A stretch of DNA of 46,024 bases from a virus. Taxonomy: Duplodnaviria; Heunggongvirae; Uroviricota; Caudoviricetes. How positions within the stretch are numbered: position 1 is the first letter of the stretch; each line of letters begins with the position of its first letter. Shown in pieces: positions 1 to 46,024 of this stretch. Under the pieces are notes generated by a model, which saw only the letters and a list, made by a program, of their open reading frames with translations, had not been told where the DNA came from and did no database searches. Location of the stretch: the IMG/VR virus record IMGVR_UViG_2718218133_000007; one strand, 5' to 3'. The translations under genes were made by a program, and so were the position numbers.

Positions 1-750
1 TCAGTCAATTGTTTTGTTTATTCCATCTGTGACGCCGATTATTTTCTCAAAATAATGAGATGGCGTGACACCATAATAATCTTTAAATGCACATATGAAA
101 TATGAAGTACTGTTATAGCCACATTTCTGGGCTACGACATTGATAGAATAAGAGTTTGAAGTTATGAGTTTTTTTGCATACCTCATCCTAGTATCTCTCA
201 ATATTTCAGTAAATGACGTTCCTTCATCCCTTAATCTTTTTTTTATTAAACTTTCACTCGTATAAATCAATTCCGCAATATCTTTTAAATGCCATTGCCG
301 CTCAATATTAAAACTGATTATTCCAGTAATTTTACAGGTAAATGTATTTATATTTGTTAGTATAAATGAATTTACACTTTCGCGTTTTTTGAACATGGCA
401 AGTAAGGATATACATAGTCTTTCTTTTAACCAAAGGGAGTGTGAGTCTGCTATTTTAATCCCTTCAAACAGAGAAAAAACAAGCGATAATGGAGGTTCCT
501 CTTCAGCAATATAGCCATTCTTATCAAGAGTAAATTTGCCAGGCAGCTCATTATTCACGTCGATAAAAAAGGATAAACATGTTTTCTTATCTATATCAAC
601 AATTCTTAGTTTAGAGGGGCATACTGGTAACTCCCTTCTAATTTTGTCGCTTACAATAAACAATGAATTTTTTTTGAACGAGATAACTCTCCTGTTTATA
701 ATTAAATCAAATGATTGACAGATGAAAACTACGGAGCAAACATAATCCAT
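1..750 (-). CDS. appY: AraC-family transcriptional regulator, AppY-like (complete)
   Basis: 249-aa ORF with C-terminal AraC-type HTH (…[24 protein letters not shown]); matches my recollection of E. coli AppY (249 aa, DLP12 right end); long AT-rich region upstream. Confidence 0.75.
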
Positions 751-1425
751 CTTGCACCTATCATAAAATTAAAACAAGTTGATAGCAGTCAAATAACAAC
801 CAATTAAATACACAATCATAATCAGGATGATGTGCATTTATATTTTTATACACAAAATTATAGTTTGCAAATTTTAATAAATTTCATTTAAGATTAAATT
901 ATTATATGTATATTGTTTTTTATTCTAACGTATTTCAAAGTTACATTTTTCAACGCTTACTATACTTTTTATTAACATAAACTCACTACAACGCACCTGA
1001 AACCTCTTGCTATATATATGTCAACCGTTTGAATTTAAAATAAAAAGAGTATCATTTTTACTTGCATTTCTTATCAAGTCACATTCAACAACAGTAAAAA
1101 AACATTATTAGAACCATTCAATTAACAAAAAACCAACATCCAGCTTGCTTAATTTTTCTTTATTAAACGACATTGAAAATCAATTGATAAAATACATCTA
1201 AACAACCTTTTGGGGCGCAAAAGCATAACATCAAACAAACAAATAACACACCGAAAAAACTCACAATTAATAACCTATGATATACATACTGTTTATTATG
1301 GTTGAATAAGCCACTCGATATCTGGTGCTACGGAAGTGTCCACACGGTTTAGCAGCACCCGATACTTTTTCCAGGCTTCCAGCAACGAGTTTTCTTCCTC
1401 CGTTGCATATACAGCTCACCTTTTT
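751..1425. promoter_or_regulatory. AT-rich, ORF-poor upstream region of the appY-like gene (likely promoter/leader)
   Basis: ~675 bp of very AT-rich sequence with no credible ORF, directly upstream of the appY start at 750. Confidence 0.4.
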
Positions 1426-1719
1426 TCACCCACGATTAACCAACAGCCAGACCAGCAGACACGCCACCACCGGCACAGCAAAATCCATCAGGCTTGCCAC
1501 ATCCCACGCGCGCGGATCAAAACCGCCCCACCACGGCATATTCATTCGCTTGCCATGCCCGAACATTTCGATCCAGCGATATTCTGCCTAGGTGTGTTCA
1601 CGCGCAATGAAGAACGTACAACCGGCTATCGCCCCGTAAGCCCAGTTCCCGGTAAAAAGACCAATCAGTAGCTGCGCAGCCACAGCACAAAGCGCATGAA
1701 GGAAAGGTGTTATATCCAT
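1426..1719 (-). pseudogene. small hydrophobic protein ORF interrupted by an in-frame TAG (about 43 codons, TAG, about 53 codons)
   Basis: Hand translation of the minus strand from ATG ~1719: MDITPFLHALCAVAAQLLIGLFTGNWAYGAIAGCTFFIAREHT-TAG-AEYRWIEMFGHGKRMNMPWWGGFDPRAWDVASLMDFAVPVVACLLVWLLVNRG; neither half reaches the 60-aa ORF-track cutoff. Confidence 0.3.
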
Positions 1720-1732
1720 TTTCATCCTACCC

Positions 1733-1755
1733 AATAAAACGGGGCGCTCGGCCCC
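1733..1755 (-). terminator. putative intrinsic terminator downstream of the distal tail-fibre gene
   Basis: GC stem ggggc/gcccc (~1741-1755) followed on the minus strand by a T-rich tract (gttttatt). Confidence 0.4.
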
Positions 1756-1761
1756 TTAATA

Positions 1762-2802
1762 TTATTTAGACGCAAGCGCCGCCTCAATTGCAGATAATCT
1801 TTGTCTTAATTCTGCGTTTTCTTCTTCCAGTGCTGTTATCCTGTCGTCTGACTCTCTGGCTACCTGAACAAGCAAACCCGTTACGCCTGAGTAATCAACG
1901 GTATAGTATCTTTCTCCCTCTTCTCCATCAGACCCATTGTCCCCGCTCTTGTACTTTATTGTGCTACCAACTGATTCAGGGATTGCATTAAGTGCCTCTT
2001 GCGCAATAACGCCAGCATAAGGCATACCATTAGACTTGAGACGGTAAGTATACCCATTCATTAATCTGATGCGCTCAGTGGCATTATCAATAACCTGAAT
2101 GTTTTCTTTAAGATCTCTGTCCGACACCTGGTCGAATGATGTAGCCTTGCATGACCCGTTTATCTCAAGCTGATAGGTTTTATCTGGGTTCCTTTGTGCA
2201 TAAAACAAAAAAAGCCCGCCATCATCCCTAATTTCATAAACAACTGGACGACTGGAATTTCCCCATAATAACGTCGACACACCAGAATACGCCGTACCTT
2301 GCGTGTTTAGTGTCATGGTCGACCCGTGATTAGCATATTTGATCTGCAATGAGTCTGTATTATCAAACTTAATAAGCGCGTTACTTCCCCGCACACCATA
2401 CGACATGAGACAGTTCCCCATCTTAAGGTAACCATCACTGCCTGGAAAAATTAAAGTTCCTCCGTAAAGATCACTAAAGTCCCAAAAGATACCTTTTGTC
2501 CCGTTATGTGTGACGATCCTCGTCATTGTATCTTTAGTACCATCAATATTTTTTCTGGTATATATGTCACTATAAGCGTTTTCCGTTTCACCAGTCTTAT
2601 TTGACAAATGCAGCTTACCGCTGAATATAGTTCCAGTTGTTGGCAATGTTTTTTGATCATAGATTACATTGCAATAACCATTCCATGTTGTTTTATTGTC
2701 TACATAAGATTTTGTTGCGTAGTTTCCTTGATCGGTTTTTAATTTACTAACATCCGATTTTAGCGTTTTGATGTCATCAGGAATTACTGTTTTTGTAACC
2801 AT
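1762..2802 (-). CDS. tail fibre / receptor-binding protein with C-terminal intramolecular chaperone (peptidase S74-like) domain
   Basis: 346-aa ORF; C-terminal region (…SDRDLKENIQVIDNATERIRLMNGYTYRL…, coiled-coil tail ALEEENAELRQRL) resembles the auto-cleaving chaperone domain of phage fibres/tailspikes; last gene of the tail operon; AT-rich relative to lambda-like core. Confidence 0.55.
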   Translation of the reverse strand: MVTKTVIPDDIKTLKSDVSKLKTDQGNYATKSYVDNKTTWNGYCNVIYDQKTLPTTGTIFSGKLHLSNKTGETENAYSDIYTRKNIDGTKDTMTRIVTHNGTKGIFWDFSDLYGGTLIFPGSDGYLKMGNCLMSYGVRGSNALIKFDNTDSLQIKYANHGSTMTLNTQGTAYSGVSTLLWGNSSRPVVYEIRDDGGLFLFYAQRNPDKTYQLEINGSCKATSFDQVSDRDLKENIQVIDNATERIRLMNGYTYRLKSNGMPYAGVIAQEALNAIPESVGSTIKYKSGDNGSDGEEGERYYTVDYSGVTGLLVQVARESDDRITALEEENAELRQRLSAIEAALASK

Positions 2803-2814
2803 TGTCTTACTCCA

Positions 2815-3084
2815 TTAAGCCCATGTCCTTACATGCTGATCTGTCGTAATGAAAGGCATTAAAGAAGATATGTTTTTACTGCTATCAACAATCCTCATGT
2901 TTACGAAAAAACCACCGCGATCAATGCCCGTACATCTTTCGTTTTCTGGCTCCTCGTAATCAATAATGCAGCCAATAACATCAACAAGAACCCCATTTTC
3001 TTCTTCAAGACTGAACAGGCCACTGTCATATACAATTGCGTTAAACTGTTCTCTGTTATCGAATCGTAATGTTATATCCCGCAT
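2815..3084 (-). CDS. hypothetical small protein between the two fibre genes (89 aa)
   Basis: ORF start overlaps the stf stop (coupling-type arrangement); no family recognised. Confidence 0.35.
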   Translation of the reverse strand: MRDITLRFDNREQFNAIVYDSGLFSLEEENGVLVDVIGCIIDYEEPENERCTGIDRGGFFVNMRIVDSSKNISSLMPFITTDQHVRTWA

Positions 3085-5447
3085 TATACGTATTCCTTAA
3101 GCTGCGTATCTGACAATGCTCTGTTCCAGAAACGGAGGTTTTTTATATGACCATTAAGGTGTCGTAATCCTGTCGTCGTTTGCCCCCCGATTCGAATCAC
3201 GGCTGCTTCACGAATATATTTCCATACTGTTTTGGTTTCAGTGCTTATATGCTTATTTGCAAATGAGCATGTCATGCCGTCAGCCTTAACCCTGAATCCC
3301 ATAACGAGATCTCTTACTCCGCATGACTCATATACACGCCGGTTAGCCCCGCCTATATCGCAATACGAATAACCATCCTGACTGATAGTTCCAGAAGAAC
3401 CAAACCCCATAATAAATGGGCCTCCGGACTGGTGATTTTCTGAATCAATGACACGCGGTGCAGCATTATGAGAAATAAACCAGTTTTTATGGACTTCCAC
3501 CATGAACGTAAAAGGCATGGTATACATATTTTTCATCAGCGGAAATTTACATAAATCTGATGCACGAGTCGCTGGCTCTGTTGTCGTTATGATAAAGGAA
3601 GTTGCACAAGCACCATACTCGAATTGCGGGGTGGTTACTTCTATCCAGTCACCTGTTGCAAAAGCCCCCACTGCTCTGTCGGCTGCAATTTGCAGCTGCG
3701 TACCAACCATTCCCCATTCTGGCAGACATTTCAGTGTTGCCTGAAAATATATCCATCCACTACCAGGGTCGATTTCAAAGTTTGCTGTTAATAGCTGGGC
3801 ATTACCACCCGTAATTTGTAGTTCATGAGTCTGTAATGACAAATAGGCGTCACAAAGGAAAGTGTATCCTTCCGAGTTATACCGTTCAAAACGGATACGT
3901 GCGCGAACATTGAGATCACTTCTTACCCTGAACGACGCGGTAACATACGGACCTTTACTGTACTGATCATCGCCAGTCACATCTATGCCTTTATTACCAG
4001 CAACTGTGCATATATTTCTCCCTGTTGTCGTTCCTGCTATGTCGCTTCCTACTGTGAAACGTCCATATTTAAACTCAAATTCATCTGTTGATGATGTTAC
4101 AGATATACCACCGCTTTTATTCCACGCATCAGGATTAAAACTATTTACGAACATGTTTGTTCGCTGATTCTCTATCAGCAAACCATATTTTTCAAAACGA
4201 GGAACGTTATTCCCTGCCACGGTAATATGCCCGGACTTATCAATATACGTTGCTGATGAAGCGCGGCTAAATTGGCATATGCCATTAACAGGCATTGTTA
4301 TTTCATCACTGCCGATGGTTATTGTTTTATAGCCCGGGGCATACCCTGTTATCGCTTCCAGAGAATCATTCAAGGGTAGCCAGATATCAGGAAGCGGAGG
4401 GACTGAAGCAGGATCAGCGGCATCTTCTGCAATCCGGGCTGCATTCTCTGCTCTTGTTGCGGCTGACGTTGCTTCTATCTCGCTGGCTGCTGCTTTTGTT
4501 TCACTCGTCTTTGCGTTAGTTTCACTGGTTTTTGCAGCTTTTTGGCTATTAGCTGCCGCACTTGCAGAACCAGCTGCGGCACTCTCGCTTTGGGCCGCTG
4601 CATCCTGACTGTTTTTTGCCGCAGTTTCGCTGGCTTTGGCATTCGTTTCGCTGGTCTTCGCTGCCGTCTGGCTGGACTTTGCGTTAGTTTCACTCGTCTT
4701 CGCAGCTTTCTGGCTGTTAGCCGCAGCAGTTGCTGATCCAGCTGCTGAAGTCGCAGAACCGGCTGCTGCGCTCTCGCTTTCAGCTGCTGCAGCCTGGCTA
4801 TTTTTCGCCGCAGTTTCACTGGCTTTGGCATTCGTTTCGCTGGTTTTCGCTGCCGTCTGGCTGGACTTTGCGTTGGTTTCGCTCGTCTTTGCGGCTGTCT
4901 CGCTGTTTTTCGCGTTGGTTTCTGATTTTTTGGCTGCTGTCGCGGAGTTTGCCGATGCAGTCTGCGAGGACGCTGCCGCCTGTGCGCTGTTAGCTGCATT
5001 CGTTTCTGAGGTTTTCGCCGCGTTCTTCGATGATGCCGCTGCAGTTTCGGATTTCTTTGCCACCGCTGCGCTCTGAGAGGCGGCTTCGGCGTTGCGTGCC
5101 GCTTCTTCCACCATTGCCTCAAAACGACGCAATGCCTCCGGCATGACATCATCTTCCGTCATGGCACCGAGAAAATCATTCAGCGTACCTGGTCTGGAAC
5201 CTTCATAGACGGTAATGGTTCCGGCATGTGAAGGCGGAAAACCTTCAACCAGCAGGGTGACGCTGTACTGGCCATACTCAACATCCATGCTGTAACGCCC
5301 GGCTTCATCCGGATTTTCAGAGGCCACCGTGTTCACCAGTACCGTGGTGCTGTTACGCTTTGCCTTCAGTTGAATAGTGCAGTTCTGTATTGGTTTTCCC
5401 GCACCATCTTTCAGCACACCTGAGATTTTTACTGCTGCCATATCCAC
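3084..5447 (-). CDS. stf: side tail fibre protein Stf (lambda Stf-like N-terminus, Ala/Ser/Thr/Lys-rich repeat region, LamG/concanavalin-like C-terminus)
   Basis: 787-aa ORF; N-terminus MAAVKISGVLKDGAGKPIQNCTIQLKA… matches recalled lambda Stf; internal AAKTSETNAKSSQTAAK-type repeats; C-terminal …GHIKNLRFWNRALSDTQLKEYV typical of LamG-like domains; follows lom. Confidence 0.85.
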   Translation of the reverse strand: MDMAAVKISGVLKDGAGKPIQNCTIQLKAKRNSTTVLVNTVASENPDEAGRYSMDVEYGQYSVTLLVEGFPPSHAGTITVYEGSRPGTLNDFLGAMTEDDVMPEALRRFEAMVEEAARNAEAASQSAAVAKKSETAAASSKNAAKTSETNAANSAQAAASSQTASANSATAAKKSETNAKNSETAAKTSETNAKSSQTAAKTSETNAKASETAAKNSQAAAAESESAAAGSATSAAGSATAAANSQKAAKTSETNAKSSQTAAKTSETNAKASETAAKNSQDAAAQSESAAAGSASAAANSQKAAKTSETNAKTSETKAAASEIEATSAATRAENAARIAEDAADPASVPPLPDIWLPLNDSLEAITGYAPGYKTITIGSDEITMPVNGICQFSRASSATYIDKSGHITVAGNNVPRFEKYGLLIENQRTNMFVNSFNPDAWNKSGGISVTSSTDEFEFKYGRFTVGSDIAGTTTGRNICTVAGNKGIDVTGDDQYSKGPYVTASFRVRSDLNVRARIRFERYNSEGYTFLCDAYLSLQTHELQITGGNAQLLTANFEIDPGSGWIYFQATLKCLPEWGMVGTQLQIAADRAVGAFATGDWIEVTTPQFEYGACATSFIITTTEPATRASDLCKFPLMKNMYTMPFTFMVEVHKNWFISHNAAPRVIDSENHQSGGPFIMGFGSSGTISQDGYSYCDIGGANRRVYESCGVRDLVMGFRVKADGMTCSFANKHISTETKTVWKYIREAAVIRIGGQTTTGLRHLNGHIKNLRFWNRALSDTQLKEYV
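4440..5080. repeat. degenerate tandem DNA repeats (period about 189 bp, 63 codons) inside stf
   Basis: Near-identical blocks beginning ~4621 and ~4810 (…cagtttcgctggctttggcattcgtttcgctgg…), with further degenerate copies ~4440-4560; creates spurious alternative-frame ORFs. Confidence 0.6.
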
Positions 5448-5505
5448 TCCACAAAAAAGCCCGCCTGAACCGGCGGGCTGTCATAACACTGTGTTACCTG
5501 GCTAA

Positions 5506-6105
5506 TCAGAATTTATAACCGACACCCACGATGAAACCGTCAGTGCGCCAGTCGCCACTGCCGGAGCCTTCATAAGCAATATCAATGGCCACGGATTCGG
5601 TCGGGTTAAACTGCACGCCAGCTCCCCACGCCAGAGACGTGTTGCTGTGGCGATCGTCATCACTTCCGGTCAGCACATCGTGCGTTTTCCCCTTGTTGTC
5701 AGTTACGCGGAGATAATCCCCGGAGAACGTCGAAACACGGCTGTAAGCCACACCTGCCATCGCATAAGCACTGAACCATTCATTCACGCGTACAGATGGC
5801 CCCGCCATCATGCTGAACCAGCGGTTACGCACTGAATCTTCATGCCAGCGGGTATCGCTGTAATGCGTTTTTTGCTCATCTTTGGCATTGGCATAACTGA
5901 ATGACGTCACCAGCCCCAGCGTGTCCGTAAATTCATAACGGTATTTCACGTTAATGCCCTTCAGGTCATCACTGCCTGGCATATCAGTATAGGTCTGAAG
6001 ATACCCGGCGCTTAGTGTGGACTGATGCTCTGCTGCGCTCGCTGGCGTACCAGCGGCAACCAGCCAGACTACTGCGGACAGAATAACAGCACATAATTTA
6101 CGCAT
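5506..6105 (-). CDS. lom: Lom-like outer-membrane protein (Ail/Lom family)
   Basis: 199-aa ORF with signal peptide and C-terminal …GFIVGVGYKF beta-barrel ending; position between J and stf as in lambda. Confidence 0.85.
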   Translation of the reverse strand: MRKLCAVILSAVVWLVAAGTPASAAEHQSTLSAGYLQTYTDMPGSDDLKGINVKYRYEFTDTLGLVTSFSYANAKDEQKTHYSDTRWHEDSVRNRWFSMMAGPSVRVNEWFSAYAMAGVAYSRVSTFSGDYLRVTDNKGKTHDVLTGSDDDRHSNTSLAWGAGVQFNPTESVAIDIAYEGSGSGDWRTDGFIVGVGYKF

Positions 6106-6172
6106 AATTACCTCTCGCTTTTCTGCAATAAAAAAGGCGTCATTTCTGACGCCCGTATTGGGGTTATAAAAT

Positions 6173-9100
6173 TCAGCTGATACTGATGCCTGCGGTGGCT
6201 TTCTTCATCACCACAACCAGCAAATCGCTGATACTTGCTGTGGGATACCAGCCATTTACCAGCCATGCCGATACAGAAAATTCCAGTGTCATGACACCAC
6301 TGCCTGCAGGCATATCAATAACACCCGTATATATCAGCGTATTATCCAGAGCCGTTCGGTTATAAATTTCAGCACCGTTTTTTCGTACTATCAGACGGCA
6401 TGAGGAGTAGATATCAGTATGATCTTGCTCATGTTTAGCGCCACTGAATGCCACCGCCGGGATAACAATTTGCCGGTCAAACGGCTGATCGTCATAAACC
6501 CTGACGGTAATGGTTCCTGATGGCCACCGCTCCGGTGCACGGGAGTCCCGGGGGAAAGCTTTGCCCACCGTTTTAACGAGATCGCCTTCAATCTGGTTCG
6601 CGGACAGTTTTCCCAGAACCCGGCAGTTCTCGTTAATCGTGACGTTGTTGAGCGTCCCGGAGTTCGCATTCACGTTACCGCTGATATCGGCATTTTTCGC
6701 CGTCAGCCGCCCGTCCGGTGTCAGGGAAAATGCCGGAGGATTACCGCCGCTGGTAATGGTGGGAGCCGTCAGATATTTCAGGAACACTTCGTTCATGAAT
6801 ATCTGATCGCCCTGACCAACAAACATCGGCTTTGTGTTGCCATTCGCAGGATTAACCATCGCAATCCTGTCCGCCGCCAGCAGCACCTGACTCTGCATGC
6901 CGTCAGGGGTGTTCTCAATACCGGCACCAATACCCGCGATATAAAGGCGTCCGTCCTGCATCTGCTGCAGCTTCACAGCCCACATGCTGTTCAGGTTATT
7001 ATTTGTATCAACCTGAACCTTCTGTATCTGCTGGATCGCCGCACTCTGGTCTTCCAGTTTCTTATTGACAGTCTGCGTGATTTCATTGCTGACATCCGTA
7101 ATGGACGTCCTGATTTCAGCCAGGTCAGGCGCAAGCTGACCGTTATCAATCTGCGTCCACAGCTCCTGAGCCAGATGTGTTTTCCCTATCTCTCCTTTGA
7201 AAAAATCCAGGTAACCTTCCGCATCATCGCTCGCCCGACCGATAGCCTCCACGAATGCCGATTTGCCAACAGTATTCACACTGCGGATATAAAAGTAATA
7301 ATCATGGCCCGGTTTGATATTGATACTGGCGGCTATCCAGTACAGTGCCGTACCAAGATAACGCGCGCTGGTTTCAACCTGCCTGATATCCGCAATCCGT
7401 TTTTCCGAGAACCAGAACTCAAACTGTACCGTCGGGTCATAAACCGCAAGATGCGGCGTGGCGGTTATCTGAAAATAGCCCGGTGTCAGCTCAATCCGAG
7501 ACGGCGCTGCCGGTGCGGCAATCCGGAACGATACCGATGCCGGATCGCCCTGCTGTCCCCACGCATTTACCGCCCGGACTGTCAGCCTGTAGTTCCCCAA
7601 CGCCAGTTGTGTGAAGCGGTATGTGGTTTCCGTCGTCCGGGCCGTGCTGACCAGCCGCTCACTGCCGTCGTCCGCTGTTACGGTCAGACGGAGCAGGAAG
7701 CTCACGCCCTTCACCACCTTCGGTGTGTCCCAGCGCGCCAGCACCTGATATTCCCCGCTGTCTGCGGTGACTTCGGCAGTCAGGTGCTGCACCGCTGGCG
7801 GCGTGACACCATTCACCGTGCCGCTCTGGTCGCCGTCAAAGTGCGCCCCGTTATCCACGATGGCCTCTTTTTCCGGCACATGCTGCACGGCGGTGATGGC
7901 ATACGTGCCGTCGTCGTTCTCACGGATACTCACACAGCGGAACAGGCGCTGGCGCAGCGTCGGCAGCTTCAGCCCCCACACACTGTATTCTGCAACGCCG
8001 TCAGGAACCCGGTTCACTTTCACCTTAAGTCCGTCGGTGACGGACTGAACCTCCACGCTGACCGGATTACCACTTCCGTCAACCAGGCTTATCAGCGTGG
8101 TACCGGAGGATGGCAGCGTGATTTCACGGTCGAGCGTCAGCGTCCGGGTCTGGCTGTTCACCGCCAGCACGCGACCACCGGTGCTGATACCGACATAGTC
8201 ATCATCGCAGATTTCAATGACATCGCCCGGTACATGGCGAAGCCCTTCAGCACCCACGCTGAAATCCACGGTCTGCGTCTCCAGCAGTTCCGTTTTAATC
8301 AGCCACAGCCCGGCGCGGTGTGCCTGCCCCCGGCTGGTACAGCCAAAGGCATCCATCTTCGTGACATTACGACCGTAACGGGCAATGGCCTGCGTATCTT
8401 CAACAAGCTCTGTCGCCGTCTCCCAGCCGTTGTCCGGGTCAATCCAGTTCACCTCAACGGCATTATGGCGGTCCTTCAGGGCGCTGAAGCTGTAGCGGAA
8501 CGGCGCGCCATCATCCGGCATCACCACATTACTGCGGTTATAGGTCCACACCTTATCCGACGGTCGGTCCTGCACGAACGTCAGCGTCTGCCCGTTCCAT
8601 ACCGGCATACAGCGCATCGCCGAGCAGAAATCACTGAGCACATCCCACGCCTTGCGCTGTGTGGTCAGGTACGCATTACAGGTGATGCGCGGCTCCGTGC
8701 CGCCAAAGCCGTCCGGCACTGACTGGTCGCAGTACTGGCCGATGACATACAGCGCCCATTTGTCCACATCCGCCGCACCAAGACGTTTCCCCATGCCGTA
8801 GCGTGGATGGGTCAGCATATCCCACAGACACCAGGCCATGTTATTGCTGTATGCTGGCTTAAACGTTCCGTCCCAGATACCGCTGTATTGCCGAGTCTGC
8901 GGGTTATAGTTCGACGGCACCTGCAGAATACGCCCGCGCAGATGATAATTACGGCTCACCTGCTGGCTGCCGAACTGCTCCGAATCCACCTGTACGCCGA
9001 CCAGTGCCGTGTTCGGGTAGCACTGTTTCACATCGATGATTTCGGTGTATGACGACCAGAGCGTTTTGTTCTGCAGCTGGTCTGTGGTGCTGTCCGGCGT

Positions 9101-9652
9101 CATCCTGCGCATCCGGATATTGAACGGGCGCGGCGGCAGGTTATCCACCACCACCGAGGCCAGATACTGCGAGGTGGTTTTGCCCTTAATGGTGATGTCT
9201 TTTTCCGTCACCCAGCCACCATTACGCTGTATCTGAACCAGCAGGCGGACTTCCGACGGATTCCGGTCCCCCTTTGAGGTGGTTTCCACCAGTGCCTGTA
9301 CACCGAAGGTAAAGCGCAGACGGTCGATGTTTGCCGACGTGATGGTCCGGGTGATCGGCGTGTCATATTTCACTTCCGTACCCAGCACCGTCTCGGAGCC
9401 GGAGGATTCAAATCCCTCCGGCGGTGACTGCTCCTGCTCACCGGTCCGGAACACCACCGTGACGCCGGAGATATTGGTATTCCCCTCACTGTCCAGCACC
9501 GGCGTACTGTTCAGCAGCACGCTTTTTAATCCGTCCACCGGACCTTCAACCGGCCCTTCGCTGATGGCATCGATCACACTCAGCAGCTGCGTGGACTTCA
9601 GGTTGTCCTTCGCTTCGCGCGGGGTATGCCCCTTACTGCTGCCTTTACCCAT
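6173..9652 (-). CDS. J: host specificity / central tail fibre protein J
   Basis: 1159-aa ORF; N-terminus and fibronectin-III region match recalled lambda J; extreme C-terminus diverges. Confidence 0.95.
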
Positions 9653-9712
9653 TCCTCACGCTCCATAAACGACAAAACCGCCCGCAGGCGGTTTCACATA
9701 AAACATTTTGCA

Positions 9713-10384
9713 TCAGCGACCAATCACCACAACCTGACCACCATCCCCTTCGTCTGCCGTGCTGATCTCCTGAGAAACCACGCGTGACCCCACGCGCATT
9801 TCACCGTACAGAACAGGCAGAACATTGCCCTGGGCAACCATGTTATCCAGTGAGGAGAAATAGGTGTTCTGTTTGCCGTTATCCGTTGTCTGTGTACGGG
9901 GAGTTCTGGCTTTCGGTGCCAGCATCTGCGCCACACCACCGAGCACCATACTGGCACCGAGAGAAAACAGGATGCCGGTCATACCACCGGCCCCAATGGC
10001 TGCCCCCCATGCTGCAAGGGTGGCTCCGGCAGTAAAGAATGATCCGGCAATGGCGGCTGCTCCCAGGACAATCTGGAATACGCCACCTGACTTGGCCCCG
10101 GCGACTCTGGGAACAATATGAATCACAGCGCCATCAGGCAGAGTCTCATGTAACTGCGCCGTTAACCCGGACGTGCTGACGTCCCGCCCGGCAATCCGTA
10201 CCTGATACCAGCCGTCGCTCAGTTTCTGACGAAACGCCGGGAGCTGTGTGGCCAGTGCGCGGATGGCTTCAGCCCCCGTTTTCACACGAAGGTCGATGCG
10301 GCGGCCAAATCGTTGCAAATCCCCGTAAAGGCAGATGCGCGCCATGCCCGGTGACGCCAGAGGGAGTGTGTGCGTCGCTGCCAT
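9713..10384 (-). CDS. I: tail tip assembly protein I
   Basis: 223-aa ORF matching recalled lambda I (MAATHTLPLASPGMARICLYGDLQRFGRR…); overlaps K by ~100 bp as in lambda. Confidence 0.9.
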   Translation of the reverse strand: MAATHTLPLASPGMARICLYGDLQRFGRRIDLRVKTGAEAIRALATQLPAFRQKLSDGWYQVRIAGRDVSTSGLTAQLHETLPDGAVIHIVPRVAGAKSGGVFQIVLGAAAIAGSFFTAGATLAAWGAAIGAGGMTGILFSLGASMVLGGVAQMLAPKARTPRTQTTDNGKQNTYFSSLDNMVAQGNVLPVLYGEMRVGSRVVSQEISTADEGDGGQVVVIGR

Positions 10385-11025
10385 TTGTCGGTGTACCTCT
10401 CTCGTTTGCTCAGTTGTTCAGGAATATGGTGCAGCAGCTCGCCGTCGCCGCAGTAAATTGCGGCGTGATTCGGCACCGATGAACCAAAACAGCACAGCAG
10501 CACATCGCCCGGCTGTGCCGCTGACAACGGCACCTGATACAGCCCCGTCGCCTCCAGATTATCCAGATAGAGATTCTGGCCGTTACGCCACCAGTCATCC
10601 TCACGATGAAAGTCCGGCATCTCAATCCCCGCCAGATGATAAGCATCCCGGAACAGTGTGTAACAGTCCGTCACACCGTGCTCAAAGCGCCGCCCGGTGA
10701 GATGCGGCACACAGCGGAACTTATGAATCGTCCCCCGGCAGACCAGCCACCACGGCAAATCACTCTGCACCTGCAGCCGCCGGTCGGCCTCACTCAGCCA
10801 GGGCAGACCACCGGGGTGGCTGTGGACCAGCGCCACAATCTCACCCTGCATTTCTGCCTGCAGCCAGTCTTCCGGCGACATACGGAAATACGCCTCCGGC
10901 TCACCGGAGATATTCACGCAGGGGAAATATCTTTCCCCCTCCGGCGTGCTTACCACGAAGCCGCACGACTCCGCTGGCGCACATCGCCGGGCGTGCGCCA
11001 GAATCGCTGATTCTGTCTGTGTCAT
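10282..11025 (-). CDS. K: tail tip assembly protein K (MPN/JAMM plus NlpC/P60-like)
   Basis: ORF with JAMM-type HSHPGG motif; begins 6 bp after L stop; exact start uncertain (longest ORF used). Confidence 0.85.
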   Translation of the reverse strand: MTQTESAILAHARRCAPAESCGFVVSTPEGERYFPCVNISGEPEAYFRMSPEDWLQAEMQGEIVALVHSHPGGLPWLSEADRRLQVQSDLPWWLVCRGTIHKFRCVPHLTGRRFEHGVTDCYTLFRDAYHLAGIEMPDFHREDDWWRNGQNLYLDNLEATGLYQVPLSAAQPGDVLLCCFGSSVPNHAAIYCGDGELLHHIPEQLSKRERYTDKWQRRTHSLWRHRAWRASAFTGICNDLAAASTFV

Positions 11026-11030
11026 GGGAT

Positions 11031-11729
11031 TTACTGCGAAAGTTTGTTAATGGAAAGGAAGCCGCCAAAGTTGCCGACGTTATTGCGGAACTTACAACCG
11101 CTCAGGCATTTGCTGCATTTATCCTTCGTGATATCGGACGTTGGCTGGTCATATTCATCCGCGACCGCCGGACCGCTATAACCGCACTCGTCACCGCGAT
11201 AGGTCCAGGTGCAGGTGTTGGCCAGCATGATACGTCCCGGAAAAACAGCGCCATCCGTTTCCGTCGGCGTGGACAGTACAAAGGAGGCACTCACCGCGCT
11301 CAGTTCGCTGCACTGCTCAATGCGCCAGCGGCTGATCACCTCCTGCTCCGGATCGGCATAACTGTTTCCGTTGACGAAGTTCACCGCATCCAGAAAACGG
11401 GCGTAAACCTTACGCCGGACCACCGTTCCGCCGACCAGACTCTGCATATCTTCCGCCATCCCGGTGACCATACCGTACAGGTTAGAAACCGTCAGCGTGG
11501 GGCGCGTACTGGTGCCTTTGCCATTCAGTTCAAAACCGCTCCCCTGAATGGGATACGGCTGATACTGTCGCCCCTGCCAGGTGACCGGCTCACCTTTTTC
11601 GTTCTGCTCATTACAGAAAAAATAACGTTCTCCACCGACCTCTGTCAGGTCGATTTCCCAGAGCACCACGCTGGCCGACTGCTCCGCACGGGTGCATTCA
11701 TTCAGTGTTTCCTGCCGGATATCCTGCAT
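11031..11729 (-). CDS. L: tail tip assembly protein L
   Basis: 232-aa ORF, lambda L length and position. Confidence 0.9.
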   Translation of the reverse strand: MQDIRQETLNECTRAEQSASVVLWEIDLTEVGGERYFFCNEQNEKGEPVTWQGRQYQPYPIQGSGFELNGKGTSTRPTLTVSNLYGMVTGMAEDMQSLVGGTVVRRKVYARFLDAVNFVNGNSYADPEQEVISRWRIEQCSELSAVSASFVLSTPTETDGAVFPGRIMLANTCTWTYRGDECGYSGPAVADEYDQPTSDITKDKCSKCLSGCKFRNNVGNFGGFLSINKLSQ

Positions 11730-12058
11730 CAGTTCACCACCTGTTCAAACTCTGCGCTGAACTCAACACGCAGCATACTGACCCGCGACGACCATTTTGC
11801 GCAGGTCACCTTTATCTGCCGCCACTCATAAGGCGGCGTCCACAGAAAGGCTTTCCAGCCCCCGTGCTCTTCCAGAAACGACTCCAGTACCGTGGCCTCC
11901 TCACGGGGGACAGAAAGCGTCACGCTGTACGTTTTCAGGTTGGCATTCAGCCCGGCAGGCGCTCGCTGGGAACAGCCATCACCAAAGCGCACCTTTCTTA
12001 CAGAAGGGGCCGAAGCCACATCCATACCGGGTTTCACTTTCCAGCGGAAGGTTTTCAT
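11729..12058 (-). CDS. M: tail tip protein M
   Basis: 109-aa ORF MKTFRWKVKPGMDVAS… matching recalled lambda M. Confidence 0.9.
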   Translation of the reverse strand: MKTFRWKVKPGMDVASAPSVRKVRFGDGCSQRAPAGLNANLKTYSVTLSVPREEATVLESFLEEHGGWKAFLWTPPYEWRQIKVTCAKWSSRVSMLRVEFSAEFEQVVN

Positions 12059-14616
12059 CGTCCACCTCCGGAGAACAGACCACCATCACGCATCTGTGTC
12101 TGAATTTCATCACGGACACCCTTGCGGGCCATGTCATACACCGCCTTCAGAGCAGCCGGACCTATCTGCCCGTTCGTGCCGTCGTTGTTAATCACCACAT
12201 GGTTATTCTGCTCAAACGTCCCGGACGCCTGCGACCGGCTGTCTGCCATGCTGCCCGGTGTACCGACATAACCGCCGGTGGCATAGCCGCGCATCAGCCG
12301 GTAAAGATTCCCCACGCCAATCCGGCTGGTTGCCTCCTTCGTGAAGACAAACTCACCACGGTGAACAATCCCCGCTGGCTCATATTTGCCGCCGGTTCCC
12401 GTAAATCCTCCGGTTGCAAAATGGAATTTCGCCGCAGCGGCCTGAATGGCTGTACCGCCTGACGCGGATGCGCCGCCACCAACAGCCCCGCCAATGGCGC
12501 TGCCGATACTCCCGACAATCCCCACCATTGCCTGCTTAAGCAGAATTTCTGTCATCATGGACAGCACGGAACGGGTGAAGCTGCGCCAGTTCTGCTCACT
12601 GCCGGTCAGCATCGCCGCCATATTCTGTGCAATACCATCAAAGGTCTGCGTGGCTGCACTTTTTACCTGCGACATACTGTCCGTGGCGCTCTCTTCCCAC
12701 TCACTCCAGCCGGACTTCAGGCCTGCCATCCAGCTCCCGCGAAGCTGGTCTTCAGCCGCCCAGGTCTTTTTCTGCTCTGACATGACGTTATTCAGCGCCA
12801 GCGGATTATCGCCATACTGTTCCTTCAGGCGCTGTTCCGTGGCTTCCCGTTCTGCCTGCCGGTCAGTCAGCCCCCGGCTTTTCGCATCAATGGCGGCCCG
12901 TTTTGCCCGTTGCTGCTGTGCGAATTTATCCGCCTGCTGCGCCAGCGCGTTCAGGCGCTCCTGATACGTAACCTTGTCGCCAAGTGCAGCCAGCTGGCGT
13001 TTGTACTCCAGCGTCTCATCTTTATGCGCCAGCAGGGATTTCTCCTGTGCGGACAGCTGGCGACGTTGTGCCGCCTCCTCCAGTACCGCGAACTGACTTT
13101 CTGCCTTCCACAAATCCCGGCGCTGCTGGCTGATTTTCTCATTCGCTCCGGCATGCTTCTCCAGCGTCCGGAGTTCTGCCTGAAGCGTCAGCAGGGCAGC
13201 ATGAGCACTGTCTTCCTGACGATCGCCCGCAGACACTTTCACGCCGGACTGTTTCGGCTTTTTCAGCGTCGCTTCATAATCCTTTTTCGCCGCCGCCATC
13301 AGCGTGTTGTAATCTGCCTGCAGGATTTTCCCGTCTTTCAGTGCCTTGTTCAGTTCTTCCTGACGGGCGGTATATTTCTCCAGCGGCGTCTGCAGCCGTT
13401 CGTAAGCCTTCTGCGCCTCTTCGGTATATTTCAGCCGTGACGCTTCGGTATCGCTCTGCTGCTGCGCATTTTTGTCCTGTTGAGTCTGCTGCTCAGCCTT
13501 CTTTCGGGCGGCTTCAAGCGCAAGACGGGCCTTTTCACGATCATCCCAGTAACGCGCCCGCGCTTCATCGTTAACAAAATAATCATCCTTGCGCAGATTC
13601 CAGATGTCGTCTGCTTTCTTAAACGCAGCCTCTGCCTTAATCAGCATCTCCTGCGCGGTATCAGGACGACCAATATCCAGCACCGCATCCCACATGGATT
13701 TGAATGCCCGCGCAGTCCTGTCTGCCCAGGTCTCCAGCGTGCCCATGTTCTCTTTCAGGCGGCGGGTCTGGTCATCAAACCCTTTCGTTGCGGCCTCGTT
13801 CGCCGCCTGCAATGCCCCGGCTTCATCGCCGGAACGCTGCAACTGAGCAACATACGCAATCTGCTCCGCCGTCACGTTATGGAACTGGCGTGCCATCGCC
13901 GTCAGCCCCGACGTCGGGTCTGTGGTCAGCTTCCCGAAGGCTTCAGCGACCTTGTCCACCTCCACGCCGGATGCAGAGGAGAAACGCGCCACACTCTGGC
14001 TGATGGACGCAATCTGAGCCTCACCGCTTACCCCCGCCTTAACCAGTGCGCTGAGTGACTCGCTGGTCTGGTTAAACGTCAGCCCTGCCGCCTGCCCGGC
14101 TCTGGACAGGACCAGCATACGATCTGCCGTCAGACCCGACTGATGACCGGAAAGGACCAGCGTTTTGTTGAAATCGGACAGGGTTGAGTTGCCCTGATAC
14201 CAGGCATACGCCAGCGCACCGGTCGCCACCGCCAGCGAGGTGGCCCCCACCATCGGCAGGGTGATCGCACCGGCAAGCCCCCTGAACATGGGGATCATCC
14301 CGCCGAAGGAGTCCTTCACCTGCCCCCCCTGTTGCAGCAGGATCAGCCACGGACTTTGCCCGCCTGCAAGCTGCGTGGCCACGTCAGTGAACTGCGCAGG
14401 CAGCATACGCATGGCAGCTTTATACTGCCCGACGGAAATCCCCGCTTTCTGTGCAGCCAGCGCCTGTCGGCTCAGCGACTGTTCAACGACTGCCGCTGTT
14501 TTTTTCGCATCACTTTCCGTACCGGAAAAATGACGCCTGACTCTGGCCATCTGCTCGTCAAATCTGGCCGCATCCAGACTCAAATCAACGACCAGATCGC
14601 CTACCGGTTCAGCCAT
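12055..14616 (-). CDS. H: tail tape measure protein H
   Basis: 853-aa ORF (lambda H length), Ala/Gln-rich coiled-coil centre, Gly-rich C-terminus. Confidence 0.9.
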   Translation of the reverse strand: MAEPVGDLVVDLSLDAARFDEQMARVRRHFSGTESDAKKTAAVVEQSLSRQALAAQKAGISVGQYKAAMRMLPAQFTDVATQLAGGQSPWLILLQQGGQVKDSFGGMIPMFRGLAGAITLPMVGATSLAVATGALAYAWYQGNSTLSDFNKTLVLSGHQSGLTADRMLVLSRAGQAAGLTFNQTSESLSALVKAGVSGEAQIASISQSVARFSSASGVEVDKVAEAFGKLTTDPTSGLTAMARQFHNVTAEQIAYVAQLQRSGDEAGALQAANEAATKGFDDQTRRLKENMGTLETWADRTARAFKSMWDAVLDIGRPDTAQEMLIKAEAAFKKADDIWNLRKDDYFVNDEARARYWDDREKARLALEAARKKAEQQTQQDKNAQQQSDTEASRLKYTEEAQKAYERLQTPLEKYTARQEELNKALKDGKILQADYNTLMAAAKKDYEATLKKPKQSGVKVSAGDRQEDSAHAALLTLQAELRTLEKHAGANEKISQQRRDLWKAESQFAVLEEAAQRRQLSAQEKSLLAHKDETLEYKRQLAALGDKVTYQERLNALAQQADKFAQQQRAKRAAIDAKSRGLTDRQAEREATEQRLKEQYGDNPLALNNVMSEQKKTWAAEDQLRGSWMAGLKSGWSEWEESATDSMSQVKSAATQTFDGIAQNMAAMLTGSEQNWRSFTRSVLSMMTEILLKQAMVGIVGSIGSAIGGAVGGGASASGGTAIQAAAAKFHFATGGFTGTGGKYEPAGIVHRGEFVFTKEATSRIGVGNLYRLMRGYATGGYVGTPGSMADSRSQASGTFEQNNHVVINNDGTNGQIGPAALKAVYDMARKGVRDEIQTQMRDGGLFSGGGR

Positions 14617-15043
14617 ACCGGACTCCTCCTGCGATCCCTTCTGATACTGTCATCAGCATTGCGTCATCCTCCGTCATGTCCGCCACATCCGGGGAAGTAG
14701 GGATAACTTCATTCCCGTCCGGGCCAAAGCGGACACCTCCGGCAAGCCCTGCCGCTTTCTGCATCAGCACATCATCTTCAGGCTCTTCGTCAGCCTCGCG
14801 CCGGTTCAGCAGACTGAAATCCAGCGGATGCATATCCGGATCGCTGAAAAACAGGCTGAGCACGGTGTACGTCAGCCCGGAAAAGTGCATATCCAGCAGA
14901 ACATCATGAAAATAATGGGTACTGTAAAAGCGGTGCCAGTCGGCATACTCCGTGGATGACATCCCGGCAAGCATGGCACGCCAGTCGGGTCGCCCCATCT
15001 CACGCGCCAGTTTCAGGGCAAAACTCAGCTCACCGTCGAACAC
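14609..15043 (-). CDS. T: T segment of the G-T tail assembly chaperone (expressed only as -1 frameshift fusion with G)
   Basis: ORF in -1 frame relative to G, overlapping the G 3' end; slippery heptamer GGGAAAG present. Confidence 0.8.
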   Translation of the reverse strand: MFDGELSFALKLAREMGRPDWRAMLAGMSSTEYADWHRFYSTHYFHDVLLDMHFSGLTYTVLSLFFSDPDMHPLDFSLLNRREADEEPEDDVLMQKAAGLAGGVRFGPDGNEVIPTSPDVADMTEDDAMLMTVSEGIAGGVRYG

Positions 15044-15447
15044 TTTCCCGCAGAAACAGGTTCTGCGGGCCCGGCGTCCTCTGCCTGTTCAGGGGCATTA
15101 TTCACCACAAACTCATACATACCAGACAGCCGGTACACCACGTTTTCAGCATGAGAAATTGCCTCTGTGGGCCAGGTGGTAAGCACTTCCTGCTCAATCT
15201 GTTTAACGGCTTCATTCATGGAAGGCTGCTTTGTCTTCTGCGGATGGTTATGCCACAGGGACATCGCCACCAGAAACGCGCCGGTTCTGATGGCGTCTTC
15301 CACAGTAAACTTCCGGTTGCTGTCTGACTCCGCCTGTTCTGCCTGCCGTTTCATCAGGGCGAGATGCTCAATACGCTGCAGGGCTGACAGTTCAGAAAGC
15401 GTGACGGTCACACCGTTATGTTCAAATGATTCGGTTTTCAGGAACAT
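15025..15447 (-). CDS. G: tail assembly chaperone G
   Basis: 140-aa ORF MFLKTESFEHNGVTVTLSELSALQRIEHLALMKRQAEQ… matching recalled lambda G. Confidence 0.9.
   Translation of the reverse strand: MFLKTESFEHNGVTVTLSELSALQRIEHLALMKRQAEQAESDSNRKFTVEDAIRTGAFLVAMSLWHNHPQKTKQPSMNEAVKQIEQEVLTTWPTEAISHAENVVYRLSGMYEFVVNNAPEQAEDAGPAEPVSAGKCSTVS
15043..15049 (-). other. programmed -1 ribosomal frameshift slippery site (G GGA AAG) for G-T
   Basis: + strand ctttccc (~15043-15049) is the reverse complement of gggaaag, located just before the G stop as in lambda. Confidence 0.75.
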
Positions 15448-15462
15448 CTCTGACTCTCCGGA

Positions 15463-16233
15463 TTAACTGGCGGTGACGGTGATTTCTGCAACCGCAGCAA
15501 ACTCACCATTACCGGATACAATCGGAATGTTGACCTTGCCTGCAGCAACGCCATTCACGGTGATGGTCATACCACTGACCGACACGGTGGCTTTTGTTTT
15601 ATCCGCTGACACCGCACGGAAGCTCTTGTCGGTTGCGCCTTCCGGCTGGAATGCCACGGTCAGCGTGGTGCTCTTCCCTTTCACTACGGAAGCGCTGGCT
15701 GGCGTCACGGTCATACCGGTTACCGCTGTTACCGTGCTGCGATCTTCTGCCATCGACGGACGTCCCACATTGGTGACTTTCACCGTGCGGGTGATCACTT
15801 CCTTCGCCGTCACCGCCTTACCGATACTGCTGACCCAGCCGCGGAACACATCGACCGTGCCGTTCGGGAAGCGGATTTTATAGGCACGGGTATCACCTTC
15901 ATTAAACCACGCCAGCAGCGCCTGCTGCCCCTGCTCTCCGGGCATCCACGCCAGCGTGAAGCTGGTATCTCCGGCGGATTTCTGCCCCTGTCCGGTCGCG
16001 GTCCAGTCCGCATCTTCATCATCGAGATAACTGTCGTCATAGGACTCAGCGGTCAGTTCGCCGGGCGTCAGGTCTTTAACCTTTGCCAGACGCGACCAGT
16101 CATTGTCTGAAAGCGGGTTTGCATAAGGGTCGCCGCTCCCGTTATAAACCCACAGGGTGGTCCCGGCCCCTTTCACCGGTGCCAGAGGATTTGGTGTTGG
16201 CATATCGTCCTCACATTTCATAGGTAATGACAT
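15463..16233 (-). CDS. V: major tail tube protein V (with C-terminal Ig-like domain)
   Basis: 256-aa ORF matching recalled lambda V. Confidence 0.9.
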
Positions 16234-16606
16234 AAGTCAGATCGGCTGAACTCCACAGGCCCGCATCATCGTCGCGCCGGTAGTCATAGCCACTGGCCAC
16301 CATACTGGTGATCAAATCTGACAGTGCCGGGATATCGCTCATCACCGGATAAATCCGGGACTCCATCCACGCATCCAGCTCTGAATCCGGCACCTGAGCA
16401 GGCAGGAAAACTTCGATATGCAGCTCCGCCTGCCAGGTATCGCTGTCCAGCTCTTCGCCCGTGTATTCAGCGCCGGTGAGATAAACGGCAACTGCCGGAA
16501 AATCCGCCTCATCAAAAACAGCGGGGCGACCATCAAAAAACGTCGCCCCGGTGTCATGCTTCTCCAGTGCATCCAGTACGGCTGCGCGGAGTTCAGTATG
16601 TTTCAT
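16211..16606 (-). CDS. U: tail terminator protein U
   Basis: 131-aa ORF, lambda U length and position. Confidence 0.9.
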
Positions 16607-17181
16607 CGCTTTATTACCATTCTCAGTTGATGCTGCAGCGCATAGCCCAGCTCTTTCGGAAGACGTTCACGCCGTATCCGCTCAATATTCTGTTTAAACG
16701 CCGTGGTCAGCGGCACCGCCATCGGAATTTTCACCACATCAATGGGGTAACGGTTTTTCCCGGCCACACGCTGCATGACATGCCACCGGCCATTTTTCAG
16801 TTGCTGAATAAACGCGCCGGGAATACGACGGTTTCCCACCACAAGCACGCTGCCGCCACCTTTCAGGGATGAACGCTGCCCCTTTTTACGACGCCTGCGG
16901 CGCGAAAGGACAACCCGCGCATTACCCAGCTTGATTACGGGCAAATCCCCCCGGTTAACCCTGATTCTGGCCTGCGGATTTTTGACCGTGGCCCTTTTCA
17001 GCCTGGCCCTTTCCTTTACCAGTTTCCGGCGTACCTTTGTCTCACGGGCAACCTGTGACGCCGACTGCGATATCGCGGATGAAGCAACTCGGTTAATGGC
17101 CATTGCGGCGGCACCGGGCACCGCCGTTCTGCTGATACGGCTGAGGTTTTCAACGGCCTGCTCAAGACCTTTTATGGCCAT
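16603..17181 (-). CDS. Z: tail completion protein Z
   Basis: 192-aa ORF at the lambda Z position. Confidence 0.85.
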   Translation of the reverse strand: MAIKGLEQAVENLSRISRTAVPGAAAMAINRVASSAISQSASQVARETKVRRKLVKERARLKRATVKNPQARIRVNRGDLPVIKLGNARVVLSRRRRRKKGQRSSLKGGGSVLVVGNRRIPGAFIQQLKNGRWHVMQRVAGKNRYPIDVVKIPMAVPLTTAFKQNIERIRRERLPKELGYALQHQLRMVIKR

Positions 17182-17192
17182 ACATCCCCCTT

Positions 17193-17546
17193 TCAGCGGC
17201 GACGGTTAACGGCAGGCGGTACGCCCCGTCCAAGCCAGAGATGACAGCTTCCGCCATCATCCGGCGAAACCCGATCTACCCAGAAATTTTCCTCACCGAT
17301 GGTCAGCGTGTCTCCACGCCGCAGCTGCCGCACCTCATCAGTCCGGACAAACAGGGACGGGCTGGAGCCTTCAACGCGCACGCCCTGTCCGGCATAGCTG
17401 ATATTTTCAGGGTCATCAAAAACACCACGTATCACCGCACCTGACTGCTCACCGGATGTCATGGTGGCTGACGTTCCCATGTACCCGCGTATCGTTTCAT
17501 CGGCGCGGGCAATGGCAGCATCGAACAGGTTATCGAAATCAGCCAC
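17193..17546 (-). CDS. FII: head-tail connector protein FII
   Basis: 117-aa ORF at the lambda FII position. Confidence 0.85.
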   Translation of the reverse strand: MADFDNLFDAAIARADETIRGYMGTSATMTSGEQSGAVIRGVFDDPENISYAGQGVRVEGSSPSLFVRTDEVRQLRRGDTLTIGEENFWVDRVSPDDGGSCHLWLGRGVPPAVNRRR

Positions 17547-17557
17547 AGCGCCTCCCG

Positions 17558-17956
17558 TTATTGCATTCTGGCCAGGCCGCGCTCTGTCATTTCGGCTGCC
17601 ACACCGGCAGAGACACGAAACGCCGTTCCCGGCAGCACAAATGCCACAGGTTCATCCCGCGTGGCGTGAAGTGCATCAGTATGCAGCTTCACCAGTGCCA
17701 CGACCGTGACCAGTTCAGACGTATCCAGAATCACGGTATCCGGCTGCGCTGATCCCACCTCATTTTCATGTCCGGTCAGCACATTTTCCCGGCTGAGAGG
17801 GGTGTCCTGACCGGCAGTTTCATCCGTGTCATCAAGCTCCTCTTTCAGCTCTGCCACACGGAGCGCCAGTTCTTCTTTCGTCCCCGTCAGGCTGACATCA
17901 CGGTTCAGTTGTTCACCCAGCGAGCGGAGACGGGCAATCAGTTCATCTTTCGTCAT
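17558..17956 (-). CDS. FI: DNA packaging protein FI
   Basis: Start placed at internal Met (MTKDELIARLRSLGEQLNRD…) giving 132 aa as in lambda FI; ORF track extends to 17995. Confidence 0.85.
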   Translation of the reverse strand: MTKDELIARLRSLGEQLNRDVSLTGTKEELALRVAELKEELDDTDETAGQDTPLSRENVLTGHENEVGSAQPDTVILDTSELVTVVALVKLHTDALHATRDEPVAFVLPGTAFRVSAGVAAEMTERGLARMQ

Positions 17957-17997
17957 GGACTCCTCCACAGAGAAACAATGGCCCCGAAGGGCCATGA

Positions 17998-19023
17998 TTA
18001 CGCCAGTTGAACGGACACGAACTCATCAGGATCAGCCAGCAGCATCAGCGGTGCTGACTGAATCATGGTGAACTCACGCGCCGGATCGCCGGTAGTCACC
18101 CAGTTTTTCGGGTAACGGGCAGAGGCGTTAATGCCTTCGCGCTGTGCGTCCGCATCCTGAATGCAGCCATAGGTGCGCAGACCGCGAGCCTGAGTGTTCC
18201 CCAGCACCATCGTGTTGTCCGGCAGGAAGTTCTTTTTGACGCCGTTTTCCACGTACTGTCCGGAATACACGACGATGGCCACATCGCCATACATTCCCTT
18301 ATAGGACACCGCTTTGCCCAGGTCTTTTACCGCTGTCTCCAGCTCGGAATGAGAGCCGCGACGGGTATCCAGCTTCTCCTTGACGGCTTTGAAGGAACGG
18401 AACAGCGCCCAGCCTTTCGGATCAAACACGATGATATTCACCACACCGCTGGCGTTCAGCGCGTAGGCTTCGATATCGTCGGTCGGGTCATACGTGGACT
18501 TGTCACGCTTGCTCCACTCCGTGCCGCCGGACTGCGTGATGTTATTCGCCTCACTGCGGCCCATATCCACCTCAACCGGATCGAAGGCTTCACCGGTCAT
18601 GGTATATTTGCCCTTAAGCACGGCAGAAACTGCCTGCATCTCTTCGACCTGAGCAATGGCCAGCTCTTCGTCACGCATGTTCTGCATGATGATGCGACGG
18701 CGGCGGTAAGCCGGGTCCGCCAGATTCTGCGGATCTTCATCCGGCAGGCGACGCAGGGTCATCTGCGGATTCACTTCATGCTTGGGTTTGACATATCCCG
18801 GCGTAAATTCAGAGGTGGAGCCGCCACGGGAACGGATAACCTCACCGGAAACAATCGGCGAAACGTACAGCGCCATGTTTACCAGTCCCGGAATTTGTGA
18901 GAGATAGACTTTCTCCGTAGTGAAGGGATAGCTCTCACGGAAAAAGAGACGCAGAAACAGCGGATCAAACTTAAATTTCTGCTCATTTGCCGCCAGCAGC
19001 TGGGCGGTTGTGTACATCGACAT
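17998..19023 (-). CDS. E: major capsid protein E
   Basis: Start at MSMYTTAQLLAANEQKFKFDPLFLRLFF… (341 aa, lambda E length); ORF track extends to 19050. Confidence 0.9.
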   Translation of the reverse strand: MSMYTTAQLLAANEQKFKFDPLFLRLFFRESYPFTTEKVYLSQIPGLVNMALYVSPIVSGEVIRSRGGSTSEFTPGYVKPKHEVNPQMTLRRLPDEDPQNLADPAYRRRRIIMQNMRDEELAIAQVEEMQAVSAVLKGKYTMTGEAFDPVEVDMGRSEANNITQSGGTEWSKRDKSTYDPTDDIEAYALNASGVVNIIVFDPKGWALFRSFKAVKEKLDTRRGSHSELETAVKDLGKAVSYKGMYGDVAIVVYSGQYVENGVKKNFLPDNTMVLGNTQARGLRTYGCIQDADAQREGINASARYPKNWVTTGDPAREFTMIQSAPLMLLADPDEFVSVQLA

Positions 19024-19078
19024 AAAAAAATCCCGTAAAAAAAGCCGCACAGGCGGCCTTTAGTGATGAAGGGTAAAG

Positions 19079-19411
19079 TTAAACGATGCTGATTGCCGTT
19101 CCGGCAAACGCGGTCCGTTTTTTCGTCTCGTCGCTGGCAGCCTCCGGCCAGAGCACATCCTCATAACGGAACGTGCCGGACTTGTAGAACGTCAGCGTGG
19201 TGCTGGTCTGGTCAGCAGCAACCGCAAGAATGCCAACGGCAGCACCGTCGGTGGTGCCATCCCACGCAACCAGCTTACGGCTGGAGGTGTCCAGCATCAG
19301 CGGGGTCATTGCAGGCGCTTTCGCACTCAATCCGCCGGGCGCGGTTGCGGTATGAGCCGGGTCACTGTTGCCCTGCGGCTGGTAATGGGTAAAGGTTTCT
19401 TTGCTCGTCAT
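19079..19411 (-). CDS. D: head decoration protein D
   Basis: [27 protein letters not shown]…, 110 aa from second Met. Confidence 0.9.
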
Positions 19412-19420
19412 AAACATCCC

Positions 19421-20026
19421 TTACACTGGTGTGTTCAGCAAATCGTTAACGGCATCAGATGCCGGGTTACCTGCAGCCAGCGGTGCCGGTGCCCCCTGCA
19501 TCAGACGATCCAGCGCAGTGTCACTGCGCGCCTGTGCACTCTGTGGTGCTGCGGCCAGAATGCGGCGGGCCGTTTTCACGGTCATACCGGGGGTTTCTGC
19601 CAGCACGCGTGCCTGTTCTTCGCGTCCGTGAGCCTCCTCACAGTTGAGGATCCCCATAATGCGGCTGTTTTCTGCCGCAACCGCTGCGGTGATCTGCGCG
19701 TTCACGTCCGGCTGCGCCGCGCTGGCGTTCTCGCCCTCCGTCGCTGGCACCACGTCAGTAACGTCAGCCTGCGAAGCAGTGGCTGAAACAGTTGTTGATT
19801 GAGTCTCTTTGGTCATTCGCCCTCCTGAGAGACGGGATTTACGTGCATCCAGTGCATCACGCATGACGGTGATCGCATCGGTGCTGTTAACAAGTTCATC
19901 AGCCAGTCCGGCATCAATGGCCTCCTGACCGCTGTACACTGCAGCCTCGGTATCCAGCACAGCCTGCACGGACAGGCCGGTATATGCCGACACCTTCTGT
20001 GCAAACATCCGGCGGGTTGCATCCAT
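19421..20026 (-). CDS. Nu3: scaffolding protein Nu3 (in-frame internal start within C)
   Basis: Internal ATG (MDATRR…) about 606 nt before the C stop, same frame, as in lambda. Confidence 0.7.
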   Translation of the reverse strand: MDATRRMFAQKVSAYTGLSVQAVLDTEAAVYSGQEAIDAGLADELVNSTDAITVMRDALDARKSRLSGGRMTKETQSTTVSATASQADVTDVVPATEGENASAAQPDVNAQITAAVAAENSRIMGILNCEEAHGREEQARVLAETPGMTVKTARRILAAAPQSAQARSDTALDRLMQGAPAPLAAGNPASDAVNDLLNTPV

Positions 20027-20720
20027 CCGGGACTGCAGTGTTTCCCGGACATCATCCGGTAGATGGCTGTAGGGGTTGCCATCCACCTTATGGCTGCCGC
20101 TGTAAATCAGCGTGATTTCCACGCCCTGTTTCTCCAGCGCAGCACCGTAATTACTGTGAGCCATCATGACGCCGATGGAGCCTGTCCGGGCGGTCTGCGT
20201 GACCAGACGCCGGGAGGCGGCGCTGGCAAGCAGCTGACCTGCACTGCAGTTCATGTCGTTGGCCAGCGCCCATACCGGTTTTATGTCTCGCACACGGGCG
20301 ATGATGTCAGCACAGTCAAATGCTCCCGCCACCATCCCGCCCGGTGTGTCCATATCCAGCAGAATGCCGTCCACCATCGGATCGCTGGCAGCCTGTTGCA
20401 GACGGGCGATAATGCCGTTGTAACCGGTCATTCCCGAATACGGCTGCAGCGCCCGCGTCCGGCTGACCAGCGTACCGGACACCGGCAGCACGGCGATGCC
20501 GTTCATGACCTGATAACTGCGGGCCTGTCGTGGTCCGTCATCATCACCGGATAACGCCAGCGCCGCGGGTGCCTCTCCGGCAGTCAGGCTGTCGCCGGAT
20601 ACTGCATCCGTCAGGCGGCTGATCCCAAACTGGCCTGCAAGCGCACAAAAGAAAACCCGCGCATAGGCGGGTTCAAGCATCAGCGGCTCATTAAAAGCCA
20701 TGCTGGCAATATGCGGGAGA

Positions 20721-20740
<20 letters not shown>
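19421..20740 (-). CDS. C: capsid assembly protease C (GTG start overlapping B)
   Basis: 439 aa from a GTG at ~20740 (…V-TAELRNLPHIASMAFNEP…), 20-nt overlap with B as in lambda; S49-type protease fold region. Confidence 0.85.
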
Positions 20741-24421
<3,681 letters not shown>

Positions 24422-24447
<26 letters not shown>

Positions 24448-24967
24448 TCAGCAACCCCGGTATCAGTTCATCCAGCGCGGCTGCTTTGTTCATGGCTTTG
24501 ATAATATCCCGTTTCAGGAAATCAACATGTCGGTTTTCCAGTTCCGGAAAACGCCGCTGCACCGACAGGGGGAGCCCGTCGAGAATACTGGCAATTTCAC
24601 CTGCGATCCGCGACAACACGAAAGTACAGAATGCGGTTTCCACCACTTCAGCGGAGTCTCTGGCATTCTTCAGTTCCTGTGCGTCGGCCTGCGCACGCGT
24701 AAGTCGATGGCGTTCGTACTCAATAGTTCCTGGCTGGAGATCTGCCTCGCTGGCCTGCCGCAGTTCTTCAACCTCCCGGCGCAGCTTTTCGTTCTCAATT
24801 TCAGCATCCCTTTCGGCATACCATTTTATGACGGCGGCAGAGTCATAAAGCACCTCATTACCCTTGCCACCGCCTCGCAGAACGGGCATTCCCTGTTCCT
24901 GCCAGTTCTGAATGGTACGGATACTCGCACCGAAAATGTCAGCCAGCTGCTTTTTGTTGACTTCCAT
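24422..24967 (-). CDS. Nu1: terminase small subunit Nu1
   Basis: 181-aa ORF MEVNKKQLADIFGASIRTIQNWQEQGMP… matching recalled lambda Nu1; first gene after cos. Confidence 0.9.
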
Positions 24968-25144
24968 TGTTCATTCCACGGACAAAAACAGAGAAAGGAA
25001 ACGACAGAGGCCAAAAAGCTCGCTTTCAGCACCTGTCGTTTCCTTTCTTTTCAGAGGGTATTTTAAATAAAAACATTAAGTTATGACGAAGAAGAACGGA
25101 AACGCCTTAAACCGGAAATTTTTCATAAATAGCGAAAACCCGCG

Positions 25145-25156
25145 AGGTCGCCGCCC
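25145..25156 (-). other. cos cohesive-end site (cosN core, lambda-type 12-nt GGGCGGCGACCT)
   Basis: + strand aggtcgccgccc is the reverse complement of the lambda cohesive end; located ~180 bp upstream of Nu1; coordinates approximate to a few bp. Confidence 0.7.
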
Positions 25157-25355
25157 CGTAACCTGTCGGATCGCCGGAAAGGACCCGCAAAATGATAATA
25201 ATTATCATCTGCATGTCACAACGTGCATCTACGCCATCAAACCACGTCAAATAATCAATTATGACGCAGGTATCATATTAATTGATCTGCATCAACTTAA
25301 CGTAAAAACAACTTCAGACAATACAAATCAGCGACACTAAATACGGGACAACCTC

Positions 25356-25589
25356 ATGTCAACGAAGAACAGAACCCGCAGAACAACAATCCGCAACATC
25401 CGCTTTCCTAACCAAATGATTGAACAAATTAACATCGCTCTTGATCAAAAAGGGTCCGGGAATTTCTCAGCCTGGGTCATTGAAGCCTGCCGCCGGAGAC
25501 TGTGCTCAGAAAAAAGAGTTTCTCCTGAAGCAAACAAAGAAAAGAGTGACATTACTGAATTGCTCAGAAAACAGATCAGACCAGATTGA
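25356..25589 (+). CDS. small DNA-binding-like protein, YlcI/DUF3950-like (tentative)
   Basis: 77-aa ORF; orientation and position relative to cos and the lysis genes match ylcI in K-12 DLP12; family assignment from recollection only. Confidence 0.45.
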   Translation: MSTKNRTRRTTIRNIRFPNQMIEQINIALDQKGSGNFSAWVIEACRRRLCSEKRVSPEANKEKSDITELLRKQIRPD

Positions 25590-25645
25590 AGCAATTTAGA
25601 TAATCGTGCAGACTACGCCCCTCATATCACATGGAAGGTACCACA

Positions 25646-26056
25646 ATGGCTCAGGTTGCCATTTTTAAACAAATATTCGATAAAGTGCGAAATAATTTAA
25701 ACTATCACTGGTTTTATTCTGAACTAAAACGTCACAATGTCTCACATTACATTTACTATTTAGCTACAGAGAATATTCATCTTGTTCTTGAAAACGATAA
25801 TACGGTTTTAATAAAAGGACAGGGTAAGGTTGTAAATGTAAGATTTTCAAAAAATAAATGCCTTATAGAAGCCACCTTAAAAGGATTCAAATCAGGAGAG
25901 TTATCATTTTACGAATACAGGAAAAATCTTGCTACAGCAGGGGTTTTCAGATGGATTACAAATATCCACGAAAACAAAAGGTATTACTATACCTTTGATA
26001 ATTCATTACTCTTTACTGAGAACATTCAGAACACTACACAAATATTTCCGCACTAA
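25646..26056 (+). CDS. YbcV-like (DUF1398-type) protein (tentative)
   Basis: 136 aa from the second Met ([14 protein letters not shown]…); position and orientation match ybcV of DLP12; ORF track begins at 25631. Confidence 0.45.
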
Positions 26057-26313
26057 ATCATAACGTCCGGTTTCTTCCGTGCCAGAACCGGACTCGCTGG
26101 CATGATGAAATATGTGTACCCGGTAACCCCGGTGTGCATCGTTTTTGATTATTCCCGCACACTCGCGCAGAAGGAGTTCCCCGTCGGGCTACGGTCTCTG
26201 TTAATACGGGAATACGGCGACGATACAGCGCATGATGTGTCAGGCTTGAATACCTTTATCCTTTAAAAGGGATATCAGTTAAGTTATCCCGTGTAGGGTA
26301 TAAACCATTATCA

Positions 26314-26340
26314 AAGCCACTCTGTAGGAAGTGGCTTTTG
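26314..26340. terminator. hairpin with flanking A/T tracts (possible bidirectional terminator) between ybcV-like and the lysis genes
   Basis: aaagccact-ctgtagga-agtggcttt followed by ttg; inverted repeat read directly. Confidence 0.4.
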
Positions 26341-26547
26341 TAATGGCAATAAAAAGCCCCGCGAATGCGAGGCTAAATCCTGGTATTTGTAATGACTGGT
26401 TCTTATCTCAACGCAGCCCCTTACCGCGCGCAAAATGCTCAATATCAAGCATCAGCAATGAGATGTTTAATCTGGATTCACTCCAGAAGTGAGCACCACC
26501 CTGTCTACAGAGCCAGATGTGAAGGATGATGAGTAAAATTATCGCTA

Positions 26548-27015
26548 TCATCGAAGGCATTGCGTCCTGATGTATTCCTGAAGCGTTCTCAGTGCTGTTT
26601 GGTCGCGGATAATTCCGTCCCGGATACCGAGAACGTTTCGTCCAGCAACTGGAGAGAGTTCGACGGTGGCATCATTGCCCATGCCGGAGGCGCTGGAGGT
26701 TTCGGCTGAGGATGGCACAGGGCATTTTCCTTTGACGAGCACCCGACCACCATTATCAAGCTTGCGCCGAAGAGCATCATTTTCAGCTTTCGCATCAGCT
26801 AACTCCTTCGTGTATTTATCATCGAGTGCATCAGCATCACGCTGGCGCTGCTGCATGTCAGTAATGGTGGCGTTCGCCTTCTCCAGTTCACTGGCCTTGT
26901 TATCACGCTGTTCTTTGTAGGCGATTGCATTATCACGGTAATGATTAACAGCCCATGACAGGCAGACGATGATGCAGATAACCAGAGCGGAGATAATCGC
27001 GGTTACCCTGCTCAT
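26548..27015 (-). CDS. Rz: i-spanin Rz
   Basis: [31 protein letters not shown]… N-terminal TM plus coiled coil; start at second Met (track ORF to 27027); follows endolysin. Confidence 0.85.
26589..26795 (-). CDS. Rz1: o-spanin Rz1 (embedded in +1 frame within Rz)
   Basis: [19 protein letters not shown]… lipobox (VVGC) and proline-rich stretch; entirely inside Rz in another frame. Confidence 0.75.
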
Positions 27016-27509
27016 TGTTGCCCCCACAAACAGACCTCACGCTCAATCTCACGACGAGTCATCAGGCCTTTCCATTGCTTACCGCCAGCGTATGCCCAGC
27101 GACGTAGCTGGTCACATGCGCCCTTGATATCGCCCTGGTTTATTTTGCGAAGAAGAGTAGATGTTCTGAAATTGCCTGCGCCCACGTTATAGACGAACGA
27201 GTAAAGAGCGCCGCGCGTTGTTTCCGGTATATCGACTTTGATGTACGGGTTAATTTGTCTGGCTACCGTGGCAAGGTCTTTATTCAGGAGGGCTTTGCAT
27301 TCTGCTTCGGTATACGTTTTACCGGGAATGATGTCTTTTCCTGTATGCCCGTGACATACAGTCCATACGCCAACGATATCTTTGTATGGTATGTAGCTGA
27401 CACCTTCCAGACCATCGTTACCACTTGGGCCAGTGATTAACACTGATGCTATAGCAATTGCTCCGCCACCAATAGCAGCAGCAACGGCTTTTCGTAATGA
27501 TGGAGGCAT
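27012..27509 (-). CDS. R: SAR endolysin (T4-lysozyme-like, phage 21 R / RrrD type)
   Basis: 165-aa ORF; N-terminal Gly/Ala-rich signal-anchor-release segment ([20 protein letters not shown]), E…D…T catalytic motif region ([25 protein letters not shown]). Confidence 0.9.
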
Positions 27510-27724
27510 TATTCACCTCTCGCAGCCTTGCGCTTATCTTCTTTAATCTTGAAATAAAGGTTTGTCAGGTACGTCAGCAGGCCAAATACCAAGCTACCCA
27601 GCACACCTATTGCTGCCCACTGTGAGGGCGTGACTTTATCGAGCAGCTGTAAAAACCAGTAGCCAGCACTGCCTGCGGAGGTGCCGTAGGCAATGCCCGT
27701 TGTTAACTTATCCATGGATTTCAT
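27509..27724 (-). CDS. S: class II holin / pinholin (S21-like) with dual-start motif
   Basis: 71-aa [29 protein letters not shown]… two TMs; Met1-Lys-Ser-Met4 dual start typical of holin/antiholin pair. Confidence 0.9.
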
Positions 27725-27742
27725 AGCCTCACCTCCGCAAAT

Positions 27743-27751
27743 AACGGATGG
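27743..27751. repeat. 9-bp target-site duplication (left copy, aacggatgg) of the IS1 insertion
   Basis: Identical 9-mer found immediately flanking both IS1 ends; IS1 is known to make 8-9-bp duplications. Confidence 0.65.
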
Positions 27752-27806
27752 GGTAATGCTGCCAACTTACTGATTTAGTGTATGATGGTGATTTTAAGGT
27801 GCTTGC

Positions 27807-28082
27807 GTGGCTTCCATTTCCATCAGATGTCCTTCCTGCTCCGCTACTGAAGGCGTGGTGCGTAACGGCAAAAGCACTGCCGGACATCAGCGCTATCTCT
27901 GCTCTCATTGCCGTAAAACATGGCAACTGCAGTTCACTTACACCGCTTCTCAACCCGGTACGCACCAGAAAATCATTGATATGGCCATGAATGGCGTTGG
28001 ATGCCGGGCAACTGCCCGCATTATGGGCGTTGGTCTCAACACGATTTTACGTCACTTAAAAAACTCAGGCCGCAGTCGGTAA
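27807..28082 (+). CDS. insA: IS1 InsA
   Basis: 91-aa [43 protein letters not shown]… matches recalled IS1 InsA (zinc finger + HTH). Confidence 0.9.
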
Positions 28083-28504
28083 CCTCGCGCATACAGCCGG
28101 GCAGTGACGTCATCGTCTGCGCGGAAATGGGCGAACAGTGGGGCTATGTCGGGGCTAAATCGCGCCAGCGCTGGCTGTTTTACGCGTATGACAGGCTCCG
28201 GAAGACGGTTGTTGCGCACGTATTCGGTGAACGCACGATGGCGACGCTGGGGCGTCTTATGAGCCTGCTGTCACCCTTTGACGTGGTGATATGGATGACG
28301 GATGGCTGGCCGCTGTATGAATCCCGCCTGAAGGGAAAGCTGCACGTAATCAGCAAGCGATATACGCAGCGAATTGAGCGGCATAACCTGAATCTGAGGC
28401 AGCACCTGGCACGGCTGGGACGGAAGTCGCTGTCGTTCTCAAAATCGGTGGAGCTGCATGACAAAGTCATCGGGCATTATCTGAACATAAAACACTATCA
28501 ATAA
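28001..28504 (+). CDS. insB: IS1 InsB (expressed as InsAB' transposase by -1 frameshift)
   Basis: 167-aa ORF matching recalled InsB; overlaps insA in -1 frame across the A6C motif (~28058-28064). Confidence 0.9.
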
Positions 28505-28519
28505 GTTGGAGTCATTACC

Positions 28520-28528
28520 AACGGATGG
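28520..28528. repeat. 9-bp target-site duplication (right copy, aacggatgg) of the IS1 insertion
   Basis: See left copy. Confidence 0.65.
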
Positions 28529-28688
28529 TGTACACGGTTCGGAACGAAGAGGAAAGGTATAGAAGTTACATTAGCGTAAGGCTTGAACATCTATTCAAAA
28601 AGAAAAACGCCGCGATTATTCTGGCGTAGCTGAAAGCATCATACAATTATCAAATACGAAAATTACAAAATCATTAAAACGCATCACG

Positions 28689-29429
28689 TTACATCATGTC
28701 TTTTTCTAAAAAAAATCTTGATGAATATTGATGGGGAGGAACACCAAAATACCTTCTGAAAACACTTACAAAATATGACGTGTTTTCATAACTGCATATC
28801 TCAGCAACTTTTCCAACAGAATATAAATTGTAGCTTAATAACCTTTCCGCCATCACCATTCGCTCTTCAAGAATTAACTTACTAAATGATAAGCCTTCGT
28901 GCTTTAATTTTCTTTTTAACAGACTTTCACTCAGATACAGTCTTGAAGATATATCACAAAGTCTCCATGCTGCAGATATATCCGTGTGAATAATAGCCTT
29001 AACTTTACTTCCTAAACTATTAAGACATCCAAATAAAAAACTTTGCACTATTTTCTCTGAAGATAAGATAGCAAGACATGCAAGTGATATTTGATTTCTA
29101 ACAAAATCCACAGTTCTGCCATCACAATTCAAGCATGCAATCAAGTTCTTTAACAATGAAAAATCTTCACATTCCACCATCAAGTATGCCGGATAAAACC
29201 TTCTTACAGAAAAAGGTGAGAGTGTGTTGCTTTTAAAGAAATCATTAACTGTTTTTTCTTCAACATCTACGATCATTACATGATCTATATTTGATGAAAA
29301 AAAATCTTTTAAATTGTAATCAATGAGAACAGCACTTCCTTTTTTAAACAAAATATCTTCTTTACCAATTCGGACATCAAACGAGTTCAACACCAAAATG
29401 ATAGAACATATGTATAGCATATTATCCAC
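28689..29429 (-). CDS. AraC-family transcriptional regulator (AppY/GadX-like paralogue), cargo gene
   Basis: 246-aa ORF; C-terminal AraC HTH (…YENTSYFVSVFRRYFGVPPHQY); N-terminal domain shows AppY-like pattern (ILFKKGSAVLID vs [13 protein letters not shown]); AT-rich own upstream region; hairpin+T-tract downstream. Confidence 0.8.
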   Translation of the reverse strand: MDNMLYICSIILVLNSFDVRIGKEDILFKKGSAVLIDYNLKDFFSSNIDHVMIVDVEEKTVNDFFKSNTLSPFSVRRFYPAYLMVECEDFSLLKNLIACLNCDGRTVDFVRNQISLACLAILSSEKIVQSFLFGCLNSLGSKVKAIIHTDISAAWRLCDISSRLYLSESLLKRKLKHEGLSFSKLILEERMVMAERLLSYNLYSVGKVAEICSYENTSYFVSVFRRYFGVPPHQYSSRFFLEKDMM

Positions 29430-29771
29430 CTGATATCATTGGGGTTACACCAGGTAAGTATAGGTGGAAAATCAATATTCGCCAGTTCAACAATAAGGAA
29501 AATTTCATTGCATCACAAGTATAAAATTATGTATTTAACTCACAAAGACAAATTATTAAACCAATCTGTTATATTATATATAGCTGCGTGGAATCATAAT
29601 ATTATATATTTTGACTGGCATGTTTACTAACTTTAAGTTGCATCTCAATTGTTTCTTCAGCGTAAACAGAGTTTTTATACAAACTGACACTCTGGGTATC
29701 ATAGTGTAGTTTTTACGATTGTAAATATCCTGCATGCAGGAACTCATCCTTTTGGATGATATCGCATACAA

Positions 29772-30731
29772 TTAATTTACCATCAGTCTTAGAGCCAGTT
29801 CGTCCGGATAGGGATCGAAGTAATTCTGTGTAAGCAAGTAATCATTAGGATACTCACCCAGATAATGCTTCAGCAGAGTCAACGGCGCAAGAAGAGGTAA
29901 TGTGCCAGAACGATAGTTAAGTATAACCTCGCTCAACTCTTTACGCTGGCGTGTACTTAAGTAGTTACTAAAATACCCCTGTATATGCATCAGCACATTC
30001 GTGTGATTTTTACGTGATGCAGGTTTTCTGAGAATCGCCATCAGCTTATCACGATACACCTCAAAGTATGATTCAAGGTCCGCCCACTCGTGTATTGCAG
30101 CCACAAATGGTCCCATATCTTTATAGCCTGCCTGACTATGCGCCAACAACTGAAGCTTATAACGACTATGAAAAGCTAATAACTCTCTTCTTGATAATTT
30201 CTCCTTGTAAAGGTGATTGAGCTCATGCAAAGCAAAAACTCTTTCAACAAAATTCTCACGAAGCACTGGATCATGTAATCGCCCATCCTCTTCAACCGGT
30301 AGCCAGGAAAACTTTTCCATCAAAGTGCTCGTAAATAGTCCCACTCCATCTTTACGACCTCGATTACCATTTTCATCATAGACACGCACGCGCTCCATGC
30401 CACAGCTGGGAGATTTAGCACAAACCACAAACCCCGATACATCCTTTAATTTGTCCATATAAGAACGACTAAACTCTGTCATTCTCTCTGTCACATCCTC
30501 ATTCTGGTCGTGGCTGAAACACATCCGTATATTTCCTTGCGTCGAGCGCACAAGACGTAGAGCAGGACGCGGAACTGGCAGCCCTATAGCCATTTCCGGA
30601 CATACTGGTCTGAATGTTACCCATTCCACTAATTTGTCCATTAAAAAGTCAGCTCTTTTGTGACCACCATCAAAACGAACAGCAGAACCGGCCAAACAAC
30701 CGCTGATTCCAATCACAGGTTTTTTTATCAT
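29772..30731 (-). CDS. YbgA-like protein (DUF523 N-terminal domain + DUF1722 C-terminal domain)
   Basis: 319-aa ORF; conserved YbgA-family blocks recalled from E. coli YbgA: IGISGCLAG…VRFDGGHK, FRPVCPEMAIGLPVPRP, KSPSCGMERV, LPVEEDGRL…LRENF, HSRYKLQLLAH, LPLLAPLTLLKHY. Confidence 0.75.
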   Translation of the reverse strand: MIKKPVIGISGCLAGSAVRFDGGHKRADFLMDKLVEWVTFRPVCPEMAIGLPVPRPALRLVRSTQGNIRMCFSHDQNEDVTERMTEFSRSYMDKLKDVSGFVVCAKSPSCGMERVRVYDENGNRGRKDGVGLFTSTLMEKFSWLPVEEDGRLHDPVLRENFVERVFALHELNHLYKEKLSRRELLAFHSRYKLQLLAHSQAGYKDMGPFVAAIHEWADLESYFEVYRDKLMAILRKPASRKNHTNVLMHIQGYFSNYLSTRQRKELSEVILNYRSGTLPLLAPLTLLKHYLGEYPNDYLLTQNYFDPYPDELALRLMVN

Positions 30732-30923
30732 ATTCTCCCCCTTGACTAATTCATTAACACATAAACTGTGTAGTGCACGGAATAAATTGCCTTTCTGGCG
30801 TCATCACTGACAATTTTTCTGTTATGGACTATTCCTAATATAGTATGAAAGTTCTTTAAGTGATCGGTCGTAATCATCTATCTTTCATACTTACTCTCAA
30901 CTATCAAAAGTACAGGATTTATT

Positions 30924-31448
30924 ATGAAGTTATGGCCTGTGTTGACTGGCATTGCACTCTCTTTCACTCTTATAGCATGTAAGGCCCCGACACCACCTAA
31001 AGGTGTGCAGCCGATTACAAATTTTGACGCCAACCGCTACCTCGGAAAATGGTATGAAATAGCTCGCCTCGAGAACCGGTTCGAACGTGGTCTGGAACAG
31101 GTCAGCGCTACTTATGGAAAACGGAACGACGGAGGGATTCGTGTACTTAACCGTGGATACGATCCAACGAAAAATAAATGGAGCGAGAGCGAAGGTAAAG
31201 CATACTTTACTGGAGATACTAAAACTGCAGCATTGAAGGTTTCGTTTTTTGGCCCCTTCTATGGTGGCTATAATGTAATCAAACTGGATGATGAGTATAA
31301 GTATGCTCTTGTCAGTGGTCCGAACAGAGAATACCTATGGATTCTGGCAAGGACCCCAACTATTCCAGATAAAGTAAAAGCAGACTATGTGCGAACCGCT
31401 CAAAAGTTGGGATTCAATGTCAATGAATTATTATGGGTTAAACAATAA
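30924..31448 (+). CDS. Blc-like bacterial lipocalin, outer-membrane lipoprotein
   Basis: 174-aa ORF with lipobox (LIAC), lipocalin motifs GKWYEIARLENRFERGLEQVSATY and KVSFFGPFYGGYNVI…YLWILARTP matching recalled Blc; only plus-strand gene inside the late region. Confidence 0.8.
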   Translation: MKLWPVLTGIALSFTLIACKAPTPPKGVQPITNFDANRYLGKWYEIARLENRFERGLEQVSATYGKRNDGGIRVLNRGYDPTKNKWSESEGKAYFTGDTKTAALKVSFFGPFYGGYNVIKLDDEYKYALVSGPNREYLWILARTPTIPDKVKADYVRTAQKLGFNVNELLWVKQ

Positions 31449-31480
31449 AATCCCTACCCGAAATAATACTTATTAGAAAA

Positions 31481-31505
31481 AAACCAGCCTTTGGGGAGGC
31501 TGGCT
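31481..31505. terminator. strong hairpin with A-tract/T-tract (bidirectional terminator; candidate tR' for the late promoter and terminator for blc-like)
   Basis: aaaaaaa-ccagcct-ttgggg-aggctgg; on the minus strand the stem is followed by ttttttt, ~100 nt downstream of Q. Confidence 0.55.
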
Positions 31506-31603
31506 AAATCAGGAAACAAGCTGTTATATGATAATAACTACGTTGCGATTCCAACATTTAAAATGTTAGACTAATGACAATCAGACAGCAACTTTTCCTT
31601 TAA

Positions 31604-31996
31604 TTATTTCGAACAATCAGCATCCATCTCCAATCGGAGATCCAACACCATCAGCATACCCTCCACTACGCCCTCAGCTTTCTGAAGCATCCTGCCAACC
31701 CAACAATCAGATCGCCCATGCTTACGTGCAAGCGCCATAAAAGTCATGCCGCCGACATAATAGTCCACCAATAAATCATGCAAATCGCTGTTGTTCTTTT
31801 TCAGACGGGCCATGCACCCGCAAATGATCATCGCGTCATCGTCACAACATTGTGGGCGAGATTTTACTTTTGAAGTAATTAATCCCTTAAAACCGGCGGC
31901 AATGGACGACCAGGTCACATCTTCATGATTATTAGCCGCCCACGCTCCCCAACGCTCAAGAACCATCTGAATATCACGCATCAACTTACTCCACAA
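31604..31996 (-). CDS. Q: late-gene antiterminator Q (QuuD / phage 82-type)
   Basis: …[34 protein letters not shown]…[16 protein letters not shown]… resembles recalled QuuD; position downstream of rusA and upstream of late region; true start may be an internal Met. Confidence 0.8.
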
Positions 31997-32203
31997 AAAT
32001 CAGACCAGAACGCCAATTACAAGCAAAAATCAACGAAACAGTATTAGTTGATTGTTATCTCTGACTTCATACTCCTGCTCCTGTCAGGGTTTTGGCGTAA
32101 TTCTTCAGTATTCGGTAATCGGTCAAAACAGAACCGGGGAAACGATATAAGCGCAGACGCCCCCAGCGGTGGCGAAGACGTTCTGCCATATAAAACTCAA
32201 ACA

Positions 32204-32566
32204 TCATTCATTCCCCATTTCGGTGATGGTCAGTTCCAGCCTCCCACCTTTGGTAACAGGCATCTTCACAACGCGGTAATCAACGACCTGAGCATCATCC
32301 AGCCAGAAACCTGCTTTAGTGAGTGCGTCAAAAGCGGCTTTTTGCAGATTATCCAGGTCACGGCGACGGCGATCCGGCATGTGGCACTCAATGCGGATTT
32401 TCACAGGCATAGCCAGGCCGATATCCAGCATTGCGTTTTTAATGATTCGGGCGACGTTATCGCGGTATGCCTGCCCCTCTGCGCTGACGTGCGTGCGCCC
32501 GCGATTATGGCGGTAATAGCGATTATTGCTCGGAGGCCAGGGTAATGTGATGCTGTAGGTATTCAC
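32204..32566 (-). CDS. rusA: Holliday-junction resolvase RusA
   Basis: 120-aa [39 protein letters not shown]… matching recalled RusA. Confidence 0.9.
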
Positions 32567-32853
32567 GCCTTAATAACCCCCTCTTTCAGCCAGATAACCT
32601 GTGTTCTCGCCATACCTTCCAGCGCGCATTCTTTTGCATATGCAGCATCGACAAAATGTGTGCGGCGGTCGATTTCGTCGTGGCAGGCAGAACATGCAAT
32701 GGTGGCAATCAGGTCTGGCGGTTTGGTACCGGTGCCGCACAATCCAGTCAGCCGGATATGTGCCAGTACAGACGTTTCAGGGTTGCCATTACATACGCCA
32801 GGGATTCTTACCTGGCATTCCCGACTACGCGCTGCTTTTCTCAAATCAGCCAT
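32563..32853 (-). CDS. ybcO: YbcO-like protein (DUF1364)
   Basis: 96 aa from internal Met ([27 protein letters not shown]…), Cys-rich; ORF track extends to 32892. Confidence 0.75.
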
Positions 32854-33016
32854 GATTCCTCCTTGCTGCCAGTCGCAACCATTTTTTATCAACCAGGCTG
32901 GCGGTATATCCGAGCAGTGTTGGTATTTCGGAAGGCTTCAGCTCCGGTTTACGCTTACGACGATCTGGTACTCTGTAGATGTGTCCGTTCATGACACGAA
33001 TAAGCGGTGTAGCCAT
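32846..33016 (-). CDS. ninE: NinE-like small protein (56 aa)
   Basis: Hand-translated ORF below the 60-aa track cutoff: [56 protein letters not shown]; start overlaps ybcN stop, stop overlaps ybcO start. Confidence 0.6.
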   Translation of the reverse strand: MATPLIRVMNGHIYRVPDRRKRKPELKPSEIPTLLGYTASLVDKKWLRLAARRNHG

Positions 33017-33471
33017 TACGCCTCCTGCTTGTCGCGGAGCAGCTGGAACTCGCAGCTCTGCGGAATAGTCAGGTGGCAGCCAATATTCACCGCCCAGGCT
33101 TCAACCTTACACAGGAAGACATACATCTCTCCGGTATCAAGATCGGAGGTATGGCGTAACGACTGGATAGTGGTGATATCACCGGTTACGACATCAACCA
33201 GGTCTTTGGTTTCATAACCGAGATATGTGTGTTTGAGAGCATCTTTTACCCAAGCTGGAGTAGCGAACGTTTTACCCCTGCTGATGAGGTATTCACTGAT
33301 TTCGCTGTACCACATGTGGCTGAGTGCATTCTGGGAAAGACTGCGTTTCTCACGCCACGGTTTAAGCACCATGCGAAAGCATTTGCCCTCCTCCAGATAA
33401 GGCTGGATCTGCCGACCGATAGCGGTGAAGTTACCGCGATGTAATTTGATGCCATCTTGTGGGAGATTCAC
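33016..33471 (-). CDS. ybcN: YbcN-like protein (DUF1367)
   Basis: 151-aa ORF at the ybcN position of DLP12-type nin regions. Confidence 0.7.
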
Positions 33472-33658
33472 GCTTCACCTCCGCAGAGGTCAAACGCTGG
33501 ATACAATATATCGCAGGTGCATTTCTGCATCTGTGGAGGGAGAAGAGAGTTTGGATTGTGTGTGCGCATAAACGTCCCCGTTTAGCGCAGAAGTCACCGG
33601 AGTTGTTCAGGCTCCGATGACATGATTATGGCGAGTTGATTATCGCAAATCAAAGGTT

Positions 33659-34015
33659 TTAATTGTGCTTTATTCCTTCAAGCGTTGCCTTCATACCAAC
33701 CAAAGAAATGTTTAGCTCTCCAACTTTCTCAGGGCTATATAATTCAGAATGAAGCCAATATTCTGATTTATCTAAACATCTTTTAGCCAGCTCTCGATCA
33801 AAGTCTACGACTTGGGAAGACGCTTCATACCAAAGTCTATAAAGTTTTTCTTCTTCGTTTGGGTTATTAGGCTCACCACGTTTTAATTTTTCAGTATATA
33901 AAATTGTTGAATAAATCGCAGGAGTTAATCCAGTGATTGCCCTCTGCCGCAGATCGGATTTGTTTGTTATCCACCCCAACAGACGATCTCCCATCCATGT
34001 GATAATTGTATCCAT
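33659..34015 (-). CDS. hypothetical protein (118 aa), no family recognised
   Basis: ORF with plausible RBS (aagaaggg…ATG); AT-rich relative to flanking nin genes; occupies the position where K-12 DLP12 has ybcM/ybcL. Confidence 0.45.
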   Translation of the reverse strand: MDTIITWMGDRLLGWITNKSDLRQRAITGLTPAIYSTILYTEKLKRGEPNNPNEEEKLYRLWYEASSQVVDFDRELAKRCLDKSEYWLHSELYSPEKVGELNISLVGMKATLEGIKHN

Positions 34016-34476
34016 GCTTTAGCCCTTCTTAGTAAATAGTGTGTAGGGCGACTGAAGGACCGAGTTTATGCTTTTTCGCATTGCTTTCAGTTAGTACACC
34101 GGTATCGCACCGGAAACAATCCTACGGCAAATTGGTTGTCTGACCTCTCGGTTTTTCGTGCATTAACCGATACCCACTACAGTCTCGGCGAAAGCTGCAC
34201 ACCCCCAGGGTGTACTGGTAGCACTCGGCACAGCCTAGCACGCCACTTTCTTCTCACTATCCAGTCTAATTTTATCCCCTAGTCAGACACTCAGATGTAG
34301 TGCTCCGCAGCGGCATGCGGGGGAATACAAAAACTCGGACAAAATTGGGCCCTCCTTTTTGAATCACTCGCGGGGATGTAGTTATTAATACATGGAAAAA
34401 GATCTGTTTTCAAATCCAACATTATATGGTTTCAATACCACGGGGTGGCTATGTGTTTCTCATTGTTAATTGGAAT

Positions 34477-34800
34477 CTACTGTAATCGATCCGAACGTAA
34501 ATGCGGCAAAACTCGACTCCACTTATCATCCTGCCACGGCCGGAATTTTACATGTGCCGTTTCTCTGGCAAGGATTGCCTGTGCCTTATTGAGTATCTGG
34601 GGATATTCTTGCTCGATAGAAGTGAAGCGACCAGCTTCACGATGCTCCGCAACCTGAAGAAGAGGAGTAACGTTCTGGTAGGTAATTAACATCACATTCC
34701 CTGCTCGCCATAACCAGGCGAGTGTGCAAAGTTCGTTATCAGTGAATTGTTTTGTGATTGGGTATTGTTGAACTGCTAGAACGAGAACGCCAGCATCCAT
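34477..34800 (-). CDS. hypothetical protein (107 aa), no family recognised
   Basis: ORF downstream of ybcK on the same strand; no recognisable motifs. Confidence 0.4.
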   Translation of the reverse strand: MDAGVLVLAVQQYPITKQFTDNELCTLAWLWRAGNVMLITYQNVTPLLQVAEHREAGRFTSIEQEYPQILNKAQAILARETAHVKFRPWQDDKWSRVLPHLRSDRLQ

Positions 34801-34911
34801 TGGCAGTCTCTATAGTAAAACCATAGCTCAGGACGCTTCGTTCAGGATAGATAATTTTATTGTACTTACCTAACTTTCTTACTATAGCACGGTTGAAAAA
34901 GTGATTATTAC

Positions 34912-36438
34912 TCAAAAATAAACCTCACCATCAACCATATATTTGAGAGTACTTATCGCCTGCTGGGCGGATATTGTTTTCATTAAAGGATAGTGTTTAA
35001 AAACAATGCCATTCATAAAATAGATATCACAGGTTTTATTATCTGTATTGATTATGATTTTTTCGAATGTTTTATAGGCAAGTGTACGACATAGCTCTCG
35101 CCCATTTTTACTGGTTAAGTCAATAGCATGAAAATCACCAAGTGAACTCACCGCTTTACTCTTCAAAGTTTTTAATGATACAGAAGCCCTTCGTAATTCC
35201 TTATCTAATACTCTGATTTTTTCTGCTATAGCGGTAACTTCAGGCGCAACAGATAATGCAGCAATTAAATTATTAATTTTCATCTGGAGCTCAATAATTT
35301 TCAACTCTAAAGTTTCATTAGCATCTTTCTTGTTTTCAACTGGTTGGATTTTACTACAATTAAAAAGCAACTCATTAATGATATTATAATCAACCAAATC
35401 TCTCTTTATTGATGGCCTGTCACATCGATGCAGTCTTCTCATCGGACAAACATAATAGCCATGCAAACTTCCAGATACCGCATGAACAATCATGGTATTA
35501 CCACAAGCCTCGCACTTCATAACTGTTCGAAGTAGATTTATCAACATAGGATTTTTGCTACTATTGCTAATACCAAAAGGTGCCAACCGAATTTCCTGTA
35601 CAGCGTAAAACAAATCATCTGATATGACTCTGGGATAATAGCCAGCGATTTCACTTATTCCTTTACCTCTTGCACGATATGAAGGTACGCATATACCTAT
35701 CAGAGCTTTATTCGCTAATAATTTTTCAATTACAGAAGGTCCCCATGCACTTTCTTTTCCTGAGAAATTCTTTACAGCATGATCATTTAAATACTTGGCT
35801 ATTGCATTCAATGAGCGCCTTTCCATCCTGAGTTTAAAAATTAGCTCAATAGTTTTCACCCTGTCGGGGTCTGGAACAAAAGCCGTTCTTTTGTCATCTA
35901 AGGAGAGCCATCTCGGACAAGACGCCGTCATAATCGTACCTGATTCCAGTGCATCCTGCCGTTTTTTCTTCCATGATAATTTAACCCGACTTGACTTTAT
36001 CTCGCTTTCTTCATTTGCCCTTTGTGCTATAAGTATGGCTTTTATTAATGAATATGGCTCATTCAAAGAGTCAATATTATAGACTGTATTGTCGCAAAGA
36101 GTTATAACATCAATACCGTGATTCAAAATCAATTTCAGACGTTCAATCGCTTCACCGACTTTTTCTCTTGAAAGTCTGTCCAGACTTTCAACTAACAATG
36201 TAGTTCCTGGCAATATATAACCATGCTCTATAGCATCTAAAAATTCCGAAAAAGCTCCTGATTGTGCATGCTTTCCTTTGAATGCACTTAATCCTAAATC
36301 TTCATATGTTATGGTATCAAGATAATAATCACTATTTACCTTTAACCATTCAGCAATAAGTCTTCTCTGTCGGTTTAATGAGTCGCCAGACATCTGACCT
36401 GGTGATGAAAATCGCATATATGCTATGGCTTTTTTCAT
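34912..36438 (-). CDS. ybcK: large serine recombinase (resolvase/invertase-type N-terminal domain, recombinase domain, zinc ribbon, coiled coil), YbcK-like
   Basis: 508-aa ORF; N-terminal …AIAYMRFSSPGQ… with candidate catalytic Ser; Cys cluster CEACG…C…C; AT-rich; adjacent to emrE as in DLP12. Confidence 0.75.
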   Translation of the reverse strand: MKKAIAYMRFSSPGQMSGDSLNRQRRLIAEWLKVNSDYYLDTITYEDLGLSAFKGKHAQSGAFSEFLDAIEHGYILPGTTLLVESLDRLSREKVGEAIERLKLILNHGIDVITLCDNTVYNIDSLNEPYSLIKAILIAQRANEESEIKSSRVKLSWKKKRQDALESGTIMTASCPRWLSLDDKRTAFVPDPDRVKTIELIFKLRMERRSLNAIAKYLNDHAVKNFSGKESAWGPSVIEKLLANKALIGICVPSYRARGKGISEIAGYYPRVISDDLFYAVQEIRLAPFGISNSSKNPMLINLLRTVMKCEACGNTMIVHAVSGSLHGYYVCPMRRLHRCDRPSIKRDLVDYNIINELLFNCSKIQPVENKKDANETLELKIIELQMKINNLIAALSVAPEVTAIAEKIRVLDKELRRASVSLKTLKSKAVSSLGDFHAIDLTSKNGRELCRTLAYKTFEKIIINTDNKTCDIYFMNGIVFKHYPLMKTISAQQAISTLKYMVDGEVYF

Positions 36439-36694
36439 GGTGACACCTGCTAACGTATGCTTTTATAAACCTTAGTGGTGGGATATAATTTTTGTTTAAT
36501 TTTTATTTAAAAAGACAATTAAGGTCACATTATCTTGAATATACAACAATAATCGTATTGCAATTTTCTTACGCCATAATCTTGAAAGCACAAAAGAATA
36601 CATAAAAAAATAAAGACATTAACAAAAAGCATAAAACGAGGCTCATATAAATATAAGAGCCTCCATATTTTAGTCGTTTAGAAACAAATTATTT

Positions 36695-37027
36695 TTAATG
36701 TGGTGTGCTTCGTGACAATAAATTAATAACCAACACACCGGCACAAATCAACATCATGCCTATAATGGCTGGCAGGTCCAGCCGTTGGCCGAAAAGTCCC
36801 CATGACAGTAAGCTAATCAGGACAATACCGACTCCTGACCAGATAGCATAAGCAATCCCTGTAGGAATATAAGCCAGCGTCTGAGCTAATAACCAGAATG
36901 ATGCACAATAACAAATAATTGTACCAACAGATGGCCATAACCGTGTAAAACCTTCTGAAAACTTCATTAAGGTTGTACCAATGACCTCTGCAAGTATTGC
37001 ACCACCAAGATAAATATAAGGGTTCAT
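36695..37027 (-). CDS. emrE: small multidrug resistance efflux transporter EmrE
   Basis: 110 aa from MNPYIYLGGAILAEVIGTTLMKFSEGF… matches recalled EmrE; four TM segments; ORF track extends to 37081. Confidence 0.9.
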   Translation of the reverse strand: MNPYIYLGGAILAEVIGTTLMKFSEGFTRLWPSVGTIICYCASFWLLAQTLAYIPTGIAYAIWSGVGIVLISLLSWGLFGQRLDLPAIIGMMLICAGVLVINLLSRSTPH

Positions 37028-37094
37028 AGAATATTCTTTCCTGTTCAAACTGGAGAGAATTGTACTACAGTTTGAACTCAACTCACCTGTTTCA

Positions 37095-37397
37095 TCATTG
37101 TGTACCCATTGATGTTCTTTTATATACCCTCAATACCCGTTTCATCGCGGCACTCTGGCGACACTCCTTAAAAATCAGATTCGTGCTCACCTTTCCTTCC
37201 CGTTCTTCTCTGGTAGCAAACCGGTAATACACCGTTCGCCAGACCTTACCTTCGATAGCCAGAAGACCTGCCCGTGCCATTTTAGCCGCAGCCTGATTTA
37301 TGCTGGTTACCGTTGCGCCTGTTACCGCGGCAACGTCCTGCGCACAGAATTTCTTATGAGTCCCCAGGTAATGAATAATTGCCTCTTTGCCCGTCAT
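37095..37397 (-). CDS. ren: Ren-like protein
   Basis: 100-aa ORF MTGKEAIIHYLGTH…QAAAKMARAGLL… matching recalled lambda Ren; overlaps P stop. Confidence 0.85.
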   Translation of the reverse strand: MTGKEAIIHYLGTHKKFCAQDVAAVTGATVTSINQAAAKMARAGLLAIEGKVWRTVYYRFATREEREGKVSTNLIFKECRQSAAMKRVLRVYKRTSMGTQ

Positions 37398-38095
37398 ACC
37401 CTTGCTCCTTTCAGCCCAAACTTAGCTTTGATTTCTGCGATCTTCGCCAGAGCCTGTGCACGATTTAGAGGTCTACCGCCCATGACAGGAAGTTGTTTTA
37501 CTGGTTCAGGTATAGCCTCACCACGGTTAATTCGTGCGGTCATACAGGACAGTTCATCGGCAGCCTTGCGCCGTAATTCCGCGTCAGTCAACGCATTGGC
37601 CCGCATGTTCTGATACAGGTTGGTAACCAGCCAGTAGTGCGCGTTTGATTTCCACGGATAAGACTCTGCATCCGGATACAGCCCGCGCTTCCGGCAATAC
37701 TCGTAAACCATATCAACCAGCTCGCTGGCGTTTGGCAGCCCGGCGGTAACGGATGCTTCTTCCCGGCACCAGGCGACAAACTGCCCGGGTGATGGCAGGA
37801 ATGGTCGATTCTGCCGACGGGCTACGCGCATTCCAGCGTTAACCTGTTCCATTGTGGTGATCCCGTTTTCCCGAAAAGCCAGCACCCACTGGCGGCGGAT
37901 TTCGTTCAGTTCATTCTGGTCACGGTTAGCCAGGCTCGCCGGGAAAGTTGCCAGTAACTGGCTGAACACACCGTTGATGATCTGCGCTACCTGCTGTACC
38001 TGCGGCTTTTCGTCGTACTGTTCCGGCATGTTGTTGGCGATCCGACGCATCTGCTCACGGTCAAAGTTAACCATCTGTGCGGCGATGTTTTTCAT
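37394..38095 (-). CDS. P: replication protein P (DnaB helicase loader)
   Basis: 233-aa ORF matching recalled lambda P. Confidence 0.9.
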   Translation of the reverse strand: MKNIAAQMVNFDREQMRRIANNMPEQYDEKPQVQQVAQIINGVFSQLLATFPASLANRDQNELNEIRRQWVLAFRENGITTMEQVNAGMRVARRQNRPFLPSPGQFVAWCREEASVTAGLPNASELVDMVYEYCRKRGLYPDAESYPWKSNAHYWLVTNLYQNMRANALTDAELRRKAADELSCMTARINRGEAIPEPVKQLPVMGGRPLNRAQALAKIAEIKAKFGLKGARV

Positions 38096-39111
38096 AAATC
38101 CACCCCGTAAATCCAGTCAGTGTTTGTCAGGTCGAGTTTTGGTTTGCTGGCTATCATGCCTGCCTGTTGCTTGTTACGGTTGATTTCGAGTTGGGTCCAC
38201 TTGTCGCGGAGTTTGGCCGGACTTAGCACGTTACCGGACCAGAAGTTGTCCTGGCATGCCCAGCGGAAAAGCACGCACATGTCGCGGTGGTTACGTCCGT
38301 CACGTTCACGCATCAGGCGGATATCGTTAGCCCACCCTGCAAAATTCGGTTTTCTGGCTGATGGTGCGATGGTCTTCACCATGTCAAACATCCACTCTGC
38401 GGCGGTCAGGTCTTCTGCTGTCCCCCACTTGCTGCCGCTCTGAATTGCAGCATCTGGTTTCACCACAGGAAGATCGTTTTCTGGTTGGTCAGAGGATTCG
38501 CCAGAATTCTCGGACGAAAAAGGTTTTATATTGTCTTTTGTTAGTTTGTCTTTTGTGTTTACCTGATTCGGGTAAACGCCTTTACCTGATTTGGGTAAAC
38601 TTTTCTTACCTGATTCAGGTAAATTTACCTCTTTCAGGTAAACTTTATTTTTCTTACCTGATTCGGGTAATGTTGACCATTCACTGACCACATTATTAAT
38701 ACCGATATTCCGCCCGCTCTGAATCAAAATCCCACGCTTTACCAGAACACTTTTTGCAGCAGAACACTTGTGCGGTAATATCCCGGTCAATCCGGACAGT
38801 TGCTCGTTGCTCACCCAATCCAGTTTTTTATTAAAGCCATATGTTTTGCGCATGACAGCCAGGAAGACCAGAAGCTGGTGCTGTGTTAATCCGGCCAGCA
38901 TCACAGCTTCCAGCAACTCATTTGCAATGCGCGTATAACCATCATCGAGATCTGCCACGCGCGGCTCCTTTTGTGCCGCATCCGGCACTGGAAAATTGAA
39001 TATCTCAGCAGTGTTTGCCATAATTCCTCCCGCAATGAGTGTGTTACGATTTGCACCTGAAAGTCGGTTCTGTTCCAGCAGACCGGCTTTCGCCATTTCT
39101 GAACCTGTCAT
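38092..39111 (-). CDS. O: replication initiator protein O (contains ori)
   Basis: N- and C-terminal regions resemble lambda O; iterons inside the gene; start codon uncertain (Met1, Met6 or Met31 of the track ORF). Confidence 0.85.
   Translation of the reverse strand: MTGSEMAKAGLLEQNRLSGANRNTLIAGGIMANTAEIFNFPVPDAAQKEPRVADLDDGYTRIANELLEAVMLAGLTQHQLLVFLAVMRKTYGFNKKLDWVSNEQLSGLTGILPHKCSAAKSVLVKRGILIQSGRNIGINNVVSEWSTLPESGKKNKVYLKEVNLPESGKKSLPKSGKGVYPNQVNTKDKLTKDNIKPFSSENSGESSDQPENDLPVVKPDAAIQSGSKWGTAEDLTAAEWMFDMVKTIAPSARKPNFAGWANDIRLMRERDGRNHRDMCVLFRWACQDNFWSGNVLSPAKLRDKWTQLEINRNKQQAGMIASKPKLDLTNTDWIYGVDL
38558..38672. repeat. origin iterons (4-5 copies of a ~19-20-bp unit tacctgattcgggtaaa-like) with adjacent AT-rich tract
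   Basis: tttacctgattcgggtaaac, tttacctgatttgggtaaac, cttacctgattcaggtaaat, ttacctctttcaggtaaac, cttacctgattcgggtaatg read directly; AT-rich segment at ~38520-38557. Confidence 0.8.
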
Positions 39112-39647
39112 ATCGCCCCCAGCATGGTAGTAACCATCGCCATCAATGGACCAGCCAGATCTGGGTCCACACGAAACATCGATACAATACCTTCACTAAT
39201 TTCCTTCAGTTTCTGGTGGCGTGGTGCGTTGAGAATGACAGCCTGTTTTGCCTCACTGAGTTCCTTTTCCATTTCAGCCAACCTGGCCATGAAGCTATCC
39301 TGCTCAACCAGGTAACCGCGATATTCCAGCGGTAGTACCGCCAGAATTGCCGGGGTCAGTTCACGCACGTTATTTCGGTATTTTTCAGAATCGAATTTGT
39401 TATCGAGGAAGCGGAACAGCTTCTGGCGTGCACGGCTGACATCATCAGGGAAATCGATGGTGCCGCCGCCCTGCTCCCGATACTCATTCACAATGAGTGT
39501 GGCAACGACATCCTGATTATCTACAGCCGACCAGGCGCGGACGGCATCACGGATTTTTTCGTGGCCTGGCACCTGTTTTGTTTGAGAACGATTTATCACC
39601 GCAGTCGGGCTAAATCCGCTAGTCTGTTGGTATGGAAGTGGTTGCAT
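39108..39647 (-). CDS. putative regulator occupying the cII position (not lambda-cII-like; possibly phage 186 CII / YdaT-like)
   Basis: 179-aa ORF directly after cro and nutR-like boxA, stop overlapping O start (ATGA); family assignment is a guess. Confidence 0.4.
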   Translation of the reverse strand: MQPLPYQQTSGFSPTAVINRSQTKQVPGHEKIRDAVRAWSAVDNQDVVATLIVNEYREQGGGTIDFPDDVSRARQKLFRFLDNKFDSEKYRNNVRELTPAILAVLPLEYRGYLVEQDSFMARLAEMEKELSEAKQAVILNAPRHQKLKEISEGIVSMFRVDPDLAGPLMAMVTTMLGAI

Positions 39648-39691
39648 AATTGACTCCTTTAGTTTGAATTGACTGTTAAGTTGATTGCTTA

Positions 39692-39704
39692 TTGTTAAAG
39701 AGCG
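39692..39704 (-). promoter_or_regulatory. boxA-like element (CGCTCTTTAACAA) in the cro-proximal rightward transcript (nutR-like)
   Basis: + strand ttgttaaagagcg; lies between cro stop and the next gene; no convincing boxB hairpin identified. Confidence 0.45.
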
Positions 39705-39716
39705 TGAAATGGAAAT

Positions 39717-39947
39717 TTAAGCTGCGTTCTTTTCGGTGTGTGGAAACAACTTCGGAAGATCCGGGCGAATCTGGTATGCCTTCACTACTCCACCAGTAGC
39801 CGTAACAATGCTGCCGACATGTTCAGGGGATACCTTTGCTTTGTTGTGAAGCCACTTATAGACGGCCTGCTGTGAAACTTCGCAAGCAGCGCCCAGTTTC
39901 TTTTGTGAACCAACGATATTGATCGCTGTTTTGATAGCTGGGTTCAT
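39717..39947 (-). CDS. cro: Cro-like repressor (HTH)
   Basis: 76-aa ORF with HTH (…QKKLGAACEVSQQAVYKWLH…), divergent from cI, first gene of rightward operon. Confidence 0.75.
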   Translation of the reverse strand: MNPAIKTAINIVGSQKKLGAACEVSQQAVYKWLHNKAKVSPEHVGSIVTATGGVVKAYQIRPDLPKLFPHTEKNAA

Positions 39948-40051
39948 AACAACCTCCGTGGTTAATTTGAATCAAGATTAAAACTATGGTTGTTTTTAGT
40001 CAACAACCATTTTCGTTTGATGGAATAAAACCTTGGTTGTACATTTGGACT
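39948..40051. promoter_or_regulatory. OR-like operator/promoter region between cro and cI (PR/PRM)
   Basis: Repeated ACAACC / GGTTGT half-sites in inverted arrangement (e.g. atggttgtttttagtcaacaaccat) in the divergent intergenic region. Confidence 0.6.
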
Positions 40052-40741
40052 ATGAAAACAACACTCTCAGAAAGACTTAAAGAAGCCAGATTAGCGCGAG
40101 GCCTTACACAAAAGGCGCTTGGGGATTTGGTCGGGGTTAGCCAGGCTGCTATTCAGAAAATCGAAACAGGGAAAGCTAATCAAACAACTAAAATCGTGGA
40201 GATCGCGAACGCTTTGGGTGTGCGCGCAGAATGGTTATCTTCTGGCGTTGGAAATATGTCAGACAGTACAGTGCAACCAATACAATCAACTGTCAGCCAT
40301 TCCAAATACTTCAAGATTGACGTTCTTGATATAGAAGTCAGTGCTGGGCCGGGAGTCATCAACCGTGAGTTTGTAGAAGTTCTACGCTCGGTTGAGTACT
40401 CGTTTGACGATGCTCGTCACATGTTCGATGGTAGGAAGGCGGAAAATATCCGCATCATTAACGTGCGTGGTGACAGCATGTCAGGAACGATCGAACCAGG
40501 TGATCTGCTGTTCGTTGATATCACAGTTAAATCTTTCGACGGTGATGGTATCTATGCGTTTCTGTACGACGACACAGCCCATGTAAAGCGCCTGCAAATG
40601 ATGAAGGATAAGCTGCTGGTCATCTCTGATAACAAAAGCTACTCACCGTGGGACCCGATCGAGAAAGACGAGATGAACCGGGTGTTCATCTTCGGTAAGG
40701 TTATTGGGAGCATGCCGCAGACATATAGGAAGCATGGGTAG
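40052..40741 (+). CDS. cI: CI-type prophage repressor (N-terminal HTH, C-terminal LexA/S24-like autocleavage domain)
   Basis: MKTTLSERLKEARLARGLTQKALGDLVGVSQAAIQKIETGK… HTH; C-terminal GDSM…KRL Ser/Lys dyad; start placed at Met23 of the track ORF (39986). Confidence 0.85.
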   Translation: MKTTLSERLKEARLARGLTQKALGDLVGVSQAAIQKIETGKANQTTKIVEIANALGVRAEWLSSGVGNMSDSTVQPIQSTVSHSKYFKIDVLDIEVSAGPGVINREFVEVLRSVEYSFDDARHMFDGRKAENIRIINVRGDSMSGTIEPGDLLFVDITVKSFDGDGIYAFLYDDTAHVKRLQMMKDKLLVISDNKSYSPWDPIEKDEMNRVFIFGKVIGSMPQTYRKHG

Positions 40742-40863
40742 TACCAATTAAAAATTATCAACTGGGCATTGTGCTCATTCAGTAAAGAACTAATTCCTAT
40801 CTTTGCTCTAGGTAGTAATATTAAGCCACCGCAATAATATCTTTACCTAACGGCGTAAGAATC

Positions 40864-40889
40864 CCGGTCACCGTGCCGGGTTTTCTTTT
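40864..40889 (+). terminator. intrinsic terminator downstream of cI
   Basis: cccgg-tcaccgtg-ccggg followed by ttttctttt. Confidence 0.55.
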
Positions 40890-40979
40890 GCCCTCCCCTC
40901 ATCACACACACCGTTAAAAAAACCACCATAACCTCGCTTCAGTTATCGCTATGCGATTCAAGTCACAAAATAAATCCAT

Positions 40980-41060
40980 CCTAAATACAACCAGTTATAT
41001 CTAAAACAACCAATAAAACAACTTTTGTTGTTGACGATAAAACAACTATAGTTTTAAATA
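40980..41060 (+). promoter_or_regulatory. OL/pL-like region: ACAAC/GTTGT operator repeats with candidate -35 TTGACG and -10 TAAATA (18-bp spacer)
   Basis: aacaacttttgttgttgacg…(18 bp)…taaata; same half-site family as the OR region. Confidence 0.5.
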
Positions 41061-41335
41061 AGTTCATCGCAACAACACAACGATACGGCAACTACCTGAT
41101 TCACCGTTGCGATGACCGCTTAGATCCGCAGTTTGAATTTCAGCAGGCTTCGGGGAGTGCGAGGGGTGAAACGGACGCGTGAACGTCGGTGTGACCAGCT
41201 GAAATTAACTCAACATTTCATACCTCAGTCGCTTCAACGAGGCGGCTTAGTTATGACAACCGGCGGCCATCCACCGCCTGAATATGCGCAGAAGTCTCTA
41301 TATGTTCAGCAGCCCAGCTTACGGGCGGAGTTTTT

Positions 41336-41542
41336 ATGGTTCATCAACATTACGGAACACAGACCGTTAATCGCGGCGCGGTCATGCCAGGAATGCTGGT
41401 CAAACACAAAGATGGTACCTGGACTGCATCAGCTAATTTACGCGGACGGCTTTATCTGCATCGCGGCATCGAGCGCACTTATACCAGTGATTTGCTCGTG
41501 GAAGTTTTTCTCGACGGACGCGGTAACGGCCTGAATCACTAA
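41336..41542 (+). CDS. hypothetical small protein (68 aa) immediately upstream of gam
   Basis: Good RBS (ggcggag-N5-ATG); natural-looking composition; occupies the kil/cIII position. Confidence 0.45.
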   Translation: MVHQHYGTQTVNRGAVMPGMLVKHKDGTWTASANLRGRLYLHRGIERTYTSDLLVEVFLDGRGNGLNH

Positions 41543-41618
41543 CCCCCCTTTCCTGTTTTCCTAATCAGCCTGGCATTTCGCGGGCGATATTTTCACAGCC
41601 ATTTTCAGGAGTTCAGCC

Positions 41619-41915
41619 ATGAACGCTTATTACATTCAGGATCGTCTTGAGGCTCAGAGCTGGGCGCGTCACTACCAGCAGCTCGCCCGTGAAGAGAAAG
41701 AGGCAGAACTGGCAGACGACATGGAAAAAGGTCTGCCCCAGCACCTGTTTGAATCACTCTGCATCGATCATTTACAACGCCACGGGGCCAGCAAAAAAGC
41801 CATTACCCGTGCGTTTGATGACGATGTTGAGTTTCAGGAGCGCATGGCAGAACACATCCGGTACATGGTTGAAACCATTGCTCACCACCAGGTTGATATT
41901 GATTCAGAGGTATAA
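41619..41915 (+). CDS. gam: Gam (RecBCD inhibitor), short form
   Basis: 98-aa [34 protein letters not shown]… matches recalled lambda GamS; in-frame stop upstream excludes the long form. Confidence 0.9.
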
Positions 41916-41920
41916 AACGG

Positions 41921-42706
41921 ATGAGTACAGCACTCGCAACGCTGGCTGGGAAGCTGGCTGAACGCGTCGGCATGGATTCTGTCGACCCACAGGAACTGAT
42001 CACCACTCTTCGCCAGACGGCATTTAAAGGTGATGCCAGCGATGCGCAGTTCATCGCATTGCTGATCGTCGCCAACCAGTACGGCCTTAATCCGTGGACG
42101 AAAGAAATTTACGCCTTCCCTGACAAGCAGAACGGCATCGTTCCGGTGGTGGGCGTTGATGGCTGGCCCCGTATCATCAATGAAAACCAGCAGTTTGATG
42201 GCATGGACTTTGAGCAGGACAATGAATCCTGCACATGCCGGATTTACCGCAAGGACCGCAATCATCCGATCTGCGTTACCGAGTGGATGGATGAATGCCG
42301 CCGCGAACCATTCAAAACCCGCGAAGGCAGAGAAATCACGGGGCCGTGGCAGTCGCATCCCAAACGGATGTTACGGCATAAAGCCATGATTCAGTGTGCC
42401 CGTCTCGCCTTCGGATTTGCTGGTATCTATGACAAGGATGAAGCCGAGCGCATTGTCGAAAATACCGCATACACTGCAGAACGTCAGCCGGAACGCGACA
42501 TCACTCCGGTTAACGATGAAACCATGCAGGAGATTAACACTCTGCTGATCGCCCTGGATAAAACATGGAATGACGACTTATTGCCGCTCTGTTCCCAGAT
42601 ATTTCGCCGCGACATTCGCGCATCGTCAGAACTGACACAGGCCGAAGCAGTGAAAGCTCTTGGTTTCCTGAAACAGAAAGCCACTGAGCAGAAGGTGGCA
42701 GCATGA
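41921..42706 (+). CDS. bet: Bet (Red-beta ssDNA annealing protein)
   Basis: 261-aa ORF matching recalled lambda Bet. Confidence 0.95.
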
Positions 42707-43383
42707 CACCGGACATTATCCTGCAGCGTACCGGGATCGACGTGAGAGCTGTCGAACAGGGGGATGATGCATGGCACAAATTACGGCTCGGCGTCATCAC
42801 CGCTTCAGAAGTTCACAACGTGATAGCCAAGCCCCGCTCAGGAAAGAAGTGGCCTGACATGAAAATGTCCTACTTCCACACCCTGCTGGCTGAGGTTTGC
42901 ACCGGTGTGGCTCCGGAAGTTAATGCTAAGGCGCTGGCATGGGGAAAACAGTACGAGAACGACGCCAGAACTCTGTTTGAATTCACTTCCGGCGTGAATG
43001 TTACTGAATCCCCGATCATCTATCGCGACGAAAGTATGCGCACCGCCTGCTCTCCCGATGGTTTATGCAGTGACGGCAATGGCCTTGAGCTGAAATGCCC
43101 GTTTACCTCCCGGGATTTCATGAAGTTCCGGCTCGGTGGTTTCGAGGCCATAAAGTCGGCTTACATGGCCCAGGTGCAGTACAGCATGTGGGTGACACGA
43201 AAAGATGCCTGGTACTTTGCCAACTATGACCCGCGTATGAAGCGTGAAGGACTGCATTATGTCGTGGTTGAGCGGGATGAAAAGTACATGGCGAGTTTTG
43301 ACGAGATGGTGCCGGAGTTCATCGAAAAAATGGACGAGGCACTGGCTGAAATTGGTTTTGTATTTGGGGAGCAATGGCGATGA
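42703..43383 (+). CDS. exo: Exo (lambda exonuclease, Red-alpha)
   Basis: 226-aa ORF matching recalled lambda Exo. Confidence 0.95.
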
Positions 43384-43562
43384 CGCATCCTCACGATAAT
43401 ATCCGGGTAGGCGCGATCACTTTCGTCTACTCCGTTACAAAGCGAGGCTGGGTATTTCCCGGCCTTTCTGTTATCAGAAATCCACTGAAAGCACAGCGGC
43501 TGGCTGAGAAGATAAATAATAAACGGGAGGCGGTATGCACAAAGCATCTCCTGTTGAGTTAA
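43374..43562 (+). CDS. small hypothetical protein (lambda orf60a-like)
   Basis: 62-aa ORF overlapping exo stop; resembles a small lambda ORF from memory. Confidence 0.5.
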
Positions 43563-43726
43563 GAACGAGTATTGAGATGGCACATAGCCTTGCTCAAATT
43601 GGAGTCAGGTTTGTGCCAATACCAGTAGAAACAGACGAAGAATTTCATACGTTAGCCACATCCCTTTCACAAAAGCTGGAAATGATGGTGGCGAAAGCAG
43701 AAGCAGATGAGAGAGACCAGGTATGA
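43535..43726 (+). CDS. small hypothetical protein (lambda orf63-like)
   Basis: 63-aa ORF, acidic C-terminus. Confidence 0.5.
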   Translation: MHKASPVELRTSIEMAHSLAQIGVRFVPIPVETDEEFHTLATSLSQKLEMMVAKAEADERDQV

Positions 43727-43836
43727 CAACCACTGAATGCATTTTTCTGGCAGCGGGCTTCATATTCTGTGTGCTTATGCTTGCCGACATGGGGCTTGTT
43801 TAATGACACCTCAGCAAGAAAACGCCCTTCGCAGCA

Positions 43837-44019
43837 TTGCCCGTCAGGCTAATTCTGAAATCAAAAAAAGCCAGACAGCAGTTTCCGGATAAAAACGTCG
43901 ATGACATTTGCCGTAGCGTACTGAAGAAGCACCGCGAAACGGTAACGCTGATGGGATTCACACCAACTCATTTAAGCCTGGCGATCGGCATGTTAAACGG
44001 CGTCTTTAAGGAACGATGA
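43837..44019 (+). CDS. small hypothetical protein
   Basis: 60-aa ORF in the early-left operon. Confidence 0.35.
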   Translation: MPVRLILKSKKARQQFPDKNVDDICRSVLKKHRETVTLMGFTPTHLSLAIGMLNGVFKER

Positions 44020-44117
44020 ACATGAAAAGCAAAATTATCAGGGAGCTACAGGCTCCTTTTTTATTGTTCGCATTCACCCTCAAGCGTATTAACCAACAGT
44101 TCAGGGATTAATGAAAG

Positions 44118-44336
44118 ATGGCAGACATCATTGATTCAGCATCAGAAATCGAAGAATTACAGCGCAATACAGCAATAAAAATGCGTCGTCAGAACTACCA
44201 GACTGTATCCGCAACTCATTGTTGTGAGTGTGGCGATCCGATAGCTGAGCGAAGACGCCTGGCTGTTCAGGGTTGTCGGACTTGTGCAAGTTGCCAGGAG
44301 GAGATCGAACTTAAGAACAAACAATGGGGACTGTGA
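44118..44336 (+). CDS. DksA/TraR-family C4 zinc-finger protein
   Basis: 72-aa ORF with CxxC…(17)…CxxC (CCECGDPIAERRRLAVQGCRTCASCQ). Confidence 0.75.
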   Translation: MADIIDSASEIEELQRNTAIKMRRQNYQTVSATHCCECGDPIAERRRLAVQGCRTCASCQEEIELKNKQWGL

Positions 44337-44383
44337 TGGCCTCAAAGCAGCAAATTTCAACATCGTCCAACTGAGGTGTAAAA

Positions 44384-44662
44384 ATGTTCAGAATCATTTT
44401 TCCTAACACCTGGTACGTCGACCACCACGGCACTCCCTGCAAAATCCTGCGTTCTACCCACAACAAAGTTCACTACATCCGAAAAGGCAGAACATGTATC
44501 GCCAGCATGTTCCGCTTTAATCATGACTTTGAACCTGTGAATAAAGCTGATGCAGATCGGATAGCAGAAGAGATCGAAACGGCAGAACACATTAAGAAGT
44601 TACGTGACATGCGTTCAAAAAGCAGAGGTAACCATGGAATCATACAGCCTCACACTCGATGA
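44384..44662 (+). CDS. hypothetical protein (92 aa)
   Basis: ORF between the zinc-finger gene and xis-like gene; no family recognised. Confidence 0.4.
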   Translation: MFRIIFPNTWYVDHHGTPCKILRSTHNKVHYIRKGRTCIASMFRFNHDFEPVNKADADRIAEEIETAEHIKKLRDMRSKSRGNHGIIQPHTR

Positions 44663-45005
44663 GGCCTGTCAGTTTCTTAAGATATCCAGACCAACCGCCA
44701 CCAACTGGATACGAACAGGCCGCCTACAGGCAACACGTAAAGATCCAACCAAGCCAAAATCTCCTTACCTCACAACACGGCAAGCCTGCATTGCGGCGCT
44801 TCAGTCTCCGCTGCATACTGTCCAGGTGAGCGCGGGTGATGGCATAACAGAGGAAAGAAAATGTCACTCTTCCGCAGAAATGAAATATGGTATGCCTCGT
44901 ATTCGCTCCCGGGCGGGAAACGAATTAAGGAATCTCTTGGCACAAAGGACAAGCGGCAAGCTCAGGAGTTGCACGACAAGCGAAAAGCAGAACTCTGGCG
45001 AGTAG
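44634..45005 (+). CDS. xis: excisionase-like HTH protein (Xis/AlpA-type); C-terminal extent uncertain
   Basis: N-terminal …[29 protein letters not shown]… excisionase-family HTH; directly upstream of and overlapping int; ORF is longer than typical Xis. Confidence 0.5.
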
Positions 45006-46024
45006 AAAAGCTAGGGGATTTACCTGATGTCACTTTTGAAGAGGCCTGCCTAAGATGGCTTGAGGAAAAAGCTGATAAAAAATCTCTCGATTCAGATAAA
45101 AGCCGGATTGAGTTCTGGCTTGAACATTTTGAGGGTATAAGGCTTAAAGATATCTCGGAGGCAAAGATTTACTCTGCTGTAAGCAGAATGCATAACAGAA
45201 AGACGAAAGAAATATGGAAACAGAAAGTTCAGGCCGCCATCAGGAAAGGTAAAGAACTGCCTGTTTATGAACCAAAGCCAGTATCAACTCAGACAAAGGC
45301 AAAGCATCTTGCCATGATAAAGGCCATTCTCCGTGCTGCAGAACGCGACTGGAAGTGGCTGGAAAAAGCGCCTGTCATCAAGATACCAGCGGTCAGAAAC
45401 AAGCGAGTCAGATGGCTGGAAAAGGAGGAAGCAAAACGCCTTATTGATGAGTGCCCCGAACCACTGAAATCTGTCGTCAAGTTTGCGCTGGCAACTGGTC
45501 TGAGAAAGTCGAACATCATAAATCTGGAATGGCAACAAATCGACATGCAGCGACGAGTTGCCTGGGTGAATCCAGAAGAGAGCAAATCAAACCGCGCCAT
45601 TGGTGTGGCGCTGAACGATACCGCCTGTAAAGTGTTGCGTGATCAAATAGGCAAGCATCACAAATGGGTGTTTGTACATACCAAGGCGGCTAAGCGAGCA
45701 GATGGAACATCAACGCCTGCGGTCAGGAAGATGCGCATCGACAGCAAGACATCATGGCTATCAGCTTGTCGTCGTGCAGGAATTGAAGATTTCCGTTTCC
45801 ATGACCTCAGACACACCTGGGCAAGCTGGCTGATTCAGTCAGGCGTCCCATTATCAGTGCTTCAGGAAATGGGCGGATGGGAGTCCATAGAAATGGTTCG
45901 TAGGTATGCTCACCTTGCGCCTAATCATTTGACAGAGCATGCGAGGAAAATAGACGACATTTTTGGTGATAATGTCCCAAATATGTCCCACTCTGGAATT
46001 ATGGAGGATATAAAGAAGGCGTAA
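44861..46024 (+). CDS. intD: tyrosine integrase (IntD-like, DLP12 type)
   Basis: 387-aa ORF; C-terminal catalytic region [11 protein letters not shown]…MVRRYAHL (R…HxxR…Y); matches recollection of DLP12 IntD; stop at window end. Confidence 0.9.

Follow-up and report, generated by a model that had tools for sequence, protein, structure and literature searches.

The emrE–ybcK block and its two proteins

The window analyzed here is the whole 46,024-nucleotide stretch of the Caudoviricetes record IMGVR_UViG_2718218133_000007, which is 99% identical to phage Turner. Inside its early-right operon, between ren and ninB (33016-33471), lies a block made up of emrE and ybcK, with ren, P and O on one side and ninB on the other, and all of these genes are on the minus strand (Table 1). 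A preliminary description made from the letters alone had recognized a 508-aa large serine recombinase and an EmrE efflux pump in an AT-rich block of the replication/nin region, apart from the phage integrase, and each of these points is borne out. The recombinase carries the Pfam domains Resolvase, Recombinase and Zn_ribbon_recom, the 110-aa EmrE scores above the cut-off of its NCBIfam family, and the GC content falls to 33-40% over positions 35001-37000 compared with ~50% or more in the adjoining replication and nin genes. Further, ybcK is internal, and a separate integrase ORF of 387 aa occupies 44861-46024 at the end of the window; in phage Turner, the corresponding gene carries the annotation ‘integrase’ and adjoins a tRNA gene fragment. 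The limits first proposed for the block, 34801-37094, lie 13 and 27 bp from the boundaries of 34788 and 37121 that we obtained by comparison with other phages.

Table 1. Features of the emrE–ybcK block and its borders, in window coordinates.
Feature	Position	Strand	Basis or remark
ren (Ren-like exclusion protein, 100 aa)	37095..37397	-	PHROG 142, E = 1.8e-41
Right inverted repeat, 10-bp arms, 15-nt spacer	37043..37077		exact repeat
emrE, SMR proton/drug antiporter, probable moron	36695..37027	-	PF00893, NF042984
Intrinsic-terminator-like hairpin	36638..36663	-	fold z = -2.6, pairing kept
ybcK upstream non-coding region	36439..36694	-	PMC3946193, PMC4150792, conservation
ybcK, intact large serine recombinase, 508 aa	34912..36438	-	Pfam, PHROG 95, residues, fold
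Left inverted repeat, 9-bp arms, 60-nt spacer	34810..34887		in 3' flank of ybcK
3' flank of ybcK	34788..34911		common to lineages to varying extents; left end = left junction
Truncated antirepressor (Rha/Ant), only C-terminal P22AR_C domain left	34477..34800	-	P22_AR_C, E = 1.1e-15

EmrE matches PF00893 (E = 3e-35) and, over its full length (residues 1-110), the NCBIfam model SMR_efflux_EmrE (NF042984; 239.6 bits against a cut-off of 226). It encodes a proton-coupled efflux pump for cationic drugs and is a probable lysogenic-conversion gene. Its leader would include the 10-bp repeat, and the hairpin 3' of the gene would act as its terminator. This hairpin, GAGGCUC-N12-GAGCCUC followed by a U-rich tract, lies ~30 nt downstream of emrE, and only 3 of 200 shuffled sequences fold equally well. 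Its pairing is kept in the O157 prophages and in phage 4A7 through one A-U to C-G change and G-U wobble pairs. No hairpin-homologous sequence was found in strain BH100, where the locus lacks ybcK, and the hairpin is therefore assigned to the ybcK unit.

YbcK has the domains by which a large serine recombinase is defined, namely a catalytic domain (PF00239, E = 7.7e-19, residues 4-161), a recombinase domain (PF07508, E = 2.3e-14) and a four-cysteine zinc ribbon (PF13408, E = 8.2e-08) with an embedded coiled coil, and it matches the ‘integrase’ family PHROG 95 (E = 4e-120). Residues R9, S11, D87, R88 and R91 and the cysteines C309, C312, C331 and C339 are invariant in 12 full-length relatives; in an alignment of 56 sequences D87, R88 and R91 remain invariant, with conservation of 90% or more at R9 and S11. 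The AlphaFold2 model (pLDDT 82.6) has long helices at residues 346-397 and 402-429, and its best Foldseek matches are full-length serine integrases in complex with att DNA (E = 1e-19), including 9dxd/9dxh, Bxb1 (9iu2) and PhiC31 (9tep). A search of PDB sequences at a threshold of 1e-3 gave no match, so that the integrases are recognized only by the fold search.

YbcK thus resembles the phage serine integrases of Bxb1, PhiC31, A118/LI and TP901-1 in its serine-nucleophile catalytic domain, recombinase domain, four-cysteine zinc ribbon and long coiled coil. Its predicted full-length fold matches phage serine integrase–DNA complexes with E-values of 1e-19 to 1e-12 at a sequence identity of 14-19%. 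Unlike these integrases, it has at its C terminus (about residues 444-508) an additional alpha/beta domain (PHROG 2371, unknown function). A PADLOC scan of YbcK, EmrE and two neighbours detected no defence-system family. The dN/dS of ybcK is 0.05-0.11 in 9 of 10 pairwise comparisons, and purifying selection this strong, even in defective DLP12 remnants, indicates that the gene is in use. Judged by these sequence features, YbcK is complete and looks catalytically competent.

Junctions and inverted repeats

The junctions of the block were placed by alignment with phages that lack it, and left breakpoints were collected from 80 IMG/VR loci and five annotated loci. Alignment with IdasGreatGrand and PhiR5_1 puts the left junction at 34787/34788; this point lies within a truncated Rha/antirepressor gene, 22 bp beyond the left repeat. 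In PhiR5_1 the Rha gene is full-length, and its 3' part shares 88% identity with the antirepressor fragment; IdasGreatGrand likewise has a full-length gene at this position. The right junction, at 37122-37152, is in the 3' end of ren and clears the right repeat by 45 bp or more. The emrE-less phages PhiR5_1, 434, HK140 and SfI match the window again from 37122, some E. coli prophages from 37131 and IdasGreatGrand from 37152. The last 8-9 codons of ren (37095-37121) are thus part of the inserted block, which puts the right mosaic junction inside ren.

IdasGreatGrand matches the window over 33000-34787 and 37152-38500 and has a different cargo of 2.26 kb in between, while PhiR5_1 matches 34495-34787 and then from 37122 onward. 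Sites without the block are not empty and instead hold alternative cargo of similar length. The left breakpoints are nested and number seven or more, among them 34903, 34873, 34846, 34629, 34578 and 34495-34505. Those at 34846, 34873 and 34903 belong to other lineages and fall in the ybcK 3' flank, and the O157 breakpoint corresponds to a deletion of ~230 bp between two GATAG microhomologies. The comparison of prophages with and without the block, which had been suggested as a check on the idea that the repeats border it, gave edges at 34787/34788 and 37122-37152, neither of which lies in a repeat, an outcome named beforehand as contrary to that idea. No inverted or excised variants of the block were found among the genome-search matches listed or in the 80 IMG/VR loci, and none of the long-range repeats across the whole window involve the ybcK flanks.

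Both short inverted repeats are present exactly where they had been described. In the left repeat CTATAGTAA (34810-34818) pairs with TTACTATAG (34879-34887), and in the right repeat GTTCAAACTG (37043-37052) pairs with CAGTTTGAAC (37068-37077). In shuffled sequence, perfect 9-bp inverted repeats with a loop of at most 80 nt are expected 1.5 times per 3.3 kb (at least one in 63% of shuffles), which makes the left repeat unremarkable. The right repeat is mildly unusual, as only 0.15 repeats with 10-bp arms and a loop of at most 30 nt are expected (at least one in 12% of shuffles). When folded as RNA and compared with shuffled sequence, the left repeat has z = +0.71 and the right one z = -0.36; neither folds better than the shuffles.

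Among the lineages compared, the window, Turner and AST216 alone have a perfect left repeat. Its right arm reads ACCATAG in 4A7, and in O157 and BL21 this variant right arm is present and the left arm is missing entirely. The left repeat is a chance, lineage-specific palindrome. The arms of the right repeat are complementary at 10 of 10 positions in Turner, BL21, O157 and 4A7 and at 9 of 10, with an uncompensated mismatch, in AST216 and in BH100, where the repeat accompanies emrE into a locus without ybcK. It sits between the stop codon of ren and the ribosome-binding site of emrE and is therefore best regarded as an element of the emrE leader rather than a border of the block.

The two repeats are unrelated in sequence, each a separate local palindrome, and no partner copy of either motif was found near the block. 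Terminal inverted repeats would be inverted copies of each other at the insertion boundaries; the ends of this block are not such copies, and its repeats do not coincide with the boundaries. Neither did we find att-like, direct or terminal repeats linking the two borders. Ordinary terminators had been named as a reading of the repeats that would speak against the cassette. A terminator scan called neither of them: the loop of the left repeat is 60 nt long, and the right repeat is followed by AGGAAAG and ATG rather than a T-run. An Rfam scan of 34000-37600 (E ≤ 1) returned no match, and there is accordingly no known riboswitch or other RNA element at either repeat.

Distribution, separability and expression

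The block is the already annotated, widespread emrE–ybcK module of the DLP12 prophage and as such an ordinary feature. Gene order and orientation in the DLP12 segment renD-emrE-ylcJ-ybcK-ybcL-ybcM of E. coli K-12 and B are identical to those of the window through ybcK, and from ren through ybcK the modules of DLP12, 4A7, 4C10, Perceval and Turner are 95-100% identical to the window at the nucleotide level. The leader repeat, the terminator hairpin and the ybcK promoter region are common to the window and the DLP12-type module. Downstream of ybcK, the two differ, with the truncated antirepressor fragment in the window and ybcL-ybcM in DLP12. The order ren-emrE-ybcK recurs in BL21 DLP12, K-12-derived strains and O157 prophages as well as in phages 4A7, 4C10, Perceval, 1W, 3W and PhiR34_1. 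A search for ybcK found it in 1426 of 5426 complete E. coli genomes, in one or two copies each and never more than two, and in 12 records of the phage collection. The same unit was not found at several unrelated sites or in many copies within E. coli across these 1426 genomes.

Sequence comparisons show that emrE and ybcK are separable and have had different histories. In 2624 of the 5426 genomes emrE directly adjoins ybcL without ybcK, and an emrE-ybcL-ybcM arrangement without ybcK is found beside fliE; the only part of the window that matches this fliE-adjacent remnant is the unit at 36687-37104. Between the window and 4A7, the synonymous divergence of ybcK is 0.17 and that of emrE 0.04. Within E. 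coli, ybcK is linked to emrE in all 77 informative IMG/VR loci, and one locus (L063) considered as a case of ybcK without emrE was rejected since it reflects an IS1 insertion at a contig end. YbcK homologues of 38-61% identity in Atlantibacter, Yersinia, Erwinia, Ewingella, Pantoea, Citrobacter and Duffyella never adjoin emrE. In a comparison of Duffyella plasmids, the recombinase lies between two differently distributed blocks, while a search of plasmids with a Pantoea locus gave mainly matches to an ISNCY element next to it.

Where BL21 has 2083 bp containing ybcK, ylcJ and flanks, a gap of 4 bp separates emrE from ybcL in strains BH100 and HH45. The difference between the ybcK unit and the emrE-ybcL arrangement is thus a fairly tidy indel of ~2.08 kb, an observation that also fits the ancient insertion of a small mobile unit. 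Inspection by eye of the ends of the BL21/BH100 indel for att-like symmetry revealed nothing convincing, and the junction is fuzzy.

The region upstream of ybcK, which also holds the small ylcJ reading frame, is conserved in sequence in BL21, O157, 4A7 and AST216. A genomic SELEX study lists a sigma-70 promoter motif and an ‘HNS’ mark in the emrE–ybcK spacer (PMC3946193), and this promoter maps to GTGACC (36528-36523) and TAAAAA (36505-36500) in the window. A Rho/NusG-dependent terminator, ‘tybcK’, has been reported in the ybcK leader (PMC4150792). In another study, the K-12 ybcK gene is reported to lie in a polyphosphate-dependent Hfq binding site, of a kind that the authors of that study link to prophage silencing. 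In the lysogen, ybcK would probably be kept largely silent. The gene is co-directional with the early-right operon, and once the phage is induced or infects, N-antiterminated transcripts should therefore extend into it. Among the papers found in literature searches on a recombinase, defence or nin-region role of YbcK, none reports such an activity; they comprise expression and silencing studies and one phenotype in sabinene tolerance upon overexpression and knock-out.

Origin of the block

We consider it probable that emrE and ybcK are two independent morons lying side by side in the variable ren–ninB slot of a DLP12/lambda-like prophage. Morons, as described by Hendrix, Juhala and colleagues, are additional genes that lie among conserved ones and bring a promoter and a terminator of their own. 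The block resembles the morons of lambdoid phages in its deviant (low) GC content, its presence or absence between syntenic phages, its flanking hairpin terminator and its place in the replication–nin slot, and likewise in having a reported promoter of its own (PMC3946193). It differs from them in that a site-specific recombinase is an unusual cargo for this slot and that the left join of the block cuts a neighbouring gene instead of being intergenic. Comparisons among the phages suggest that lambdoid phages would exchange the block through homologous recombination in the conserved flanks, P/ren on one side and the nin genes on the other, and occasional illegitimate joins would cut neighbours, as seen here for the antirepressor gene and for ren at its end. 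Action of YbcK at the two small inverted repeats would have no part in this; its strand exchange, of the serine-recombinase type, would take place between two sites away from the block borders.

Of the earlier suggestion of an embedded recombinase-associated cassette, what stands is a discrete AT-rich accessory block that is carried or absent among related phages; what falls is the role of the inverted repeats as its borders. The repeats are not recombination borders, and the segment itself is common, with about one in four sequenced E. coli genomes carrying it. YbcK is intact and under strong purifying selection, and the active lambda-like phages that carry it possess an integrase and a Pin-type invertase already. 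Its target sites, if found, would show whether it benefits the phage, the host or only itself, and YbcK could become an E. coli-native serine recombinase for the genome-engineering toolbox.

A less ordinary origin, which we regard as unlikely, is that ybcK and its flanks (~2.1 kb) are a present or former self-mobilizing minimal element that was inserted between emrE and ybcL in an ancestor of DLP12, with its relatives inserted independently in nin regions, tail-fibre-proximal prophage ends and plasmids. The 2083 bp of BL21 set against the 4-bp emrE–ybcL gap of BH100 and HH45 would suit such an insertion, as would the makeup of the family: its members stand alone, flanked by 80-500 bp of non-coding DNA, occur in either orientation and in many contexts unrelated to each other, and differ from their surroundings in base composition. 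Serine recombinases are known from transposons and insertion sequences such as Tn4451 (TnpX), Tn5397 (TndX) and the IS607 family. The ybcK relatives are like these in that a serine recombinase is the sole mobility gene and occurs in solo copies in phages and plasmids; they are unlike them in that ybcK lacks defined common ends and multiple sites in E. coli, where it never exceeds two copies per genome and keeps a constant position adjoining emrE.

Large serine recombinase att sites span ~40-50 bp, with an imperfect dyad around a 2-bp crossover, and have only the 2-bp core in common, so that a cryptic att site near ybcK may escape sequence analysis. The flanks of the family members have no common sequence, and non-coding conservation around 11 members is confined to ~70 nt of leader shared by two close relatives; no terminal or flanking sequence is thus conserved across the family, which speaks against such an element. 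At the E. coli locus, identity decays gradually toward the ybcL-side junction and the edge of the indel is fuzzy by ~60 bp. In addition, diverged partial duplications of a neighbouring gene flank two relatives (DUF1367' in L025 and P' in L124), which points to phage–phage recombination rather than clean site-specific insertion, and the features of the unit match the ordinary definition of a moron.

In a wider and similarly doubtful form of this idea, YbcK-type proteins would constitute an Enterobacterales-confined clade of solo large serine recombinases that recur at the mosaic joints of lambdoid prophages (nin region and tail-fibre end) and on plasmids, either as minimal self-mobilizing elements or as the enzymes that make the joints, through fusion at pseudo-att sites of phage or plasmid genomes present in the same cell. 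Joint-making, if true, would explain the cut or duplicated neighbours, namely Rha' in the window, DUF1367' in L025 and P' in L124.

It is very unlikely that YbcK is a second phage integrase with an attP beside ybcK that would give access to an alternative chromosomal site. The match to the ‘integrase’ family PHROG 95 and the predicted fold are consistent with such a role, and the genes of several relatives close off a prophage, beside chromosomal genes such as ssrA/smpB or lepA, but a prophage end is also a usual place for morons. Unlike the genes of phage serine integrases, ybcK is not placed as a prophage integration module: it lies in the middle of an early operon, ~8-10 kb from the prophage end, with another integrase at the end of the window, and no directionality factor or att site for YbcK was identified, nor any att-like dyad beside the gene. 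Further, the DLP12 and O157 prophages that carry ybcK have a terminal integrase and occupy argU and icd, sites typical of tyrosine integrases. In the E. coli loci examined, the only breaks in the ybcK flanks, of prophage or of homology, are IS insertions.

Finally, a single emrE–ybcK cassette that YbcK excises, inserts or inverts at the bordering inverted repeats is extremely improbable: the repeats do lie just inside the comparison boundaries (by 22 and 45 bp), YbcK looks catalytically competent and linkage to emrE holds in 77 of 77 informative E. coli IMG/VR loci, but the junctions fall inside genes and outside the repeats, the left repeat is at chance level and unconserved and its 60-nt spacer is unlike a serine-integrase att site of 40-50 bp, the right repeat stays with emrE where ybcK is missing, the two are unrelated and have no partner copies, block-less sites are filled with cargo of similar length rather than being empty, and neither the matches listed nor the 80 IMG/VR loci include an inverted or excised variant. 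In one IMG/VR locus the left repeat is split by an IS-sized insertion of ~1.3 kb at 34862, and strain IR53017 has an annotated IS2 in the left-repeat region.

The emrE-ybcK segment between ren and ninB

The sequence is a lambda/DLP12-like prophage that runs from the tail side to the integrase gene at its right end, and Escherichia phage Turner is 99% identical to it across the compared region 33600-38100. The early-right operon reads, on the minus strand, cro, cII, O, P, ren, emrE, spacer, ybcK, truncated antirepressor, small ORFs, ninB, ninE, ybcO and rusA. The preliminary description placed a large serine recombinase, YbcK, and EmrE in an AT-rich block inside the replication/nin region, and this is borne out: the protein family assignments hold, GC content drops to 33-40% across 35001-37000, and the block sits between ren, with O and P beyond, and ninB. 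The block is already known, as it is the long-annotated emrE-ybcK segment of the cryptic E. coli prophage DLP12 and many sequenced phages carry it.

Features of the ren-ninB region and left breakpoints in related loci (window coordinates)
Feature	Position	Strand	Remark
ninB	33016-33471	minus	
Few small ORFs	between truncated antirepressor ORF and ninB	minus	
Truncated antirepressor ORF	34477-34800	minus	
Left inverted repeat	34810-34887		
ybcK	34912-36438	minus	product with three Pfam domains of large serine recombinase
emrE-ybcK spacer			256 bp
Hairpin with U-rich tract	36638-36663		intrinsic-terminator-like, downstream of emrE
emrE	36695-37027	minus	product passes curated NCBIfam cut-off
Right inverted repeat	37043-37077		
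ren	37095-37397	minus	
P	37394-38095	minus	
O	38092-39111	minus	
Integrase	44861-46024		387-aa ORF at right end of window
Left breakpoints	34903 and 34873		DLP12 type, ybcL-ybcM next
Left breakpoint	34846		O157
Left breakpoint	34629		4A7 type, alpha/beta hydrolase next
Left breakpoint	34578		two IMG/VR loci
Left breakpoint	34495-34505		30 IMG/VR loci

IdasGreatGrand, a sibling of Turner, is homologous to the window at 33000-34787 and 37152-38500 and carries a different 2.26-kb cargo in place of the block, while homology to phage PhiR5_1 covers 34495-34787 and then continues from 37122 on. Among the matches listed, homology to the emrE-less lambdoid phages 434, SfI and HK140 and the Stx1 phages also restarts at 37122, and in some E. 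coli prophages it restarts at 37131. Because the homology of block-less phages stops and restarts at these points, the block extends from 34788 to 37121-37151, within 13 and 27 bp of the limits first proposed. The left join falls inside an antirepressor gene that is full-length in PhiR5_1 and IdasGreatGrand and reduced to its P22AR_C domain in the window, and the right join falls within the final 8-9 codons of ren. Block-less sites are not empty but hold alternative cargo, which looks like allelic replacement through homologous recombination in the conserved flanks; site-specific excision would give a different pattern.

The left border is not fixed: breakpoints are nested across the five annotated loci and 80 IMG/VR loci that we surveyed. 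Comparison of the O157:H7 locus (L005, 3964-4005) with the window at 34578-34619 and from 34846 indicates that the O157:H7 prophage derives from a window-like arrangement by a ~230-bp deletion between two GATAG microhomologies (34615-34619 and 34846-34850), a loss that included the left repeat arm and the greater part of the antirepressor remnant.

The two genes are also separable. In E. coli strain BH100 emrE directly adjoins ybcL-ybcM, without ybcK, as it does in 2624 of 5426 complete E. coli genomes; the majority of emrE genes in E. coli therefore lie outside DLP12 and lack ybcK. These contiguous emrE-ybcL copies are ~90% identical to the DLP12 copies, and in BH100 and HH45, the strains that were inspected, they lie inside a prophage remnant beside fliE that holds an nmpC/ompC-like porin gene, ybcM, ybcL and emrE (BH100 locus L001, 4483-6342; HH45 locus L106). 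HH45 is a recombinant between the two emrE/ybcL alleles. The only part of the window that matches the BH100 locus is 36687-37104. ybcK was found in 1426 of the 5426 genomes, with at most two copies per genome, and in each of the 77 informative IMG/VR loci it is linked to emrE; the one apparent exception is explained by an IS1 insertion. Synonymous divergence between the window and phage 4A7 is 0.17 for ybcK and 0.04 for emrE, and the two genes have therefore had different histories. Their joint travel in E. coli is a matter of descent rather than mutual dependence.

Taken as a whole, and including the readings of YbcK and of the repeats given below, emrE and ybcK are probably two adjacent morons in the ren-ninB slot, which would have been assembled and exchanged via homologous and illegitimate recombination. 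Relative to the emrE-ybcL locus, DLP12 of BL21 has 2083 bp extra, consisting of ybcK, ylcJ and flanks, with gradual identity decay at the ybcL-side junction that leaves its edge fuzzy by ~60 bp. It is unlikely that ybcK is a former self-mobile 2-kb mini-element.

YbcK, its expression and its relatives

The nucleophile S11, residues R9, D87, R88 and R91 and the four zinc-ribbon cysteines are invariant in 12 full-length YbcK relatives, and most of them keep at least 90% conservation when 56 sequences are aligned. Nine of ten pairwise comparisons among E. coli alleles give a dN/dS of 0.05-0.11; the tenth, BL21 against O157, has only 7 differences and gives 0.20. An AlphaFold2 model (pLDDT 82.6) predicts catalytic, recombinase and zinc-ribbon domains, a long coiled coil and an extra C-terminal alpha/beta domain. 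Its best Foldseek matches are full-length complexes of serine integrases with att sites, Bxb1 and PhiC31 included (E = 1e-19 to 1e-12), whose structures the predicted fold resembles. From residue conservation, dN/dS, the model and the fold matches we conclude that YbcK is predicted to be a working large serine recombinase and no decaying relic. We found no paper on recombinase activity of YbcK in the literature.

Compared with shuffled sequence, the hairpin that follows emrE folds significantly better (z = -2.6). One compensatory change in O157 turns an A-U into a C-G pair, and other pairs are preserved through G-U wobble in O157 and 4A7. This hairpin is absent from the ybcK-less emrE-ybcL locus and is therefore part of the ybcK unit, not of emrE. 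In K-12, a sigma-70 promoter (GTGACC-17-TAAAAA) has been reported in the emrE-ybcK spacer, in a table row marked 'HNS' (PMC3946193), and maps to 36528-36500 on the minus strand of the window. Other K-12 studies have described a Rho/NusG-dependent terminator within the ybcK leader (PMC4150792), polyphosphate-dependent Hfq binding at ybcK in work on prophage silencing (PMC10954037), and a sabinene-tolerance phenotype on both overexpression and knock-out of ybcK (PMC7181518). Judging from gene orientation, N-antiterminated early transcription would read into ybcK, and YbcK is probably an intact, largely silenced serine recombinase that would act at putative sites.

YbcK homologues with 38-61% identity occur only in Enterobacterales and are always solo, with emrE never adjoining. 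Some lie in the nin region of lambdoid prophages (Atlantibacter L025/L109; Pantoea L012, L124), others on plasmids or conjugative elements with unrelated cargo on either side (Duffyella, Pantoea, Citrobacter koseri). A third setting is the prophage end, after tail-fibre and fibre-assembly genes (Atlantibacter L007, adjoining ssrA; Yersinia L010; Erwinia L013; Ewingella L017/L111/L112; Pantoea L118), with Citrobacter L113 as a variant convergent with the tail genes. Orientation is not conserved among loci, and no common flank sequence was found among the relatives. In L025 the recombinase is flanked by a truncated, diverged DUF1367' copy (82% identity; 9623-9851 against 12609-12831) and in L124 by such a copy of replication gene P' (75%; 9256-9693 against 12164-12751). 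These partial neighbour-gene duplications point to joins between phage genomes, and the recombinase gene seems to sit at the joint of two different ones. The prophage-end position fits an integrase or a b-region moron alike; that YbcK serves as a secondary integrase of the phage is quite improbable.

In Turner (L024, 11795-12385), a small Pin/Gin-type DNA invertase gene adjoins the tail-fibre assembly gene and, added to the terminal integrase and YbcK, brings Turner-type phages to three site-specific recombinases. At the Atlantibacter locus L007 (10070-10432), a prophage with Mu-type baseplate genes ends with the YbcK relative (59% identity); 540 bp separate this gene from the 3' end of the intact tmRNA gene ssrA, a position where an integrase would be expected. 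In the C. koseri locus L015 (6145-11986), a conjugative-element context, the relative has a PilV/shufflon-type pilin gene on one side and fragmented prepilin-like ORFs on the other, and a (TTGTTTC)n simple repeat is found at least ~200 bp upstream of it. The arrangement could reflect insertion into a pil operon or, alternatively, a pilin switch under recombinase control.

The two inverted repeats

Both repeats are exactly where the preliminary description put them, but as borders of the block they miss the joins, lying 22 bp (left) and at least 45 bp (right) inward. Perfect 9-bp inverted repeats with loops of up to 80 nt are expected 1.5 times per shuffled 3.3-kb region, at least one occurring in 63% of shuffles, so the left repeat is unremarkable; the right repeat is mildly unusual because 10-bp repeats with loops of up to 30 nt are expected only 0.15 times. 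RNA folding of either was no better than that of shuffled sequence, and neither resembles an intrinsic terminator, a reading that we rejected. The motifs are mutually unrelated, and no extra copies of either were found near the block.

Among the loci compared, only the window, Turner and AST216 have a perfect left repeat; the right arm reads ACCATAG in 4A7, O157 and BL21, and the last two lack the left arm. The right repeat is conserved wherever emrE occurs, with full 10/10 complementarity in four other lineages; BH100 and AST216 have 9/10, with uncompensated mismatches. Because it follows the ren stop codon and precedes the Shine-Dalgarno sequence of emrE, it is read as a putative emrE leader element, the left repeat being presumably a chance palindrome. 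A cassette bordered by these repeats and mobilised by YbcK is very improbable, given repeats that lie inside the joins, a variable left border, separable genes, and no inverted, excised or relocated variant among the matches listed from genome-wide searches or the 80 IMG/VR loci.

A second perfect 10-bp inverted repeat, TTGAAAGTCT gtcc AGACTTTCAA, within ybcK (36168-36191) covers codons of the conserved ESLDRLSRE catalytic motif and is probably coincidental.

Other features of the window

A complete IS1 of 768 bp with both terminal inverted repeats (27752-28519) is inserted immediately upstream of the holin/lysis genes, where it may interfere with expression of the late operon, and the prophage could therefore be defective. 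In one IMG/VR locus, L063, the sequence also breaks into IS1 at this left junction (~27735). A 21-bp (7-codon) tandem periodicity with a 189-bp higher-order repeat (4450-5030) lies inside a 787-aa minus-strand ORF (3084-5447), which probably encodes a repetitive tail-fibre or side-fibre protein. Five copies of a ~20-bp palindromic iteron (TTTACCTGATTCGGGTAAAC) inside the O gene (38554-38672) constitute the lambda-type replication origin. Finally, a strong hairpin at 24992-25048 (25-nt arms, 84% complementary, 7-nt loop) is located where GC falls from ~53% to ~34%; it could act as a terminator between two modules.

Follow-up and report, generated by a model that had tools for sequence, protein, structure and literature searches.

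The closest described relative of the protein examined here is CII of phage phi80 (PHI80_49, JX871397; cII of X13065), whose gene lies between a cro analog and an O analog. The same Pfam family holds the YdaT proteins of CP-933P (PDB 8bt1, 3c4r) and Rac (b1358), found in an identical genomic slot behind a Cro of the YdaS type, and what is said below about DNA binding, tetramer formation and leftward activation is taken from published experiments on these two. YdaT activates PRE933P (PMC8630535); it is a tetramer with the operator TTGATT-N6-AATCAA (PMC9986795; the consensus used throughout is that of this paper and PMC11879457); and in Rac the YdaT box raises leftward transcription toward racR 29-fold (PMC11879457). 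Lambda CII, of 97 aa, shares the position in the pR operon and is, like YdaT, a tetramer-forming helix-turn-helix protein, but its fold is different and so is the symmetry of its site, a direct repeat (TTGC-N6-TTGC) where that of YdaT is inverted (PMC9986795).

We analysed a window of 46,024 nucleotides from a virus of the Caudoviricetes (IMGVR_UViG_2718218133_000007), in which a sequence-only reading had noticed, at the place of lambda cII, a 179-aa protein unlike lambda CII and had proposed for it a lysogeny regulator of the phage-186 CII or YdaT type. The family, fold, synteny and wide distribution reported below place this protein in the YdaT family, within its phi80-type CII subfamily, and the gene very probably replaces lambda cII in promoting the establishment of lysogeny.

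Table 1. Features of the immunity and replication region and of the ninB-proximal site, in window coordinates
Feature	Position	Strand	Basis or remark
Perfect YdaT-box palindrome TTGATT-ATCGCA-AATCAA	33636..33653	unassigned	only perfect box in the window
-10 CATAAT of putative ninB-proximal promoter	33625-33630	minus	conserved promoter
Replication initiator O, probable true extent, 309 aa	38092..39021	minus	ATG 39021 after GGGAGG
pO-like promoter of the antisense RNA: TTGAAT, 17 nt, TG-n-CATAAT	38996..39024	plus	sigma-70 scan, conservation
Antisense small RNA, homolog of phi80 M3 RNA and lambda oop	39031..39101	plus	covariation, synteny
phi80-type cII gene (YdaT family), 179 aa	39108..39647	minus	stop codon within coordinates
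Candidate CII/YdaT operator, codons 17-22	39582..39599	unassigned	plus strand TTGAGA-ACGATT-TATCAC; inferred
Candidate -10 hexamer TAGTCT, pRE-like promoter toward cI	39620..39625	plus	inferred
Shine-Dalgarno AAGGAG	39654..39659	minus	read directly; 6 nt ahead of ATG 39647-39645
boxA CGCTCTTTAACAA	39692..39704	minus	cro-cII spacer, nutR position
Cro analog (YdaS family), 76 aa	39717..39947	minus	Pfam YdaS E=4e-17, P22_Cro E=8e-5
CI-type repressor (HTH + S24 peptidase)	40052..40741	plus	RefSeq start 40052

Family and predicted fold

The open reading frame has exactly the size and place first described, behind a strong Shine-Dalgarno sequence, and good Shine-Dalgarno sequences also stand ahead of the equivalent cII/ydaT start in related loci. 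With 705 homologs at E<=1e-3 and amino-acid conservation over its entire length, it is a genuine coding sequence. The profile search that had been proposed for deciding its family came out in favor of YdaT: Pfam PF06254 (YdaT_toxin) matches with E=8.5e-30 and 103.5 bits against a cut-off of 21, and phrog_163, a 'CII-like transcriptional activator', aligns with residues 17-179 (163 residues, E=3.9e-67); NCBIfam holds no model matching the protein. All close homologs are of the YdaT family. Identity to phi80 CII is 66% over the full length (E=1e-92, all 179 residues against 180 with one gap), and the N-terminal extension and C-terminal helices are common to both; the homolog of mEp237 is 67% identical and those of HK225 and HK639 are 52% identical. 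The plaque-forming relatives Turner (PP925837) and PhiR34_1 (PV340559) have the gene with 99-100% identity. Similarity to the YdaT proteins of CP-933P and Rac is lower (just 26-35% identity; Rac YdaT 35%, E=3e-12), and a sequence search against known structures gave weak but specific matches to YdaT only, 8bt1 and 3c4r. Of 5426 complete E. coli genomes, 2213 contain the gene; in phage records it is labelled cII (16 records) or CII-like.

The remark that the protein is unlike lambda CII holds as well. Lambda CII itself was tried as an identity and rejected, as the Pfam model Phage_CII gives no match at E<0.1 and the two proteins have no detectable sequence similarity. A tblastn search of the whole window with lambda CII returned chance matches only, the best at E=0.45, so that a canonical cII was not found elsewhere in the window either.

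The AlphaFold monomer model (mean pLDDT 85.6; a predicted, not a solved structure) has residues 1-24 disordered, followed by a helix-turn-helix domain at residues 29-113, with helices at 29-43 and 45-58, an 11-residue loop, the recognition helix at 70-82 (VSRARQKLFRFLD) and further helices at 88-104 and 107-113, then a long helix at 119-138 and two additional C-terminal helices. Foldseek lists six credible matches, all of them 8bt1 or 3c4r chains, with probability 1.00, target-normalised TM of 0.69-0.72 and rmsd of 3.3-3.8 A; the next match has E=0.99. The predicted fold is thus that of CP-933P and Rac YdaT, a POU-like helix-turn-helix in which a long loop precedes the recognition helix and a long helix follows the domain, to which about 27 N-terminal residues, predicted to be disordered, and about 40 C-terminal ones, forming two helices, are added here. 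The recognition-helix motif QK(I/L)FR(W/F)LD is conserved among them, QKLFRFLD here aligning with QKIFRWLD of CP-933P. Across 41 diverse relatives F78 and R79 hardly vary, and in 24 closer ones R79 is invariant; it is R79 that aligns with the arginine of the CP-933P motif; an arginine is the sole fully conserved YdaT residue of that helix (PMC9986795). By analogy with the studied YdaT proteins, this one is probably a tetrameric helix-turn-helix transcription factor, although its two extra C-terminal helices and a central helix shorter than that of CP-933P YdaT mean that its oligomeric state could differ.

Synteny and the spacer between cII and O

The order of genes is cI, cro/ydaS, the 179-aa gene, O and P, with cI divergent (its longest open reading frame begins at 39986). 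As had been noted, the gene follows cro and a boxA-like element: the Cro-like gene lies 69 nt upstream, and the spacer holds an exact boxA, the sole exact copy in the window. No boxB hairpin was seen by eye after boxA in these 69 nt; related loci carry lambda-type nutR or other hairpins at this place. Between cI and gam neither N nor cIII was found, only kil, so the phage differs from phi80 in the former, phi80 having an N gene, and from lambda in the latter. It also differs from phi80 in immunity, the cI, cro and operators of the two being unrelated.

The sequence-only reading had taken the ATGA at the junction of cII with O as a sign of translational coupling; the four bases are indeed present (39111-39108), and the public annotation begins O at that ATG, but coupling is unlikely in view of the O-family profiles, the spacer of relatives and the structured antisense RNA gene that lies there. 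Both phrog_277 and phrog_2365 begin at residue 31 of the frame opened at 39111, and this residue is the ATG at 39021, preceded by GGGAGG. Among 32 related loci, the next gene, one for replication wherever it could be identified, begins about 54-152 nt past the ydaT stop, and in 23 of 24 loci with the standard type of spacer it starts at 85-92 nt; only in the window's own lineage is the frame from the ATGA open into the replication gene. Most likely O starts 90 nt downstream, at ATG 39021, and the ATGA overlap is probably an artefact of ORF calling.

The antisense RNA in this spacer has a 5′ hairpin, in which 39032-39035 pairs with 39051-39054, and a terminator hairpin at 39059-39091 followed by GCC ATTTCTG; 10 of 17 pairs covary, and a T run follows the hairpins on the antisense strand. 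Its TGn-CATAAT promoter is conserved over the downstream start codon, the CAT being the complement of the O start codon. In phi80, where the spacer is likewise about 85-88 nt and carries an M3/oop antisense RNA, M3 RNA is annotated at the corresponding place, the terminator hairpin here being a different allele from that of phi80. In lambda, too, an oop-type RNA adjoins the gene, whereas Rac is without such a spacer, ydaU following 12 nt after ydaT. Rfam at gathering thresholds found nothing in the whole window; with relaxed thresholds the sole match, to STnc450, lies over the M3-like RNA and is sub-threshold.

Candidate operator sites

Synonymous differences are fewest in codons 1-22 of cII (0.27, against 0.475 elsewhere; the lowest of all 22-codon windows), in spite of a higher amino-acid divergence there. 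Inside this stretch lies a box-like dyad that agrees with the published consensus at 8 of 12 positions, and at up to 11 of 12 in relatives. Its core GA...ATCA is invariant in 35 of 35 relatives, all of which also have a TAnnnT in -10 register 20 nt downstream of the box; in Rac the footprinted box is followed by TATGAT at the identical spacing, and phi80 has both the intragenic box and the -10. Transcription is predicted to start at about 39632 on the plus strand, which puts the centre of the operator at -41.5, and there is no recognisable -35. This pattern suggests a nucleotide-level constraint on codons 1-22, resembling a pRE-like promoter on the antisense strand, although constraints of translation initiation or mRNA structure can likewise keep synonymous change low close to a start codon.

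General searches gave the following. A sigma-70 consensus scan found no leftward promoter near the cII start, which agrees with a missing -35, and picked out the pO-like promoter of Table 1 instead. A search for the YdaT box allowing three mismatches did not recover 39582-39599; in the immunity region it gave no exact box and only matches with two or three mismatches, at 39681-39698 and 39958-39975. In total there were 38 matches against 27 expected, a number reached in 4 of 100 shuffles and therefore not clearly above chance. A weight matrix of the box, built with the window left out, scored 24.1 at 39581-39600 and showed no second site, the next best score (13.0) being inside the shuffle range, though homology of the coding spacer inflates the scores of this matrix. 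The pE-like promoter with direct repeats that had been suggested antisense within cro was not found: the only repeat family there is a 12-nt pair at 39844 and 39903, 83% alike and typical of chance. The proposed site also differs from published maps: in Rac the activated promoter is drawn about 190 bp away from the box, and in CP-933P it lies upstream of it. Moreover, the Rac box overlaps the start codon, whereas here the frame reaches 48 nt upstream of the box, so that the box is coding.

The perfect palindrome of Table 1 lies far from this region, upstream of ninB, where a putative promoter directed rightward (TTGATT, 17 nt, CATAAT; 33653-33625, minus strand) is conserved; the palindrome overlaps its -35 and its spacer. 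A comparable palindrome with promoter stands upstream of ninB in phi80, and this box is possibly a second target of CII.

The probable part played in lysogeny

In the mechanism we propose, cII would be transcribed from pR after infection, following cro, and the CII protein would bind a dyad-symmetric operator of the TTGATT-N6-AATCAA kind, the candidate being the one within its own codons. It would thereby switch on a leftward promoter reading back through cro into the repressor gene, and so lead to the establishment of lysogeny, with the M3/oop-type antisense RNA lying between cII and O. The activator-dependent promoter would be overlaid on the region encoding the disordered N-terminal extension, much as lambda pRE lies over the start of cII, the activated promoter overlapping the start of the activator gene in both. 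The expectation that a protein unlike lambda CII would alter the lysis-lysogeny circuitry is too strong: the protein is replaced, but the logic is kept, since YdaT does the job of CII (PMC8630535, PMC11879457). In Rac, YdaT also controls host genes and its over-expression is toxic, so the protein here may have roles beyond a CII-like one.

It is improbable that this YdaT-family DNA binder acts mainly as a repressor or roadblock, or as a regulator of host genes, lysogeny being established independently of it. The structural paper terms YdaT a repressor and reports a single strong site (PMC9986795), and the Rac protein binds both in the region of the ydaS promoter and at the promoter of the host gene rcsA (PMC11879457). 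In this window the one box free of mismatches sits in a repressing position, and the intragenic box is a weak match. Yet the two YdaT proteins studied each turn on leftward transcription in the direction of the repressor gene (PMC8630535, PMC11879457), phi80 cII is named as a lysogeny gene in its original record, and an invariant -10 that is always equally far from the intragenic box, in 35 of 35 relatives and in Rac, fits activation; nor are the roles of repressor and activator mutually exclusive.

Very unlikely is the reading, implied by the Pfam names YdaT_toxin and YdaS_toxin and by the RefSeq product name 'toxin YdaT domain-containing protein', that the gene encodes the toxin of a YdaS/YdaT toxin-antitoxin pair with the Cro-like gene upstream as antitoxin. 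Over-expressed Rac YdaT led to filamentation and death (PMC11879457), but the toxin naming stems from a prediction of 2007 that was not borne out, and lambda CII, which is no toxin, is toxic too when over-produced (PMC5917428). No toxicity was observed for YdaT of CP-933P, and YdaS/YdaT was shown not to be a toxin-antitoxin pair (PMC8630535). The predicted fold is that of a DNA-binding domain, and viable phages carry the gene as part of a complete lambdoid module for immunity and replication.

A phage-186-type CII, binding direct half-sites that flank a -35, has next to no probability left and is refuted by sequence and predicted fold alike: genome position and a size comparable to the 169 aa of 186 CII speak for it, but Phage_CP76 has no Pfam match at E<0.1, the fold search brought up a single phage-186 regulator structure, 6vpe, at E=0.99 with TM of 0.23-0.29, and the close homologs all belong to the YdaT family, as described above.

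The preferred reading, a YdaT-family CII promoting lysogeny, could tentatively be extended to a small regulon, in which CII would control both a class-II pRE-like promoter in codons 1-22 and the operator at ninB, sites so far undescribed; we consider this extension rather doubtful. Were it true, the DNA of a pRE-like promoter would at the same time encode the disordered N-terminal tail of CII, and CII bound at the ninB box would restrain the expression of nin and Q, a repression that would be the counterpart of the CII-dependent paQ of lambda.

Phi80-type CII is in itself already known and ordinary, being carried by about 40% of complete E. coli genomes, and the gene described here is one more copy of a common and characterised alternative to lambda CII. 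Its meaning lies in part in annotation: the RefSeq product name is misleading and 'phi80-type CII' is more accurate, and the O genes of these phages probably carry 30 codons too many in their annotation, which makes them run across an M3/oop RNA gene that is itself unannotated. Beyond this, the two candidate operator sites offer a cheap and testable way to learn how CII proteins other than that of lambda set up the decision between lysis and lysogeny, in a group of phages present in roughly 40% of complete E. coli genomes.

A phi80-type CII next to cro

The gene at the cII position of this lambda-like prophage or phage, which lies in inverted orientation and has phages Turner, PhiR34_1 and Perceval among its relatives, encodes an already known and very common phi80-type CII. 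The protein matches Pfam YdaT_toxin (PF06254; E=8.5e-30, 103.5 bits, cut-off 21) and falls in phrog_163, ‘CII-like transcriptional activator’ (PHROGs, E=3.9e-67). It is 66% identical to phi80 CII over the full length (E=1e-92), 67% to mEp237 CII, 52% to both HK225 CII and HK639 CII, and 35% to Rac YdaT across the HTH domain. The sequence-only reading had placed here, after cro and a boxA-like element, a 179-aa protein unlike lambda CII, possibly a regulator of the YdaT or the 186-CII type. Position, size and boxA are confirmed by the ORF coordinates, a Shine-Dalgarno sequence (AAGGAG, 6 nt 5′ of the ATG), the neighbouring genes and the boxA match. The unlikeness to lambda CII also holds, as Pfam gives no match to the lambda-type CII family and tblastn of lambda CII (approximate query sequence) against the window returned chance matches only. 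Of the HMM models proposed for checking, that of YdaT, the right family, matches and that of 186-type CII does not; NCBIfam has no model for the protein.

AlphaFold, given 41 diverse relatives, yields a model (mean pLDDT 85.6) in which residues 1-24 are a disordered tail. Five helices follow, with an 11-residue loop ahead of the recognition helix (70-82); helix 119-138, which is long, and two more C-terminal helices come after them. A search of PDB sequences matched only the YdaT structures 8bt1 and 3c4r (E ~0.002-0.004), and Foldseek against the PDB returned chains of the same two entries (six listed) with probability 1.00, target-normalised TM of 0.69-0.72 and rmsd of 3.3-3.8 A. The 186-CII alternative is wrong: beyond these chains Foldseek gave nothing below E=0.99, a phage-186 regulator coming next at that value with TM 0.23-0.29. 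The recognition-helix motif QKLFRFLD is the counterpart of QKIFRWLD in CP-933P, including the arginine singled out by the YdaT structural paper (PMC9986795).

Features of the cII/ydaT region and of the regions flanking it
Feature	Position	Strand	Remarks
Imperfect palindrome	33564-33588		GCGCATAAACG-TCCCC-GTTTAGCGC; just 3′ of the ninB-proximal promoter
Putative rightward promoter and box	33625-33653		~165 bp upstream of ninB; TTGATT as -35, CATAAT at 33625-33630 (-) as -10
Cargo between ren and nin region	34477-37081	(-)	emrE (SMR efflux pump), large serine recombinase ybcK, two small ORFs
Antisense RNA promoter	38996-39024	(+)	TTGAAT, 17 nt, TG-n-CATAAT
M3/oop-type antisense small RNA	~39031-39101	(+)	between cII/ydaT gene and O; homolog of phi80 M3 RNA / lambda oop
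cII/ydaT gene	39108-39647	(-)	exactly one ORF, 179 aa
boxA, exact CGCTCTTTAACAA	39692-39704		in the 69-nt cro-to-cII/ydaT spacer; sole exact copy in the window
Cro analog, 76 aa	39717-39947	(-)	5′ of cII/ydaT gene; Pfam YdaS E=4e-17, P22_Cro E=8e-5
pL-like promoter	~41030-41065		beyond cI terminator; then ~270 nt leader
kil	41336-41542		phrog_294; then gam, bet

A CI-type HTH/S24 repressor gene diverges from that of the Cro analog, and on the 3′ side of the cII/ydaT gene come O, P and a Ren-like gene, then emrE and the ybcK recombinase. PhiR34_1 differs in having ybcL/ybcM in place of emrE/ybcK and the two small ORFs. One of these ORFs (107 aa, phrog_7640) is weakly similar to the Ant C-terminus, and the other (118 aa) belongs to phrog_12412, which has no assigned function.

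No N-like gene or cIII was found (40742-41620 and 39648-39716), nor was a boxB hairpin seen by eye after the boxA in nutR position, and there is no second boxA copy near pL. Compared over the 130 nt 5′ of the gene, 50 related loci are highly mosaic, and the coding 5′ end is conserved throughout. The cro-cII spacer holds a complete lambda nutR (boxA and GCCCTGAAAAAGGGC) in one related locus, boxA alone in a few (two), and a GC hairpin, GCCGCTTAACGGCGGC, in many.

The antisense RNA and the start of O

The spacer between the cII/ydaT gene and O is itself a gene, read on the (+) strand as promoter, short hairpin, long hairpin and GCC-A-T-run. Across 24 loci, compensatory changes occur at 10 of the 17 predicted pairs, and numerous G-U pairs are compatible with the antisense strand only. 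The folding energy is -24.1 kcal/mol (z=-2.8), and Rfam STnc450 matches over its full length, below threshold (15.8 bits, gathering score 37). At this very place the phi80 genome record carries the annotation ‘M3 RNA, homolog of lambda oop RNA’; the related records examined leave it unannotated. Unlike lambda oop, the predicted RNA of the window ends just before the cII stop codon. The CAT of its promoter's CATAAT complements the start codon of O, and in related loci the TGn-CATAAT promoter runs over the first codon of whichever replication gene comes next.

Of the earlier proposal of translational coupling to O by an ATGA overlap, only the overlap is confirmed: the bases are present (39111-39108), and RefSeq and phage records begin a 339-aa O there, but the 30 extra codons (39022-39111, -) cross the antisense RNA gene, and O most likely starts at ATG 39021, with 309 aa, which makes coupling unlikely. 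This is what the sequence comparisons indicate, because phrog_277 aligns residues 31-338 of the long ORF with profile positions 1-317, phrog_2365 aligns residues 31-246 with positions 1-232, GGGAGGAATT lies immediately 5′ of residue 31, the spacing in related loci agrees and the spacer itself is a gene. Where a replication gene was found among 32 related loci, it starts ~54-152 nt after the ydaT stop (85-92 nt in 23/24 loci of the standard spacer type), and many O-type genes begin with M(S/T/A)NTAE. Although ydaT ends in ATGA in several of these loci, the frame that begins there stays open as far as the next gene in the window's lineage alone.

Candidate CII targets

The published YdaT structure combines a POU-like HTH domain with a four-helix-bundle tetramer and comes with the target TTGATT-N6-AATCAA (PMC9986795). 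CP-933P YdaT is non-toxic and activates a promoter between ydaS and ydaT, directed at the repressor operon (PMC8630535). The box bound by Rac YdaT, ATGATT-CATGAA-AATCAA, lies across the start codon of its gene, and through this box the protein increases leftward transcription toward racR 29-fold; although the two proteins are 30% identical, it also recognises the CP-933P box, and it acts on the host rcsA promoter as well (PMC11879457). The pE-like promoter suggested for checking inside cro did not materialise, YdaT-box, sigma-70 and repeat searches giving nothing convincing there. A candidate lies instead inside the cII/ydaT gene itself.

The first ~22 codons of this gene are conserved at the DNA level in spite of the mosaic flank. 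Among relatives, serine 3 is TCA in 34/35 sequences, leucine 4 CTT in 37/41, alanine 16 GCG in 27/28 and isoleucine 18 the rare ATA in 32/42, whereas four-fold sites deeper in the gene vary freely. Synonymous differences, counted pairwise, come to 0.27 for codons 1-22 and 0.475 for the remainder of the gene, the former being the minimum of all 22-codon windows, yet amino-acid divergence is higher there (0.48 vs 0.35 elsewhere). Translation-initiation constraints could be behind part of this suppression. The region also holds, read antisense from sense +66 to +49, an 18-mer resembling the YdaT box in every subgroup. Its GA and ATCA are invariant in 35/35 relatives, all of which have a TAnnnT hexamer 20 nt downstream (TAGTCT in the window) whose T and A, at third and first codon positions, are fixed although the amino acids change. 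We infer that box and hexamer would form an activator-dependent promoter directed through cro toward cI; with the usual geometry assumed, transcription would start near 39632, the box centre would lie at -41.5 and a usable -35 would be missing. In Rac of E. coli K-12 (1152-1195 of that locus), a TATGAT at the 3′ end of ydaS comes after the footprinted box at the same distance of 20 nt on the racR-directed strand, which lends independent support to this layout; if a promoter, it would be a box-proximal class-II one, the published assignment placing the activated promoter ~190 bp away. Caution is due, as published activated promoters sit elsewhere relative to the box and the box of the window matches only weakly.

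Box sequences compared with TTGATT-N6-AATCAA
Site	Sequence	Match or spacer
Intragenic, window	TTGAGA-ACGATT-TATCAC	8/12
Intragenic, three Citrobacter loci	TTGATT-GCGATT-TATCAT	10/12
Intragenic, one Trabulsiella locus	CTGATT-TTCAAA-AATCAA	11/12
ninB, window	TTGATT / AATCAA	spacer ATCGCA
ninB, phage 82 and PhiR34_1	TTGATT / AATCAA	spacer TCCCAA
ninB, HK639 and CobraSix	TTGATT / AATCAA	spacer CCAGAA
ninB, KO-TP1	TTGATA / AATCAA	spacer AAGGAA
ninB, phi80 and HK225	TTGATA / TATCAA	spacer AAACAC

The sole perfect box in the window (33636-33653) shares the looser core TTGA-N9-ATCA with the intragenic site and no other. It borders a 183-bp block 5′ of ninB that is conserved whatever the upstream cargo, and the phage 82 record labels its TTGATT a putative -35 and CATAAT a putative -10. 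Across phages the half-sites are conserved and the 6-nt spacer varies, with the same 5 nt between box and CATAAT in all those tabulated. Every box-bearing phage where the gene could be checked has a phi80-type cII, and lambda, with its own type of cII, has no such box 5′ of ninB. Binding by CI or Cro is disfavoured, because the distribution of the box is heteroimmune. The box spans ~-35 to -18, a repressing position, and is a candidate for a second site of CII action, which would then be repression. The palindrome that follows it is a ‘possible regulator-binding site’ in the phage 82 record and IR4 in that of phi80; its arms vary in a compensatory way between phage groups (TAAACG/CGTTTA vs TTTAAG/CTTAAA), so that it may act either as a hairpin in a leader RNA or as a site for a protein.

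Distribution and family background

The gene occurs at 94-100% nucleotide identity in 16 phage records, mostly labelled cII or CII-like and hypothetical in two, and in 2213 of the 5426 complete E. coli genomes, with ‘toxin YdaT domain-containing protein’ as its RefSeq product name. Homologs of 179-180 aa are found across Enterobacteriaceae, and the family has 110 detectable clusters (50% clustering). YdaS/YdaT were formerly predicted to be a toxin-antitoxin pair (PMC5917428), a prediction retained in the Pfam names YdaT_toxin and YdaS_toxin; Casjens (2003) recognised them as counterparts of Cro and CII, and Jobling (2018) argued the same (PMC5917428). The phi80 CII homology of CP-933P YdaT was pointed out in the mBio paper.

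In view of this published work and of the homology to phi80 CII, the gene in the window adds one more copy to a kind already known. The mis-annotated O start, the inferred promoter inside the cII/ydaT gene and the ninB-proximal box are modest, testable by-products.

Follow-up and report, generated by a model that had tools for sequence, protein, structure and literature searches.

The HK022 put RNA works in cis, engaging the β′ zinc-binding domain of RNA polymerase with no help from protein factors. To our knowledge, only a handful of RNAs reprogram RNA polymerase directly, namely put, EAR and a few aptamer-like motifs, and put is the only one among them with a solved mechanism. Ribosomal RNA (rrn) operons resist Rho with boxA alone, and antitermination of the rrn type is also used in CRISPR array leaders. 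Lambdoid phages without N are usually suspected of carrying an HK022-type put RNA (for example, PMC12315714), and a 2022 structural paper mentions just 'ten known put sequences', which can be aligned with HK022 put (PMC9378689). Here we describe a prophage locus that has neither N nor put and that carries a 97-nt RNA element in its pL leader which, unlike those ten sequences, cannot be aligned with HK022 put. Judged against a literature base that did not include King et al. 2011 (J Bacteriol 193:5784), the chances appear about even that this RNA is a third, previously undescribed type of cis-acting early antitermination element.

Layout of the early region

The stretch of DNA that we analysed (46,024 nt; IMG/VR record IMGVR_UViG_2718218133_000007; hereafter the window) holds the immunity and early region of a lambdoid Escherichia coli prophage. 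DNA identical to this region occurs in many E. coli chromosomes, phage Turner carries DNA that is 99.5% identical, and close relatives of the prophage include the Bievrevirus phages Lambda_4C10, 4A7 and Perceval as well as the PhiR series. On the plus strand, a gene for a cI-like repressor with HTH and S24 peptidase domains (40052-40741; Pfam Peptidase_S24, 1.5e-18; HTH_3, 6.5e-13; also a RefSeq CDS of the identical prophage) is transcribed in the same direction as pL, and a terminator scan placed an intrinsic terminator of the cI transcript, CCCGGTCACCGTGCCGGG followed by TTTTCTTTT, at 40863-40890 on the same strand. The minus strand carries a Cro-like gene of the YdaS family (39717-39947), a CII-equivalent of the YdaT family, O, P, a Ren-like gene and a Q-like antiterminator gene (31604-31996), past which lies a strong terminator (31505-31482).

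All features of the pL operon given below lie on the plus strand. The recombination genes gam-bet-exo, assigned from ORFs and RefSeq names, occupy 41619-43383 (gam, 41619-41915; Pfam Gam, E = 3.7e-65), and small ORFs, xis and int follow exo. The scan also found an intergenic intrinsic terminator inside this operon (AGGGAGCTACAGGCTCCTT followed by TTTTATTGTT; 44040-44068), about 20 nt 3′ of a frameshifted ZapA-like gene and 5′ of a DksA/TraR-like gene (44118), xis and int. The first-pass annotation had described a pL-like promoter that leads almost directly into gam-bet-exo, a layout borne out here, as the promoter, gam, bet and exo could all be located.

The putative pL promoter with its operators (41008-41059) consists of a -35 hexamer TTGACG (41031-41036), a 17-nt spacer and a -10 hexamer TTAAAT (41054-41059), and contains the operator sequence ATAAAACAAC as a direct repeat at 41013-41029 and 41037-41053. 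This block forms an inverted repeat of 95% identity with the pR region at 39978-39996, so that the operator repeats are common to pL and pR. From 41066-41067, immediately 3′ of the pL block, the sequence is homologous to phages of other immunity types, with ~96% identity up to kil, the gene upstream of gam. A 5′-terminal hairpin with a 10-bp stem (UCAUCGCAAC ... GUUGCGAUGA; 41064-41115; z = -3.67 against shuffles) opens the pL transcript, which probably starts at the CAUCG of this hairpin; the transcripts of related pL operons all start with CATCG. Initiation near 41065-41066 would yield an untranslated leader of 270 nt, in the predicted order 5′ hairpin, 97-nt element, H1/H2 module and then kil. 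In the O157:H7 variant the 5′ arm of the terminal hairpin is replaced, which makes the role of this hairpin uncertain. An 11-nt match between the leader (41093-41103) and an ori iteron was at chance level (E=2).

Two open reading frames at the N position

No recognisable N follows pL, in agreement with the first-pass annotation, and only a 133-aa and a 68-aa ORF precede gam. Profile searches of both ORFs against Pfam, PHROGs and NCBIfam returned no N match. The remaining ORFs of the pL operon all fell into non-N PHROGs (DUF1317-like, DUF1382-like, DksA/TraR-like and excisionase), and a tblastn search of the window with N proteins gave noise only (best E=0.36; the queries were φ80 N and HK022 Nun from sequence records, plus λ N and P22 gp24). 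At the nutR position, downstream of cro, a perfect boxA is present with no hairpin after it, and nutL boxA and boxB are absent from the pL leader, where boxA had no match at up to 3 mismatches (41060-41340) and where no 5-bp hairpin with a GNRA pentaloop, as a boxB, was seen among the predicted or conserved structures. A conserved sequence of the leader, CGCUUAGA, was considered as a boxA and is not credible as such; it is partly base-paired.

The 133-aa ORF (41133-41534; TTG start) overlies the 68-aa ORF in another frame, as had been annotated, although the overlap is not complete, with the last 8 nt of the 68-aa ORF lying outside it. Its translation does begin with the Arg-rich stretch MNFSRLRGVRGVKRTRERR. 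The proposed likeness to an N arginine-rich motif does not hold up: the arginines come from reading a G-rich structured RNA as GGN and CGN codons, and the peptide is not conserved. To assess coding we compared 40 distinct natural variants of 41100-41545. Upstream of kil, substitutions were spread as 12/8/10 over codon positions 1/2/3 of the 133-aa frame, and frame-breaking indels (+1, +5, -1, -2 and +1) occurred among the variants. Inside kil, 20 of the 26 variable sites fell on codon position 2 of the 133-aa frame, which is position 3 of the kil frame. In a sister clade of element-bearing phages the TTG frame is closed after 5 codons (AGG TGA), and the ORF overlaps RNA structures that are conserved across phages in differing reading frames. 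Given that it has no family match in Pfam, PHROGs or NCBIfam, no third-position bias, several indels and a sister-clade stop, the 133-aa ORF is an artefact and not a gene.

It is correspondingly very improbable that this ORF, or its fusion to kil, is the gene of an N-like antiterminator that has diverged while keeping its arginine-rich motif, and neither a highly divergent N nor a frameshifted or fused N, both of which had been raised as explanations, is supported by these results. The observations that speak for such a protein are the Arg-rich N-terminus (RLRGVRGVKRTRERR) and an additional A, nine bases upstream of the kil ATG, that puts the upstream frame in register with kil in 38 of the 40 variants; this 1-nt indel, by fusing the upstream frame to kil, explains the 128-139-aa 'Kil' annotations in GenBank, which would otherwise count in its favour (PhiR47_2 and Perceval have 'Kil' CDSs of 128 aa and 139 aa, and Turner has a 94-aa CDS in another frame). 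Beyond the coding test, the predicted peptide shows no similarity to N proteins, its region coincides with covarying RNA helices, no boxB is available as a target for an arginine-rich motif, and Kil homologues in other genera start at the ATG of the 68-aa ORF with their own Shine-Dalgarno sequence. The CDSs of 94-139 aa labelled 'hypothetical' or 'Kil' in GenBank phage records are artefacts of this RNA region, and the real Kil is 68 aa long.

The 68-aa ORF alone is real and the 133-aa ORF spurious, an outcome that the first-pass annotation had named in advance as refuting. The 68-aa ORF extends from an ATG at 41336 to 41542, with the Shine-Dalgarno sequence GGAG at 41327-41330, and, as the first real gene, heads the pL operon. 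Its full length (residues 1-68) matches PHROG 294 ('Kil protein for bacterial septation inhibition') with E=2.1e-37, and it also matches NCBIfam PRK11354 ('FtsZ inhibitor protein') with E=3e-18 and 65.5 bits, below the curated cutoff of 92, and identical proteins are named 'phage encoded cell division inhibitor protein' in RefSeq. Homologues with 79-87% identity occur in Kluyvera, Citrobacter, Enterobacter, Silvania and Pseudocitrobacter. We therefore assign the ORF as kil, which evolves under purifying selection and which, according to these profiles, is predicted to encode an FtsZ inhibitor of the Kil/KilR type. The gene has nothing to do with antitermination.

The conserved RNA element of the pL leader

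Upstream of kil, at 41114-41210, lies a 97-nt RNA that is a candidate cis-acting antitermination element and that folds, in the RNAalifold consensus, into two adjacent imperfect hairpins, D1 with three helices (41117-41161) and D2 (41162-41200). The consensus was derived from 13 distinct sequences representing both clades of the element, and 99.3% of its sequence-by-pair cells hold standard pairs; in a control with the pairing partners slid, 25-39% of cells were paired and compensatory changes numbered zero. Three pairs show double changes between the clades (A-U to C-G and G-C to A-U in P3; A-U to G-C in P5), a covariation that spans two clades only, in effect one evolutionary split, and so amounts to few events. 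These compensatory pairs fall in two helices, of which P3 joins 41130-41135 to 41144-41149 and P5 joins 41171-41176 to 41185-41190, and all one-sided changes keep pairing. The length of the element is identical in both clades, though the top of D2 differs entirely in sequence.

The two-hairpin fold is the minimum free energy (MFE) structure in three of four variants tested (the majority E. coli variant and both sister-clade variants), and D1 folded alone takes the shape that it has within this fold in all four. For the window's own variant, a single long hairpin (41136-41206) is the MFE structure and slightly more stable than the two-hairpin fold; as the conserved fold it was rejected, with 90.9% of cells paired versus 99.3% and with natural variants that break its inner helix and terminal pairs. 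Stability is modest, with z = -0.66 for the whole leader and z = -1.77 for 41128-41215, which covers most of the element.

A covariance model of the element (R2) had one match in the window, at 119 bits, and none across 54 loci of put, nut or other types. Among phages with different pL/operator sequences, conservation sets in with the first bases of the transcript, and 2209 of 5426 complete E. coli genomes (~40%) carry the element, O157:H7 included. Rfam returned nothing for the window at gathering thresholds, for 40700-41700 at E<=10, or for HK022, HK639, φ80 and the contig L219, a silence that says little, as put is not among the Rfam families.

A pattern scan for the outer helix recovered a copy of 82% identity in contig L219, and a second scan revealed the sister clade to which it belongs, with 82% identity, exactly the same length, and representatives in 15 IMG/VR contigs with 8 promoter/operator types. 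Pattern scans of IMG/VR for a third clade of the element, or for a fourth type of cassette after the shared flank, led to known types only. Comparison of the flanks showed that one and the same context can hold different signals. The promoter and 5′ flank of the HK639 type (...GCCAGCGGCGAAGTGGAG) are followed by put in HK639 and by the element in L269 and L278; those of the φ80 type are followed in φ80 by the nutL boxA/boxB and then N, and in L271 and L272 by the element; and the 3′ flank is common to L219, L272 and HK639. The element therefore occupies the slot of put and nutL, and the three are mutually exclusive in every locus compared.

Each of the eight sister-clade loci with enough sequence has a canonical intrinsic terminator (for example, ACCCGCTCCGGCGGGTTTTTT) 0.7-1.9 kb past the element and ahead of kil-gam. 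Next after this terminator come the H1/H2 module, a 52-aa gene, kil and gam. Element and terminator are separated by unrelated morons (TerB-like, TciB-like, HNH endonuclease and unknown genes), of which none is N-like and none is shared. Neither N nor put occurs in these loci, where the only conserved feature upstream of the terminator, tL1, is the element. With this layout, expression of kil, gam and the recombination genes in sister-clade phages requires transcription past tL1. The arrangement of the window looks like the sister-clade layout minus the morons and tL1, and an equivalent deletion in put phages is seen in contigs L032 and L036, in which the H1/H2 module lies within ~15 nt of put.

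This conserved non-coding module (41219-41278 in the window) is found in φ80, HK639, HK225, KO-TP1, CobraSix, S9-5 and many IMG/VR contigs. Its first hairpin, H1 (41219-41255), is closed at its conserved base by CAUA/UAUG and capped by a conserved loop, UUCAnnGAG or UUUnCGAG; its stem covaries, being wholly different between phages yet paired, with seven compensatory pairs and up to 5 pair types per pair. The second hairpin, H2 (41262-41278; GGCGG-CCAUCCA-CCGCC), is followed by a conserved tract, GCGCAGAAGUCU (41286-41297), whose frame relative to an ATG at 41253 varies among phages, so that this ATG starts no conserved peptide. In other phages the module lies directly 3′ of the first intrinsic terminator of the pL operon, which in φ80 is tL1A, after N.

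The window itself has no terminator between the element and kil-gam-bet-exo, and a good one remains at 44040, so that its need for antitermination would be limited to distal genes or Rho-dependent sites. An arrangement of this kind would also suit a prophage without pL antitermination, in which an ordinary long 5′ UTR carries structures that control the stability, processing or translation of kil mRNA, or else a recombination scar, and the delayed-early genes are simply co-transcribed. Kil, as a division inhibitor, plausibly needs tight control, and the pL transcript has a 5′-terminal hairpin, which is a classic mRNA stabiliser. Moreover, the leaders of Kil-first prophages in Kluyvera, Citrobacter, Enterobacter and Silvania are short, unrelated and devoid of any known antitermination signal, that is, no element, no put and no N between pL and kil, and a pL-kil operon is thus possible without a recognisable signal. 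However, in the sister clade the element is separated from kil by 0.7-1.9 kb, unrelated genes and a terminator, so that it is not a kil-specific leader, and an ordinary UTR would not be expected to replace put and nutL between identical flanks or to be mutually exclusive with both. We consider this explanation unlikely.

A different role for the element, that of a nut-like site recruiting a factor in trans, is raised by its place in the nutL slot of φ80-type leaders and by the pR transcript. The latter carries a perfect consensus boxA, CGCUCUUUAACAA (39692-39704, minus strand), 13 nt after the cro stop, which is the sole 13/13 match to the boxA consensus within the window and which we take as a sign that at least one early operon of the phage makes use of Nus factors. 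No stable hairpin downstream of it could serve as boxB. All prophages of this immunity type keep this boxA, which was not found in the relatives Lambda_4C10, Perceval and O157 (L006, L007 and L144), which have other immunity regions. It suggests that transcription of the pR operon may depend on Nus factors of the host, a hint that keeps host factors in play at the pL element as well. The factor recruited could be a host complex of the Nus/SuhB type or a phage protein encoded outside the pL-proximal region. Against either stands the lack, in the element, of a boxA and of a boxB-like GNRA pentaloop hairpin. As for a phage protein, only the Kil and Gam families are common to the pL operons of both clades, and the two clades combine with at least 11 immunity regions, which makes a matched protein partner from the immunity region unlikely. 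On balance, a recruitment site of this kind seems doubtful.

We favour the reading that the N position of this prophage holds an RNA and not a protein gene. The 97-nt element would fold co-transcriptionally into its two adjacent imperfect stem-loops and serve as a cis-acting early antitermination signal, enabling the RNA polymerase that has transcribed it to pass terminators further downstream: the one at 44040 in the window, and the tL1-type terminator between pL and kil-gam in the sister clade. Position, exchange with put and nutL, and conservation all point to an antiterminator that acts on RNA polymerase, and most probably one that works without any phage protein. The element would be functionally equivalent to HK022 put or the N-dependent nutL, not homologous with them.

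Comparison with put, nut and rrn-type antitermination

The evidence thus favours a mechanism of delayed-early expression other than N, which had been one of the options raised on first inspection, and HK022-type put is not that mechanism either. We assembled a put set from HK022 putL and putR, the annotated put-like element of HK639 and 40 distinct IMG/VR sequences found by pattern scan, and built a put covariance model (R1) from 20 sequences with the cryo-EM-based pairing scheme (PMC9378689). The model scored 95-97 bits on put phages outside the training set. In the window its best score was 10.5 bits, inside the O gene, and in 18 element-bearing loci it had no match. The window likewise lacks the sequence and structure that define put (GAACGGC...GUCGG...GGCGKG...CAAU, with stems I and II). 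A resemblance of the element to put (GAAACGGACGCG...CGUCGG) was considered as a sign of kinship and discarded, as the covariance model rejects it and the resemblance is absent in the sister clade. What the element does have in common with put is architecture, in that D1 directly abuts D2 and only ~50 nt of transcript precede the element; for this resemblance we do not claim homology.

More broadly, we tentatively propose, at somewhat less than an even chance, that lambdoid phages possess a third antitermination signal besides N/nut and put: a two-hairpin RNA of ~85-97 nt, unrelated to put, that acts alone on E. coli RNA polymerase, moves as a cassette in the leader slot and is carried by ~40% of sequenced E. 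coli. If so, a second, unrelated RNA in the put slot would offer a natural comparison for how nascent RNA suppresses termination, and it would explain N-less delayed-early expression in a very common group of E. coli prophages, which includes the cultivable Bievrevirus phages. The system would be directly testable, since phages that are identical in promoter and flanks are set apart solely by put, nutL or the element.

Among described systems, the kil gene is the simplest to place. Like Rac KilR and the Kil proteins of φ80 and P22-like phages, it lies upstream of gam and matches PHROG 294 and PRK11354 over its full length; it differs in being the first gene of the pL operon and in scoring below the NCBIfam cutoff. 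With rrn-type boxA antitermination (NusB/NusE-boxA, SuhB), the prophage has in common an exact boxA without boxB at pR, in a leader or intergenic position, although this boxA belongs to the other early operon, outside 40980-41542, and its function is predicted. The N-nut systems of λ and φ80 resemble the locus in operon position, in the tL1 terminator and H1/H2 module downstream, in the φ80-type promoter and 5′ flank that φ80 has in common with element-bearing phages, and in the consensus boxA that the window has in its pR transcript. They differ from it in that the window has no N protein, no boxA or boxB at pL, and no boxB with its pR boxA.

The closest parallel is HK022 put and the put-like element of HK639. 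No sequence or structure homology was detectable with the covariance model of either used against the other, and the element, unlike the HK022 putL/putR pair, is single copy, with no putR-like partner in the window: searches with blastn-short, nhmmer and the covariance model found no second copy of leader or element in the pR operon. The put phages L070, L032 and L036 likewise have only one put each in the regions examined. The likenesses lie in arrangement. Both RNAs are situated just 3′ of pL, measure ~70-100 nt and form two adjacent imperfect stem-loops; both belong to phages without N and are followed by variable genes and then an intrinsic terminator; and in leaders of the HK639 type the element sits between exactly the same flanks as put.

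A hairpin module between the leader element and kil

Between the candidate antitermination element of the pL leader (the 97-nt two-hairpin RNA at 41114-41210) and kil (41336-41542) lies a conserved, non-coding module of two hairpins, H1 and H2, together with a conserved tract (window 41219-41297, plus strand). The module also occurs at comparison loci L008 (2500-2600) and L009 (3000-3080) and at many IMG/VR loci. The H1 stem covaries, with seven compensatory pairs, over an invariant base (CAUA/UAUG) and carries the loop UUCAnnGAG; H2 reads GGCGG-CCAUCCA-CCGCC. In other lambdoid phages, this module is always located immediately 3' of the first terminator of the pL operon, and in some of them H2, there with a U-run, has been annotated as a terminator itself.

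In many phages, a loop motif (UUUGCGAG, UUUACGAG or UUCAACGAG) recurs on hairpins with unrelated stems, within approximately 12-20 nt 3' of put, the HK022-type antitermination RNA, or of the element. Such hairpins were located in L009 (1925-1955), the sister-clade contig L219 (around 8500-8530, minus strand) and the put phage L070. H1 itself (window 41227-41247) displays the same loop as these post-put and post-element hairpins.

Leaders, immunity regions and kil annotation in relatives

In prophages of several genera (Kluyvera, Silvania, Enterobacter and Citrobacter; L135-L141), kil heads the operon behind a pL-like promoter; the region concerned lies roughly 85-230 nt upstream of kil. The leaders are unrelated to the element of the window, and their transcripts start with CATCG, as that of the window probably does; some share the hairpin GACAAC-AAGCGCAYC-GTTGTC. 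Across L135-L141, neither put nor the element was found in the leaders, and the interval from pL to kil contains no N gene.

At the Z1836 locus of E. coli O157:H7 (L144 2430-2510), the element and kil follow a different promoter, with an XRE repressor and a SIR2-family gene upstream. The 5' arm of the first leader hairpin is replaced there, which places a recombination junction inside the leader, at about window position 41100. The interval between cI and pL also varies: in the window it is non-coding and spans only some 290 nt, whereas the relatives PhiR47_2 (L002 1648-3076) and Lambda_4C10 (L006 2160-3576) carry a two-gene cassette, annotated in PhiR47_2 as the GevT/GevA toxin-antitoxin.

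Comparing kil annotations at the window, PhiR47_2 (L002 3377-3763), Perceval (L007 3758-4177) and L001 (1606-1887), we found a 1-nt indel at window 41326/41327 (GGGC-GGAG versus GGGCAGGAG) that determines whether the spurious upstream frame continues into kil. GenBank records therefore list a 'Kil' of 128-139 aa or a 94-aa hypothetical protein, unlike the PGAP gene call of 68 aa.

The pR transcript and other genes

An exact 13/13 match to the boxA consensus (CGCTCTTTAACAA; window 39692-39704, minus strand) occupies the nutR position, 13 nt past the cro stop codon, and no boxB hairpin follows it. This boxA may confer rrn-type, Nus-dependent protection on the pR operon. The same 13-mer is present in the put phage L070, on the strand opposite putL.

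Five iterons of approximately 20 nt each (TTTACCTGATTCGGGTAAAC; 38558-38672), within the O gene, represent the expected lambdoid replication origin. On the plus strand, two adjoining ORFs of 51 and 60 aa (43737-44019) both match PHROG 303; RefSeq annotates this stretch as a frameshifted ZapA-like pseudogene, and an intrinsic terminator follows at 44040. Inside the pR operon, on the minus strand, the Ren-like gene is followed by a gene for an EmrE-like small multidrug-resistance protein (36695-37081) and by one for a serine recombinase of 508 aa (34912-36438), a layout that may resemble emrE-ybcK of prophage DLP12.
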